From Eutreptiella sp. 'Long Island Sound 2002' (taxonomy: Eukaryota > Protista > Euglenida): a stretch of 64,000 nucleotides of DNA. A model generated the notes under the pieces. The model searched no databases, had not been told where the DNA came from, and was given only the letters and a program-made list of their open reading frames with translations. Made by a program: the position numbers and the translations under genes. The stretch is from contig OZ038378.1 of the NCBI GenBank assembly GCA_964036045.1, positions 145,080,001-145,144,000 of the forward strand, written 5' to 3'. Each line of letters starts with the position of its first letter. The stretch's first letter is position 1. Shown here piece by piece: positions 1 to 64,000 of this stretch.

Positions 1-649
1 AGCAACCACCCCAGCGGCCGTGAGCTTGGGCACCATGTACTTACAACATTCGGCCATCTCTGCCTGCCGCATCCATTGGAATTTCGGTGCAGGGGCTTTG
101 CACTTGCATCGCCCGCTGCATCGGCACACCGTCTCACACATGGCATCCTCCATGGCCAGCCTCTCAGCAATGTCCTGTGGATTGTATGCACCACCTCCTC
201 CATGTGCCACAACACCCTGCCACAATGGTCCCCAGACACCCTCCTCGTCAAGGCATCCTGCATGCTGTCCTCCATGTCCACCCGACGCCACCAACGGGCC
301 TTGCAGCGTGGTACGCAACCGGCACCAGTTGTATCCATATGGATTCTCCATTCCCCATGGTCGCCGCGTTGCTCCACCAAGTGGCCCACTATGCACGTGC
401 ATTTAAGCGGAATGCGGTCTCATTGACGAATGCACGGTCCCACGGCGGGACTGTCCGCCAGTCACCACGGGAGTACAACACCACCAACCTCCTCTCTCCG
501 TGACACCCTTGCCATCCTTGTACACGGGGTGCAAAGGGTGTGCCAAATTCTTAGACACGGCGAGGAGATATTCCAAAATCTCATCCTCTGTTTTTTTGTT
601 CTCCCTCGCAACCTCTTCCGCTGTGTACTCTCTTTCCGTGGAAGGTTCA

Positions 650-752
650 ACAGGGTTGGGCTAGGGCTTGGGTTTGCCTTTCGCGGACTTAGATTTGCGT
701 TGAGGTTTGGGTTGGGGTTTGGGTTCAGGTTTCGGTTGAGGTTGGGGCCCAA
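650..752. repeat. degenerate telomere-like (TTAGGG/TTGGGG-type) hexamer tract
   Basis: Run of agggtt/gggttt/ggggtt/aggttt hexamers. Similar tracts at ~27596-27610 and ~29240-29330. Confidence 0.4.
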
Positions 753-929
753 AAGAGGGGGGAAATGCTATGTCACTCCTGCATTCTCGGGGGTCCCCAA
801 CAAAAGAGACAAAATTGAAAGTCAAAACCTACGCTACGGGTCACCATGATGCTCCTAGTATCTCAAAGTGTGGGTCTCTAGTACATCCAGGCGCCCAAAA
901 AGCTGCACTGTGCTAAGTGCGCCCCCTTA
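752..929 (+). repeat. unclassified dispersed repeat, second copy at ~15018-15230
   Basis: Shared blocks ggaaatgcta-gtcac-cctgcattctcgggggtccccaa, gtcaaaac-tacgcta-gggtcaccatgatg, ctagtatctcaa-gt-tgggtctctagtac and gcgcccccttag at both loci. Confidence 0.7.
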
Positions 930-1449
930 GCACACCCCCTAAAAGGCCACTAGAGGGGCACGGGTCCAAAAAGATGCCCGGCGCGCGCCCGGCGCGCTAA
1001 CGTTCCCCCAAAACACCACAGATTCACTGCTGCAGCCCAAACAGACAAGTTGCACAGCAAAACACAGCACTCAGTAATTGCTGGCGACATACTCTAGTGT
1101 CTAAAATAGAAGACCAGTAGCTAATAAGCGACCAGGGTTGCCTGGCGGAATTTGATGTCGAACCTGGGGGGGTGATGATCCCCTATTCTAAAGGGAAAAA
1201 GTGCTCCAATCAACTTCAGTTTTCAATCCCGGGCCTTTCCGAACCAGCGGCAGCCCTGTTGCGACCATAGCGTCCGGGAAATTAGTGACCACGGCCGGCG
1301 CGAAACCCCTAAAATAAATAAGCGACCAGGGACATCTATTTTGGACACTAGAGTAACTCCTTCACCCGAACTTCAGTTCGGTGGCACTATGACGCGTACC
1401 AAACCTACCGTTGGTTGTGGTGTGGGGCTCGTCTTGGACTGCCCACCTA

Positions 1450-2050
1450 CACGCCATCTAAGATCGAGCAGGACCAGAGAGTGGTCCGATATAGGCATAT
1501 GGATGATGCCATAGTAATTCCATAGAACTTTGGGTATTCGTTGTCGGATTAGAATAGCATCTAGTTGGTGTGGCTTGCCATGGCGAAGGATGCAGGTGTA
1601 ATATTGTGCCACGTCATATTTAAATTCTTCCATAAGATGTTGTAGAGTGTCATGGAGTGAATGAATTGGTCCACCTCCGCCTTGTCGCGTGGGGTGAACT
1701 TTGAGTAGACACACACTACGGTGTGTCTAGGTCTGTGTGGGACCTGCAGGCATAGGGCCGTTGCGAGTCCCCGCGGGGTGTACACAATAGAGGCCTCAAA
1801 ATCAAGAATCCATCGGGGGATGGTTTTGTTGGGGAAAATAATGATTTTACAAGGGGTTGGACACCCAATGTCACGCCTTGGGGTATGCTACGCGAATGAC
1901 CCCCAAAAAGGGGGGGCTGTATGGCGTCCGCGCCTGCGCTTGATGAAACAACCTCTCTTCGAGGTGATTGATGTCTCTTCGATTCAAGAAAAGTGGCAAT
2001 TCGCAATGCCCAACAGCCTTGTTATGCTTCTCTTCAGAGAAGCAGGGGGG
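1450..2050 (-). pseudogene. decayed non-LTR retrotransposon AP-endonuclease fragment
   Basis: Frameshifted pieces: LNRRDINHLEE (ExoIII N-terminal E motif-like) and YYTCILRHGKPHQLDAILI...ISDHSLVLLDL (C-terminal SDH motif). Confidence 0.55.
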
Positions 2051-2399
2051 TTGTGCTAACTTTTTTGGTGAATGCCCCAACACAAGGGTGTTGTGCTATG
2101 TGTGGTGCACAAATGCTGAAATACAAGCTGTGTGCATTGATCAACGCTTAGGATAGGTTGCGTACAAAAATGGTCCATGTACAGAACGACATCTGGCACA
2201 AAAATTGGCTTGCTGGGGTTTAGTCATTGATTATTGGCAGGGTGTGGCGTGGCATGAAAAAAGGCCGTTGCCTGGCGGATGAATTGGCAACACCGCGAGT
2301 CCTGCAGCTCAAATGCCGTCGCCCACTATCGCCTGAAGGTCGCGTTCACAAGTGGCATCCCCCCCCCCCCCCCCGATCCCCACCGCCGTCCAACTTACC

Positions 2400-3620
2400 G
2401 GGTCTCCGGATGGGGGGATGGCGACCACCCTTTCGTCCAACTCACTGGAACTCCAATTAGGGAAATCCGCCTTTGAGTTCCCTGTTCCAGAACTCTAGCG
2501 GACCTCACCTTTGCATCGCCACTGCCCAACGTCAAATGACTCGTTTTATCCCCCAGCGCAGCATCATCTCCACCAGGCAGCGCTTTACCCGACTCAAAAC
2601 CGTCCACAGCTACCCCAGATTTGGGTTTCTGCGATAGAGTCGACACTTGGGCCGCTGGTTGAGGGGTCCTCGTGCTCTGCACCTTTTCCAAAAATACACT
2701 CGTATACTGTTGAAGCTGCAACACCCAACCAGTCTCAATCACACTGTTGGGGCCATACTTTATGAATTTTATGTCAAAACCTCGCATGATATGGCCAGAC
2801 CACAGTTCATAAGCCGTCAGGAGGTTCCATAATTTTTGTTGTTCACCCTCATGGGCAGGAAACACACTTGCCAGAGCTTTAGACACTGAGCCAGCACCAC
2901 CATCCATCGAGTTCAAGTGTCTCTAGGTGACATCTGCCGCGTCTCCTAGATACTCTGCCCACATGTCGAATACGTTGCTTGCAAACTTGAGCAAGACTTG
3001 GGCCTCTAGAGCATCTGACCCATCCACCACGACAGCAACTCAAATTACAGACTGGCAATAAAAACACAGCACGCACATTGCATGCCAACCAAACCTGCCT
3101 TGACAGTTGACACCCCTGTCTGTGTGGACATTCCGACGGCAGTTCAAAACCTTTGTTTTTATGCTAAAATCATCACTTTTGAACTGGCCCAAGTTCAAGC
3201 CTGTTTGAAGATTTTTTTTTTGGCGCATCCGCCAGTCCTCTGTACGGCCCCAGCTAGGGAGCAGAATCATGGCAACGCCACGGTCCACAATGGTTGTACA
3301 TGCTCGTCTGTCTGGGGCATTTTACAAAACATTCCCTCCAATTCCTAGTAGTGGTACGTGTAACCATCAGGGTATGCCCTACCGGCCACACATCTCAATG
3401 AGACGCTAGGACTTCTTAGTCATGGGAGTCATCTCACCTAGAATCGTCCCTCTCAAGTACTGCTCTTTCACTCCCTGGCTGAAGTAGCGCTCTCCTTCTC
3501 TCCAGACCCACGCAACATCCTTGGCATCCCCTGTCCCACTTCCCTCTTCTCTTGCCCTCTCGTCCTGTTAGCATCACCCAAACCATTCCCAGAAACGTTC
3601 TTGTGCTTGGTGTGGCTGCT
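2400..3620 (-). pseudogene. decayed LINE ORF2 C-terminal fragment
   Basis: CVLC...-like knuckle remnant. KLWNLLTAYELWSGHIMRGFDIKFIKYGPNSVIETGW resembles LW...RCDAKF...W in the intact ORF2. Multiple stops. Confidence 0.35.
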
Positions 3621-5437
3621 CCGGTTGTTGTGTCGGTGGCGTGGCAGGTCTTCTGGAAACGACCGTGTCCCTCCGGGTCCTCCTCAAATTATAAAACAGG
3701 CACGCCGGGTCGGTACGCCGGGTCAAGCCTGTTTGAAGTTTTTTGGGGGGGCGGGGGGCAAAGTGGGGCAACATGGGCTCAAACCAGGTTCAAAATACTC
3801 GTTTGACCTTTTTTTACCTACAGGTGACCCCACTGACCCTTACCCTCGCAGGTGCACAATGGTCCGCTCCTGTGCACAATGTTCCGCTCCTGGGTGCCAA
3901 GCAACACTACTGCAACACAATGGGACATTTCCTCCGTTGATTCTTTTTTTGCTCAGACTCACGTGTGCCTCGCAAGCGCTCAGTCAAACGGACCGGATCA
4001 TGCTGACAGTCTAAGTACAACAGATGTGTCCCGTGCAAAGAAATTCACATGCCGCTTGCTGCAGTGGGACGCATATTTGGACTCTGGATTCCTGTCACCT
4101 GAGTATGTAGCTGCACGTTAGCGTGTCGAAAATTCCAACAACCATCAGCCTGTAGTGTCCTGGCTGTCCTGGTCTGTGGCTATGATGTGGGTTCTCTGGT
4201 GGGTATCTTCATGGGGATCCTGTCTCTCGCGGGACGTTTCCTCTTCGATTCTCTTTTTGTCTAAGCCCAGGTGAGCTCGTTGAGCCCTCTCACCAGGTAC
4301 TACTCAAGCAAAGTCTTGGAAACAAGATGAGGTGACCCATCCCTTGATTCACAATGTCTTGCTAATCAATACTATTGCCAAGAAAGATTGACCTACAACA
4401 ACCTGTTGAACGCACAAATGGACACTTCCCCAAGGTAAGGGTAATGATAGGAAAGGAAATCCTTTTCACAGATTTTCACAAATTCACAAGGGTAATGACA
4501 CACTGCATTTACCTGTGAAGGTAATCTTCACTGTTGAATCTTGTAAGTGTTGGGTTACTGCAAATAGTCTCGTGTCTGCACAGCGCCTACTATGTCCCCT
4601 CAACATCGGAAATAGCTCATACGGTCGCAGCATGGACAAGAGCGACCGGCGTCAAATGAAAAATTTAGGGTGTATACTTGTGTTGTTCTGCTAGGGAAAG
4701 GAGAAACAAAGAGTTGTGATGCCACCGAAACATCTTCAGCAAGAGGGACAAACTCCCACAAGGAAAGTGGACCGGGGAAACACCCAGCCCATACCAGTGA
4801 CCTAGGCCAGAAAAGATTCACTTGTCTGAAATCTTAAGATGCACCTGAAGGTAATGTGTAATGTCAAAAGACGGGGGCATCATCAACGACTGGATTCATG
4901 CTGCTCCAATCCGCGACACACAATGACATGGTACAGATTGGTAAACTCCACTGGCTCTGCTCTGTATCCCCACAGACGCATGGTGACGATTCTCCAGGGT
5001 TGATTCCAGGTGACCAGGTGACAGAAGGACCAGCGTCGCCGAAGTGGGGTCCCATGACTGGCACCGCTGCAGGGGTGGCGGAGGTGCAGTTCAGGACCCG
5101 TTGAAGGCCTCGGACTTGACACTGCTGCAGCCCAGCCTGCCATAAGGCTAGCACAGTATCTAATTGTTAGTGTATGTGCCATCCACCACATTGATTTCCG
5201 GATACCTCCGCAGTGGTTGACTTGTGCTGTTTGTTTGTGGGTGCAATGTCATCAAAACAGGTGTTGACTCATGAGCAAAGCAGTGCTGCAATTTGTGGTT
5301 TTGGTGTGCATGCAGGCCCTGAAATTCCTTTGAAGACCCGACCAAGATCTGCGCCTCAAGCTAATACACCAAGCTCTGCTGATTCAAACATTCCAGTTCA
5401 GTCTTCTGATGCTTTGGACTTGTGCTTGGCCTATATA

Positions 5438-5538
5438 CCCCCCCCCCCCTTGTATAAGCTACGCCAATGTACGGAATTATTACAGTCCCTACGCCTACTG
5501 TAGCTTGGACACGGGCGTAGCTTATACAAGGGGGGGGG
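5438..5538. mobile_element. small MITE-like foldback with poly-C/poly-G ends, interrupted by the LINE (remainder 11919-11940)
   Basis: Inverted repeat C12-TTGTATAAGCTACGCC (5438-5465) / GGCGTAGCTTATACAA-G9 (5514-5538). TA lies before the C-run (5436-5437) and after the G14 run at 11941-11942. Confidence 0.7.
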
Positions 5539-5692
5539 TGTGAAGCAACGGATACTCAGCTACCATATGACCCCCGTGACACAGGTCATAGGTCATCGCC
5601 AACAACATTGTTCTACTGCACTGCAGCACTGTTTGTTCACAGACATAGCATTGTTCGCAGGTCACCTCACTCTGCCCTCCCCATGGCCCCGA

Positions 5693-8600
5693 TTAGCTGT
5701 ACCGACACCTCTTGGGCCAGTTCTCTGAGTTGTCCTCATTTAATTCCTCTGAAATGTGGGACCCCCCCGAGCAGTTTGAATCCGTGTCATACGAGTCAGG
5801 CATTTCCTGCAGTCCCAACTCCCCCCAGATATCCTGCACTGATTTTTGGTTCATGACACATTCATATGCCTTTCTCGCTCCCTTGGACGCCTTGGCGTCT
5901 GCATGCTCATTTCCCGTGACCCCCACATGTGACGGCACCCATAGCACATCGACATTGTCCCCTAGTAGCTGCCACTGCCCCCACAAATCCTCCCACAGAT
6001 CAACATGCGCCAGCGGTCCCCTGGAGCCCGCCCATTTGTGCCTGGACCACTTGTTGCATTTTCCTGTTAACCCTTTATACACCAGTTCCGAGTCTGTCAC
6101 CACCAGGAGAGGCCGTCCGGGGCATTTATGATATACAGCCCGAAGGGCTGCTCTCAGCTCTGCCCGAGTTATAGATTGCCGCTCTGTGTTCAATAGCGGC
6201 AGCTCCTCATTGCGAGCGTCATTGTCCCCAAACCACACACCATAGCCTGCATGATGCACACCACCTGTCTCCTGCTTGGACCCATCTACAAAAGCCACAT
6301 CCCATCCTTGCTGTGCTTTAGCGTCAATTCTCTGCAGCAGGCCCGGCAAAACCGATGCCCATTTTGCCTTTTTTGGCACTTGTACCCCCCGTCCTCTGAC
6401 AATTGCCCCCTGTGGCTGCATGGAGGGAAATGGCTGATCTCCATCCAAGAATTTCCTTAGACAGTTGCACAGATGCTTGGCCTCTTGCCTCACAAATGAT
6501 GACTGTGGTGCTGACGCCCACACCTCTACAAGTGTCATCCAGGCTACTACAAAGTCAGGCATTGCCACCGACAGCGATCTAAATTTTGCATCACATCGCA
6601 GGACCCAGGACGCTCTCGCCGCCGCCCATAGCGCCAGTCCTTGCGTGGTGCTCAGCGATAACAGTGGCTGAGCCACAAGCAACGTATCCATGGGGCACAT
6701 GGCCCCGTCTCGGCCCCATACCGGGCCAAAGGCTTTACGCACAATATCCACGGCCACTGGCCAGAATTTGCACGCTGCAAGCACATGTTTGATAGTTTCG
6801 GGTACAGAGCATAAAATGCAGTTGGGCTGATGATATGCGTGCTGCGTGCGCGCCCCCACTGCTAGCTTTTTCCACAGCGCCCTTGGCATGAAATCTCGTT
6901 GCGCCCCCGGTAGCTTGAGTTGCGCTAACTGTTCCCACACCTCTGGCTCCTGCCGTTTTTGTGGCGGCTCCAGCGGGCAAAGCAGTGCTAGCATTTTCTG
7001 ATTCGGTTGCGTCCACACTTTAGGCAAATCCTGCACCGGTAAAGCAAGCACTTGTGGTATTTTCGTCCGATACACCGGCGTCCATGTCGGAGGTAGTTTC
7101 ACCGCCGCCTGCAACTCTCCTCCCTCCACAATTTGTGCCAAAGTGCTAATCCCCTTGCGCACGAGACTCGGAGAATAATAGGTATGCCCCAATTTGTTTC
7201 TGAAGAGCACGTTGTGCCACAGCGGCATGTTGCTGGGTATTCCCACCAAGGGCGGAGCTGCCGCCCGCTGGCGCAACCGCGAAAACATGAGCACTGATGC
7301 TTGCAGCCACGTTCGCGCGCTCATTTTTACCACAGCTAGCTGCAGATATGGCAAGAAAGATGGCCTCAGGGACAGCCCAATTGACTCCGCCCACTGTTCG
7401 AAATTCGCTACCCATTGGCCTGAGAAGCACACTTTATCCTTTAGAACAGTTTGGAACAAGCGCCCATACTGAAATCGCACCCAGACAGCCAGTGGGTACG
7501 TCCACACTCCACCCTGGTTGTACGGCAGCGCCAACATCGCTGGGCTGAGGTCCCACGTGGAGATCCCCAAGGCAATTTTGAATATAACATTGAGAGTCGT
7601 CAACACCTTCTGTGATGGTTCATACACTTGTGCTGTTAACTGCACCACAGGCTGCACCCACACCTTGTAGATTTCAGCACGTTCCCACAGATCCAATGGT
7701 AATGTTTTCAGAAAAGTCGCCCTGGACTTCATTTTAGCCATTGGACCAGCATAAGCCTGCTCCGCATTCACCTGTCCAATTAAAACACCCAGGTACTTGA
7801 CTCTTTCCCGCACTTCCAACCCAACATAGCGCTCTGGCAACGGACCGCACACCCGTTTGAGTACCGCAAAAGACTTGGACGGATTGACATGTAGTCCCGA
7901 GAACTTCCCGAACTCATTGAGCAGACTCATAGCTCGTTCTGCCTGTTTCAGAGCTTCCTCATCCCCCCCAGGTATCCATATTAATAAGTCATCTGCATAC
8001 AGCATTAGCTGCGCTTCCGGACACCGTTTCCGGAACTGGAACACCAGGTAGACTGTTAGTAACGCAAAGATTGGCGGAGATAGTGGGTCGCCTTGGCGAA
8101 TCCCAGACTCCGGCTGCATGGAAATGCCAGGAACCACACCATTGTCCACACAGAACTGCACCTGTCCTGACAGTGAATGCACTAGAAGCTCTGTGATCTC
8201 AGTCGGCATTCCCAAGAACTGCATGCCTGCTGCAAAGAAGCTGTGTGATACTGAATCATAAGCTTTGGCGAAGTCCACTGACAGAAATGTGCCCTCTGTC
8301 TCCGAGTGCCACAGGCCCTTGGCGTTTATTATGTGCTGGAGCATTTGTCTATTTTTTAAAAACCCCTTTTGGGCTGGTGGCACTGCTACCTGCAACGCGT
8401 CCTCTATGAGGACTAGGATGGTTGTAGCCATCCATTTCCAAATCACCGTCTGTAATGCAATAGGTCGCATCTCGCCAACTGTGTCCGCTGCCCGACCCTT
8501 TGGTATATTTTGCTGCAAGCTCACCAGCCATTGTGCTGGCACCTGACGCTGTTGAAGACAACTTTTGATCGCCATAGTCATAGGAGGGATGAACACCTCT

Positions 8601-10219
8601 GCCATTGCTGAGTAGACCTCAACCGGGATCCCGTCTAATCCCGGCGACGATCCCTTCTTCATGCGCTCGAGCGCAGCCTGCACCGTGTCCTCGGACACTT
8701 CCTTTGTCAGCTTGGGCAATGCCTGTCGCACCCTGCGCGGTATCCCCAGACCTTCCATCCACTCTCTGCACTGTTCTACCGACTGGTCTGGTTTTTTCAT
8801 GACTTGCTCCCAGAATTCCTTAAATGCGGTCGCGATGTCTTGCGGTCGTGTGCAGTACACCCCCTGTTTGTTCTTGATACCATACGGCTGCCTCTTGGCT
8901 TGCAACTCCCTCAATTGCACATGTACCTTCCTCCGGCGTTCAGCCTGTGCAGCAGCCTCTTGCCGCTTGCTGAGAAGCTCCTCCTTGAGCATATGACACA
9001 GTGATTGCCTTTGAGAGTCTTTGGCCTCCCGGTCAGCATATACCACCAGCAACTGGTACGCCTGAGCTGATGTTTCAGGGCAGACCCCTTTGTCTGCCAA
9101 ATATTCCCACCCAGCCGGGACCACCCTTCCGGGGGATGACAATCGCAGAATGCCCTGTATCGGCAAGTGATCTTCTCGTGGATTCATTCGTCGCCACTGG
9201 ACCCCTTGCTCTTGAATGATTGCCTCAGCTTCTTTTTTTTTTTTTTTTTTTGACTGAATGACTGCCTCGGCTTCATTCCACCACTGGAACACATTTTGCG
9301 AGTCTGGCGCCTGCAATCCCTGCAACAGACCTCGTAGGTTGTCCACTGCTGACTGATCACTTAACATTTCTGTTGGGAACCGCAGACGCGGTTGCACCCT
9401 GCGCATCGGCGGTTGCTCAAATTGCACCACCACTGCCTTGTGGTCGGAAGCCACTGCTGTTGTGGTGTACACTCCTTGGACATATTCCCGTAGGGAGTCT
9501 GCCACATGCACCCTGTCTAGTCGTCTGGGCTTCCATCTCACCTCAGGCTTCTGCACCCACCCGTACGTGAACCCATTCGGGCGGTCATCACACTCGCCAT
9601 ACAGGACATCCCACGCATCATGCAACTTACACTTTTCCAGTACCTGGACCTCCTGCTGCCTAGCCTTGTCATTGAGCTGTGTTTTTAATTTACTTTCCTT
9701 CATTCCTTCACTGTCCACTCCCGGAATTATATGGGAGTTGTGATCGCACAGCGCGATCAGTGGGGCCCCTGCTGGGCTCAATCGCCTTCCAAGTTGCTCC
9801 CATTGTTTTTGTCGCTGAGGCGCATCGTGATGTAAATGCCCCGCGAGCACTTGTATGGAGTCCCCCGACACATGCTTGAGCACAGCTACAATAAGTCGAT
9901 GTCCAATGTACTCCGCCGACTGCAATTCCCACACTGGGGTCCTCCACATTAATAACACCCCACCACGCATGTTAGTTGGGGTCGGCACTGCCGCCAACCC
10001 ATACCCTCGCTTCTCCGCCCACAGCTTTTGCGAATCGAGCACCGGTTGTGTGGTGATATGGTGCTCCTGCACTGCCGCTATGTCCACATGATGCTGTCTC
10101 AGCATACGGATCAACACAACTTTACGCATTTCCGCCTTATCCGGTGGCTTCCTATGCCACCCATTGACGTTGGTGGTTACCGCCGCCCAACGTCGGCTCA
10201 TTAAGGAAAGAGAGATCAT
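5693..10219 (-). CDS. LINE ORF2 polyprotein, 1508 aa: AP endonuclease - reverse transcriptase - CCHC knuckle - RNase H
   Basis: APE: TTNVNG, VQEHH, DHNS, RLDRV, SDH. RT: SPGLDG, RPIAL, DFAKAYDSV, GIRQGDPLSP, YADD, SGLHVNPSKS, KYLG. Knuckle: CILC-x7-H-x4-C. RNase H: FVDGS, RAELRA, VTDSELV, WVPSHVGVTGNEHAD. Confidence 0.97.
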   Translation of the reverse strand: MISLSLMSRRWAAVTTNVNGWHRKPPDKAEMRKVVLIRMLRQHHVDIAAVQEHHITTQPVLDSQKLWAEKRGYGLAAVPTPTNMRGGVLLMWRTPVWELQSAEYIGHRLIVAVLKHVSGDSIQVLAGHLHHDAPQRQKQWEQLGRRLSPAGAPLIALCDHNSHIIPGVDSEGMKESKLKTQLNDKARQQEVQVLEKCKLHDAWDVLYGECDDRPNGFTYGWVQKPEVRWKPRRLDRVHVADSLREYVQGVYTTTAVASDHKAVVVQFEQPPMRRVQPRLRFPTEMLSDQSAVDNLRGLLQGLQAPDSQNVFQWWNEAEAVIQSKKKKKKEAEAIIQEQGVQWRRMNPREDHLPIQGILRLSSPGRVVPAGWEYLADKGVCPETSAQAYQLLVVYADREAKDSQRQSLCHMLKEELLSKRQEAAAQAERRRKVHVQLRELQAKRQPYGIKNKQGVYCTRPQDIATAFKEFWEQVMKKPDQSVEQCREWMEGLGIPRRVRQALPKLTKEVSEDTVQAALERMKKGSSPGLDGIPVEVYSAMAEVFIPPMTMAIKSCLQQRQVPAQWLVSLQQNIPKGRAADTVGEMRPIALQTVIWKWMATTILVLIEDALQVAVPPAQKGFLKNRQMLQHIINAKGLWHSETEGTFLSVDFAKAYDSVSHSFFAAGMQFLGMPTEITELLVHSLSGQVQFCVDNGVVPGISMQPESGIRQGDPLSPPIFALLTVYLVFQFRKRCPEAQLMLYADDLLIWIPGGDEEALKQAERAMSLLNEFGKFSGLHVNPSKSFAVLKRVCGPLPERYVGLEVRERVKYLGVLIGQVNAEQAYAGPMAKMKSRATFLKTLPLDLWERAEIYKVWVQPVVQLTAQVYEPSQKVLTTLNVIFKIALGISTWDLSPAMLALPYNQGGVWTYPLAVWVRFQYGRLFQTVLKDKVCFSGQWVANFEQWAESIGLSLRPSFLPYLQLAVVKMSARTWLQASVLMFSRLRQRAAAPPLVGIPSNMPLWHNVLFRNKLGHTYYSPSLVRKGISTLAQIVEGGELQAAVKLPPTWTPVYRTKIPQVLALPVQDLPKVWTQPNQKMLALLCPLEPPQKRQEPEVWEQLAQLKLPGAQRDFMPRALWKKLAVGARTQHAYHQPNCILCSVPETIKHVLAACKFWPVAVDIVRKAFGPVWGRDGAMCPMDTLLVAQPLLSLSTTQGLALWAAARASWVLRCDAKFRSLSVAMPDFVVAWMTLVEVWASAPQSSFVRQEAKHLCNCLRKFLDGDQPFPSMQPQGAIVRGRGVQVPKKAKWASVLPGLLQRIDAKAQQGWDVAFVDGSKQETGGVHHAGYGVWFGDNDARNEELPLLNTERQSITRAELRAALRAVYHKCPGRPLLVVTDSELVYKGLTGKCNKWSRHKWAGSRGPLAHVDLWEDLWGQWQLLGDNVDVLWVPSHVGVTGNEHADAKASKGARKAYECVMNQKSVQDIWGELGLQEMPDSYDTDSNCSGGSHISEELNEDNSENWPKRCRYS

Positions 10220-11850
10220 CGCTTTCGCTTGTTGAACTTCAGATCCACATCACACTCCATGGCAGCCGACGACGCCACTGACGTGGAGGCACCAGACGAT
10301 GCCACTGAACTGTAGCTACGCGACGAGGACACGAACGCACTACTGGAGCCTGCTCCCCCTTTGCCTCTTCCTTTGCCTCCACCTTTAGGATTGCCTCGCT
10401 CCCTACGCATGGCATACTCAGGTTGAGAAATGACCTGCATCAGGAAGTCTCCTTCGGATCCTCGAAACACAGATCCCAGAATTTTGGGCGTTTCTGCCTG
10501 CGGCACACACACTTTCCACGTGAGGGTGCGTATCTCACCCACCAACCATCTCATGCGTCGCACAATAAGTTTCTCAACTTCAGAGGTTTGCATGATTGCC
10601 ACGATCGCCTTTTCCCCCCACCACGGCGGCACATTGATCAGGAACAAGTTATCTGCCGGTCCCCACTCAGCTGGCGGCTGTATGTACGTGTCACCCTGGC
10701 CAACAAACTCTCCTGAACCCTCATCTTTGAATTTAAGGCCATACTGCGAGGAGCACTTGTCCAACTGTTCCACCAGCACGTTGTGCGCAGCGTCAGACAG
10801 TCCCAGTCGAACTTTATTGTACCCGACCACTTGAATAGCCACACCCGATTGTGCTGCCAAGAGCCCATTGGGCCGGAGCTCCCAAAACAGCGACAGCAGA
10901 CAGGCAAACATAAACGGTGCGTGTTTCTCACGTACCTCCGCACCGACGTAAACTTCAAACCTTCTTGGAAGATCGTCCACCGCGTCCCCCTGATACCATT
11001 TCAGCGGCATGATGCCAAACCGGGCTCTATTGCCATACAGTCGCACAAGCTCGTGCGCATGGTCTAAAGACAATTGGCAAAATAGGTATTTGGACTGTCC
11101 CGGATCTGCCCCAGGAACCAGCACCGCCTCCGTTTTCTGAATAGACAGACTGTCAAAAAGTTCCTGCTCCCACTGTACATGGTACTGAAGTACCATCATC
11201 TTCTCTTCCTCCTTTGGCACCTTGAAGACTATAACATTGGGCTCATCCCCCGGGGCAAACATGCGAATTTGCCGGAATTTAGGCTGGGCACGCGTCAGCC
11301 TGCTCGCAGTTGTGGTATGAATTACCCATACTGAATACTGCTGTTTCTTGGTAATCAGAGGCCTGTCTGCCAGCTGTAGCATCGCTGGATTGACTGTCAC
11401 GCTCTCCTTGACAGTCAGAGCTCTGTTCAAGAACACATCTGGATTGTCACAGACCCCTTCAAGCAGCACCAATGAGATTTTCCCCACCGCTCGCAGATTC
11501 TCCGTAAGCATAGCAACAGCCCTGTTGATATTCGCAATTTCAGACATATGAGCACATAGAACAATGTAGGGCTCCTGGCCCCGGAAAGCTTTTTGTACCG
11601 TGGCGGAGTCAGACTTTAGCAGAGATGCCAGCTTGTAGGACGGGACAGTGTCCGCAATGGAAGTACCAGCCCTCAGAAAAAACTCTTCTTGAATGAAATA
11701 GTCAGCATCATCAATCCCAGTGAAAGTAGCAAGCTGCTTGCTATCCGTCTCCACGAGAACATCTTCTCCCTGAGTGCGATCCATCACTCGGGTGTCGGCA
11801 CTGGCGCGGCCTGTGGACCCGGGCGCTTTCGCTACGGTTGTACGTTTCAT
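10216..11850 (-). CDS. LINE ORF1 (544 aa, putative nucleic-acid chaperone)
   Basis: Long open frame directly upstream of ORF2, overlapping it by ATGA. Ends in a G/K-rich and S-rich basic tail. No close family recognised. Confidence 0.85.
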   Translation of the reverse strand: MKRTTVAKAPGSTGRASADTRVMDRTQGEDVLVETDSKQLATFTGIDDADYFIQEEFFLRAGTSIADTVPSYKLASLLKSDSATVQKAFRGQEPYIVLCAHMSEIANINRAVAMLTENLRAVGKISLVLLEGVCDNPDVFLNRALTVKESVTVNPAMLQLADRPLITKKQQYSVWVIHTTTASRLTRAQPKFRQIRMFAPGDEPNVIVFKVPKEEEKMMVLQYHVQWEQELFDSLSIQKTEAVLVPGADPGQSKYLFCQLSLDHAHELVRLYGNRARFGIMPLKWYQGDAVDDLPRRFEVYVGAEVREKHAPFMFACLLSLFWELRPNGLLAAQSGVAIQVVGYNKVRLGLSDAAHNVLVEQLDKCSSQYGLKFKDEGSGEFVGQGDTYIQPPAEWGPADNLFLINVPPWWGEKAIVAIMQTSEVEKLIVRRMRWLVGEIRTLTWKVCVPQAETPKILGSVFRGSEGDFLMQVISQPEYAMRRERGNPKGGGKGRGKGGAGSSSAFVSSSRSYSSVASSGASTSVASSAAMECDVDLKFNKRKR

Positions 11851-11873
11851 TCACCCCACACGGGGTTGCACAT
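11847..11873 (-). promoter_or_regulatory. 8-codon uORF (MCNPVWGE*) whose stop overlaps the ORF1 start (ATGA)
   Basis: Minus strand ATG TGC AAC CCC GTG TGG GGT GAA TGA; ORF1 ATG at 11850. Confidence 0.5.
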
Positions 11874-11890
11874 GGCAGAAAAAATACAAC

Positions 11891-11918
11891 CGAAAAAAAA
11901 TGGACACTCAGAAAGTGT
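11891..11918 (-). other. euglenid spliced-leader exon copy at the LINE 5' end
   Basis: Minus strand ACACTTTCTGAGTGTCCATTTTTTTTCG, 27/28 to the euglenid SL as recalled. Abuts the TSD exactly. Confidence 0.9.
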
Positions 11919-12229
11919 TTATACAAGGGGGGGGGGGGGGTACACACCTCAATGCCTTGTTGATATTCATCGGTCAGTGGACAGCCAACATGTGAGCGAT
12001 GGCAAGCCAATACCTCAAGACCCGGCGGGGATCCATGTCACCAGGCAGCCAGGGAGGATTGTGCACCTCCCAGTGTGCCCGAATTCCTCGATAACTAATC
12101 CACCTTGCCCTAACGCCACTTTGTTTGGTACCCGGTGTAGCCACAGCACCGGACCCCCCTCCGCACAACGCTGGACCCCCTCCGCACAGCGCCGGACCCC
12201 CTCCGCACAGCACCGGAGTGCTCTTTTTT

Positions 12230-12480
12230 TTTGGAGGGCAAGGGGGGGTCAAGCCATGATGAGCTGCCGGAGCTTGCTCACCAGAAGGCACTCAAGCAAT
12301 CTCTCGGAATCAGGGATCAGAGCTGTCCAGTGCTACGATTGTCCCACAAGTCGTGGTAGCGGACATCACACGTAGTAAGGATAAGCTGTATCTGATTCCA
12401 GGAAATGCAATGGGCACTGCCACGCCCGAAGGCATCCCAGTGTGCTACCGGAGCCCAAGACAAACTGGAACGCTGAGTGA
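12230..12480 (-). repeat. dispersed SINE/LINE-tail-like repeat, second copy ~31960-32212
   Basis: Shared ctcaccagaaggcactc-aa-aatctctcggaatca-ggatcagagctgtcc...gccacgcccgaaggcatccc-gtgtgctaccgg. Both copies have a T8 run at the left end (A-tail on minus). Confidence 0.65.
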
Positions 12481-13250
12481 ATAACAGCGGTGGGCTACGC
12501 ACAGAAAAGGCAGTCTCGAAGAAAGAGGTTCAGGCTGAGATGGAGGGTTGTCTGCCAACGTTGCCCTGAAGTGCCTCACTCTGGCGGTTTTTTTTTTGGG
12601 GGGGGGGCATGGGAACTCCTTTTGGTTTGGAGTTCGCGGAGTTGCAGGGTTGTGAACGCTTTTTGAAGTGAAGTACTGTGGCTTTCTGGAAAAGATCTCA
12701 GGGCAAGGGTGCTCTCGCAAACATAAAAGACTTGGCAATGTACATCAGAGTCGAGCAGCACAGCCGCACCGGCAGGCTGCATCTGAATGGGCCGCACAAA
12801 TGCTGCACATCACTTTGTGGGCAACATATCTAAATCCTTATGTTGTGAAACCGCTGGATCCCGCACTATTCCACACCCCAAACACCACTCCGTCCGTCCC
12901 ACAGGCTCCTCCGGCTGATGTGAGGTGCACTCTGTGCCAAGGCAAAAGCTGTGGCTGCAGGCCAATCCTGAGTGCCTAAGTTGCGAGGCAGGAGATCACA
13001 GAGTGCCCCTCTTTATGCAGCCACGCTCTGATATTTGAACAGACAACACCCGAAAAAGAGGGAATCCTTTGAAACCAGCAGCAGACCCCGTGTGTCAGTA
13101 TATGGGGGCTGAAGGACGCAGCACCTCTGAGATGCTGATGGACGTCATAAAGGCACCCGGAAGAGGCCTGGGGGCCTGCAAGGACGACACAGGGATGCCA
13201 AATGGGCCGGACTCTTGTCCTTGGACCTGAAACCTCCACTGCAGTATTTG

Positions 13251-13678
13251 ATCGGGCCCATGGTTCCAGGAGACATGCCAATGTGTCTGGCAGGTGAACT
13301 GTGTCCCAGTTCACAACTCATTGGGGTCGAGCCTTGTCCTGGACCTGAAACCTCCACTGCAGAATTTGTTTTGCATGTGTCTCTCCGTTCCCCCCCCTGG
13401 GTGTCCTGTGGCAGGCCACGACATATACCTCAGCCCTGGCACCCCCAATGTCCCGAACACAAAGCTAACATCAGCTCACACACAATATGGGGAGATTTTT
13501 TTTTGTTCGGCTCTAGAAGAGCATGATGGAGCCAGAAGATGGCTCAGCGCCTGGGCAAGCAGTGCCCATTTTGTTGGCGCGAAATAGTGGTGTACGGGCG
13601 GGCAATTTATAGCTGACTGGCAGCTCACCTCAAAACATCAATTGTGGACAGAAGTCACCATGCGGCGTGGCCTGATCA
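13251..13678. repeat. two ~70-80 bp blocks repeated at 15910-15980 and 16079-16158 in swapped order
   Basis: Block A (gggcccatggttccaggagacatgcc...gtcgagcc) at ~13255-13332 and ~16081-16158. Block B (tagctgactggcagctcacctcaaaacatcaa...cctgatca) at ~13610-13678 and ~15911-15979. Confidence 0.8.
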
Positions 13679-14100
13679 CTCGAGCATAAGCGGGTCACCC
13701 CGGACTGGGGCAGGGGCAGGATGGTCATATCTCCGGTCTGTGCCGGCAGACATTGCCCAGTGGATTGGGCACACAGTGGGGGAGATAAGGCCAATCTTTG
13801 CACATAGGCGGACTCCACTGACAAGTCCACGCAGGGTAGCGGACTTCTTCCCTTGTGCAGCCATGAGTTGAAGGTGCTGAGCAAGGGTTTGGGATATGTT
13901 GAGCTCAGGGTATTTGGTGGCGGTAACGGACAAACCCCGTAAGAGGCATGCCCATGTATCTACTGTACCGGGAGCGCATGTGCCAATGGCCAGGGCTTGA
14001 TCGGAAATGACCAGATCTTCTGCTCTGGCATCAAGCAGTCGGGAGCTGAGAAACCGGAGGTCATTAGCCGAGCTGCCGCCATCGACCGCCCCCACGGCAG
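13676..14100 (-). pseudogene. probable tyrosine-recombinase (DIRS/Ngaro-like) core-binding fragment
   Basis: LAQHLQLMAAQGKKSATLRGLVSGVRLCAKIGL resembles the L..FL..L...G...STI..Y.SAV helix pattern of YR retroelements. No catalytic part seen. Confidence 0.4.
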
Positions 14101-15156
14101 CATATGAAACAGCGGGGGCGGGGCCGGTTGGGCTACCCATGAGGCCCCAGCACACCATTGTTGGCCGGGGAAGGGGACTAGGAGCCTGACGGCCCACGGA
14201 CAGAAGCTGAAGGCGCAGGGCACCCCTACCAAGACCAGTGCATCAGGCCACATTTACTACATGGATAAGGGGGAGGACCAGAAGCGTCATAGGTCCTGCC
14301 TGTCGAGAACGCAGTATACAAAGTCCGGGCACCAACCAAGCCGCCTTTCCTCCCGGGGGCCGGTACGTTGACTGGCACGTGTTGCGAAAGTTGCGTAGGG
14401 CCCTGCGACGGCTAAGATGACGAAGCTGCTTGCTACGGCGGAGCTGGGGACGGTTGAGGCCCGAACGCCGGCGCACCGCGGTCGCAATCACGCGCCCAAT
14501 GGCCATAAAGGCCACATCGAAAGCATGCTCCAGGCGGGCCACCACTAGGTCGAAGAGGCGCCTTAGGGGGAACCTTTGCACTGCGCGCACATTGCGCGCT
14601 ACTTTTAGACTATGTTCCCCCCGAAGAGCCCGCAAGCACACCCCTTAGAAACGCCCTTAGAATTAGGTGACCCAAACTGCCCCAGCTCAAGAAAGTTGCA
14701 AACTACCTTCCCTTCCCACTACACACATCATGCACCATTTTTAGCGATGGAGGTTGGGTTGGGGCAAACTTGCATGTAACATGATCCATGAATGCCCTTT
14801 CCCTTACGTACATGGTACTCACACTCACACTCATACTTAATCGCGTCCTTGTATCGGATAATCGGACTTGCTTCAATACTTCCACTTCCCTATGGAATCT
14901 TTGGCCGTCCAATGCGTGCTTGTCCCCCTGAGTGGAAATGGCTCTTCGCCACTCTGCAGAGATATAATGTAAAGCATAAACACAATCAAGGCAAGAGAGT
15001 CGCAAACGGCATTGTAGTAAAGAGGGCGGAAATGCTACGTCACCCCTGCATTCTCGGGGGTCCCCAAACAACGGGGGACAAAATCAGAAGTCAAAACGTA
15101 CGCTAGGGGTCACCATGATGCCCCTAGGGGCCCCTAGTATCTCAAGGTATGGGTCT

Positions 15157-15930
15157 CTAGTACGGCCAGACGCCCAAATAGTTGCACTGCGCGCGCACTG
15201 CACGCGCACTGCGCTTGAGGCGCCCCCTTAGTCGGCGCCGGCACTTGCTGCCGGCCGGAAGCCGCAAGAGCCGGAGAGTCACATGATCGATACAACAGCC
15301 TCCAAACATCTTCAACCAACGTCCATCCAGCTCACGCAACCTTGCTGGTATCCGTTTTGACAAAGCGCTGGAGTGAGTGGACAGCGTCTCGCTCAGTTGT
15401 CCTCCTGCCAAACGGGTCATTGCTTCATGCGAGAAGGCCGGAACACGCGGGCCGCAGAGCTCCTGCAAGCGGCGTTCACATTCGTCGATTTGGCTTTGAA
15501 GATCACCTTCTCCAACAAGCTGGGCATCATCATGGGCATCATCAGATGAGGCACTGGCAAACGCATGAGTGCCCTGTCGGATCCACTCCCCACAAGTCAC
15601 ATCAAGGACAAGACCGGACACACGCTCAAACATTGCCAACAGCAACAGCACTTCATGGGTCTCCATGTCAGGGCCTGCCCATCTGGTCAGAAGATCAACA
15701 CCCTGTAAGTCGCCTTCAAGAAGGAGACGGGCATGATGTGCCGCCGCCATCGCCCCACCATCTTCGAGCGAAAGAAACACAACAGCAGACGAAGAAAGCC
15801 CACCCCTCCAATTTTTCCACTGGAGATACGGGGCAGTGTCAGCAGAAGGCATCTCAGCATTGGCTGAAAACACGACCCGTCGTCGTTTAGCCTCTTGCAT
15901 GATAAAATTTGTAGCTGACTGGCAGCTCAC
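15157..15930 (-). CDS. hypothetical 257-aa ORF, probably a transposon-derived fragment
   Basis: Open frame with protein-like composition, bounded by repeats on both sides. No motif recognised. Confidence 0.25.
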   Translation of the reverse strand: MSCQSATNFIMQEAKRRRVVFSANAEMPSADTAPYLQWKNWRGGLSSSAVVFLSLEDGGAMAAAHHARLLLEGDLQGVDLLTRWAGPDMETHEVLLLLAMFERVSGLVLDVTCGEWIRQGTHAFASASSDDAHDDAQLVGEGDLQSQIDECERRLQELCGPRVPAFSHEAMTRLAGGQLSETLSTHSSALSKRIPARLRELDGRWLKMFGGCCIDHVTLRLLRLPAGSKCRRRLRGRLKRSARAVRAQCNYLGVWPY

Positions 15931-17849
15931 CTCAAAACATCAACTGTGGACAGAAGTTGCCATGCGGCGTGGCCTGATCAGTCGATGGTGTCCCGTCCCC
16001 CCTCCCTGACCCTGGTGAATGCTGTACTGTTGCTGTGACTGCTGTGGCAAAACTAAAGTTATTTGCTTAACTTTAGTTCGGGCCCATGGTTCCAGGAGAC
16101 ATGCCAATGTGTCTGGCAGGTGAACTGTGTCCCAGTTCACAACTCATTAGGGTCGAGCCCCATCTGATCATGTCCGTATGGCGGACGCCAAGTGCGCCGA
16201 TCTGCAATGCATGCCACTGCAGATCAACACTACAGCAACGGCAATGGAAACTGGAAGCAGTCACAGAACAGATCAGAAGGGGGTAGTTCCTGCATGGGAG
16301 GCGTGGACAGAGTCTGCAATACCGCGATCAGCATCCACTAGCAACGCAGTAAGAGCCCTTGCTCATTCCATGAACACCAGCAGCTGAATTGTCTCAACCA
16401 CTCGGGTTGCGTCAGGGCAACAAGGCCCGATTACAGCCATGCATCTGGCCCACGCAGGAGTGTGCAATGCAAGAGCAACCGTAGTACAAAGAGGGGGTGG
16501 GGTGATCCTTTTGTTCTTGTTCTGACACCAGAATAGTGCGTGCCGTCAAGGCGGTGGGTGTTCATGGGCATCCTGGCCCAGGTACTATGTACAGCGGCCA
16601 AAACGGCAAACGAAATGGCACAAGTGTGTGGGGAGGGCCTGAAGGGCTGTCCTTAACAGAAAGAGGTTTTAGGCTTCTTAAGGACACCCCTGGCCTTGGT
16701 CCAGAGCCCCGGGCATGGAACACCGTTCAGCGTGACGGCCCTTGGCCCATGTGGGGAGGTGAAGGAGGGACAATCGCGGGTGCATGGGCACAGAAGATTC
16801 CGGTGCCGCTCTTCTCTTTTGCTTTGGGGTTCAATGGTCCACGTGGGGCTCACATAGGGCACACCCACCGCACTGCTCCCACTCTCTTCCCTCAGCAGAC
16901 CTGAGGGGCCTTGGCAATGCCGCTGGGGGGGCACCCTCAAAGAGGGGCCCGGCAGCGGTTGCACATCAGAGAGGACGCATAGAGCGAAGCAAAAAACCAC
17001 CAAAATGAACATCACCGCTGGAGCACTGCACTGACCGAGGGGGCGACAACGTGACATGCAACGCTGGCACTCAAGACAGCGATTGCAATACAGTGGGTTG
17101 AAGCCCATGTAAGGCAAGCGTGATGGAGGACTACAAATACAAACCACGGGACCCGCTCATCGGGGCAGTGGCAAAAGCAGGGGTCAGAGGTAAGAGGCGA
17201 AGAAGCGAAGAAGACCCAGCGGCAGAGCTTGAAGCAAGGAGGCCTGAACAAGGCAGGTGCGTGACGGTGCAGAGACAAAGAGAGGGGGAGGGGGCGAGAG
17301 GGGAAGCAGAAAGGCGGGAAGAAGAAAGCACAAAAAGGGAAGAGGGGCGTTCTGTTTGAAGGGGGAAAGCCAGATAGAGGACTTCCAACCGTTCCCTCCC
17401 AAGCAGAGGGCCGGAGAGGGGCACAACGGCTGGTCTTTGCCTTCACACTGCCATGTGGCCACCCGGCGTTGTGTGTGTACCTCCGCGTGCGTTGCGTATC
17501 TGCGCAAGGTCCTACGCGTGCATGCGTGCGTGAAGCGCCGTCACTGCAGGCGACCCAACATAACATGGTCTCCATGGGGGATGGGCAGCACAAGAAGCAT
17601 GCCTCCTCTGACATGTGCCCTTCTGTGTGTAGGACGACAAAAGGGGGACTGCCACCGTCCTGAGCAAACAACAGCACCACAATGGCCTTTTGGCCTTTCT
17701 AATCTGAAACGAGTCTGTGGGCATACCATTCAGCCCGTCTCAAGGGGGGCATGCGGGTGACAATGAAAGGAGTTGGCGCGGATGCATTCCTGCCCTCGGC
17801 ATAGATTCACTTGCTGACAAGACGCTGTGCGCGTGGGATCAAGCCAGGC

Positions 17850-18500
17850 TGTCCTTCGTGTAGTGTGAAACCAATGAAACCTGGGGTTCTGTTCTGTGAC
17901 TGAAGTGGCATGCAGCGAAGTTGGTCGCAACGGCAAAGGGCTTGAGGAATGGTCAGGGCAGCAGCGGCAAAGGTGAAGCGGGTGAGATCTCAGAATCGTT
18001 CAAAGCAGTGGTGTTTCATTCGGATAAGCTCGTAGGTTTTCTTATTGATCCAAGCAAAGCAGTGCCTTCAGCTGCATGCACGTATAGCCACACGCAGTGG
18101 GCGGTTTTTATAGATGCACCGCACTTCGACTTGATCAGTAGAGTAGATGGTCCACCAACAAACTTCATGGAGGTCTGAAGCACCAGTCCACCAGATTGCA
18201 GCAGGGACTAGGCAATGACCAATACGCCAGCTTCAACACCATACACAGCTGCTGGAAGCACTTTGTATTTGAAAGTGTGAAATGAGAAAGTCTGTGTGCG
18301 CTGCTGCGTTAGCCTTCTGAGCCTCAGGTTGGGGATGGGGAGGAAGAAGAGGCTTACTACCAGAGGCACCCCCAGAGCCCTCGTCAGCATGAGGTGTCCA
18401 CAATAGATGAAGAACCACGGAATTGTAATGCTCTTGGGAGTTATGTTGCATGTGCTACAGTTTTGCTGTATTCCCCTTCGTCAACAGGACGGTTGAAGTG
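17850..18500 (-). pseudogene. decayed RTE-like LINE reverse-transcriptase C-terminal fragment
   Basis: FFIYCGHL (F.YLG-like) followed by LRRL...FKYKVLPAAVYGVEA (VLP..LYG.E motif). Stops downstream. Confidence 0.5.
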
Positions 18501-19213
18501 GTGCAGGACTAGTGCTTCAGATCAATGGGGTCATGGTTGGGTTACAGCATCGCCTGAATCCAACCCCAAAAAAGATACGCCCCAAAAACAAAACCCCAGA
18601 CCCACAAGCACTGCGCCACGGTGGCGGTAAAACAAACTTACACACATGTGCAGGGTGCCTTTTGGGTTCCTCTTTCAGCAAGGTGCATGGGAAGCCGAAC
18701 TGATGAGGGGCCTCTGCCAAGGAGGTCAGGTACGTAGGTATTAAGTGTGTAACCTCTCGGGTTGCAGGCAACAAAAGAATTGTGCGACCAGCCACCAAAC
18801 GAAAAGACACTCAGAAACGCACACACACGCACACGATTGCAAGACAAACGGGCACAACTCAGGTTCCGAGTGTCAGAATCCTCGTCAGTTGGATCGTCAA
18901 ACAAAACAGAGCATGTCCGATGCCAAGAGGCGCCTTTCTGCAGCACAGGTAATGGGCAGAGGTGGGTACGCATTGTGGGGGATGCAGACACACACAGAAA
19001 CACACACACACACACACACACAGCTGCCAATGCTGCTCCGAACAGCTCTCGACCAATAAAACCTGCGAGGCCAGAGTGCAACCCACACACCCACCCACGC
19101 TTTGATCACAAGGATACTGGTTGCCTGTACAAGCCACAGAACCAACACGCTAGCGTGCCATGGCCCTCTGGCAATGCATGGCAATGCAGTGCCGCTGCAT
19201 GTCTGCCTGCTTT

Positions 19214-22200
19214 TTAGACCGCTGACTCAAGGGCAGGGGGACGCAGCCCCTCTAGGGCCGCGGTCAGGTCCGGGTTGTCATGCTTATGCACCCACTCTTC
19301 CAGGCACTCCTCACAGACCACCGGGTAATAGTCGGTGTCCCGCATCAACGCAGGCCATTCCGTGAGGATCCACATGTAGAACTCCTCCGGCTCCATCCAG
19401 TCGCCCCCATTGCAGAAGGACCACCCACAAAAGGGGCAGCGGTGCAGCACCGACGCCACATCGCCCGCCATAAAGCTGACGGGCACTTGGTGTGGGCTCT
19501 CTGCCACCGTCACGTTGGTGAACAGCAGCGAGTTCCCAAAGCGGTACACAAAGCTGATCATTTCCCGGCGGTTGTCCGGGTCGTCGCAATACCACTGGAA
19601 CTGGGTGTGGCACAGGTCGCCATCCCAGACCAACGAGCACAGGGTGTGGTAGAATCCTGCGAGTCGGTGCTCCATGAACATGGTCAGGGGCTGACCCTGC
19701 ACGGCGGAGGGGGTCGGGACCGGGGGATCGAGGGGAAGGTCGGCAAAGCGGATCCACTCCTCCGGGGTCATGACCTCCTGAATGATGCAGGCACGGTCCA
19801 CACTGTAGACAATGACGCGGTGCAGGTCCGGGTTGTACTCGTACAGCTTGTGCTTGCAACGAGTGCATGCAAACGGGTGGTTCTTGATGACCTCTACGTT
19901 CTTCGTGTGGATGCCAGCCTTGACGGTGACGGTAGTCTGCACACCGGCACCCACGCACAGCTCTGAGCCGGCCAGCTGCAGGTCATTGAACGTGCAGGAG
20001 GCCTGCATGGCCTGCACTAACGCCTCCGTCCCCTGCGGTGTGACCGCACTGTACTCCAGGTCAAGACTCTGGAATGCACGTGCAAACCGGATCCCATGTG
20101 CCAGCGCCTGTGCGCCCTCCTCCCCAACGTGATTCTGCCGCAGGTTCAGCCTCTCAAGCTGGCGCGCCTGCGCCAGCGCGTGTGCCAAGGCCGTGACACC
20201 CTCGGCGCCGATGCCGCAGCCCTGCAGATCGAACTGCCGCAGGGATTGGGAGCGGGCGAGTCCGGAGGCCAGTGTCTTGGCCCCTTCATCGGAGATGGGC
20301 ACATGAGTGAGTGTCAGGCTTTGGAGCGAGGCCGACTCGGCCAGGGCCTGTCCAAGCGCCTCAATGCCCTCTGGCTCTGCCTCGCAGCATCCCACGTTGA
20401 GGCTCAAGAGCTGCGTGGCCAAGCGGGCAACTGCGGCCATGGCCTGGGGCTCCAAATGGCAGGACTCGAAGTTGAGGTGTTTCACCGTCTTGCACTTCCG
20501 GAAGGCCTCGGCGAGCACGCGGGCGGTGCCGAGCTGCAGGACGTTGTGCGACAGGTCAACGCTCTCCAGCGACGGCGCTACTTCGACCGCGCGGGCGAGT
20601 GCCTCTCCCCCTTCTGCGTCCACGCCGACTCCAGAGAGCCCGAGGACCCGCAACTTTTTCGCGCGCGCCACGCCCTCGGCGAGGGCCTTCGTGCCGGGCG
20701 CGGCGAGCGTGTTGGTGTTCAGCAGCAGCTCCTGCAGCCGCGAGGCGCCGGGGAGGGCCTCGCCCAGGGCCATGGCGCCGAAGTGCGTGATCTGGTTGTC
20801 GGAGAGGTTGAGGCGCTCCACGGAGGACCCGGGCAACGCCTCCGCGAGGCACTCCGCGCCCCCGTCCCCCAGGGAGTTGCCCTTGAGACTCAATCCGGAC
20901 AACGCTGGGGAGGCGGTGATGCCGCGCTTCAGCAGCGGCAGTCGCATGCCGATGTTGGTGAAGTCCAGGTTCACGTACTTCAGCGTCGAGGAGCCCTCGA
21001 GGCACTCGCTCAGGCCCTCCAGCGCGGCGTCGGACAGCGGCGTGAAGGCCATGTTGAGGCTCTGCAGCGTCGGGGCGTTGGACAGACCCTTCGTGATGTG
21101 GTCCGTCTCGGCGGGGCTCAGCGTGCACGCCCTGAAGGCCAAGGCCCGTAGGCTCGTGGAGTGCCCCAGCGCCCGCGTGAACTCCTCCATCCCCTGATCA
21201 CCGAAGGTGCAGTTCTCGAACTCGACGGACTTGATGCGTTTGGAGTGCGTCACGAGGTCCCCGAGGGCCACGAGGCCCTCGTCGCCGATGGCGAGGCCGC
21301 CGAAGCTCCAGGTCTCGATCGAGTCCTGCGCCATCGCCGCGAACGCCAGCTCGACGATGTCGGCGGCGTCAGTGCCCGTGTGATGAAGCGACACCGACCG
21401 GAGTGACTTGCTGGTGGAGATCCGGTCGCCCACGCGGGAGGCGTCGAGGCCCCAGTCCACAACATTGAGGCTTCTGCAGTGGGCGTTGGCCAGCAGGTGA
21501 TAGAGGCGATGCTCCTGCTTTGAGTTCAGCGCCTTGGCGACGGCGATGTGGATGGGGACGCACCGGGCAAACTTCTTGTTCACCAGCCGCCACTTGCGCT
21601 TTGCGTTCTCAAACAGGAAAACCTCCGACAGGATGTCATCCGGGAGGAGGCCGATGCTACAGCGCGTGTGCTGAACCAGGTACTGCTGCCGCAGCTCCTG
21701 GGGGACGTAGGGCTGCGACAGGCTGAGGCCCCTCGGCGCCTCCGGTGTGGCGGCCGTGGGACTCGGTGCGCCATCCTCTCCGCCTGCATCGGCCTCGGCC
21801 TCGCTCCCCCGCGACGCGTGACGGGCGGCACTGCGCGCCAGCCCCTGCGCCGCCTCTTTGGCCGGGCCGGACCACGACGCAGGGGGCGTGCTCTCCGCGA
21901 CGGCCTTTGCGGCAGAAGGAGGCAGATCCAGCGGCCGGTGGTTGATGTTCGTGACGTTGGGCACACCGCCCCATTGCAGCTGCTGTGGAACGCTCTTCCG
22001 GAACCACATGAATGCCACGTCCTCAGAAGGCGCCTCGAGCAGGCATCCGACCGCGCTGTCTGCCACCTCCTCCGCCTTTGGGTACACCTGCGCCAGGGAA
22101 GTCACCGCCAGCCGGCCGCAGCAGCGGTTGATGGCGTACTCCACCAGCTCCCGGATCTGGTCTTCTTTTGGGGTGCAGCCCCTTGCGACCACTTGGCCAT

Positions 22201-23359
22201 TGTACACCGCGGCTGCCCCATCGCAGTCCATCAACGACTGCAGGCCGCTGTCCCCTGCCGCGAAGGCCTGGACGGGATCGTTGGACTCCCGCAGGCGCTG
22301 CAGAATGGCCGCGCGGACGGACCGGGTGCGCTCGCGCTCACGGGCCTCGTCGTTGATCTGCAGCTGCTTCACCTGCTGCGCAAGGACCTCAGTGGCCATC
22401 TGACACGCCACACGGCGCTCAAAGGGCACATAGAGGGGGCTCAAGTGATGACAGTATAGCAGACCCCAGAGCTTCGCGTCCACGATGATGGCGTGGCACA
22501 TGGAGCTCTGGACCCCCTGATTGGTCAGATGCGTGAGGTGGCAAGGTGCCACGGCCCGGATGCCCACCATAGACATATCGGGCCGCCGGCCTGTGTCCAC
22601 GTCATTCTCAGGGATCAGCGGGACCTCACCAGCCCTGACATCAGGGAAATGGGTGAAGAGGTTCCGGAGAAACAGCTCCCGGGTGTACTTGGGGGTGACC
22701 TGTGCTGGCCACTGCTTTCTGTAATACACCTCCACGCCCTTGCCCTCGTTGATCTTCTCTGCAACGACTTCGCAGTGCTCGGCCTCATGGAACTTCAGGA
22801 CCATCACCCGATCATATCCCGTGTCCCTCTGGATGGCCTCCACCGCCAACTGACAGGCATGATCACTGGTGGTGGTCCCTGGCAGCTGCTTGCTGACGTT
22901 GTGCACCAAAGCGCCCATCTTCAACTTCGACACGGCCTCACATGGTTCCAACTCTAAAAATGACACGTTGTCGCGAGTATGGAAGACTCCAGTGAAGGCA
23001 CTTCTGCAGTCGCCTTTGCCCATTTCAATGGGGATGCCCGACATGGCCTTGTATGACGCGTGGCTCAGTTCAGTCTCCAAAATGGTGTTGTAAGCAGCCT
23101 CCCCAATGATGGTCTTGAGTTTCTGCAGCAGGACCTCTTCGACTGTGAACCCCAGGTCTGTGATATTGGCGCTCACTTGGTTGATGATGAAAGTCTTGCT
23201 GCACATGATCAGCAAGTATCCGTGCGGCTGCACGGCACTGTGCAGCCCATCGCGAGAGCGCGTGTTCCATCCTGCTTTATGGTTCTTGCTGTCTTTCCGG
23301 GACTGCGGCAAATGAGGAGGCGCCCACGGCTGTATTGCATCCAGATTGCGGGAGCTCAT
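19214..23359 (-). CDS. phytochrome(PAS-GAF-PHY)-F-box-LRR fusion protein with C-terminal PAS-like/Cys4 domain, ~1381 aa, intronless
   Basis: PAS: VQPHGYLL...INQVSANI...FLELEP. GAF: GYDRVMVLKF, EVVAE, IRAVAPCHL, LWGLLYCHH. PHY: DCDGAA, TPKEDQI, WFRKS...WGG. F-box-like: LLPDDILSEVF...WRLVNKKF. ~18 28-aa LxxLxL repeats follow. First ATG after the SL relic is at 23359 (the ORF track starts at a GTG inside the SL). Confidence 0.9.
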   Translation of the reverse strand: MSSRNLDAIQPWAPPHLPQSRKDSKNHKAGWNTRSRDGLHSAVQPHGYLLIMCSKTFIINQVSANITDLGFTVEEVLLQKLKTIIGEAAYNTILETELSHASYKAMSGIPIEMGKGDCRSAFTGVFHTRDNVSFLELEPCEAVSKLKMGALVHNVSKQLPGTTTSDHACQLAVEAIQRDTGYDRVMVLKFHEAEHCEVVAEKINEGKGVEVYYRKQWPAQVTPKYTRELFLRNLFTHFPDVRAGEVPLIPENDVDTGRRPDMSMVGIRAVAPCHLTHLTNQGVQSSMCHAIIVDAKLWGLLYCHHLSPLYVPFERRVACQMATEVLAQQVKQLQINDEARERERTRSVRAAILQRLRESNDPVQAFAAGDSGLQSLMDCDGAAAVYNGQVVARGCTPKEDQIRELVEYAINRCCGRLAVTSLAQVYPKAEEVADSAVGCLLEAPSEDVAFMWFRKSVPQQLQWGGVPNVTNINHRPLDLPPSAAKAVAESTPPASWSGPAKEAAQGLARSAARHASRGSEAEADAGGEDGAPSPTAATPEAPRGLSLSQPYVPQELRQQYLVQHTRCSIGLLPDDILSEVFLFENAKRKWRLVNKKFARCVPIHIAVAKALNSKQEHRLYHLLANAHCRSLNVVDWGLDASRVGDRISTSKSLRSVSLHHTGTDAADIVELAFAAMAQDSIETWSFGGLAIGDEGLVALGDLVTHSKRIKSVEFENCTFGDQGMEEFTRALGHSTSLRALAFRACTLSPAETDHITKGLSNAPTLQSLNMAFTPLSDAALEGLSECLEGSSTLKYVNLDFTNIGMRLPLLKRGITASPALSGLSLKGNSLGDGGAECLAEALPGSSVERLNLSDNQITHFGAMALGEALPGASRLQELLLNTNTLAAPGTKALAEGVARAKKLRVLGLSGVGVDAEGGEALARAVEVAPSLESVDLSHNVLQLGTARVLAEAFRKCKTVKHLNFESCHLEPQAMAAVARLATQLLSLNVGCCEAEPEGIEALGQALAESASLQSLTLTHVPISDEGAKTLASGLARSQSLRQFDLQGCGIGAEGVTALAHALAQARQLERLNLRQNHVGEEGAQALAHGIRFARAFQSLDLEYSAVTPQGTEALVQAMQASCTFNDLQLAGSELCVGAGVQTTVTVKAGIHTKNVEVIKNHPFACTRCKHKLYEYNPDLHRVIVYSVDRACIIQEVMTPEEWIRFADLPLDPPVPTPSAVQGQPLTMFMEHRLAGFYHTLCSLVWDGDLCHTQFQWYCDDPDNRREMISFVYRFGNSLLFTNVTVAESPHQVPVSFMAGDVASVLHRCPFCGWSFCNGGDWMEPEEFYMWILTEWPALMRDTDYYPVVCEECLEEWVHKHDNPDLTAALEGLRPPALESAV

Positions 23360-23384
23360 AATGGATGGCACAAAAAGTAGATCT

Positions 23385-23412
23385 CGGAAAAGAATAGACA
23401 CTCAGAAGGTGG
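23385..23412 (-). other. relic euglenid spliced leader upstream of the phytochrome fusion
   Basis: Minus strand CCACCTTCTGAGTGTCTATTCTTTTCCG, 24/28 to the SL, 25 nt before the ATG. Confidence 0.85.
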
Positions 23413-23636
23413 TGTGGCAATGTTCTTTTGCGTTGGCTCCTGTGGGGAAGGGGAAGGCTCCCATGGGTACTTGGTTGACAATTCTATGTCCAAAGCCTCA
23501 GCACTCCTTTCAAGCAAAACCTTTTTTGTGGGCAACACACCAAGGGCTGGGTGGAACTCTAACTCACCCTAATCAAGACTGAATATTGGGACCGAGCTGG
23601 TGGGGGGGGGGGGGATAATAGCGACAGGCGGGAATA

Positions 23637-24492
23637 AGGATGCATGTTGAGGGACACAAAGAACGATTCCCACCCTTCAAAACCTTCCTCACTCGCTTCG
23701 CTCACTAGAGAGACATGCCCCCTAGCACTCTTCTCGCACCCCTCCCCCCGCATTCCCCCCTGGATCCCCTTGTGCTGCACTGGTCCAAAATTGCCCATTT
23801 CAAGGCTCATTGGACCAATTGAGGTGCTCAAACAAGCGAGTTTAGGCTATTTTGAGCCATATTTGACCCATAGTAGCCAAATGCAACTCCCCCAAACCCT
23901 TGAAATGCGCAATTTTACGACCAACGAATGGTCCGGGGGTCCAGGGGGGATATGCTGCGTTTGAATACCATGGATTGGGTTGGGCACCCTTGTGGTGATA
24001 CATATGATGAAGGGGATGAGCTGCAAGCTATCTCCACGCAGTCAACACCTTTCATGGCCCTATTGGAGTGGTGTAGCGTGCACAGTGCATGTGCTAGGGT
24101 AGGGTTAAGGGGTCACCGGTGGATGCAAAAGCAGTCAACAATGATTTTTCCACAGTGGATCCTAGACCACTTGGGGAGCTCAAACAAGTGGTTTAAGGCT
24201 ATTTGGAGCCACCAGGGGGCATGCCTCTTCAGCGAGCGGAGACATTTTGCAAGCCATATGAGCGCATATAAGCTCACAAAACATCCTTGAAATGTGCAAT
24301 CTTGGGACTGACAGTGCTGCAAACGGGGGTTCCATGGGGAATGCGGGGGGAGGGGTGATAGGGCAGGGGTGCGAGAAGAGTGCTAGGGGGCATGTCTCTC
24401 GAGTGAGCGAAGCAAGCGACGAAGGGTTTCGAGACCGGTATAAGGGGGGAAAGTGGCGGGAATCGTACTTTGTGTCCCTCAACATGCATTCT
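23637..24492. mobile_element. 856-bp non-autonomous DNA transposon / foldback with long imperfect TIRs and TA TSD
   Basis: TA|AGGATGCATGTTGAGGGACACAAAG ... CTTTGTGTCCCTCAACATGCATTCT|TA. Inverted similarity extends ~250-300 bp inward. Confidence 0.8.
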
Positions 24493-24509
24493 TACTTGGC
24501 CTTGTCGCT

Positions 24510-24541
<32 letters not shown>

Positions 24542-24545
24542 GAGA
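24510..24545. repeat. (GA)n microsatellite
   Basis: Direct reading. Confidence 0.95.
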
Positions 24546-25432
24546 ACTGGCGATGGCCGCCACCCAGAACAACTACGAAAGTTCCATCTTTAGTCCTTCT
24601 GGCATATGAACAATCAAAAGCTTATGTACATTGATGACAAACCTATTCAGGATTTTCCACTGACAGCTGAACACGTCACCCTCGAAAATAAAACCTCCCT
24701 CTTGAGCAGCACCCTGGATTTCCGAGGGCCAAACTCCTCACCTACCTTGGTCAAATACCACCGACTTTCACCTCCACCAGAAGCAGGGCTGTCAAAACAT
24801 GCACCACAGGCCACCGGGACAAGAACATTCAGTCAAATGGGACTGAAGAAAGGAACCAATGTCTCGTCAGAACTCAATGCTAGAAGGACAAGAGCTGTAG
24901 GGAGCCAGAGAACGCTGAAAATCACCAAACTCAGCTTGAGTTCCAAATACAGAGAGAGTATTCACGACTCTGTGAAGAGGTGGCTACGCACCATAGTTGT
25001 CCTGTGACTCGCATGAAGTAAATGCTGAGACAGAAGATGATAGTTTGCCAAGGAGGGAGGAGACACACTGCACCAAATCAGGACAAATCATGTCACTCAA
25101 ACGGACAGAAAACCGCCTGAAAGTGAAAAGGCAAACAATTGTTTGAGCACAAACAAGGGATTCCATTAGGAGCTGAAATACTTGAGAGGCAATGCAGAGA
25201 CCAGGTACCACCAGCCTTTGGCCTGGCAGAAGCATTATTGTCAAACAGCTGGAGAGAGTGGCGATTGCGCACCACACTGATCCCGTGACTTGCACGAGGC
25301 AAGCGGAAGAAGTTGTCTCCGGACACTGCATAATCAATTAGCGGAACCCCGCACTTCGGGGGTAGCTCCTACAGGGGAACCCAGCCAAACTCACACTCCG
25401 GATACTGACTCATCAACAGGTCTTTTTCCGCA

Positions 25433-25684
25433 ATGGCACCGAACAGCAAACCATACGCGTACTCTTTAGGTGAGCTCCTAGCGGCCGTGGACGCATCTCG
25501 CTCCCTAATACATTGTGACAAGCTGCTACTCGTCATTGATTCTAGGTATGCGAAGGATGGTTTCTCTTCAGTCTCCAAATGGAGAGCTAACGGGTGGCGC
25601 CTTGCTTCAGGGGCTCCATACAAGGAACTCTGGGAGGAAGTACTCTTCATCTTGGATAAATTTGGGGATCGTCTGACTGCATAG
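25433..25684 (+). pseudogene. retroelement RNase H fragment
   Basis: GELLAAV...LLLVIDSRYAKDGF...KWRANGW...YKELWEEV matches the AEL..A / TDS / W...W / DLW pattern of RNase HI. Upstream frame broken. Confidence 0.7.
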
Positions 25685-26175
25685 CCCGCGGTGGCCCAAA
25701 AGCCACGTTCTCCTTTCTCTGCTTCAAGCGCTCTCGTATTCTGGACGGCCACAGCTGCTCAAGTCATAGGGATGCTGTGCGCCTGCGCCATCGTCCTCCT
25801 GGCCCTTATCTAGGAGGCCGCAGCCAGAAGCCTTTGGCTTGTATGGGATGTGTCTCTGTCGGATGCGCATACCACCGCGCGGTGGAATCTCGTGCGCAGC
25901 AACCCCATATTGTGACAAGCCGAATTGCGGCCCCAGCTGTCCACATGGCTCGGGCTCTAGCTCTCCTCCACGCATGCCGGCGTGCTCCTTCAAAGGGAGA
26001 TCCGTTAAGTAGCCTCTGCATGCCCTTCTCGAGCTGTTGCTTTGTCCACGGTCACTCTCCTTCCGCCACAAGCTCAAGGAAGTACCACACCACAGGGGGG
26101 ATGTCTCCTCGCTTTTGTACGTGACCCCCCCCCCAAAAATTAGAAATGGGCCGAATGCCCCCGAGGGGGGGGGGC

Positions 26176-26430
26176 ATGAGCAACGGATATAGGACTCGCA
26201 TACACCCCCGTGACACAAGCATATGGTCATCGTCACCACTCTCAGTTCATTGTTTGACCTGTTGCTCTGGGCCATGAGGCAACGGAAACTGGGCTCGCAT
26301 ACGCCCCCGTGTCACAGGCGTATGGTCATAACCACATTGTTCAGTGTTTTCCTTGCTGCACTGCAGCGCAGACCAGTTCTGTACCACACCAGGTGGTTGC
26401 TGACTGTGCTTTGGCTTCGGTCCTCTGGAC
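26176..26430 (-). mobile_element. two tandem SINE-like copies sharing the LINE 3' end (starts 26176, 26274)
   Basis: atgag(g)caacgga-a-...cccccgtg-caca-g...tggtcat matches the LINE terminus at 5541-5596. Confidence 0.7.
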
Positions 26431-27021
26431 TCTGAGGTCAGCTCGCACCCACCACCCTCCCACAGTGCCGGTTAGTCTCTAACCCTTGCCCTGCAGGTCG
26501 TGCCCCTGTCATGCACTTGCTCTCTGGCACGTGAGGACGTGTCGTACCCGATCCTCGGGGGCGCAAAGGCGCCTTTGGCGGCGCAAAGGCGTCTCAACAT
26601 TTCAACACAAGTTCCGGCTGCCGGTCTCCTCAACAGATCATTGCTGTACTGTGTGTGGCGCATACCTTTTCAGTACCACACCATGCGTGCACATTCATGC
26701 GCATGCTGTTTGCTTTTTCTTGCCCGCTAACTTCCAGCTGTCTTACGTGGACCGCACTCTCGCAGCCCCTAGTCATGCTTTGGCTGTTCAACACGTGACG
26801 ATGTGTCGAGCCTGTGGCTCAGGGGCGCTACGGCGCCCTGCTTTTTCATTTCTTGACTGTTCCGTGCTGCCGTGGCGTCCCATTTACCCTGGTCAGCTCG
26901 AACCCACCCTGGTCAGCCCGAACCCACCACCCTCCCTTTGCGCCGGTTAGCCCCGGTCTCTTGTTGCTCTTGGGGGGGGGGGGGGTCTTGAGGGGGTGGG
27001 TTCCGGGAGGGGCAATGGGCC

Positions 27022-27165
27022 ATGAGGCAACGGATACTGGGCTCGCATACGCCCCCGTGTCACAGGCGCATGGTCATCACCACATAGTTCAGTGTTTTTT
27101 CCTTGCTGCACTGCAGCGCAGACCAGTTCTAAACCACTCCAGGTGGCTGCTGACTGTGCTTTGGC
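27022..27165 (-). mobile_element. SINE-like copy sharing the LINE 3' end
   Basis: Near-identical to the 26274 copy over ~140 bp. Confidence 0.7.
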
Positions 27166-27258
27166 CTGGGCAATGGGGCAATGGGGGGGGGGGGGGGGGT
27201 TCGGGAGGGTCGGTTGGGGGGGGGGGTCCAGGTGGGGCAATTTGGGGTGGTGGGGGGA

Positions 27259-27385
27259 ATGAAGCAACGGATACTCAGCTACCATATGACCCCCGTGACA
27301 CAAGCCATAGGTCACAGCTCGAACCAGTGCTGAATGCTGCCTTGAGTTCGCCACGCTGGGCTATCGAATGTTTCATAGGCCGGTT
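27259..27385 (-). mobile_element. SINE-like copy whose first ~45 bp are nearly identical to the LINE 3' terminus
   Basis: tgaagcaacggatactcagctaccatatgacccccgtgacaca is identical to 5541-5583, then diverges into a body shared with the 52700 copy (ttgag-t...ggctatcgaatgtttc). Confidence 0.75.
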
Positions 27386-28539
27386 CTTACCACAATCGAG
27401 GTTGTTTGGGCCAGACATCAGGATAGTCTTCATCCGAGTCGCTCGTGACACACGATCCTCCCGACCAGTCCCGACCAGAGTCTGTATCCCACGTGTGTGG
27501 CATTTCAACGAGTCCCAGGTTTGGGGTGGTGGGGGGGGGGGGCACAGGCTCCCCTCACCTCCCCTTGCCCTCCCTCTAAGCATACTAATACCATTAACCT
27601 AACCCTAACCTTTGTGGCCAGCTGGTTTGGCCATGCCACCCTTGTTGATTGGGGTGAAGAAGATCCCCCAAATTTCGTTCATGGCTGCTAGTGCCACATC
27701 ATTGCTCTCCATTTTGAAGCCCAACAGTCCCTCTAACTCGAGCCTAGGGTGAGAGTTAGGGCTAGGGTCACCGAGCTGGTGGAACCAATCTTGGTTTTAT
27801 AACCCTCTTTAGTGTCTAGGGTGGACCTAACAGGTTTGGCAAGCAAGCAGCAAGCGGCAAGCACGCGGGAAATGGAAAAAAATCACAGCTCCGTCGTGGT
27901 GCTTCAGATTCGGCCAAAATTTTGGTGGATGCTACCTATGGGTGTGAGGGACAACCACACAAAGTATGAGCAAGAAACTCAACGGTGGCGGCCGGGAACG
28001 GGCGTCGCAAGTGCCCGACCTCAAATTCAAAATCTGCAGGTTGGGGCCAAAATCAACCTTTTTTTGCCCAAAACCGCCCTAGAACATGCTGAAAACGGCC
28101 AAATGAAGGGAAATAGACTTCCCTGTGCCTTTAGGGCCCCCCAACTCCACAATATGTCCGCGAACCGCCCCCAAAAGGCCCCCAAAAGCCCCAAAATTTG
28201 TGCACATTGGCCGCCGACAGCCCAAAACCAAAGACAGACCACATCTTGGGCTACGTGGCTCAAAACGCGATTTCGAGCGCACCTAATCTACCCGCAACCA
28301 CCCACTTTGGGTGGTTTCCACCCCTCAAAATTGCCCTAACCGACGCCTAGACCCCCGTACTTAGGCCTAGTGGGCTGCGGCAAGCTGTAGGAGGTAGCCC
28401 AAAGAGGTGGATGCCAAAATGGGCCAACAAGGCCCACCGTGTGCAAAAAAATGACTCCTTTCAAAAATGATCCTAGACCACATGGAATGCCAAAACAAGT
28501 GTTTTTGGCGCGTTTTGAGCTCGTGGTGGCCCGTTTTGG

Positions 28540-29110
28540 CCCTCCTAAAATCCCAAAATGCCTTGAAAATGGGCTGTTTCGGGACGAAAAATGGGTCAAA
28601 AATGGGTCCAAAATGCATTTTTCCAAATATGATCCAAGACCATTTGGGGTGCCTGAACAAGTGAAATGAGCCCATTTTGGGCCCATTGCAAGCCATTTCA
28701 GCGCCTCCAAGGTCACAAAATGCTTTGAAAATGGGTTGTTTTGGGACAAAAAATGGGTCAAAAATGGGTCAAAAATGTGTTTTTCCAAAAATGATTCTAA
28801 GACCATTTGGGGTGCACAAACAATTGAAATGAGCCCTTTTTGAGCCCATTGTAAGCCATTTTGGCCACTCCCGAGTCACAGAATGCCTTGAAAATGGGCT
28901 GTTTTGGGACCAAAAGTCAGTCAAAAATGGATCAAAAGTGTGTTTTTACAAAGATACTTTTGGACTATTTGGGGTGCACAAACAAGTGGAATGAGCCCAT
29001 TTTGACCCCATGTTGAGCAATTTTGGCCCCTCTCAAGGCCGAAAGGGCCTTGAAAATGGGCCTATTTGGGACCACGAATGGCTCAGCAACGGGTCAAACC
29101 CATGGTTTTC
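28540..29110. repeat. ~162-bp degenerate tandem repeat, ~3.5-4 units
   Basis: gc(c/t)ttgaaaatggg recurs at 28560, 28722, 28885 and 29047, each followed by aaaaatgggtcaaaaatgg-like and aacaagtg/gagcccatttt motifs. Confidence 0.85.
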
Positions 29111-29579
29111 CAAAAATGATCCTAGTCCAGTTGTGGTGCCCAAACGGATGAATCTACTTTCGAGTCGTACCTCATTTGTCGTTGAAGTCTCCTAGACAAT
29201 GTTCCTTCCCCCACCAGCTCGGTCCCAATATTGAGTCTTGATTGGGGTTAGGGTCAAGGGTAAGGTTTGGGGGTGGGGTTAGGAGTATGCTGAGGGTTGG
29301 GGTGGGCGTTAGAGTCAAGGTTGGGTTCCAGGATAGTGTTGGGGTGCAAAGTGGACAAAATGGGCAAGGGGAATGAAAGGAATTTTTCGGGCACCTTCGG
29401 CGCCACCACATGTATGGCTAGTAGCTTTTGACCCTTGGCAACTAAGTGGGCCCGAAGGGCAGGGAGGGGGGGGGGGTTGCGTACTAGAACCGAGGAGATC
29501 CGCCCCCCCCCCCCCCCCGTGTACCGCGCAAGCCACTGGAACCACTCTCATGTGAGCGCCGTAGGGATCTTTGCTGGCA

Positions 29580-29900
29580 CGCCTACCTCGTCTTGGAGTC
29601 GAAAAACCGTACCGCATTATCCGCAACTGCCCGGGGCTGGAGGCTTGTCGCTTCCCCGACCCGCAAGAAGAGCTAGAACGAGACGATGGCCAGTCCAACA
29701 GCCGCCTAGTCGCCCAAGCTGCTAGCCTTCGCCACCATGTATAGCAGCATGACAGGGGATTCCCAGATGCGCTCCTTTGCTGCCACTCTCGTCTTTTTGG
29801 CTGCCTTAACCGATCTCCGGATGGTGGCCGGGACGTTAACGTCGGCCAGTCGTACCTCCACCGCCATAGTGGCCGCGCTGATGATCCCTTGGTGGTGCTC
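29580..29900 (-). pseudogene. tyrosine recombinase pseudogene (DIRS/Ngaro/VIPER-like)
   Basis: Hand translation: ...ERIWESPVMLLYMV...LGD*AAVGLAIVSF*LFLRVGEATSLQP...VRFFDSKTR*. Contains the box I LRxGE motif and the catalytic-Lys-like SKT, with three TAG stops. Confidence 0.7.
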
Positions 29901-32900
29901 TCTAACTTAACCAATTTGGCAAACTCCAGCACCGTCTGCTCGAGGACTCGCTCCGCCGTATCTCATGGGAATCTCCGCTCAAACGCCACCATGTTGTGCA
30001 AGTGGCACTGGTACGTTCCCACTCACCAGCTGTGCAAAGCATCTTGCGCCCGCAATCGCAAATGGCCGAAATCTGGGCTAGATGGCTGCATACCCCCTCT
30101 CAACATATGCAAGAAATTAGAAATGGCTACCTCAACCCTAAACCTTAAACCCGGGGCGGATATGTGGGCATGGTGGCTACATTACCCTTGCCATCTCGGG
30201 GACCCCTAAAAACGGGGGGTTGGAAACGGAACTGAGGGTTTGTTTTATCTTTTTTGGGTACCCTCGTGCTAACATTAAAACAAAAAGTAGATGTTGCGCT
30301 GACACTCGGAAAAAAAAGTAGTGTATGTTTTGTTGAGTCTCCAGTGAGTGGTTTGCGTGACACTCAAAAAAACATGAAAAATAAAATATATTTCTACATA
30401 TTCTTTTACCCTTGCATGGCACTTCACTCACCACATTGCGTTATTCTGCCGCGTTGTGCACGCCACCCTGCCAGACTGTCAATCGGTGCAGACACCTGTG
30501 CTCGTACACAGGCCTTCATCGCCTTTACACAGGCCTTCACTGCCTGGTAACTTCTGGTCATGCAAGGGTCCCCCCCAGTATGAACTTTCTGTGGGCACAA
30601 GGGGGATGCATGTTGGTGCTTGGGAAGTGGGCAGCCTGCCACATCTGTGAGAGTGCTTTATGGCGCCTTGGACACATTTGGACCATTCAACTGGGCACAG
30701 GTGCTTGCCCTGCACCGCATGTTGCCCTTCTGCTGCTGTGGCATGCAATGTAGTGTGATCCATGCTTCCGGGCTGCATGACCATGGTCGTCACTTTGGAG
30801 GAAACCGCCCAAGTGCAACACGCACACACTTCATTGCGCTTGCTGCAACTGCACCACCTCAGCAGCTGACTCCTGCTGCCTCTGTCATGCGATGGGATTC
30901 CCCTTGTCTCCGACATTATACCAATGCAGCTGCCCTTAGGGCACCACCAACAGCACTTGGACTGGACATCACCTAATTTTGTATCATTTGCCCCCAAGGG
31001 CTGAGCCTTGAAGGCATGTCAAGGGGAGGGGAACGGGGTGCAAGCAAACGACACGCAGCTTCAGAACACAGACCCCATCTTCCATCAAAGATATGTACAA
31101 CCCCCACTGCACTGTACAGGGACACGCAATACACCACAGCACGAAGCTGCACATCCACAGGTCTGGGCACGACCCTCTCCCAGCCGAGCTGTGGGGCCAT
31201 GTGCAGCAAACAGTGGTCAGTGCGACGCACATCACGCAGACACACATCAAGAGCATGGCGCTGAAAAGCACAAACATGCCCATCAATGGTGTGCCCCTCC
31301 GCCAGTCCGCCAGACCCGCGCGCTTTTGTTGCGAGGGCCCTGGCATCCCCCCGCCACCCCCCCACCCCCCCCACACACACATCCTCGGGAGAAAGCACAT
31401 GAAAGTAATGAAAAGGGGCCCAAAGTGGGAGGCCCATTGGAGGTCCACAAAGCGTTGCCTGGGCCTCTGCCCCCCCCGCCCTCGCCCCCCCTGGGGGTGG
31501 GGGTGGGGGTGGGGGGGTTGCCACTGGGCCATGGCCTGCTCTGGGGCTATGAGACCCTGGACGCAGGGCAGGCCCCCCCAGCAGCCAGGGTGGCTAACCC
31601 CCCCCCTTGTGCAGCCATATGGAGCGGGACATGGAAGGCCAGGGGGGCACTGCCACACCTGCAGCTCCCGGAAATTAATGTGCGCAAACGATGCCCTTTC
31701 CATTGAGTGATCCGTCGGCTGGCCCAGATCCGAGCCCTTGGACAGCCGGGGGTTGTGTAACTTTGGTGCTTGTGCCACTGGCGGGGGGGGGGGGGGGAGA
31801 CACAATTAGATTGACTGAGATTGATTGAAAAACAGACAGACAGTGCTGCAAGAAATGCAAACTTGCAGCAATGAACATGTTTGTCTGAATTGGACTGCTC
31901 TCATCCCATTTGGCGGCGGGGGGGGAGGCACACGCACACAGCGATAGCCAGGGCTTTGCATTTTTTTTGGGTGGGGGGGTCAGGCCACGGCAAGCTGGCG
32001 ATGCCCGCTCACCAGAAGGCACTCGAAAAATCTCTCGGAATCACGGATCAGAGCTGTCCGATGCTACGATTGTCCCACAGAACGATGAGGGAGCGGACAT
32101 GAGGTGTAGTGAGGATGAACTGAATCTGATACCAGGAAATGCAGTGGGAACTGCCACGCCCGAAGGCATCCCTGTGTGCTACCGGCGCACAAGAAGGACC
32201 GAAGGCTGAGTGAAGTCCTCCCGGTGGCCCCGACACCCCCGCACAAATGAAGTCCTCACGGACCACAAACGGACGCCCCAGAGGCTCACAACAGCCCCCG
32301 ATGGGGGGGGCACGGCTCGCACGCCCGACAAACCCGCACAAAGTGGGGCCCACGCTCTGACCGCGACACCCCTCGAAAAAATTGCTGGCGGGACAAGGGC
32401 ATGGGCTGAAGAGGGAGGGCGGGGGGGCCTCCCAGGCACCAGGGCACAGGGCCCGGCATCGTGCACCGCACATATTGTGCGGTGCACCACCACTGAACTG
32501 GGGGCCGGCGGAGGGCCCCAGGTCCACGCCAACCCCCCCCCCCCCGGCCACGCCCCACAGACATGCGGGAGGTCCGCCAGCAGGTGGCACCGCATGGGAT
32601 TGCAGCTACACCTACGCTTTGCCACCCACGTTGACTCTTCCTGCAGCGTGCGCAAGGCTACAAACCACATGCTCTATTGCATTGAAACCGCAAAACGATG
32701 GATGTGTATGCCACAGCCACTACCTACGCCCATACCACCACCAGCACGTTTTCAAGTCCGGCTGGCAGACTAGAAGTGTGCAGGGAAAGGGGGGGGGGGA
32801 GATAAGCGTTGTGAACATATTTATTCCTGTTTCTGGAACTTCTGATGGACATCTTCTTGAATAGAAATGCCGAGAGCGCCGGGACCCCCTAAAACCTGCC

Positions 32901-34292
32901 AGTGGTCAACGTCATCACCAAAATGCACAGGCTTTCTCTGGTGCAGTTCTTGCGAATTCGACCCCTCCTCCACCTGCGCATGGCTGCTTGTCTGATGGTC
33001 AGCAGTCCCCCCCCCCAGTCCTAACGCGCACTTGTCCAAACATAGTGACCCCATGTTTCCGCACTTCAGGGTCTTTTTCGGAGAAGGCACATGAGCCCTC
33101 TGTGAGTGCACCACCAGGAAACCGAGTGTAAGTGCAACAATCATGGGCCATAATGATCGACATGCTGGTCTAGAAAAGGCAACCTATGATGTACCCCCCC
33201 CCCCCCCCCCTCCCCCGTGTACAAGGACGCTGAAAGTCAGGGAAAAAACGGTCAGACGGGTGCCTGTACTCAGACAAAGCAGTGCCCACAAGAGGAAACC
33301 TAAAGGAGCGGTCGGGAAAATGACGGTCAGATGGGTCCCCGTGCTTAGACAAGGCAGTGCTTGCGCAAAGGGCGGGGGGGGGGGGGGGTTGATTCCCAAG
33401 CGGGGTCATATCGACCGTCGGTGGTGTAGTATATGTATGCAGCTGCAACGGTGTGGAGGGGTGCTCGGAGTTAGAGTATGAAGTGATGGTACACAGTGAC
33501 GGAAAAGAGGTCTGCCCATCGGGGGCATTGCGGCCGCCCGGCGCATTGTTCGGTGACACATCGCACAGCGGGTTTCCCTTGGAAAGGGGCAATGCGGGAG
33601 AATGCCACCGCAATGCGCCTGCCACCAGGACCGGTCGCCACGAAGATCGTCAGTCTCGGGCCCAGTCTGTCCCCAGGGGGGCCAAGTTGTTAAAAAAAGC
33701 CCCCCCGGAGGGGGGGGGGGTCCAACCGCCTCTGGGGCCTCCGAGGTCCCTTCCCTTCTAATGCAGCATGCATGGGGGGGGGGGGTCAAAACAAAAACAC
33801 CGCAGCTCTGGTCGGGACAGTGGCACAGCCCACTGACAATGAAAGGCCCGCGGCATACGGATATGCAGCGTAGCCATCCCCTGAAACGCCCCCCCCCCCC
33901 CCCCCCCCGCCTGTCCCACTGCTCTGTGCCCCCGGCCCCCGGAACGCCCACACCTCAAACAGTGCACCGCCCGACCTGCGACCACTGTCGGCTGCCGGCC
34001 CGTCGCTGTCGGTTACCTGCCAACCGGCGTCTTGAAATGGACATGGCTCAGCATCTGCAAACTGCCGCCGGTTACACCCGCCGGTAACCGCCCGACGCCA
34101 TCAACCGCTGTCGGTTGGCCACGGTGGACCCTCCAAAAGGAGGGTTCATCGCCCGCCATGTGGGCCACCGCCCTCAGCCTCTCTCCAACGGAGGAAGCCA
34201 CTTATACCTGCGCCTTGGTCCATTGAAACCAACCCCAAACCGAACACCAAAAAAAGACCAAGAAATGGCCAGCAACCCCCCCCCCCCCCCAA

Positions 34293-34426
34293 CAGGGATG
34301 CATTAGAAGGGAAGGGGCCTCAGAGGCGGTCCCAGAAGCGGTTAGACAGGCGGTTGGAGGAGGTTGCCAAAGCGGTCGGGGGCGGTTACTGTCGGGTTAC
34401 CCCCGCTTCCTTCCAATGCATCCCTG
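34293..34426. mobile_element. hAT-like MITE; related copies at ~33720-33765 and ~53050-53250 (inverted)
   Basis: TIR CAGGGATGCATTAGAAGG ... CCTTCCAATGCATCCCTG. Internal aggcggtt repeats are shared with the other copies. Confidence 0.7.
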
Positions 34427-34846
34427 CCCCCGCCCCGCAAACCAAACAAACAAATCGGAGGCAGTGTCGCCCCGACGTGCAGTGGGGTGGGGGGCACGTG
34501 GCTAGGGGGGGGGGATCAGGCCCGTGTGTGATGCACGCACAAAGGCCCCAGGCCATCGGAGCAGCAAGGGGCCCCTTCGGCAGCCCCAGCCCCAGGCGTG
34601 TGCTGGAGAGGCCCAGAGCAGACCCCTGTCGTGCCGCACCGGGTGTCGGTCAACCACAACCGCCACCAACCGTTGATCGACCGCACTCAGGCGGGTGGCT
34701 CTCCGCCCTCACTGCCGGAGGGCGGTACCGTTCCACGTGGCGACCGCGTAAACGAGGCGTCCACCAGGTGTCCACTGTTGCCCACCACCAAGAGGCCTGT
34801 CAGGACCCGCCAGGCCGTGGGTGGAACAGGCCTTGGGGGGCCATTC

Positions 34847-37800
34847 CTATCGAGTACACACTGGTCGATGACCGCCGGTTCCTTCAGGGGTCCTGAGGAC
34901 TGCCAGGCCATTGTGTCCCACGGAAGCAGCATCCATGGCCAGCACGCACGCTCCCGCAGTCTCCCGGCGTCGGGCGGACGCCAGGCAGAACAGCTGCAGG
35001 TGCATGAAACTCATCCGCAGAAGCCGGCGGCGGTGCCAATGGCGCGCCAGCTGCATCCGCTGTGCTGTGCGAGCGACCGCCACGCGCCACTGCCTCAACC
35101 GCCGCCCCAGCGTGCTCACCATCCAGTGCGCCTGAGCCATGGCCTGCCGCAGTCCCCCCAGCGCCTGCGCCTCCTCTCTCCACTGGCAGAACACCATTCG
35201 CTGCAGCCGCTGCCACCGGTCCGACTGCACGTGCCGGCACAGTCCCGCCAGGTGCCGCTCGCGGTGGGCGACCTGGAGCCGGTCCCACGCGCGCACCAGC
35301 AGGTCGCGGTCGCGCGCCGCACTCCACTGCTCCAACAGCTGCGCGTGGGCACGGGCCTGCGCGCGCGCCGCTGCACGCCACGCGCGGAAACGCTTCGCAC
35401 GGGCCCGGCGCTGCCAGTCCGCCAACAGCGCCCGCAGGCGGGCCCCGTCGTGTCGGTTGCGCCACCGCCGGAATGCTCCGCGCAGCCTCCGGCGCTCGCG
35501 AGTAGCGGCCAAGTGAGAGCTGAGGAGGGCCTCCAGGGCCATGCGCGACTGCTGGAGCGTGGCCATCCGCAGGCGGTGGAACGCCCTCCGCACCACGGCC
35601 TGGTCCCCGCGCCGAGCAGCCCAGCGCTCGCGTGCGCACGACAACCACATCTCCCACCATCGCAAGAAGGTCTTCATCTGCAGCGTGCTCTGATGGATTC
35701 GGACCGCCTGCCAGTGTTGCTGCTGCCGTGCATGCGTCAGCTGCAGCTCCCGTCTCCAGCCTCTGAAGTACTCCAGTACCAGTGCCTTCTGTCCGCGAAT
35801 GTGCAGACGAGACACGAGTGCGCGCTCACGTGCCTTCCGGTGCGCGTACGACCTCCAACACCACCACAATCGCCGCAGACTCCCCCGCAGCACCTGCTGG
35901 CGCGCGCTCTGGCCGACCGCGAGGTCGCGCCACCACACAAACGCCGTCCGTTGCGCGCCGCGCCTCCAGTGCACCACCGCCTGGGACTGCAAGGCGTCCC
36001 CCCTCACCCAGAGCCGCCAGGCACCAAAGCACCGCCGCAGCCGCTGTTGGCGGGCGGGCGCGAGGGCACAGCGCACCGCGGCTGCGGCCCACCGCCACGC
36101 CCGAAACGCGGCGCCCTGGGCCCGGCGCGCGCGCGCCGCGGCGACGGACGCCTCTGCCGTGCGGCGCCGGGACACGCGGTGGGCGGTGTACTGGCGCCAG
36201 GCCCGCAGCGCGCCCTGTGCCACACGGCCCCAGTGTCGGTGAGCCAACAGGCAGCCCATGGACTGGAGGTGGGCCCGGTAGCGGGCTTGCAGGGCCTCGA
36301 ACACAAAGCATCGCCAGCGCACCCAGGCACGGGCCACCCGGGCCCCGTCCCCGCGCACCGTGCCGCGGAATTCGATGGACCGCTCATCGCGGTCCCCCTC
36401 GAAGCCCGACGACGACGCTACGGAGCGCGGCGGGCTCGGGGGGCGGGGCGCTGGGGCGGCAGAGGTGGCCGCCGCGGGTCTCCAGAGTGACAGCGCTCGC
36501 GGGTCGCGACACCACTGCGCGGGGCCCTGGGACACTGCCTCGTGCTCCGCCACTGCCTCATCGAAGCAGGCCAGGGCCCCCGTGAGGGAGGCCTGCGTGG
36601 AGTGGTCCGCCGTTGTGTCCGTGATCTCGGACAACGCAATGGACGACGGGGAAAAGGACCGGGTCCGGCCCAGCTGCTCCACGCCGGTCTCCACGCCCCC
36701 GGTGGGTGCAGCTGCCCCGGCCCCGGCGGCGTGGGGCCCGGGGTCAATGTCCCCCTCCGCAGAGGCTTCCAGGGTCAGGCCCACCGGGCGGGATTTGTGC
36801 GTGGCATCCCCCCCCTCCCCCGCCGTGGCGGAGGTGGAGGAGGCGGAGGGGGTGATGGCGAAGGCTATGGCGGACGCAGAGGTGGGGGCGCCGTGCAGCA
36901 TCTCGGGGGCAGTTCCGGAATCGGAAGAATGGACCGCTGTAGTCCGTTGCAGAGGCAGCGGCGGGGCCCAGGGCTCGGGCTGGGGCTTCCGGTGAAGCTG
37001 CGGGTGCCTGGCATCACCGGGGGCTGTCTGTGGTGTGGAAGAGGGCTCTGGGGAAGGAGCAGAGCACTGGGGAATGTCCTCAAGCGGCGCCATAGGCACT
37101 GCACAACCGGAGTGCCCCACCCTCGAGGGGCTCAGGCCATCGGGAATCAGCCGGCTCAGTGGGCTTTCCCAATCCGTGCTTGGCTGACTGGCTTCGACTG
37201 CCGGCTGCAGGTGCGAACTGGGAGGGCAAAGGCCACGTAGGCGGGTGCCCTGGGACTCGGGCTCGGCCTTTCCGCAGCCATTCGAGGCCAAATTGGGCGA
37301 TTGCGTCGGGCACACCACCGCCCGAGGCGACGCCCTTCGCGTCGGGAGCTGCACAGAGGGCGGCTTGAGAGCGGCCGACATGGGGGCGGGAAGGATGCGC
37401 TCCTCCACACGTGCGGTGGTCCTGTCACGGGCCGACTTCACTTTTTCAGTCGGACGGCCGGCGTGGCGCTCGTGCTCGGAGTGGTCGCGAGACGGTGGGT
37501 CTTCGGTGGTGTGGCCGGATTTCGGGAAGGGTTTGTCGTGGCTGCGTTGCAGAAGCGGCGTGATGAGGTCCGCACGAGGACCGCAACACGGGTCTGCTCC
37601 GTCATGCCCGACTTTCCGTGGCGATATGTGCGTACAAGTCACATGCTCCGATTGCAGTTGGTCAAAGCGGAGTGCTGGCTGCATACCTTGCTCTTCTTCC
37701 AGGTGGCACTGCAAGTGTTGTCGTTGTAAGTGTTGTTGCGATTGGAACATCAACGGCGTATCCAGCAACAGTGAGGGCTTTGGGGTTGTCAAGTGTCTCG

Positions 37801-38806
37801 TCTTGTGGCATGGTGGCTCCGAACTTGCTTCAAACGCTGCATCGGCTTGCCGAGTAGCGGGAGGGTGTGCCACTTTGAGGTCTTGGAAAAGGGGCGATGA
37901 GTCAGCCTTGTGTTGCGGAGTGGAAGCACACCAAGCAGGAAGATTCGAGTTGCAACATGGTATTGAAGCGTTTCCCCCGTCAAAATAGGTTTCGCGTATC
38001 TCATGCTTTTGCACCACACGCTGCACGTTGTGAGTTGCGGACACGTTTGGAGAGTTTGGAAACGTGCAACGCGGTTGTGGGGCACATAGCTTTGAAATGG
38101 CAACCGACTTAGTGGAACTTGGTGTCTGTGTTTCGGGCGAGCTGATGGTCATTTCCAAGCTTTTCATTTGCTTTGTCGTGCACGTGATGTTGTTCCGCCA
38201 CACACGCCACGCCTTGCGCATGCATCTGTGAAAATCCCAACGCACCGCACGCGAATATGTTTGGATGCTGGTGAAATGCTCCGACAGTGCATGCTCCCAA
38301 GCCTCCCGAGAGGAGAGAGCATCTTGAATTAGTTGCCCGGCGTCCTCATGCAAGTTGAGTGAGGCAAGGTGTAGTAAGAGAGCAATGAGATTGCTCTTGT
38401 TGTTGCAGCCCACGAGCAATGAAGAGTCTGAGGTCGAGGAACTTTCCGGCAGAAGTGAAAAGACGATGCCATGCAAGCATGAAAGAACGGGGTATAGTGC
38501 GTCGGGTTGTGAGATGTTGCGAATGGAGTGCACAACGAACGCAGTGCCACCCTCAATTGTGGGTTGCTCCGTTGCCAACTTACCGAGCGCAACCAACTGT
38601 CTCACTTGTTCGGTGTGAATTTGAGACAAAATATCCGTGAAGGCCTCTCCTTGTTGGGCAACCGACAGTGGGCCACCAGAGCTCTGGTTCGGCAAGGTTG
38701 AAGCGCCGGAGTTGCCACCAACAGTTTGACGGGTCCAACAAAATGGCCCCCCGGCGGCCGGGCTAGGTTCCGCACATGATGCAACGGCAGCGGCTTTGGT
38801 CGGCAT
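34847..38806 (-). CDS. Sfi1-repeat (centrin-binding-like) protein, 1319 aa, single open frame
   Basis: C-terminal ~13-15 repeats of A-x7-LL-x3-F-x2-W type (AAFRAWR, RCFGAWR, TAFVWWR, EYFRGWR, KTFLRWW, GAFRRWR, KRFRAWR, MVFCQWR). Pro/Ser-rich disordered middle. Confidence 0.75.
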   Translation of the reverse strand: MPTKAAAVASCAEPSPAAGGPFCWTRQTVGGNSGASTLPNQSSGGPLSVAQQGEAFTDILSQIHTEQVRQLVALGKLATEQPTIEGGTAFVVHSIRNISQPDALYPVLSCLHGIVFSLLPESSSTSDSSLLVGCNNKSNLIALLLHLASLNLHEDAGQLIQDALSSREAWEHALSEHFTSIQTYSRAVRWDFHRCMRKAWRVWRNNITCTTKQMKSLEMTISSPETQTPSSTKSVAISKLCAPQPRCTFPNSPNVSATHNVQRVVQKHEIRETYFDGGNASIPCCNSNLPAWCASTPQHKADSSPLFQDLKVAHPPATRQADAAFEASSEPPCHKTRHLTTPKPSLLLDTPLMFQSQQHLQRQHLQCHLEEEQGMQPALRFDQLQSEHVTCTHISPRKVGHDGADPCCGPRADLITPLLQRSHDKPFPKSGHTTEDPPSRDHSEHERHAGRPTEKVKSARDRTTARVEERILPAPMSAALKPPSVQLPTRRASPRAVVCPTQSPNLASNGCGKAEPESQGTRLRGLCPPSSHLQPAVEASQPSTDWESPLSRLIPDGLSPSRVGHSGCAVPMAPLEDIPQCSAPSPEPSSTPQTAPGDARHPQLHRKPQPEPWAPPLPLQRTTAVHSSDSGTAPEMLHGAPTSASAIAFAITPSASSTSATAGEGGDATHKSRPVGLTLEASAEGDIDPGPHAAGAGAAAPTGGVETGVEQLGRTRSFSPSSIALSEITDTTADHSTQASLTGALACFDEAVAEHEAVSQGPAQWCRDPRALSLWRPAAATSAAPAPRPPSPPRSVASSSGFEGDRDERSIEFRGTVRGDGARVARAWVRWRCFVFEALQARYRAHLQSMGCLLAHRHWGRVAQGALRAWRQYTAHRVSRRRTAEASVAAARARRAQGAAFRAWRWAAAAVRCALAPARQQRLRRCFGAWRLWVRGDALQSQAVVHWRRGAQRTAFVWWRDLAVGQSARQQVLRGSLRRLWWCWRSYAHRKARERALVSRLHIRGQKALVLEYFRGWRRELQLTHARQQQHWQAVRIHQSTLQMKTFLRWWEMWLSCARERWAARRGDQAVVRRAFHRLRMATLQQSRMALEALLSSHLAATRERRRLRGAFRRWRNRHDGARLRALLADWQRRARAKRFRAWRAAARAQARAHAQLLEQWSAARDRDLLVRAWDRLQVAHRERHLAGLCRHVQSDRWQRLQRMVFCQWREEAQALGGLRQAMAQAHWMVSTLGRRLRQWRVAVARTAQRMQLARHWHRRRLLRMSFMHLQLFCLASARRRETAGACVLAMDAASVGHNGLAVLRTPEGTGGHRPVCTR

Positions 38807-39361
38807 GCTTCATGTTTGGTACGAATGCATCGAGAGCGGTCCCGTTCACGTGGCATTTCGTCGCATGTTGAAGGAGCGGACGCTTTCACAACATGCTAAC
38901 GCCATCAACTGTGACTGCAGAAAGTTCTACGGCAAGGGGCGTGTCACCAAGTGAAATCCCGTTCGCCATTCACCGTGCGTCACGATTACCCGTACAGTGC
39001 CGAATCACGAAGCAAGATGATGTGCCCATTCCTACGCCATTTGATGCCAATCAAGAAGTTCGTGTTCTTCGTGATGGAAAAATTTTGAAGTCCCGACCAA
39101 ATTCAACCACCTCAAAGGAATAGAGTGAATCAATGGTCGATTGCGTATTAGACTGTGATTCCGTGGCTGAGCTGTGTGGTTGATCCGGTTTCCTAATGCT
39201 CCGCATCAAGTTCTGAGATTGGATTATACGGGTTTCAACAAAAGAAATGGGGTTGCGTCAAAAGACATACATTGTTGTTCCCACATTGCGTACATTCCAC
39301 AGGCTTGCTTTCTGCCGTGCGCCCGCGCACCCACTGCACGGGAACTGCAGTCTAACATAAA

Positions 39362-39771
39362 ATGGTTTGTCGCTTTTGTCAAAAATTTCCTCGTTCCCCC
39401 AGATTTTAGATTGGGACGAAACCTCTTTCATTCTGAACTACTTTCTGTTCCAACTTTTCTGCCAGGGCGGAGAATACGAAAAGAGACCTCTTCCTGAAAA
39501 TGTATGTCATAATTCTACCCGTTTCATTGCAATTTGCCCCATGCGTTTGACCGGTTTCAATTTTGCCACAATCGCATGTCAATGTGACTCTCGTATTCCG
39601 CAGTTGAAGGAGCTGCACGAGAGGCAGCAGGAGAAGCTCGCGATGGACAAGACCAACTACAAGCCAAAGAGTTACAAACAACAACGCATCACAACTCAAG
39701 AGAGGTTGAACCGGCGTAAGCAGATCAAGAAGTCCGTGGCCAAGAAGCTGCAAAGGCTGAACGAAGATTAG
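39362..39771 (+). CDS. small basic 68-aa protein, 3 exons (39362-39364, 39466-39501, 39604-39771)
   Basis: ATG|gtttgt...ttttctgccag (101 nt) and AAT|gtatgt...ttccgcag (102 nt) are phase-0 GT-AG introns. Exon 3 has coding-like codon usage. Product MGGEYEKRPLPENLKELHERQQEKLAMDKTNYKPKSYKQQRITTQERLNRRKQIKKSVAKKLQRLNED. Confidence 0.6.
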
Positions 39772-42700
39772 GCACTCCATACATTTCGCTGTTGTTCCCC
39801 TCGTCGCCTTGTGACACAGCCTTTCCGTGTTTGCTTGCCATGCATTGTGCATTTTCTGTTGAGTTTCAGCTCCTCTTTGTTGCCGAAGAAATCAAGTATT
39901 GGGAAGTGTTCTCTGTTGGGCTCGTCACATAATCGAGAAGCAAACGCAGCATGGACGCTGCAAGTGTGGTAAAAAGCAGCCCAATGCACCGGCGCAAATC
40001 CTTAAGCAGAGTATGCCGAAATCCCCTTCGGGACGCACCCGAATTAAATGTCTCGGAACTATGTGGGAAGTTGCACAGTTGATTTTTTACGTGTATATCT
40101 AAACTCTCTCTCTGCTCTAAGGCAAATTGTAGCGTTTGGATTGTTTTTTGGTTGGGTGGGGCATTTTTGACTTTTCGCCAATTTGTTGCCAAATATTTGT
40201 CCAGCTACCAGTAATTGTAGTGCGCCAGGAGTCTCAGGGGAGCCCATACACCGTGTGTGCCATGATACAGTTTGCAGAATATCTCCTGTGAACTTCTGAG
40301 TAAGCAATTGAAGAGATGGAACTTACAGCATCAGTCGCATGTGTCAGGGCGTGCACTGAAATTCAAGTTACTCGGGATAAGCTGAGCCGCAGTGGTGTGA
40401 TGTTTTCAATTTCAGGCATTTTTCGGTGATTTTTCGAATTTAGTGTATTGGCAGGATGCGCCGCTTTTTGGTATGCAAAGGTCGCACTTTTTGTGCCTCC
40501 ATGCATCTTACAAATCGCGGCTTTGTTTTGTTGGGAGCGCAAGGATTGCTGGGGCACACACACACACACACCATTAAAAAACGGGGCATCAATTAATGCA
40601 TTGCCATGAAAACTCTCCCGTTTCCTTTGTGGCACAAATCTTGGCGCCGGTACAAACTCCAGGTTAGACATTATTTGGCACTAGCTTGTAGCAAAATTGG
40701 AAAATTCATTGATGTGGTCATACTCTTGATTTACTATTTTCTACGCCCATGGCTTTATAAGAAGGCAGGGGGTCACCATGTGCCAAAATTTGCACATTGT
40801 CATTGTGTTTCTGAATGAAAAATGGTAAGAGTTGCAGAAGGTTGTTGAACTATTGAATGAAAAATCACATTCTGGGACAAAATTTTCGATGTTCTAGTGC
40901 GCCGACTTTCGCTACACCACTGCACGTGCATGTGATTGGGGTCAAATCACCAAGGGTTGCGTGAATGCATGGGGCAAATCATTCCGATTTCAACTGGAAT
41001 GTAAAGTTTACCATCTGTACACACAAAAAATTGAAGCTTACAGTGTGGCTGCGTTAAAAAGAATATGGATTTTAGAATACGTAAGCTACCACCTCGGCAT
41101 GTAGAAAAATATTCTGCCATGAGCCTGCATACTTCAATTGAGTGCAATGGGGCCCCACTAGCAATTAAAAAATGACTTCTTTTATGGATCACATTGTCAT
41201 AACTAACGTGCACCTGGTCTTCAAAACATTGTAAGACTAGATGTGCTAGTTCTAAAAATATAAGAAGTCAACAATCATACAAGATACCCTACCTGGATTA
41301 CATCTCTTTCTCCGTTTGCTGTTTCATTCTTTGTTACCGGCATGTCCACATATTTCGCTGATGGAAAATGTTAGATTAAAGCCAGACATTGTGAATTTAG
41401 TGCAGAGCATGTGAGGCATTTTGTGAATAGAAACTGACATGACTGTACAAATTTGTAGTGTCTACAAGTTTTACAGTGATTCGAGAGTTGTGCATACTTT
41501 TTGGCATGCTTAGGAGCCATTTTGCTTTTGTCCGTGCTTTGTGCAAGCAGATTGTTTGGTTCGCATGGGTACTCAAAATGATCACCTTTGCAATAATTCC
41601 ATTCCATATTGATTGCCATTGTCCATGATGCGCATTGACGAGGTAATTGCAGCTAGCCTATAACAACAAACGAAGAGAACAAACAAAGAGACAATTATAA
41701 TAATTTTGTTGCCCAGAAAAAGAACTAGCAAAGACTTGATGAGGCGGCAGACTTTGGTATATTGTAAAGAGCCCAAGGGTATGCCGCGTAACGATTTTTG
41801 TTAGCGATGAAGTACGTAGTTCTTTGCGCATTAGGTAATTGAGGATGCTGTATTGCGCCAATGGCCATTGGAGCTCTGTGTTTGTGTGCCCTGTCTACGC
41901 TTTGCCAACAACCAATGCGGACCGGAGCCGGCTCAAATTGACGACCATACGTGGAGCTTCGGAGAACATTATCGTGCGATTGCGTGTTGTTCAAGGGCAC
42001 AAGAGGTGTGCGCATAGCCACTCATTGCTATGGGAACCCTCTTCGTTATCAAAACTTAAATTAGTGGCCGTACGAGGGCCACGATGTTTTGAATGTCCAA
42101 AATTGGAACTCCTTCGTGTACTCAACAAAACATGACGTGCCTAGGCTCTGGAAGTTTTGAGGAGTAGAGATGGAGCGTTTAGACATTGTGTAGTGAGAAA
42201 AATTCCCATTCACTGCCCATGAAGGGTGCAATGAGCCGCCAAGTGTCAAAAATTGTGTAGTAGTGCATTGCGCTTGTATGCCGCAGTTATTGTTTGTTTT
42301 GAGGTGGTCATTGCTAAAGCCTCGAAGCTAATCGCATTAATGACCCTGTAGCTTTCTGCGATTGTCCGAAGTTAAACGAACGACAATTTGTTCAACAAGT
42401 AGGCAGAGTTTGCCTATGTATTGGGAAACAGTGTGCACATGGCTTTGGTGGCTGACAAATTTGAAGAATTTGGTGAATGGGTCGACTTTTGGAGAGCACC
42501 TCAATGATGAAAAAAGAATTTCCGAGGTCGCACTTGCGGTCATAGTATGAAGAAAGTGGATGTGACCACGGCTGCAGCTAATTACCACTTAAGGTGCCGA
42601 GGCCTGTGGGAAGCTTTTTTAATGATCATTTCGGTTTTAGGTGCTTTTTGGATAGCTTTTGGTTTGTTGGACATTTGTGGTATGTGATGGGTATAGTGAA

Positions 42701-43242
42701 AAGTACGCGATACGAATAAAATTTGAAAAATGTCTTGGGTAACGAAAGTCAGAAAAGATGAAAAAAAACGGGTGAAAAAAAGATTGTGCCTTGCGGCGTA
42801 TGAAACTAAAGGTTTGCGTTTGTCTGACACCCCTTTCCGAGTCATTTACTGTCCGTTTTTCCTTTTCAAACTCGCTGAATAGGGTTTGGGTTGAAAAAGG
42901 TTGCAAAGTAAAACCTAGGGATGGAGATGGTTTGAGTGGACACCAATCTACCCCTTGTGTACCCCCAATGTAGTGTAGCACCTCCTTTGGGAGGTGCCAC
43001 AACCAAAAATCTTGTTTTTTAGCATGTGTTTAGCCCCTCGGGCATTGTTTATACACTCTTTGCCTGCTTAGTTTTTTGGTTGCACGAAAGAATGTAGTCG
43101 GGGGTATGGCAAGCTATGAATTCATTGATGGCTTCATGGCAAACCATGAATGATGAAATGCTCAATTGCATACGGCACCACTCCATGTGTCCATGCGGAG
43201 TGGTCAACAAAATTTGTCACCTCCATATTCTCCCCCCATTGG

Positions 43243-43619
43243 TAGGGTTCGGAACCGGTTTTATTGTTTAATCGGAAAAACTGGTTATCGGCAATAATCT
43301 GAGATTGTTTCCAAAACAACCGACACAAGGGGTATTCTGAAACCTAATTTAAACCAATTAATCGGAATGGTTGCAAATTTTTGGATTTCTTCAATACAAC
43401 ATGGTCAATGGTGAAATACAACTTCCAATGTAGCTTTGACCATTGCTCTCCGACTTGCATGGGCTCTCTTTTGAGGGATGGCAAAAATTAGGTTGGAGAA
43501 AAGCATTTAGTTGGAAAAACTAGTTATTTTGAAAACTATTAATCGGCAAAACTGGTTGTTTTCGTAACAATAATCGTTAAAAACCGGTTATTTTCAAAAC
43601 TACCAGGTTCCAAACCTTA
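43243..43619. mobile_element. hAT-type MITE, 377 bp
   Basis: TIR TAGGGTTCGGAACC / GGTTCCAAACCTTA. 8-bp TSD CCCATTGG / CCCCTTGG (7/8). Subterminal AAC(C/T)(G/A)GTT motifs. Confidence 0.75.
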
Positions 43620-45599
43620 CCCCTTGGGGATCTGCCAATGGTAATATACATAACTATCAATTATCAAATTGCATAGATTCTTAAAAAATGTACCTTCAAC
43701 CATTGAAAATCAATACGGAGGGTTTGTGTGCTAACAACTACCTTTTCTCTCGCTTTAATGCAATGGTACAACAATTGGTCCCTTTACCTAACCAATTTGC
43801 AATACTCAGCATATAAAACCATTCATTCCTCCATCAACCCACACGGTCAGAAGCTCATCATCAGGTCAAACACGTCCAGACAACTAACACAAACTAAAAA
43901 AACATATGGTTGTTTGTGAATTGAGTGAGTCTATTTGTATATAGCATGGAGCCATCAAGTGGGGTGGTACCCAAACCCAGTCTTAGACTCAATGGGTTAC
44001 AAATGTTGTTGTTGTTGACCAATTTGGTTGCTATTGTTTAACAAAATGGGTAGGGTAATTTGAAATTACCCAGAATACCCCTCCACTGCCGCCCAACTGG
44101 GTGCAGTCCACGCAGAAAAACACAGGGAAAACCCATAACCCAGTGCATGACAGTGCCATGCCGCCTTTCACACTGGAGAGATATCGGGTCTAGACACCCT
44201 CCGTAGTCTACGGGCAGGGGCACAGGGCAAACCCCTGGTTGGACACCCCCGTGGGAGGGACAGAGGGTCCAAAACAACCATGGCACAGCAGTCCATGGCT
44301 GTACAGGGATCCAGCCCAGCGTGGCTACACCCCCACCCTCCTCGGGCCTCGAGTGGACACAGTCCACAGTGCAGGGTGCAGCCATCGGTAATGGTAAATC
44401 GGATGGGCGTCATAGGTCAGCAGTCCTCATCGTCAGGGTTGCCCCGGAATGGTTGACAAAGTCCATTGTGGCACTCCCTAGGGCAGCCTAGACGTCTTTT
44501 GGGCCATTGTTTGGCAGCCAGAATTTTTGTTTTGGCAAAACTAGCAGCGAAACGGGCAGGGCCCCATGCTAGGCTCGCTGGTGGCACCCCTGTTTCACCC
44601 CTGAGCTCCCCTGTAAGGTGCCCGGGTGTGCCACAATCCGCTAGCATCCCTTGGGGCCGGTGCACGGCTTGCTCCCTCACTACCAGCCCCCTGGCAACCT
44701 CGGATGCAGAAAAGAATCCAAAAAATCATTCTCCTTTACTGTTTACCCCACTACCTTGAGAACTTTGCTTCACACTATGACTTGTCAACTTCTGGAAAAA
44801 TGCATTGTACATGAACAACCTGTAGGATCATGTCACAACGCGTGTGAGGCCAAGAGAGATGAATTGCCCTGGCTTGCATCCCTCAGCCGACCATGGGTTT
44901 GTCAACGACAAATTGCAAAGCAGCACAGCAGTGTGATCCCACACAGAATTATGGATTGTTCACGGCAATGTTCATTGTCCCGGCAATGCAATTCGCCAGT
45001 CAAACTTGCATTCAAATACACAAAGGCGGTCCTTTTTTTTTTGTTGAAGCAAACGAAGTGTCTTGGTGAGCTCTTGACAACTGTTGATCCAGAACCCAGT
45101 GTTGACAGAGGTAATGGCAACACCCACAGAAGGAGTGTGCCCTGGCTGAACAAAACAGCTCAAGCTGCTTGCCTGCACATGTCCTCAATGTGCATCAAAA
45201 TACATTTTCAAAAATCTGCAGCAAACGCGATGTACATCAGACTGACCGAACTTGCTTGTTGCCTGACATAAAATGACCCCTCCACTTAAAGTGGCAAACG
45301 ATCCTGCCATTTGAAAGGCGACCGACCCTGGAATGCTCCAGCGGGACGGCGGTGCCACCAGAGGGCGCCAACGCCGACTTGGCCTCACTTGGCAGGTCTA
45401 ACAGAAATCCACCAGTATGATACCAAATGCCAAGCATTGCACCACAAGCCTAAAAGGGGCCTTAATTCAACCTAAATTGCAAACAAATCCAGACCTCTGC
45501 ATCCACAGTCCATGCAGCACTCGTGTCAACTCAGGGAAATGAACGGAGTTGGTCTCTGACCCTCACACACGCAGATACCTGAATGCCTGGATCATCAAC

Positions 45600-46350
45600 A
45601 CAGGCCTCTGGAAACCGGCGACGATGACCAAGCTACCATTCCAGACGTCATCCCTGACGCCACCAGCCACCATTCTGGATTGATTTGCAACTTGCACATC
45701 ACTCTAGATTGGCACTGGCCTGCCAATGAGTGGTGGCCTTGTAAGACATTCAAAGAAAACTGGGCAACAAGGAACAAAAAACTCATGGTGAGCAGAATGA
45801 TGTACACACAAAACACAGAAGAGAGGGAGCGAAATGGGAGTGGAAAAAACCTGTGGAACTGGAATCTGAAAGTAGTGCTGTTATTGCATGTAGCGCCACA
45901 GGCGGCAGAGATGCATTTGAAAAGGTGCCCCAAAAATATGCAGCACGTGCTTTGCTGCATAGCAGTTTCATGGGATTGGGACAGCAGTGGTGCAGATGGT
46001 TGAAGCACTCTTGGAGGATCTTGGCATTGGGCCTGTGTTGTGGAGGATCACTGTTTTCAGTGCCATTGATTGCTGTATAGGCTCAGTGAGAAGCGTAGCT
46101 TCCTGATTGGCATACCCCAGGAAACCTGCTACCTGGTGCCTTGCTGGCCTGTGTCCAGGGAACAGCACACGATAAAACAAAAAGACAGAGCCATTGCCTG
46201 GTGCCGCTTGGACAAGACCGGTGCTCATGTGTTGCTTGCAGACATGGAATCTTAACTGTGGCCCATGTAAAGGGCCACCAGGGCCATCCATTTGATCTTC
46301 AACGACTGGATGCACCAAGGCTCGTATGGCCTGCAATCCTGCCACAACAG
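45600..46350 (-). pseudogene. decayed RTE-like LINE reverse transcriptase
   Basis: Remnants GYANQEATLLTE...MALK (YADD region), CIFLGHLF (YLG region) and KWMALVALYMG in different frames. Confidence 0.4.
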
Positions 46351-47694
46351 CAAATCCTGCCACCGCGCGCGAGGGTGCTGCATGGCGCCCACCAGCACCC
46401 CGGCAGTTTTACACAAAACAGTGCGGACTCTGCACCTGACGCTTGATGGCGGCGGCGGGCATTGCAAATCAAAGACACCATCATACAAAACGGACCCACG
46501 CTCCGTGGGATTGCACTGCTGCTTGTCGACTGGTCCCTGGGTTTCCCGAACAAAAAACATGGAAAGTCTTGTCCGCGCAGCGCCAACATGCTGCCTCTCC
46601 CCGTAGCAGGGCCTTGTGCAGCAGCCGTGGCGCGACCACCGCGACGGGTGGTGTCACCTTTCCCAATCCAGGGCCTTGGCACACCCACGAGGCACGTTGC
46701 TACCGTGTCTACTACACGAGAGAAGTGCTGAGAGAAGGGCATTCGATCTGCTGATGTGTTGCCCCGGTGCCCATCGATCTGCTGAGAGCTAAGGTCGGGT
46801 GCCCCAACCCACCGCCTGCATTCCAGAATGCAGAGGGCGGCCGAGGGTCCACAACAAAAAAGCAAAAGCCCCACCTTAGGGCAGAGGGCACGGGGGCGTA
46901 TGGGTCAGGGAACTGCCGCCTGAACTCGACAGGAGGGTGTCAGTACAGGGTGGGGGGTCCAATGGTTGCGGATTTTATGCCTGTGACGGACGCCGCCCCG
47001 CCCAGACCTTGAAGAGGAACGAGGTATTCCTGAACTCCTCAAGAGCATCGTGGGCGGGTCCGGGCCGTGCTCAAGCCGGCGTGTTGGGCGGCCTGGGGGG
47101 TCTACCGCTGCCTGTCATGCCCGCGGCCGGGGTGCGGGGGTGCACCATGATGGTACCCATATGGATAACACAGCTGAACCTCAGCTCAACCACCACACAT
47201 GACAAAGTGTGCAGGTGGTTGACAGGGGACGTGCCCCCTGCGCGGAACGTGCTGTGCCACCGGCCCACCACAGGGCGCATGCCAGCATCTGCACGGGCAT
47301 GCGCGCACGGGCCGCGGACGGCAGCAGGAGGGAGTTGGGGGCCTGCCGACGGATGCAACGCAGGAAATTTTGCAGGAAACTGTGCAGGAAATTGTGCAGC
47401 ACAAGCCACACCCAAACGGTCCACCGTGGGGGTGCACGGCAGCGCAGAAGGCCAGACAGGCCTCCACAATCCACACATCACGACCTTAGCCAAGCGTGAA
47501 CACCCTGAAAGTGGTGCCGGAACACCCACATAATGCCAAGGCAAGGGTCAAATTGCCACAAAATGTATGGACTGGTCCCCAGTTTCAGAAACTTCAGACT
47601 GTTCCAGATGGGGGGCCGGTACCGCTTATGGCCTTCGGTAGCGAAGTGACATGCGTTTCAGGAATTCCTCGTTGGGTTGCATTGCATTCGCGGC

Positions 47695-47850
47695 AGTGCG
47701 ATGCAGTGCAGTGCAGTGAGGTGTAGTGTGCTATGTTGTGCTATGTTGTGGTGTGGTGTGGTGTGGGGTGGGGTGGTGCGGTGTGGTGTGGGGTGGTGGG
47801 GTGTGGGGTGGTGACGTGGTGTGACGTGACGTGACGTGACGTGCGTGGTA
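47695..47850. repeat. degenerate pentamer microsatellite (GTGCA/GTGTG/GTGAC)
   Basis: Direct reading. Confidence 0.8.
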
Positions 47851-49673
47851 TGTGCAGAATAAGACATTGATGGTTCAATTCGCAGGACTTCGGTATGTGT
47901 GGGAGCTGTGCATAAAGCATTGAGGGGGACTGTGCCAAAGCACCTCCTTTTTTAATCAGCTGTGCGTCTGGTCAATTGGTGTGTGTGTGTGTGTGTGTGT
48001 GTGTGTGATCTGTACTTTTAGAGGTGGATCCTTGTGCAGCGTTGGGCTGGACGCCTCATTTGGCTCAGGTCTGCTGAGGCCTCTTTGTGACGTTGTTTCC
48101 CTCCCTTCTGCGGAATCAGAACCTCTGTATTTTGCTGGCTAGGTATCCAGAGTGTTTGCTCTCCCGTGCCTCGGCACGAAAAGCGGGCGGACGACATCCT
48201 CGGCCACGGTCTCCTCCAGCCCCCGTGGAACTGGGGCTGGTGGGGACGGAGGGGGGGGCGTTTTCGGCCTCCTGCGTTTGGGGGCTGGAGGGGTGGGGGG
48301 TTGGTGTGGGGACCTCAGCAGACCCGTAGAGATACGTGCAGGCCCTTGCAGGCGTGGTCGTTTGTGGGGCAGTTGTGCATGTGCAGCAAGTGGGCGCTTC
48401 CGGCGCGCAGGCACTGGGGTGCACACTTTATGGTGTCCCCGCTGTGTGTGTGTGTGTGTGTCTGCGTGCGCATGTGTGTGTGGTACTCAGACTTGCATGT
48501 GTGTCTACATATATGTACCTGCACGTATGCAGAGCATATGTGCAGAGATGCGTACACATGGGAGTGCATGGGTTGAAATAGGGGTTGGAGAGGGGAGAGG
48601 GTGAGAGAAAGAGGAGCCGGGGGAGTGGGGGCAGACAGGCTGGAAAGCATAGGAGGAGAGAGGATACAGAACAATGATGCATGGATGGAGGTATGTATGG
48701 AGTGATGGATCAGCCACTTGTCATGTGCACCACCAAGGGCCCCGATTCCTGATTCTGAAGCGACCTGATGGGGATGTCGACTGGTTGGTGCGTTCTTCGG
48801 TTCTGTTGGATCTCATTCTGCAATCTCCCGCTGCATTGTTGGTGCATGCGAATTGCCGGACCGTCCACTCTCCTTTCGTGCAACGCCCGCTCAGATCACT
48901 TCCATATATAGCGTGTACCCCGATATTGCATTCTGTGAAACCCCTGTGCAATCGGCTGCCCTCAGCAATCCAAGCATTGGTGGCGGGACATGGACTTTCG
49001 AGGAGCATGCGCACTCCCACACGGCTGCCTGAGCGGGTGTGTGTTCTAAGTGTGCATCCGGGGCTTAGCAAAGAGGTCTGCAATGAAGATTCTGGGGGCG
49101 AGGGGGAGGGTGAGCGGCAAGGGATTAGGGTCAGGGGCTCTGCTGTCAAGGTAAAGGTGTTGAGGACCACTTAAGCAGTAATCTAAGTGGAGGGGGGGGG
49201 GGAATCCCATGCGCTGGATTCCTTCAACATTGCAAGCAATGTTCGGAATGCAGTGACCAGGCCCTCTGCTTTCAGACGCAAGTAAACAAAACCTAACTGC
49301 AAAGCGGAGGAGGGGGGGGGGGGGCTTCTGGACGGAAATGCTTTTTTTTCTTTTTTAAGTATTTTTTGACATGCCATGAGCTGTGGCACAACCACCCGTT
49401 CATCCCCAAACTGCCCCATTTGCATTGGAGACTGCTCGTGAATTGCCCTGTGGTATGGAGGGAAGGGACGCCCGATGACCTGTTCAATCCTGCAGCAGCC
49501 CTCCCCCACGGCCCTGCACAGTGCACAGATGGCGCCGGCGGGACCATGTTGGTGAAGACGCAGGGACGCAGCACCCCAAGTGAGCTCTCTCGTGAGGATG
49601 CCGGCGGATACGCGCAGCCATCCCCGCCGACTGGTGGTGCAGGTCACCAGAACAGGGCACAGAACATGGCTTG

Positions 49674-49751
49674 CGGGACGGCACCATCAACACCGGATGC
49701 CGATGGAACAACACCCACGGTGTGCTCAACCCCGAAACACACCACAAGCAG

Positions 49752-49826
<75 letters not shown>

Positions 49827-49839
49827 AATGACAACAACA
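49674..49839 (+). repeat. 79-bp head + (CAA)n tail, copy 1
   Basis: Head 49674-49752 equals 50134-50212 with one mismatch; followed by ~28 CAA units. Confidence 0.85.
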
Positions 49840-50133
49840 TTTTTTTTAACCCGAATGAAATGTTCCACCAAGTGTCTGCTGTGCGTGCACAGAGCAGTCC
49901 AAGCGTTTGCCGACAGGCCGGGTGAAGGGTCAATCCCTAGGTAGGTTGTGGTGCCTCCTCTCCGGGTTGGCTGACTGGTGGTCGGACCGAGTCCTACACC
50001 TTATCCTGCCCCTGTCGTACCCAAGTCATGGGTGTCTGGTTTGCTGCAGGTCCTCAGGTGGTCATATCCCCGTCAAAACAATGGCGTCTCCCCAGTCTTC
50101 CAGGGGCACTTCCATTGACCGCATTTCATCATC

Positions 50134-50241
50134 CGGGACGGCACCATCAACACTGGATGCCGATGGAACAACACCCACGGTGTGCTCAACCCCGAAACAC
50201 ACCACAAGCAGAACAACAACAACAACAACAACAGCAACAGC

Positions 50242-50308
<67 letters not shown>

Positions 50309-50349
50309 CAACAACAACAACAACACAAAAACAACAACAACAACAACAA

Positions 50350-50381
<32 letters not shown>

Positions 50382-50382
50382 A
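50134..50382 (+). repeat. 79-bp head + (CAA)n/(CAG)n tail, copy 2
   Basis: Same head, longer interrupted CAA tract ending in about (CAG)9. Confidence 0.85.
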
Positions 50383-51890
50383 TGAGACGTTGCGCGGGAG
50401 GTTTCGTTCCCCGAGGCAAGAGCTGTTCACCACAGACGAACCGCGCCGACTCCTACTAAAATACAAATATACGAACAGTCTGGATGGCAATGCCTGTGCC
50501 TCAAGCACATGCCCCTGCGGGCACGTAGGATGCGAACAAGAAGCAAGCCTAAGTCCAGGAGACGTCGCCCTCAGGGCAGATTCGGGCGAATGGAACAAGG
50601 TGGCGAAGCTCAAGAGGTTTCTCTGAGGTTGGGTATCTTTTTTTTTTGGCCTTTTCTTTCGAGGCAATGGCTACCGCCGCGTACCGCCCGCGCACGACTG
50701 CGCGCCGGACGTACCACAAGGGGCCGCGCTGCACCAGGCGTTCACACCGCTGATCAGTGTTCACAGGCGCTGGGGAATGAGCAGCGGCGGACGGCGATGG
50801 AAGGGACTGTGGCAAAAAGTTGGAGGAGACGGAGAGCGAGGCGGCGATGGAGTGGCAGCGTCACCCGAGTCAAGCGACCCGGGCAAACACGGAGCCTCGG
50901 GGAGCCCGGGCGAGTGCGGCTTCAAGACCACGCCCCTGTGCAGAGGCTTGAAGCGGCAGTCCACCCCCCGATCAACATTCCGGGGGGGCCCTGGGGGCCC
51001 CGCACCGGCAGCGGGACAGGCGGAGGGACCCCGCCGGAGGGCGGGCAGCGGGAGGGCGGGGCGCCCCCCGCGCTGCGGCGGAGATGCAGACGGGGCGGCG
51101 TCCCGCCGGGGGTCCCGCGGCGCAGTCCCTCTGCCGGTCCGCCGGGGGGTCCACGGGCTCGGGCACCCGCGCAATGTTGACCTGTAGCACTGGGGAGGCT
51201 CCCCCCGAGGGCAGCCGTGCACGAGGGCACAGACCCCCCCCCCCCGGATGACCATCAAGGCACCAGTTGGAGGTGCCCCATCGGGGGGGGGGGGGGGGGC
51301 GATGCCCCGAGTGGGCGGGGCCGTGGGGGCCACGGCGGAAGGGGGGCCCCTCTGCGGAGTTGCAGTGGAGCGGGTCCGAGACGGTGCCTCAGAAGAAGGG
51401 GCGGCGGCGGCCGGTCGCCCGCGGGGGCACCCCCACGACGAGCGGCCGGGGGACGCCCCCAGGGCACGGGCAGAGCAGCGGAGGGGCCCGCGGATGAGAG
51501 GCCCGCCCCCGTGACCCGGGCGGCGGCGGCCGCGGAGGGGGAGCCCCGCGCGGCCCCGGCGCGGCCGCTTTGCGCTGCGCAGCGGCCGCAGCGGCGCCGG
51601 GGCCGCGCGCGGGGCGGGCACGTCCGCGCGCGCGCCGACGGGGGGCCCGCCGTCCGTTCGGCGAAGAGCCCGACCGGCCGGGGCGCGGCGGGCCGGACGG
51701 CGGCAGGAGGCCCCTCCCACCCGCGCCCCGCGCCCATCCGGCGCATGAGACGGGGAGGGGGGGCCCCGAACACCGACGGGCCCGTGGCGGTCGCATCAGC
51801 CGGTGCTGCAACGCGACGCGGGGCCGCGCGGAGGGCGCGGCCCGGGGGCCATCGGCGGACGGAAGGCCCGGGCCCCGCGGCCGCGGGGGC

Positions 51891-52122
51891 CTAGAAGACC
51901 ATGGCGCGGGGCCCGAGGTCGTCGTGGTCGAACCCCTCCACCTCCTCGTCCGGGTCGAAGTCCGCCCACCGCTGCCCGCTGCAGCGGTCCACGCGCTGGT
52001 GCGGGGAGCGCGGGGCGGCCGGGCCCACCTCGACCACCTCCACCACCTCGACCACCTCCAGCTCCACCCCCTCGGCGTCCATCGAGTCCCCCGAGGGGTC
52101 GTGGTCCTCCTCCTCCGCCTCT

Positions 52123-52159
<37 letters not shown>

Positions 52160-52652
52160 TGTCGTCGTCGTCCGCCGCCTCGGGCCCCGCGGCGCCGCCG
52201 ACCGCGGCCTCCGGGCGCTCCGCGGCGGGGCCCCAGTCCATGTCCGCCGGGGCTGCCCGCAGCTCCATCCAGTCGCCCGGGGCCGCCGGCTGCTCCATCG
52301 GGTCGCAGGTGGACATCAGCTCCTCGAAGGAGAGCGGGAGGGCCGGCTCCACGAGGATGTGGTCCTTCTTCCGGCTGAAGAGCAGGGACCCGTCCGACTG
52401 CGTGGTCCAGCCCCAGTCGTGGGGCATGACCTGCATGAGCCGCATCATCTCCAGCACGCACCAGTCGCTGTAGAACATGATGTGGGTGCGGCCCAGCAGC
52501 CGAGAGCCGGCCTTGGTCTTGCGGAACTGGGTCGGCTTGACCTCCTTCACATGGGGGGCCAAGACGGCGGGCACCACCCGCTTCTTGACGTCCACCTCGG
52601 ACCAGTCGTCGGGGATGGAATGCACGTACACCTTCAGTGCCACATCGTCCGC
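51891..52652 (-). CDS. terminal exon of DEDDh-like/RRM gene: RRM-like domain 2 + acidic tail
   Basis: Acceptor ...cccgccatcgcag|GCG (phase 0). LKVYVHSIP...GRTHIMF...DWGW is homologous to the exon-2 domain. GC3-rich codons; TAG stop. Confidence 0.75.
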
Positions 52653-52699
52653 CTGCGATGGCGGGGGTCAGGCAAAGGGACGTATTGGAAGAGAGGGCC

Positions 52700-52900
52700 A
52701 TGAGCAACGGATACTGAGCTCGCACACACCCCCGTGGCACAGGCATACGGTCATAGCCACCACTTTCAGTTCATTGTTTTTGCCGTGCTGCACTGCAGCA
52801 CAAACCAGACCAGTCCCGAATGTTGCCTTGAGGTCACCGCGCAAGGCGGCTATCGAATGTTTCGTGGGCCGCCCGGGTCAGCTCTACCCCCTCCCACAGG
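52700..52900 (-). mobile_element. SINE-like copy sharing the LINE 3' end, intronic
   Basis: atgagcaacggatactgagctcgca...cccccgtggcacaggc...ggtcat; body shared with the 27259 copy and a fragment at ~54340-54410. Confidence 0.7.
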
Positions 52901-53629
52901 TGCTGGTTAGCCTTAACCTCGCATCTGGGTGCCAGTTAGCATAAACCTTGCATCTGGGAGAGATATTGTAAGAGAGAGGGGGAGGGGGTTGGCTGGACCC
53001 CTGCTCCTCCTATGGTCCCCCCTACCCTGGCGCCAAAGGCCAAAGGCTGGAAAAGATTTTGAAGCTTCAATCCCCTCCAGGGCGCCCAGCCTACGCCCAG
53101 CCGCTGTCTCCCCGACTGCGAGTGCCAGGCTCAATGGCATTCGTAACCGACAGTAACCGCCCCCAACCGCTTCAGCAACCTCCCCCAACCGCCTGTCTCA
53201 CCGCCTCTGGGGCCGCCTCGGAGGCGCCTTGCCTTCTGATGCATCCCGGTGGGTGAGGGAGGGGGGCTCCTTGGGTTGGCTGAGCCCTGGATGGTACGAA
53301 GGATCGTACTGCCAATCATTCGCACCACATCTCTGCCCGGAGGCATTGCCGCACGCCATGCCTGTGGTACATGGCAGGCCATGCATGACACACCGCCAGG
53401 TCCCCTTCACTCCAGGTCCTCGGCGCCTGACCAAAACGCGGGCGCCCTGGCCCCATCTTCAAATTGGCGATGCCATTCCGCAATCGGGGCGCCTCCCCCA
53501 GAGGGACCCGCAACTCGTGCGCCACTGAAACCTTTTGACGCGGGACGTCCGAGTGACCAGAAGCTGATGCAACTATCCCTGACTTTTGCCCTGTGTCCTC
53601 CAGTTCGCAAGCCCTGCGCCATCCCTCAC

Positions 53630-54184
53630 AGTCGTGACCCTGGGATACCCTGACGGATGAGACGCACACGATGGGCTATGAATCGCAGTCGCATCGGGGC
53701 GCCGGACTGCCGGCCGGGCTTTCGGCCGATGGTCGAAAGCCCGGAGGGACACTGGAGGAGACCCGCCATCCGCCGGCACAGACCCTGTCGCCCGGCCCTT
53801 GCCGCACACCTCCTCCACTTTGATGCCGTTGTGTTTGTTGATGTAAGTCTGCCCCTCCTTCTTCACGCACCAATCCCAGTCGTCCGGGTTGGAGTGCAGG
53901 CGCAGGATCATCTGCGCCACGTCATGCGTGTTCTTAAACACCACCACCGTCTTGCCCACGCGGCCGCCCTTCTCCTCCGCCCACTCAATCTCCGACAGCT
54001 TGTCCACAACGTGCGTCACTTGGCGCGGGATAACCATCTTCTTGAGTTCCTTGGCGGACATCCCCTCCGGGATGCAGGACAGGATCACCGTTAACGCCGG
54101 GTCAACCAATCGCTTCTCTTTGGGGAGCGCCATGTAGAGCGTTTCCCGTGCTTGGCACATGATCGGATGGTCGTAAGGGACATC
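53630..54184 (-). CDS. internal exon of DEDDh-like/RRM gene: RRM-like domain 1
   Basis: Acceptor ccctcctctgtcctgccag|GAT (phase 0). LTVILSCIP...GKTVVVF...DWDW. Donor uncertain: phase-0 GT after 53810 or after 53630. Confidence 0.7.
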
Positions 54185-55079
54185 CTGGCAGGACAGAGGA
54201 GGGTGGGGGGAAGGAAGGGCCGGGGCGGGGGAGGGGGAGGGGGAGGGCCATGACGTCAGGTTTTGAAATAACCGGCATAGTCCTGACCCCATGCCAGCCT
54301 CCATCAGTTCAATCTGTCACTCCGTTATGCACCACACACTTGAACCAGTTCTGCACCAAATGTTGCCTCGAGGTCACCGTGATCCCCCGGTCATCGAATG
54401 TTTCCTGGGCAGACTGGGTTGGAACTTCGCTCACCCTCAACCCCGTCCCTGCTCAAGGATGGGGCAAGAATGCACCCCGAACCCCCAGCAAGGGGGAGGA
54501 AGAGGGGGGCATTGCACAGGGCGAACACGGGCACCAAACGACAGTGGTTTGTTGCCCAAGCATGAACTCGGTTGGCGGCGGGGGTGTTTCTTCCGTTGCC
54601 GTCCTGAAAAGCGTCCTGGAAATGATCCAGTAAATTGAGAAAACACGCAATGCCAGAGATGCATTGCGGTGGTGGTGCATTGATGATGGCCACAGTGTGG
54701 AAGATGCAGATGAGGTGGTGGTGCGAGCTTGAACACGCGCACACACATGGCCACGCGGCCCTGCACACACGCCCCCCAGCCATGATGAATGGTGCGAGCA
54801 GTGCGAGCACCGCTCCCCTCGCCGAGACCCCACTAGCTGGCGGCAGTTTGGTGGCCGGGCCCACTGCGGAGCCCTGTTTGCGCACCACCGTCCACGGCAC
54901 ACCCCCTGCACCTCCGGCTGCCCATGCGTTCTGCGGACCAACCCCCGAAGGAGCGCCAACAAGGACCGCGACGAGCACCCACCGATGCCCAGCAGCCGCA
55001 GGAGCCCGCCCAACAGCCTCATGAACCACCAACAACAGAGAACTCCTCATGCCCTCCTCACACGCAAGGGGGCGCTTAC

Positions 55080-55619
55080 ACACACCCTGTACGAGGAATA
55101 GAGCATCCTGGCGTACTGTGCATCAAGCAACGGGTCTCTCTTCGAGCTATCATGGTCGGGAACATCATCGCCCAGCAGCAACTTCACGATGTGGGCCAAA
55201 GAGAAAGGCTGGCAGAGCGTCGGAGAAAGCTGCACGGCGAACCAGTCGGAGGTGTCGATAATACATCCGTAGTCCTCGCCTCTTTGCAACCCGCATGCCT
55301 CCACCACAGCCCCGATGCCGTGCCCAATCAATATGGATTCGGGGCAGATGAAGTGATGCAAGTACTCGGTGACCTGCTCCAAGTGCACCGGGTTGCACTC
55401 CAAAAGGTCGTTGAAGGACTTGAGATTCGTGGACTGCGTGTTCCAGCAGGTCACAGCTCCGTTGGGGACAACGTAGCAGTTCAGCAGAATACCGCCGTCC
55501 TCGTCCAGCAGCGCCACGCAAACAGGCTTGGGGCCCGTGGTGCACGACACCAGTGCCCCGTCCAAATAGAAGAACTTGTAGCCGCTGACAGTGGGGAAAT
55601 CCATATTTGCTGTTCCCAT
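55080..55619 (-). CDS. first coding exon: degenerate DEDDh (RNase T/REX-family) exonuclease domain
   Basis: FFYLDGALV, VALLDEDGGILLNCYVVP, VTCWNT, ILIGHGI, IIDTS, SLAHIVKLLLG, DPLLDAQYARMLY follow the REX/ISG20 motif order. Phase-0 donor TGT|gtaagc (or AGG|gtgtgt). Confidence 0.75.
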
Positions 55620-56422
55620 CGTTTGGTGTTCGATTGTGGTAGAACGGCTTAGGGAGCCAGCCAAGAAAAGGCCTGGTAGACAGAGAGCATCCCGAAAGAA
55701 GTACAAAGAAGAGTTTTTTTTTTGACGAAGCTGCAATGGTGCTGCAACAGTACGAGATAGTCTCGGGACCTAAGTACACTCTCAGAACATACCGTAGTTT
55801 CTTCCCTGTCAATGACAGGGGTCGTGGTTGACACAGAAGGAGCCACTTATATTCCTACCTTGAGTGTACCCGTTGTGCGACCTTGGATTGCCACAAACCT
55901 GTTTGGGCCCTATCATCTCACCTGTGGCAGGTCCTGTTTTCCCGGGGCACGCTCATGGGTGAGTCCGGTGATGACCTGATTCGTCCTGTTGTTTTCGTAG
56001 TGGTCCAAGAAAGAAGTACAAAGATGTGTGTGAATATGGGTGTGAATGTGGATGTGTATGGATGCGGATATGAAATTCAGTACAGTGATGCAGATGAGTG
56101 GTCCCTGCTTGATCAAATTGGTGTATTGCACAGCATCCCAGGAACACCAGGAACACCTGTTCTATCCGGGATCCACGTGTCACATAGCAGCCAACTTGCA
56201 TGCTTCGAACGAAAGCATGACTGTAAAAATCCCACATATATTTGGCCAACAGAGGGCGGTTCTTATAATCCATCCAACTACAGGTGCACCGTCTCTCCCC
56301 TTAACCCCCTCCCTAACCTCTATCCAGTCCACTCTACCAAATCCAACAAAAGCCCACCCCCAGTCTTGCGCAAGGGAGTGCTTCCCATGCGCAAAGAAGT
56401 GATGCGGTTGCGCAAAGAAGAA

Positions 56423-56696
56423 GCACTTCTTTGCGCACGGGTAGCACTTTCTTGCGCAGGGACACCACTTCTTTGCGCAGGGGCAGCACTTCTTTGCACA
56501 CGGGCACCACTTCTTTGCACACGGGCAGCACTTGCTTTTGTAGGGACACCACTTCTTTGCACACGGGCACCACTTCTTTGCACACGGGTAGCACTTCCTT
56601 GCGCAGGGACACCACTTCTTTGCGCAGGGGCAGCACTTCTTTGCACACGGGCAGCACTTCTTTGCGCACGGGCAGCACTTCTTTGCGCACAGGCAG
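56423..56696. repeat. 21-nt minisatellite, ~13 units
   Basis: Unit approximately GCACTTCTTTGCGCACGGGCA. Confidence 0.9.
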
Positions 56697-57899
56697 TAGT
56701 GACACACATCCTAACGGTTGGATGGCGTAAATGCACAGTAAGGTGAACAAATTCCACTTGAGGAGAATGTTTGCCCATTTCACTACTTTTGGCAAAGGCT
56801 TCAATCCAATACTTGCCATTCTGTAGAGAAGCTCCAAAACAGACTGCCACTCTACCAATCCTAGAGGGAAAAAAAAATTACCCCCACCCCTTTTGGAATG
56901 TAAGCCCTTGGGCTATGGTAGGCAAATGCACCCAAAAAGCTGATTTGTTGCCAGTGTCACCCCAATAGGAACCATGCATAGTCGTTGATGGTGTGCATGC
57001 ATGCGTGTCGGAGGTAGCCCACCTTGCATGTCATAACAATATCACTATGGTGGCTGAACAGCTCCTATTTTTGTAGCTCTACAGAAAGGAGGTTTTTTTT
57101 TAATGCGAAAAGATGTATGGACGGATGTTTGGTGTAGCTGTGTGTGCAGTTGCTGGGTTGCGCCCAAAGTAAACTGCAAAACATGTGCGCGGTATGTCAC
57201 AATACCAAGTGTTTGCTCAGCTTGGCGCCCAAGTGAGCCAAATGGTGCCACACATTTAGCGTGTTTGATATGTCCTCCCTCTGCTGTTGGAGCAAGCAGA
57301 TGAGGGCAGTGCAATGTCCCAGAAGTAAAACAGGTGTAGGGGGTGGGGTCGGGGGGATGCGGCTGGGTATTTCGAGATATGAAAAGATTGTGGTGCGTTC
57401 TATTACTTCACAGCGCCATTGCAAAACATTGCAACAGCACTTTTGAGACATGGTTGACATGGAGGGGAAGGACAAATTTCACAAATTGCTGCAAACACTA
57501 GTAGCAGGGCACGAACCAGACTGAAACCCCTAATATTATGTTGGGACTGACTGCGAGGCGGCTGCAATACTCATGCATCGCAGCCGTCTTCTGGGAGAAT
57601 CACACGTAGCCGTGCACACCCGTGCCTGTTTTGTGCTACGGCGTCTTGTATGTGCATATACAGATACGGGCTTGCTTTGTTTTTGTCTGGTAACCCTGTT
57701 TTCATCTGTTTCTGATTTTGCCATTTTTGAATGATCGTCCACCAATACTCACCTTAGGCTAAACAGGGAGAGGGTTTGCAATTTACCTCTCCTCTTGACC
57801 CTTAGCCAGATAAGCTTGCCAAACAGCCTTGTTTCCACATTTGCACCCCACCTCCTGCCCCATAGTCTTGTGGCCTGCAGCCTCGTGGTCCGGTTGCCT

Positions 57900-58010
57900 G
57901 ATGCCCCATAGCTCTCTAGCCCTGTAGCTCCGTAGCCCCATGGGCCCATGACACACGAGCCCCATAGCCTTGTCGCCCCATAGCCCCAGCCTCGTAGCCC
58001 TGAAGCTGCA
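57900..58010. repeat. degenerate 8-nt repeat (GCCCCATA/GCCCTGTA)
   Basis: Direct reading. A reverse-complement-like 8-mer tract occurs at ~61660-61735. Confidence 0.55.
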
Positions 58011-59542
58011 CAGCGGCATTGCCCCAAAGCCCTGTATTGCTCCGATCCAAGACCTGGCACAGTGGCAATTTGTTCTGGTGAGCAAACAGGAACTTCAGAA
58101 AACCCATCCCTGCGGCAGAACACGAACACCACATCTGTAATACGGATGGTGCCAGTCTCAGAGTTTACAGTTCGGAGGGCAAACAGCATATAAACCACCA
58201 GAACTGCAGCACATTGTCCGGCGAGGGTTTTCAATCACTGAAGGCCAAACTCAACAGCAATGAACCACAGACCCTCTGCACGGCATCTCGGCCACGGCGC
58301 ATACGCCGATGTGCTGACGGGTGTGCCACAAGAATCAGTCTGGAGCAGGTCGGCCACTGACCAGGACTTGTAGGGACTGCACCCCAGTGCAGCAGGCCTG
58401 CCAGTGGAGGTGCCCATCAGATATTCCTGTGCTCCATCTGCCAACTGCAGAGCAGCAGCAACAGGCAAAGGAGGGATTGTCAGCCGTCGCATTGCCCCTT
58501 CCCTTTGGGCTCAGGCATGCGTGTGTACTTCAGGCACAACGCCACACAAAGATCTCTGTACCCTGGAGCTTAGGGCAATGTGAGGCAAATTCGCCGCGCA
58601 TACGTGACTCTGGGCACTCGGCGGCGCGCGTGAAGAGAAGGGCTTGCACGTCTTTCGCCATCGGCACGTGTGTGCCCATGCGCGCACCCCATTTGTATTC
58701 CGAATCTGCTCCTCCTGAACTGCCCCTTGAAACCGCCCTGTGCCTTCGATACGATGGCCCCTACAACGTAGTGGCCGGACGCCTGGAAAGGCTAGACTGG
58801 ACAACGCACTGGAGATGACAACAGCATTGCACCAAAGGAACTGCCACACCATAGAACTGCAGAAAGGCGCATTGGGTGTGGACTCGCACCCGGGTGCAGC
58901 TGGCGCACCATTATTTACAGCCTGCCAACAATGACCTGTGTCCCAAGGGGCCCAAGGGGGCAACACTGCAACAGTTTTGTCTGACAGGGACTCAGCCCCT
59001 GCAAGCCCATCCATTTTTGGTGGTCTTGGGGAGGGGGAGTGGGGGAGAGGGGGGCGGGGGAGTCTGGCCAAGGGGTACACAAAAAATTATCGGCATTTCG
59101 CAGGTTGTTTCCAGGACCTCAAGGGGGATATGTGGGCACCATCTCGCATTTTGGGGGTTTAGTCGCCGCTCTGCACTTGGAGAAGGTCTTTGTGCTCCAA
59201 CGACCCATGTTGCTGTGCGCCGTCCAAAGCCCAATGTCTGCGGACTCACCGTTCAGCACTGGGAGTACGCACAGGGGCCAGGTATGCATTCAATAATGGC
59301 CCGGAGGATAGTAAACACCCGTTGGGGGTGGCAAAGGAGTGGTCATGTAGGGCACTGCTTGCGGGCCGTATGGGGCGTACTGGCTGTACTGATACTGCGC
59401 CGTGCCTGTGCAGAAGGAGGTCCCACGGAATGGCAGCAGCGGAAAAGGATTCAGGGAAGGGGTCCCCCTCATCCAGCGGATGGTTGTCATCTCTGGGCCC
59501 TGCACCCAACTGGCCATTGACCACTGGTCTTTGTGCCATTTA

Positions 59543-59840
59543 TGGCTGTGTCCCTGTATGCCTGTGGCTGTGTCTGTGTATGCCTGTGGCTGTGTCTGTG
59601 TATGCCTGTGGCTGTGTCTGTGTATGCCTGTGGCTGTGTCCCTGTATGCCTGTGGCTGTGTCTGTGTATGCCTGTGGCTGTGTCTGTGTATGCCTGTGGC
59701 TGTGTCCCTGTATGCCTGTGGCTGTGTCTGTGTATGCCTGTGGCTGTCTCTGTGTATGCCTGTGGCTGTGTCTGTGTATGCCTGTGGCTGTGTCTGTGTA
59801 TGCCTGTGGCTGTGTCCCTGTATGCCTGTGGCTGTGTCTG
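59543..59840 (-). repeat. 22-nt satellite array, ~13 units, inverted relative to 61737-62945
   Basis: (TGTATGCCTGTGGCTGTGTCTG)n. Confidence 0.95.
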
Positions 59841-61736
59841 CCACAGGCTGTGTGACCGGAACACGGGTTCCTGTCTTTTCTGAGCTCGCCTGAATTCGAA
59901 GAGTGTTCCTGTGTGAGGTTCAAGATGGCGTGCTTCACCCCCTCTGTACAAAAACCTGTTGGTGGTGCCACCCCCTCTTCTGCATTTGTGGATGGGCCCA
60001 CAACAAAAAAATCATCCCTCACTCCCGTGTGCAATTCCGCTACTCCAGTTCATGTAGGTCCTCTGGCCTGGGGTGAGGGGGTTTGCATGTTTGGATCGGT
60101 TTGTTTTTCCGACAACCGATGCATGTCCTGTACTTGTGTGGACTCTAGAGCATGGTGCGACCGACCGATCCAGTGGTCTGGTGCTGGCTGTTCTGCTCAT
60201 TCCTGCGAGATTGCTGGTTCCTTGTTGGCGTCCTTCTCACGGGTCATCATTGCGTCTCACTGTTTGACAGAAATGTACCCATGGTCTGTTAGGCCGCTGA
60301 TGAGCCAATTTTGTTCAGGCACTGTGTGCTCACCGCCTCCTGTGCACACGTGCAATAGCCCATGCTTGCTCGGGGGGAGGGCCCATCTCCATTTCCAATC
60401 TTATGAACTCAGAAGTTAGGTCGAATTTACAGGTCCAGTGGGTAAAGCTTAGCGTCGGCCACTGGCGTACCGCTGCACACCCACTGCTTTGCATCTCTGT
60501 GGCCCACCCACAGGCACCTTCGGGTCCCATCTTCTGTGACAGAAAGGGACCTATGGTCTTATAGGCCACTGACGAGCCCATTTTCTTTCTGCGCTTTTGT
60601 GCTGTCTTCCACTTGTGCACATGTGACATAGCCCAGAGTTCCTTCGGGGGGCACTAATACCCCTTGAGGAGGTGTGCTAAGGACAATTTTATTGATGTGT
60701 ATTTGTCTGCCTGGCTGCGTCGAGTCTGGGTTGGGGTTTGTCTCAGAAGCTTGGGTCTGAGTTCGGCGTAACAGTGTCCAATGTCTTCACAGGACAGCTT
60801 GTTTATCTGTGTGTGCATAGGTTTCTGTTGTGAACCCACCCATCCACCTCAGCTATTGCACCATTGCTTGTGCTTGCCCATGCCTGCCAGGACATGTGCC
60901 AAGCGCCATTGTATTTGTGTTGTTGCTGACATGTCTGCCCTGTTCCAGTCAGGGTCTTCTCAAACATAGTGGGTGTCGAGGATTCGACAGTAGGCACTAG
61001 GCACGTGCAAACACGAACCACCTTCCGTAAATTAGCAACGAGCACCAAGCAATCCCCATGAATCAATAGCACCCCCCAGCAAGTGACAGCAGACACTGGG
61101 CACCCCCTACCGTTTGGGAAGTGGTAACACACACCAAGCACCCCCGAGGAATGAACAACACCCAACAGGAGCACCCACCAGCTTACACCAGGCGCCAGAA
61201 GAATTAATAGCACGCTCGAGGGATGAGCAATCGACGCTATGGTCCAATCGCTCACAGCAACACTTGTCGGACCCCCCCCCCCCCCCCCCGGGCAACAGCC
61301 CATCTCCGGGACAGCCGACCCCCGGAGTAGTCAAACAGGACAAGTCATCCGGGGGCTCCGTTGACACAACCAAAACGCGTTTGGACCCACAGAGGGTCAG
61401 AATGAGCAGTGGCGAGAGGCCAATGGGCGCCGCCAAAGGCAAACAATCAGATGCAGAGGCCTTGTGCCAACCCCCCCCCCCCCGGGTGTCCAACGAACAC
61501 TTCCGTTCGGACCGTGTTTTTTGAGGACCTAAATAATGAGGTACTTAATTTGGGACCGCGCTCCAGAAGCGCAATTTCAGGCTAAAAGTTTGGGGAAATG
61601 AGGGGCTGTCGTGATGTATCTTGCAGTAATGGTGGGCACACAGTAGGGTTGCAGGGCTTAGGGGCTACAGGGATGCGGCACTACAAGGGTCCAGGGCTGC
61701 AGGGCTCCGGAGTCCAGGGCTGCAGGGATGCAGGGT

Positions 61737-62945
61737 GACACAGCCACAGGCATACAGGGACACAGCCACAGGCATTCACAGACACAGCCACAGGCATACA
61801 CAGACACAGCCACAGGCGTACACAGAGACAGCCACAGGCATACACAGAGACAGCCACAGGCATACACAGACACAGCCACAGGCATACAGGGACACAGCCA
61901 CAGGCATACACAGACACAGCCACAGGCATACACAGACACAGCCACAGGCATACACAGACACAGCCACAGGCATACACAGACACAGCCACAGGCATACACA
62001 GAGACAGCCACAGGCATACACAGACACAGCCACAGGCATACAGGGACACAGCCACAGGCATACAGGGACACAGCCACAGGCATACACAGACACAGCCACA
62101 GGCATACACAGACACAGCCACAGGCATACACAGACACAGCCACAGGCATACACAGACACAGCCACAGGCATACACAGACAAAGCCACAGGCATACATAGA
62201 CACAGCCACAGGCATACACAGACACAGCCACAGGCATACAGGGACACAGCCACAGGCATACACAGACACAGCCACAGGCATACACAGACACAGCCACAGG
62301 CATACACAGAGACAGCCACAGGCATACACAGACACAGCCACAGGCATACACAGACACAGCCAAGGCATACAGGGACACAGCCACAGGCATACACAGACAC
62401 AGCCACAGGCATACACAGACACAGCCACAGGCATACACAGACACAGCCACAGGCATACACAGACACAGCCACAGGCATACACAGACACAGCCACAGGCAT
62501 ACACAGACACAGCCACAGGCATACACAGACACAGCCACAGGCATACAGGGACACAGCCACAGGCATACAGGGACACAGCCACAGGCATACACAGACACAG
62601 CCACAGGCATACACAGACACAGCCACAGGCATACACAGACACAGCCACAGGCATACACAGACACAGCCACAGGCATACAGGGACACAGCCACAGGCATAC
62701 AGGGACACAGCCACAGGCATACACAGACACAGCCACAGGCATACACAGACACAGCCACAGGCATACACAGACACAGCCACAGGCATACACAGACACAGCC
62801 ACAGGCATACACAGACACAGCCACAGGCATACACAGAGACAGCCACAGGCATACACAGACACAGCCACAGGCATACACAGACACAGCCACAGGCATACAG
62901 GGACACAGCCACAGGCATACACAGAGACAGCCACAGGCATACACA
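61737..62945 (+). repeat. 22-nt satellite array, ~55 units
   Basis: (GACACAGCCACAGGCATACACA)n with ...TACAGG and GAGAC variants; no spacers. Confidence 0.97.
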
Positions 62946-64000
62946 TTTGATCCACACGGATCCTTGAGCCACATCCGTGACCAGAAATGGTCCGAAGTAA
63001 GGGCTGTCGAGCGTGTTACGCGGCCATGCCTTGAATCTTGTGTGATGTACCAGAACCCAGTCATCAATTTGGTAGATACCTTCTTTTCTTTTGCGGTTCT
63101 TGGTACGATTCTCCTTACTTCTTTTCTTTTCCAGTAATGATGGGCATAGATCGGCGATCCGTTTTTGCTCGGTGAGCCATTCATCAACTTTAGGATTTCC
63201 TTCGCTCGCGCAGGGGAATTCGAAGTTGAAACCTGGCCTCCCTAGGAACAGTTCGGTAGGGGTGAAACCAGTCCTGCTACTCACTTGATTATTCATCAAG
63301 TAGATAGCATATGGGACTAGTTTTAGCCAGTTTCGGCTCTTCTCGTTCAGCATCAGATTCCTCATGACTGTTTTGAAACAGCTGATTTGGCGTTCGCATA
63401 GACAATTCTTTGTTCGTAGGTAAGGAGTTGCGAACTGGACTTCCGTACCCATGGCTCTCATGACGCTTCGGTACCAACCAGTAGGGCTGGTAAACCGGAT
63501 GTCCTGATCGCTATGGATAATCTTGGGTAATCCGTAGATCTGTACCCAACCTTCGAAAATCTCTTTCAATACTCCTTCACCATCCACCTTCTTAGTAAGG
63601 GGAAACACTCGGCTGTAGCGACTGAGTCCATCCGTCACCAGGAGGGCGAAGTCATGGCCAGCGAATTTAGGTAACTCCATAAAATCCACGTAGAGGATGG
63701 AGTTCATTTGGTTCGGAATCGGGAGATTCCTTACCTCACCACGATCCGCTGCAGTGTTAGCTTTAGCCTTAGTGCAGGGACACTCAGCGATGATCTTAGA
63801 TAAAATCTTCTTGAGAGATGCATCAGTACTCTTAGCGAAGAAATACTTCTGGAAGAACCAAAGAGTTCTCTCCACCCCAGGGTGACCATCCGTTTTGTGT
63901 GCCCATTCCAACATAGTTTCTTCGTAGTCTTTGGGGACACAAATGAGGTCTTCCCTGTATAGGTGAGTTGACGTGCGGGACCATCGTACTCCATCCAGGA
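62946..64000 (-). mobile_element. Ty3/Gypsy LTR-retrotransposon integrase (pol 3' part, runs off the window end)
   Basis: HHCC-like AHKTDGHPG...CPCTK; DDE core LYVDF, VTDGLSR, IHSDQ, CERQ; W...L...N...TGFTP; GPY/F motif PYFGPFLV. The frame stays open to 64000. Confidence 0.93.

Follow-up and report, generated by a model that had tools for sequence, protein, structure and literature searches.

A chimeric gene joining a phytochrome-like module to an F-box-like leucine-rich repeat protein in the marine euglenid alga Eutreptiella

A single, unbroken open reading frame of 1381 codons in the marine euglenid alga Eutreptiella joins a phytochrome-like photosensory module to an F-box-like motif and a long series of leucine-rich repeats (LRR). 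It occupies positions 19214-23359 of the window, the 64,000 nt stretch of contig OZ038378.1 that was analysed, and lies, like all features described below, on the minus strand. The chimeric gene is confirmed at both the DNA and RNA level and is expressed, and the combination of phytochrome-like and F-box-like parts is apparently unique. We regard it as probably a lineage-specific chimeric nuclear gene, in which a receptor family of SCF type has been combined with a non-switching phytochrome module that possibly binds a bilin or dimerises.

Gene structure and domain order

The complete CDS comprises 1381 codons and a stop codon (19214-19216), has no introns, and showed no joints in any RNA run. 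When counted from an upstream GTG the ORF extends over 19214-23401, but the ATG at 23359 is taken as the real start because the 5' end of the mRNA lies at 23382/23383 and the database protein (P0001) is 1381 aa long. The encoded domains are, in order, PAS-GAF-PHY, a low-complexity linker of about 60 residues, the F-box-like motif, about 19–20 LRR of ribonuclease inhibitor (RI) type, and a Cys/His-rich, PAS-like C-terminal domain. The initial annotation had described one uninterrupted frame joining several modules, and both this description and all of its coordinates proved correct. The linker (21650-21829) is rich in Ala, Ser, Gly and Pro, is encoded by very GC-rich DNA, and is predicted to be disordered (pLDDT <50). 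It was searched for a relic spliced leader (SL) or poly(A) tract as a scar of the fusion, and none was found.

The outputs of known phytochromes are kinase, cyclase, GGDEF/EAL, PAS and, rarely, RING domains. A HMMER scan of 1.84 billion cluster representatives detected the same layout nowhere else among the best 150 matches listed, which were LRR-only or phytochrome-only proteins, and in the protein collection a chimera of this type is carried by one contig only. The statement that no known phytochrome has such an architecture stands insofar as no protein or paper with this layout was found, but the idea was anticipated by algal phytochromes with RING domains, in which a phytochrome module is joined to an E3-type domain (Li et al. 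2015; PMC4525182). An F-box is not reported among the algal phytochromes of that study (PMC4525182).

Transcription, assembly integrity and selection

The gene is read as a single, intron-less, SL trans-spliced mRNA. A relic spliced leader with two mismatches to the euglenid SL (E. gracilis sequence from PMC6242988) is present in the genome at 23385-23407, and the window has two SL-like matches where chance would give 0. Immediately after the relic is an AG trans-splice acceptor (23383-23384), with the exon starting at 23382/23383, followed by a 5' UTR (23360-23382) delimited by RNA contig ends and sequence. The SL 5' end of the mRNA is visible in three estuary metatranscriptomes (X5, X8 and X9), the RNA contigs of which stop at 23383, where a loose end reads GAAAAAAA on the plus strand and TTTTTTTC on the mRNA, the latter being the 3' end of the SL. 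Altogether, expression was detected in four environmental samples of natural estuarine populations.

A further run, X3, has no library record and was taken as RNA; it spans 19030-23383 at an even depth of 60–78 and without joints, and one of its contigs (21419-22579) crosses PHY, linker and F-box. A hidden intron, or two separate transcripts meeting at the linker, is not supported, as X3 is even there and has neither joints nor loose ends. Estuary RNA runs X5, X7 and X8 have no coverage over 21756-21913, and no X9 contig lies within 21718-22325; the DNA of the 21756-21913 gap is extremely GC-rich, and comparable gaps occur elsewhere at the same depth. The junction is crossed by short-read DNA contigs of two samples (X1, 19030-23662; X6, 21334-22176). 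The initial annotation had raised the possibility of an assembly chimera, and this was rejected, the junction being intact in these independent DNA and RNA contigs.

Polymorphisms drawn from the assembled contigs form a small sample (21 sites), in which 13 of 17 transitions are synonymous compared to 35% expected (p = 5e-4), and 7 of 8 within the phytochrome part (p = 0.003). As they are mostly synonymous, the protein is under constraint.

The phytochrome module and its relatives

The three domains of the photosensory module occur in the expected order and all exceed their Pfam gathering scores, so the PAS-GAF-PHY assignment of the initial annotation is borne out. PAS_2 covers residues 41-139 (22943-23239; 34.8 bits, gathering score 21.4), the GAF bilin-pocket domain residues 167-330 (22370-22861; 42.8 bits, gathering score 22.4), and PHY residues 346 to about 510 (21830-22324), with a Pfam match over 346-475 (76.8 bits, gathering score 27; profile positions 2-134 of 183). 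The solved photosensory modules of Cph1, BphP and FiDCB align across about 430 residues (E = 1e-55 to 1e-52). The Cys-His pair previously noted at the bilin attachment site is also present, as Cys273-His274 (Cys codon 22541-22543) corresponds to C259-H260 of Cph1. The N-terminal Cys of BphP-type phytochromes is absent from the PAS_2 region and an Asn occupies its position. Besides the GAF Cys-His, the module retains H290, R254, R213 and, in PHY, the WGG motif (21965-21973).

Other residues of the pocket and tongue have been replaced. In Cph1 numbering, the position of Y176 is occupied by Leu (L188; 22796-22798), that of D207 by Val (V221; 22697-22699) and that of Y263 by His (H277; 22529-22531), while the PRxSF motif of the tongue reads DLPPS (21914-21928) in a tongue of the same length as that of paralogue P0048. 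D207, the Asp of the DIP motif, and Y176 are found in all 43 other phytochrome modules compared, and the Y263 position is Tyr in 40 and Phe in three. The PRxSF pattern is kept in 13 of the 15 other rows with a printed tongue alignment, the variants being PWRSF (P0075) and ARVDF (P0076). The D207L substitution leaves essentially no photoconversion with the bilin still bound (PMC4658570), and Tyr176 provides the coupling between isomerisation and the tongue (PMC11924222). Since the pocket lacks the residues needed for switching, control by red/far-red light is unlikely. Judged from these replacements, a classical light switch is unlikely, and a locked module that binds a bilin or dimerises is more likely.

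The module sits in a clade of six paralogues, all from this assembly, in which it groups with the other five at a support of 100/100. Two of these (P0057 and P0075) continue from PAS-GAF-PHY into HisKA, HATPase and REC domains, where the window protein has its F-box-like/LRR part instead of a kinase, and two (P0048 and P0076) consist of the photosensory module only. The window module shares 32–42% identity with its clade, along with a substitution at R222 and the tongue length. However, the paralogues keep D207, Y176 and Y263, and of the four shown three keep PRxSF (P0057, P0048 and, as the variant PWRSF, P0075) and P0076 has it in degenerate form, whereas the window protein lacks the motif. 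In the paralogues the N-terminal Cys of BphP type is present and Gly takes the place of the GAF Cys, the reverse of the arrangement in the window protein. The genome has at least six phytochromes; in the literature searched, none is described for euglenids and nothing relevant to phytochromes of euglenids or Eutreptiella was found.

The F-box-like motif, LRR and C-terminal domain

The F-box-like motif (residues 571-601; 21557-21649) is conserved in homologues and keeps the pattern LPxE(I/L)L...F...W/L..V. A homologue, L004, matches the Pfam F-box-like family at 25.0 bits (gathering score 24.3; E = 1.7e-5), two others fall below threshold (L001, 16.4 bits; L003, 15.6 bits), and F-box-like is the top Pfam family for three of four family members. 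The segment of the window protein itself has no match to Pfam F-box or F-box-like. A profile of the region gave no matches against PDB sequences, and a word-based search recovered nothing beyond the cluster of the query itself. In a language-model search, all of the nearest clusters are F-box (score 0.85), which serves as a lead only, and AlphaFold leaves the motif unfolded (pLDDT <50) from an alignment of only five sequences. The F-box proposed at 21557-21649 is therefore present as a conserved motif with one homologue above the Pfam threshold, but the window copy has no Pfam match of its own; profile support for an F-box reading is moderate, and comes via the homologues.

The repeats that follow (19910-21553; Pfam LRR_6, E = 1.4e-28) have a period of 28 residues and a confident AlphaFold model. 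There are 16 clean β-motifs (residues 709-1124), preceded by four degenerate units, so that the number is about 19–20 rather than 18. The top 50 structural matches include ribonuclease inhibitor, NLRP, NOD2 and axonemal LRR proteins, and no Skp2, FBXL or TIR1 chains. FBXL repeats are of a 26-residue, Cys-containing type. The FBXL/TIR1 layout suggested in the initial annotation does not fit these LRR, which are of RI/NLR type with a 28-residue period.

The last 230 residues (19217-19909), missed in the initial annotation, form a conserved Cys/His-rich, PAS-like domain. Its core (residues 1164-1289; 19493-19870) has nothing but PAS domains among its top 50 Foldseek matches (E from 2e-3), with Z up to 7.1 over 87–98 residues; the model has a mean pLDDT of 55, and 63–80 in the core. 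Pfam detects no PAS match in this domain, and gives only sub-threshold hints of treble-clef and AN1 zinc fingers; a language-model search was uninformative (scores of 0.69). Invariant residues of the core are CxxCxH (C1165, C1168 and H1170), C1241, C1250-H1251 and C1258, and those of the Cys-rich tail (residues 1290-1381; 19217-19492), which probably binds zinc, are CPFC..C (C1308, C1311 and C1316) and CxxC (C1349 and C1352).

The C-terminal 810 residues represent a euglenid family with an F-box-like motif, about 19 RI-type LRR and the zinc/PAS-like domain. Stand-alone members without a phytochrome also occur in the same genome and have the F-box-like motif at their very N-terminus; this paralogue family had been overlooked in the initial annotation. 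Among the stand-alone members, the mRNA of P0190/P0002 is trans-spliced 41 nt before the ATG, P0184 has a relic SL, L004 carries the SL on its transcript, and P0183/P0003 also belong to the family.

Interpretation

The C-terminal 810 residues most likely act as the substrate receptor in a ubiquitin ligase of SCF type, to which a PAS-GAF-PHY module would have been added from a clade of bacteriophytochrome-like phytochromes in the same organism. The gene is probably an intron-less retrocopy that is trans-spliced again at the AG just behind its own relic spliced leader. The module is conserved as a protein but has lost Asp207, Tyr176, Tyr263 and PRxSF, through which bilin isomerisation is coupled to the tongue, and has exchanged the N-terminal Cys of its clade for the GAF Cys-His. 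Because of these losses it is probably not a reversible Pr/Pfr switch; more likely it is a locked module, possibly binding a bilin (bilin-sensing or fluorescent), or a dimerising one that recruits or regulates the receptor. Binding of Skp1, binding of a bilin, and any regulatory coupling between the two halves are inferred.

The gene could instead be an assembly chimera or a dead chimeric retrocopy without function, as might be suspected from its occurrence on a single contig of the protein collection and in a repeat-rich region, with a relic SL and flanking high-copy repeats and LINEs; but with every junction bridged by independent short-read DNA contigs and RNA contigs, a 4.1 kb frame unbroken, trans-splicing and expression in four environmental samples, and an excess of synonymous polymorphism, this is highly improbable. 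A rather unlikely alternative, though one with more in its favour, is that the protein is not an SCF component. The F-box-like motif would then be no more than a degenerate cap at the N-terminus of an LRR scaffold of RI type, or another interaction helix within it; such a scaffold could be, e.g., an adaptor of the cytoskeleton or axoneme, and the phytochrome module would have been added to it for interaction or dimerisation. The window copy's lack of a Pfam F-box match, the empty PDB search, LRR folds closest to axonemal proteins, NLRPs and ribonuclease inhibitor rather than Skp2/FBXL, and a RanGAP-like annotation of the family in one source are consistent with this, but the motif lies at the extreme N-terminus of all stand-alone members, retains its pattern, has F-box-like as top Pfam family in three of four members (one above threshold), and has F-box clusters as language-model neighbours.

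The light-gated adaptor originally proposed, in which photoisomerisation of a bilin (red/far-red or another colour) would control the ubiquitination of substrates in the manner of ZEITLUPE/FKF1 but with a phytochrome as the sensor, draws on the retained GAF Cys-His, H290, R254, R213 and WGG, purifying selection on the module, expression in natural estuarine populations, and the spectral diversity of algal phytochromes (PMC4525182). Against it, D207, Y176, Y263 and PRxSF are all replaced, the first two being otherwise invariant, D207L stops steady-state photoconversion (PMC4658570), and the disordered linker between PHY and the F-box-like motif interrupts the usual helical connection to the output module, which also weakens the claim that the chromophore pocket is coupled directly to the output. 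We consider light gating distinctly unlikely. Nonetheless, a functional chromophore pocket of unusual photochemistry could explain why the phytochrome part is under purifying selection and keeps Cys-His, H290, R254 and WGG. The module as a natural, phytofluor-like bilin binder that reports bilin availability (e.g., a plastid-derived signal) or unconventional photochemistry to the SCF-type receptor is a possibility of limited probability; it would then be the first sensor derived from a phytochrome to operate in the ubiquitin system, and its family would be the first euglenid phytochromes to be described.

If the preferred reading of a non-switching module on an SCF-type receptor is true, the pairing of a photosensory module with an F-box-like LRR receptor would add a new class to the known phytochrome outputs, and might connect a tetrapyrrole sensor directly with proteolysis. 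With D207, Y176, Y263 and PRxSF lost naturally under continued purifying selection, the module provides a test case for phytochrome function once photoswitching has ceased, and the protein might be a bilin protein with natural fluorescence. The locus also illustrates how SL-capped mRNAs can, by retroposition, give rise to chimeric genes that become active again in euglenids.

Comparison with known systems

ZEITLUPE, FKF1 and LKP2 share with the window protein a PAS-superfamily sensor placed N-terminal to an F-box-type motif and putative substrate-binding repeats, as well as the principle of an SCF receptor with its own sensor. They have no sequence relationship to it, and Pfam finds no LOV/PAS_9 or Kelch match in the window protein; its sensor is a three-domain phytochrome rather than a flavin LOV domain, its repeats are LRR rather than Kelch, its linker is long and disordered, and the photoswitch residues are missing. 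In Skp2, FBXL3 and TIR1/COI1, a long LRR solenoid likewise comes immediately after an N-terminal F-box-type motif, exactly the order of the stand-alone paralogues, but the euglenid proteins differ in their 28-residue, RI/NLR-type repeats, the additional zinc/PAS-like C-terminal domain and an F-box that is only weakly detectable. RING domains are of the catalytic, E2-binding type of E3 domain. The algal phytochromes that carry them also combine a photosensory module and a ubiquitin-ligase-type domain in one polypeptide, but there the RING is part of a kinase-containing output (PMC4525182), and here the partner is a putative SCF substrate receptor. Engineered phytofluors (WiPhy2 D207L/Y263F, Cph1 Y176H and iRFPs) carry substitutions at the same positions of the pocket, with D207 replaced by an aliphatic residue and Y263 and Y176 altered, and in these proteins the bilin remains bound, Pfr formation is blocked and fluorescence is raised (PMC4658570, PMC11924222). 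Those are laboratory mutants of bacterial proteins, whereas the substitutions in the Eutreptiella protein are natural and are accompanied by loss of PRxSF.

Gene Structure and Transcript

The P0001 gene occupies one open reading frame of the minus strand (19214..23401), within contig ctg9258 of ENA assembly ERZ25074135, which is also the source of the stand-alone relative P0190 and of the phytochrome paralogues. The initial annotation had read this frame as a phytochrome-F-box-LRR fusion, and the positions it gave proved correct for the frame, for the Cys codon (22541-22543) and for the F-box-like motif (21557-21649). In three estuary metatranscriptomes (X5, X8 and X9) the contigs terminate at 23383 with eight additional letters each, TTTTTTTC in the sense of the mRNA. 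These letters form the 3' end of the spliced leader (SL) of euglenids, which in Euglena gracilis is ACTTTCTGAGTGTCTATTTTTTTTCG (PMC6242988). The mRNA start is therefore placed at 23382/23383, and the first ATG, at 23359, gives the 1381-residue P0001, a protein also present in the protein collection.

Directly upstream of this trans-splice site is a relic SL (23385-23407, minus strand) with two mismatches, where none is expected by chance. It is directly followed by the AG acceptor of present trans-splicing, and relic and acceptor together span 23383-23407. This sequence signature indicates that the gene is a retrocopy of an SL-capped mRNA, which explains its lack of introns. Renewed trans-splicing now appears to draw on the relic for its acceptor and pyrimidine tract, the T-rich end of the old SL seemingly serving as the new tract. 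Two more SL-like sequences lie on the minus strand at 18795-18818, about 400 bp downstream of the stop codon in a high-depth stretch, and at 11891-11913 (one mismatch). A (GT)n microsatellite at 18984-19029, in the 3' flank or 3' UTR, breaks every short-read contig. On the other side of the gene, a very high-copy repeat (23487-23667) reaches a word depth of at least 1e5 in DNA-like runs, compared to about 20 for the gene, and many of the reads that run into it near 23566 have telomere-like (CCCTAA)n repeats on the far side.

The fusion is judged to be real on both levels, in the DNA and as one mRNA. An assembly chimera is contradicted by short-read contigs crossing the junction: a DNA-like contig of run X1 spans 19030-23662 unbroken, one from X6, of another sample and label, spans 21334-22176, and an X3 contig (21419-22579) bridges PHY, the linker, the F-box-like motif and the first LRRs. 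Run X3 was treated as RNA-like on its behaviour, without a library record, since its contig stops exactly at 23383 whereas DNA-like runs read through; four X3 contigs, lying end to end, cover 19030-23383 evenly at a depth of 60-78. No joints across the gene were seen in any run examined, so there is no intron, and no depth step occurs at the junction of the phytochrome and F-box-like parts. The linker is uncovered in the estuary runs, with a common gap at 21756-21913 in X5, X7 and X8 and no X9 contig between 21718 and 22325; the DNA of this gap is extremely GC-rich, and comparable gaps occur elsewhere at the low depth of these runs.

Among the DNA and RNA contigs there are 21 polymorphic sites, and in this small sample 13 of 17 transitions are synonymous, compared to an expected 35% (p = 5e-4). 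For the phytochrome part the count is seven of eight (p = 0.003). Small as the sample is, it indicates that purifying selection acts on the protein as a whole, sensor module included, and the phytochrome module is probably not decaying. At 19 sites within 19105-23257 (gene and 3' flank; ~0.4% of positions), run X3 has the alternative base throughout its depth, which suggests that a second strain or haplotype is present or that expression is allele-specific.

The Phytochrome Module

The PAS-GAF-PHY module described in the initial annotation is well founded: PAS_2, GAF and PHY all score above Pfam thresholds, and the solved photosensory modules of Cph1, FiDCB and BphP align over about 430 residues (E 1e-55 to 1e-52). 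The binding pocket is a mixture of retained and replaced residues (Cph1 numbering). H260, H290, R254, R213 and WGG, conserved in other modules, are kept. At the Tyr176 and Asp207 positions P0001 has Leu and Val, whereas all 43 other aligned modules have Tyr and Asp, and at the Tyr263 position it has His, compared to 40 Tyr and 3 Phe. The PRxSF motif of the tongue, a pattern retained by 13 of the 15 other modules whose tongue was read (the variants being PWRSF in P0075 and ARVDF in P0076), is DLPPS, with the tongue length unchanged. A D207L substitution all but abolishes photoconversion while bilin is still bound (PMC4658570). Tyr176 couples isomerisation to the tongue transition, and its substitution yields a fluorescent protein or, in plants, a light-independent one (PMC11924222). 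With Y176, D207, Y263 and PRxSF all replaced, the light gating originally proposed for this protein is not supported.

In a tree of 44 modules, P0001 falls in a six-member clade (support 100/100) with P0048, P0057, P0075, P0076 and P0153, and has the longest terminal branch of the six. All five paralogues come from its own assembly (L006, L007, L010, L011 and L012), so this euglenid has its own phytochrome family; no description of a euglenid phytochrome was found in the literature searched. Of four paralogues checked for domain content, two are complete PAS-GAF-PHY proteins with HisKA, HATPase and REC, and two consist of the photosensory module alone; P0153 has GAF, PHY and kinase domains. 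The Cys arrangement is reversed between P0001 and its paralogues: P0048, P0057, P0075 and P0076, the four checked, have a BphP-type N-terminal Cys and a Gly at the GAF Cys site, while P0001 carries Cys-His in the GAF domain and an Asn in place of the N-terminal Cys.

Linker, F-box-like Motif and C-terminal Domains

The linker (residues of about 511-570) is rich in Ala, Ser, Gly and Pro and is predicted to be unstructured in the AlphaFold model. In canonical phytochromes the PHY exit helix continues straight into the output module. A floppy linker of 60 residues argues against helix-type coupling to the output, but is compatible with regulated occlusion or dimerisation.

The F-box call has moderate profile support, which comes through homologues. 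In three of the four members, Pfam F-box-like ranks first among families (25.0 bits, with a gathering score of 24.3 and E 1.7e-5; 16.4 and 15.6 bits), while the P0001 segment has no Pfam match of its own. A profile search of PDB sequences with the motif retrieved nothing, and AlphaFold left the motif unfolded. The segment nevertheless aligns column for column with the other members, and the language-model clusters closest to it all belong to F-box families (score 0.85, taken only as a lead). Homology to F-boxes is probable.

Sixteen clean 28-residue LRR units (residues 709-1124) follow about four degenerate ones. Beyond them, residues 1150-1381, absent from the initial annotation, show the highest conservation in the family (47-71% identity), with invariant residues that include CxxCxH, a CH pair, CPFC..C and CxxC. 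The model of this domain is of low confidence (pLDDT 55), with a core at 63-80 that forms a two-plus-three-stranded sheet with helices. With this low-confidence model, the best 50 Foldseek matches are all PAS domains (among them ARNT, PER, HIF, FixL, PYP and LOV; E from 2e-3), and a second structural aligner gave Z up to 7.1 over 87-98 residues. Tentatively, this is a PAS-like domain to which zinc sites have been added, and it probably binds a ligand or a partner.

Close relatives of the C-terminal 810 residues occur with no phytochrome module attached. P0190, from the same genome, and P0002, from an E. braarudii transcriptome (its cluster includes the EukProt entry of Eutreptiella braarudii MMETSP0809), are identical at 811 of 814 residues, so the genome would belong to E. 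braarudii or a very close relative, in keeping with the estuarine RNA samples. They share 57% identity with the corresponding part of P0001. Their mRNA is trans-spliced 41 nt before the ATG, as the transcript opens with TCG where the genome has TAG at the acceptor. That P0184 (same genome, 46% identity) and the transcript P0182 (L004, 46%) stand alone is evident from a relic SL upstream of the former and an SL at the start of the latter; the relic SL and acceptor of P0184 (L003 5909-5931) are arranged as in the P0001 gene. Two others are candidate stand-alone members: P0183 (48%) is a 5'-partial transcript whose contig lacks the N-terminus, and P0003 (41%), on metagenome contig L002, has an in-frame TGA in the upstream frame. 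In all four members with the 5' end present (L001, L003, L004 and L002), the F-box-like motif lies inside the first 10-20 residues. The L002 TGA (190-192) falls exactly on the Trp of this motif (RKWRLV) that is conserved in all relatives; an error of sequencing, a pseudogene or a genetic code with TGA=Trp could each account for it.

Possible Function and Origin

The stand-alone family resembles substrate receptors of the SCF type: the F-box-like motif would dock on Skp1 (a putative interaction) and the LRR solenoid and PAS-like/zinc domain would hold substrates or ligands. P0001 would then be such a receptor with a phytochrome-derived module added in front. Three roles for this module can be ranked, because the photoswitch residues are lost but the protein is constrained. 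The likeliest of them is a locked module through which the receptor would dimerise or be brought to the partners that the organism's phytochromes have. Next comes a bilin binder lacking the Pr/Pfr cycle, which would sense how much bilin is supplied or mimic a state that is constitutively 'on'. Least likely of the three, and improbable, is a true photoswitch, which would have to use unconventional chemistry.

Since the relic SL is found 24 nt ahead of the phytochrome ATG, the mRNA that was retrocopied already had the photosensory module at its start. As the linker contains no SL or poly(A) scar and the relic is at the phytochrome end, either order of fusion and retroposition fits. Both possible kinds of parent are present in the genome: P0048 is a phytochrome with the module alone, and P0190 and P0184 are stand-alone receptors.

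Comparison with Known Systems

In a word-indexed search of 5.8 billion proteins, phytochrome and LRR families were combined in P0001 only. The best 150 matches of an exhaustive scan of 1.84 billion representatives were all LRR-only or phytochrome-only, and a second fusion would have ranked first among them. No other protein of phytochrome-F-box-LRR architecture turned up in these searches, and neither Li et al. 2015 (PMC4525182) nor other literature found reports a phytochrome with an F-box/LRR partner; however, some algal phytochromes carry RING domains (Li et al. 2015), so the linkage of a phytochrome to an E3-type domain has precedent. The likeness to an FBXL/TIR1 layout is also partial: P0001 shares the domain order of FBXL/TIR1 proteins but differs in repeat type, its confident LRR model matching ribonuclease inhibitor, NLRP/NOD2 and axonemal LRR proteins rather than Skp2 or FBXL.
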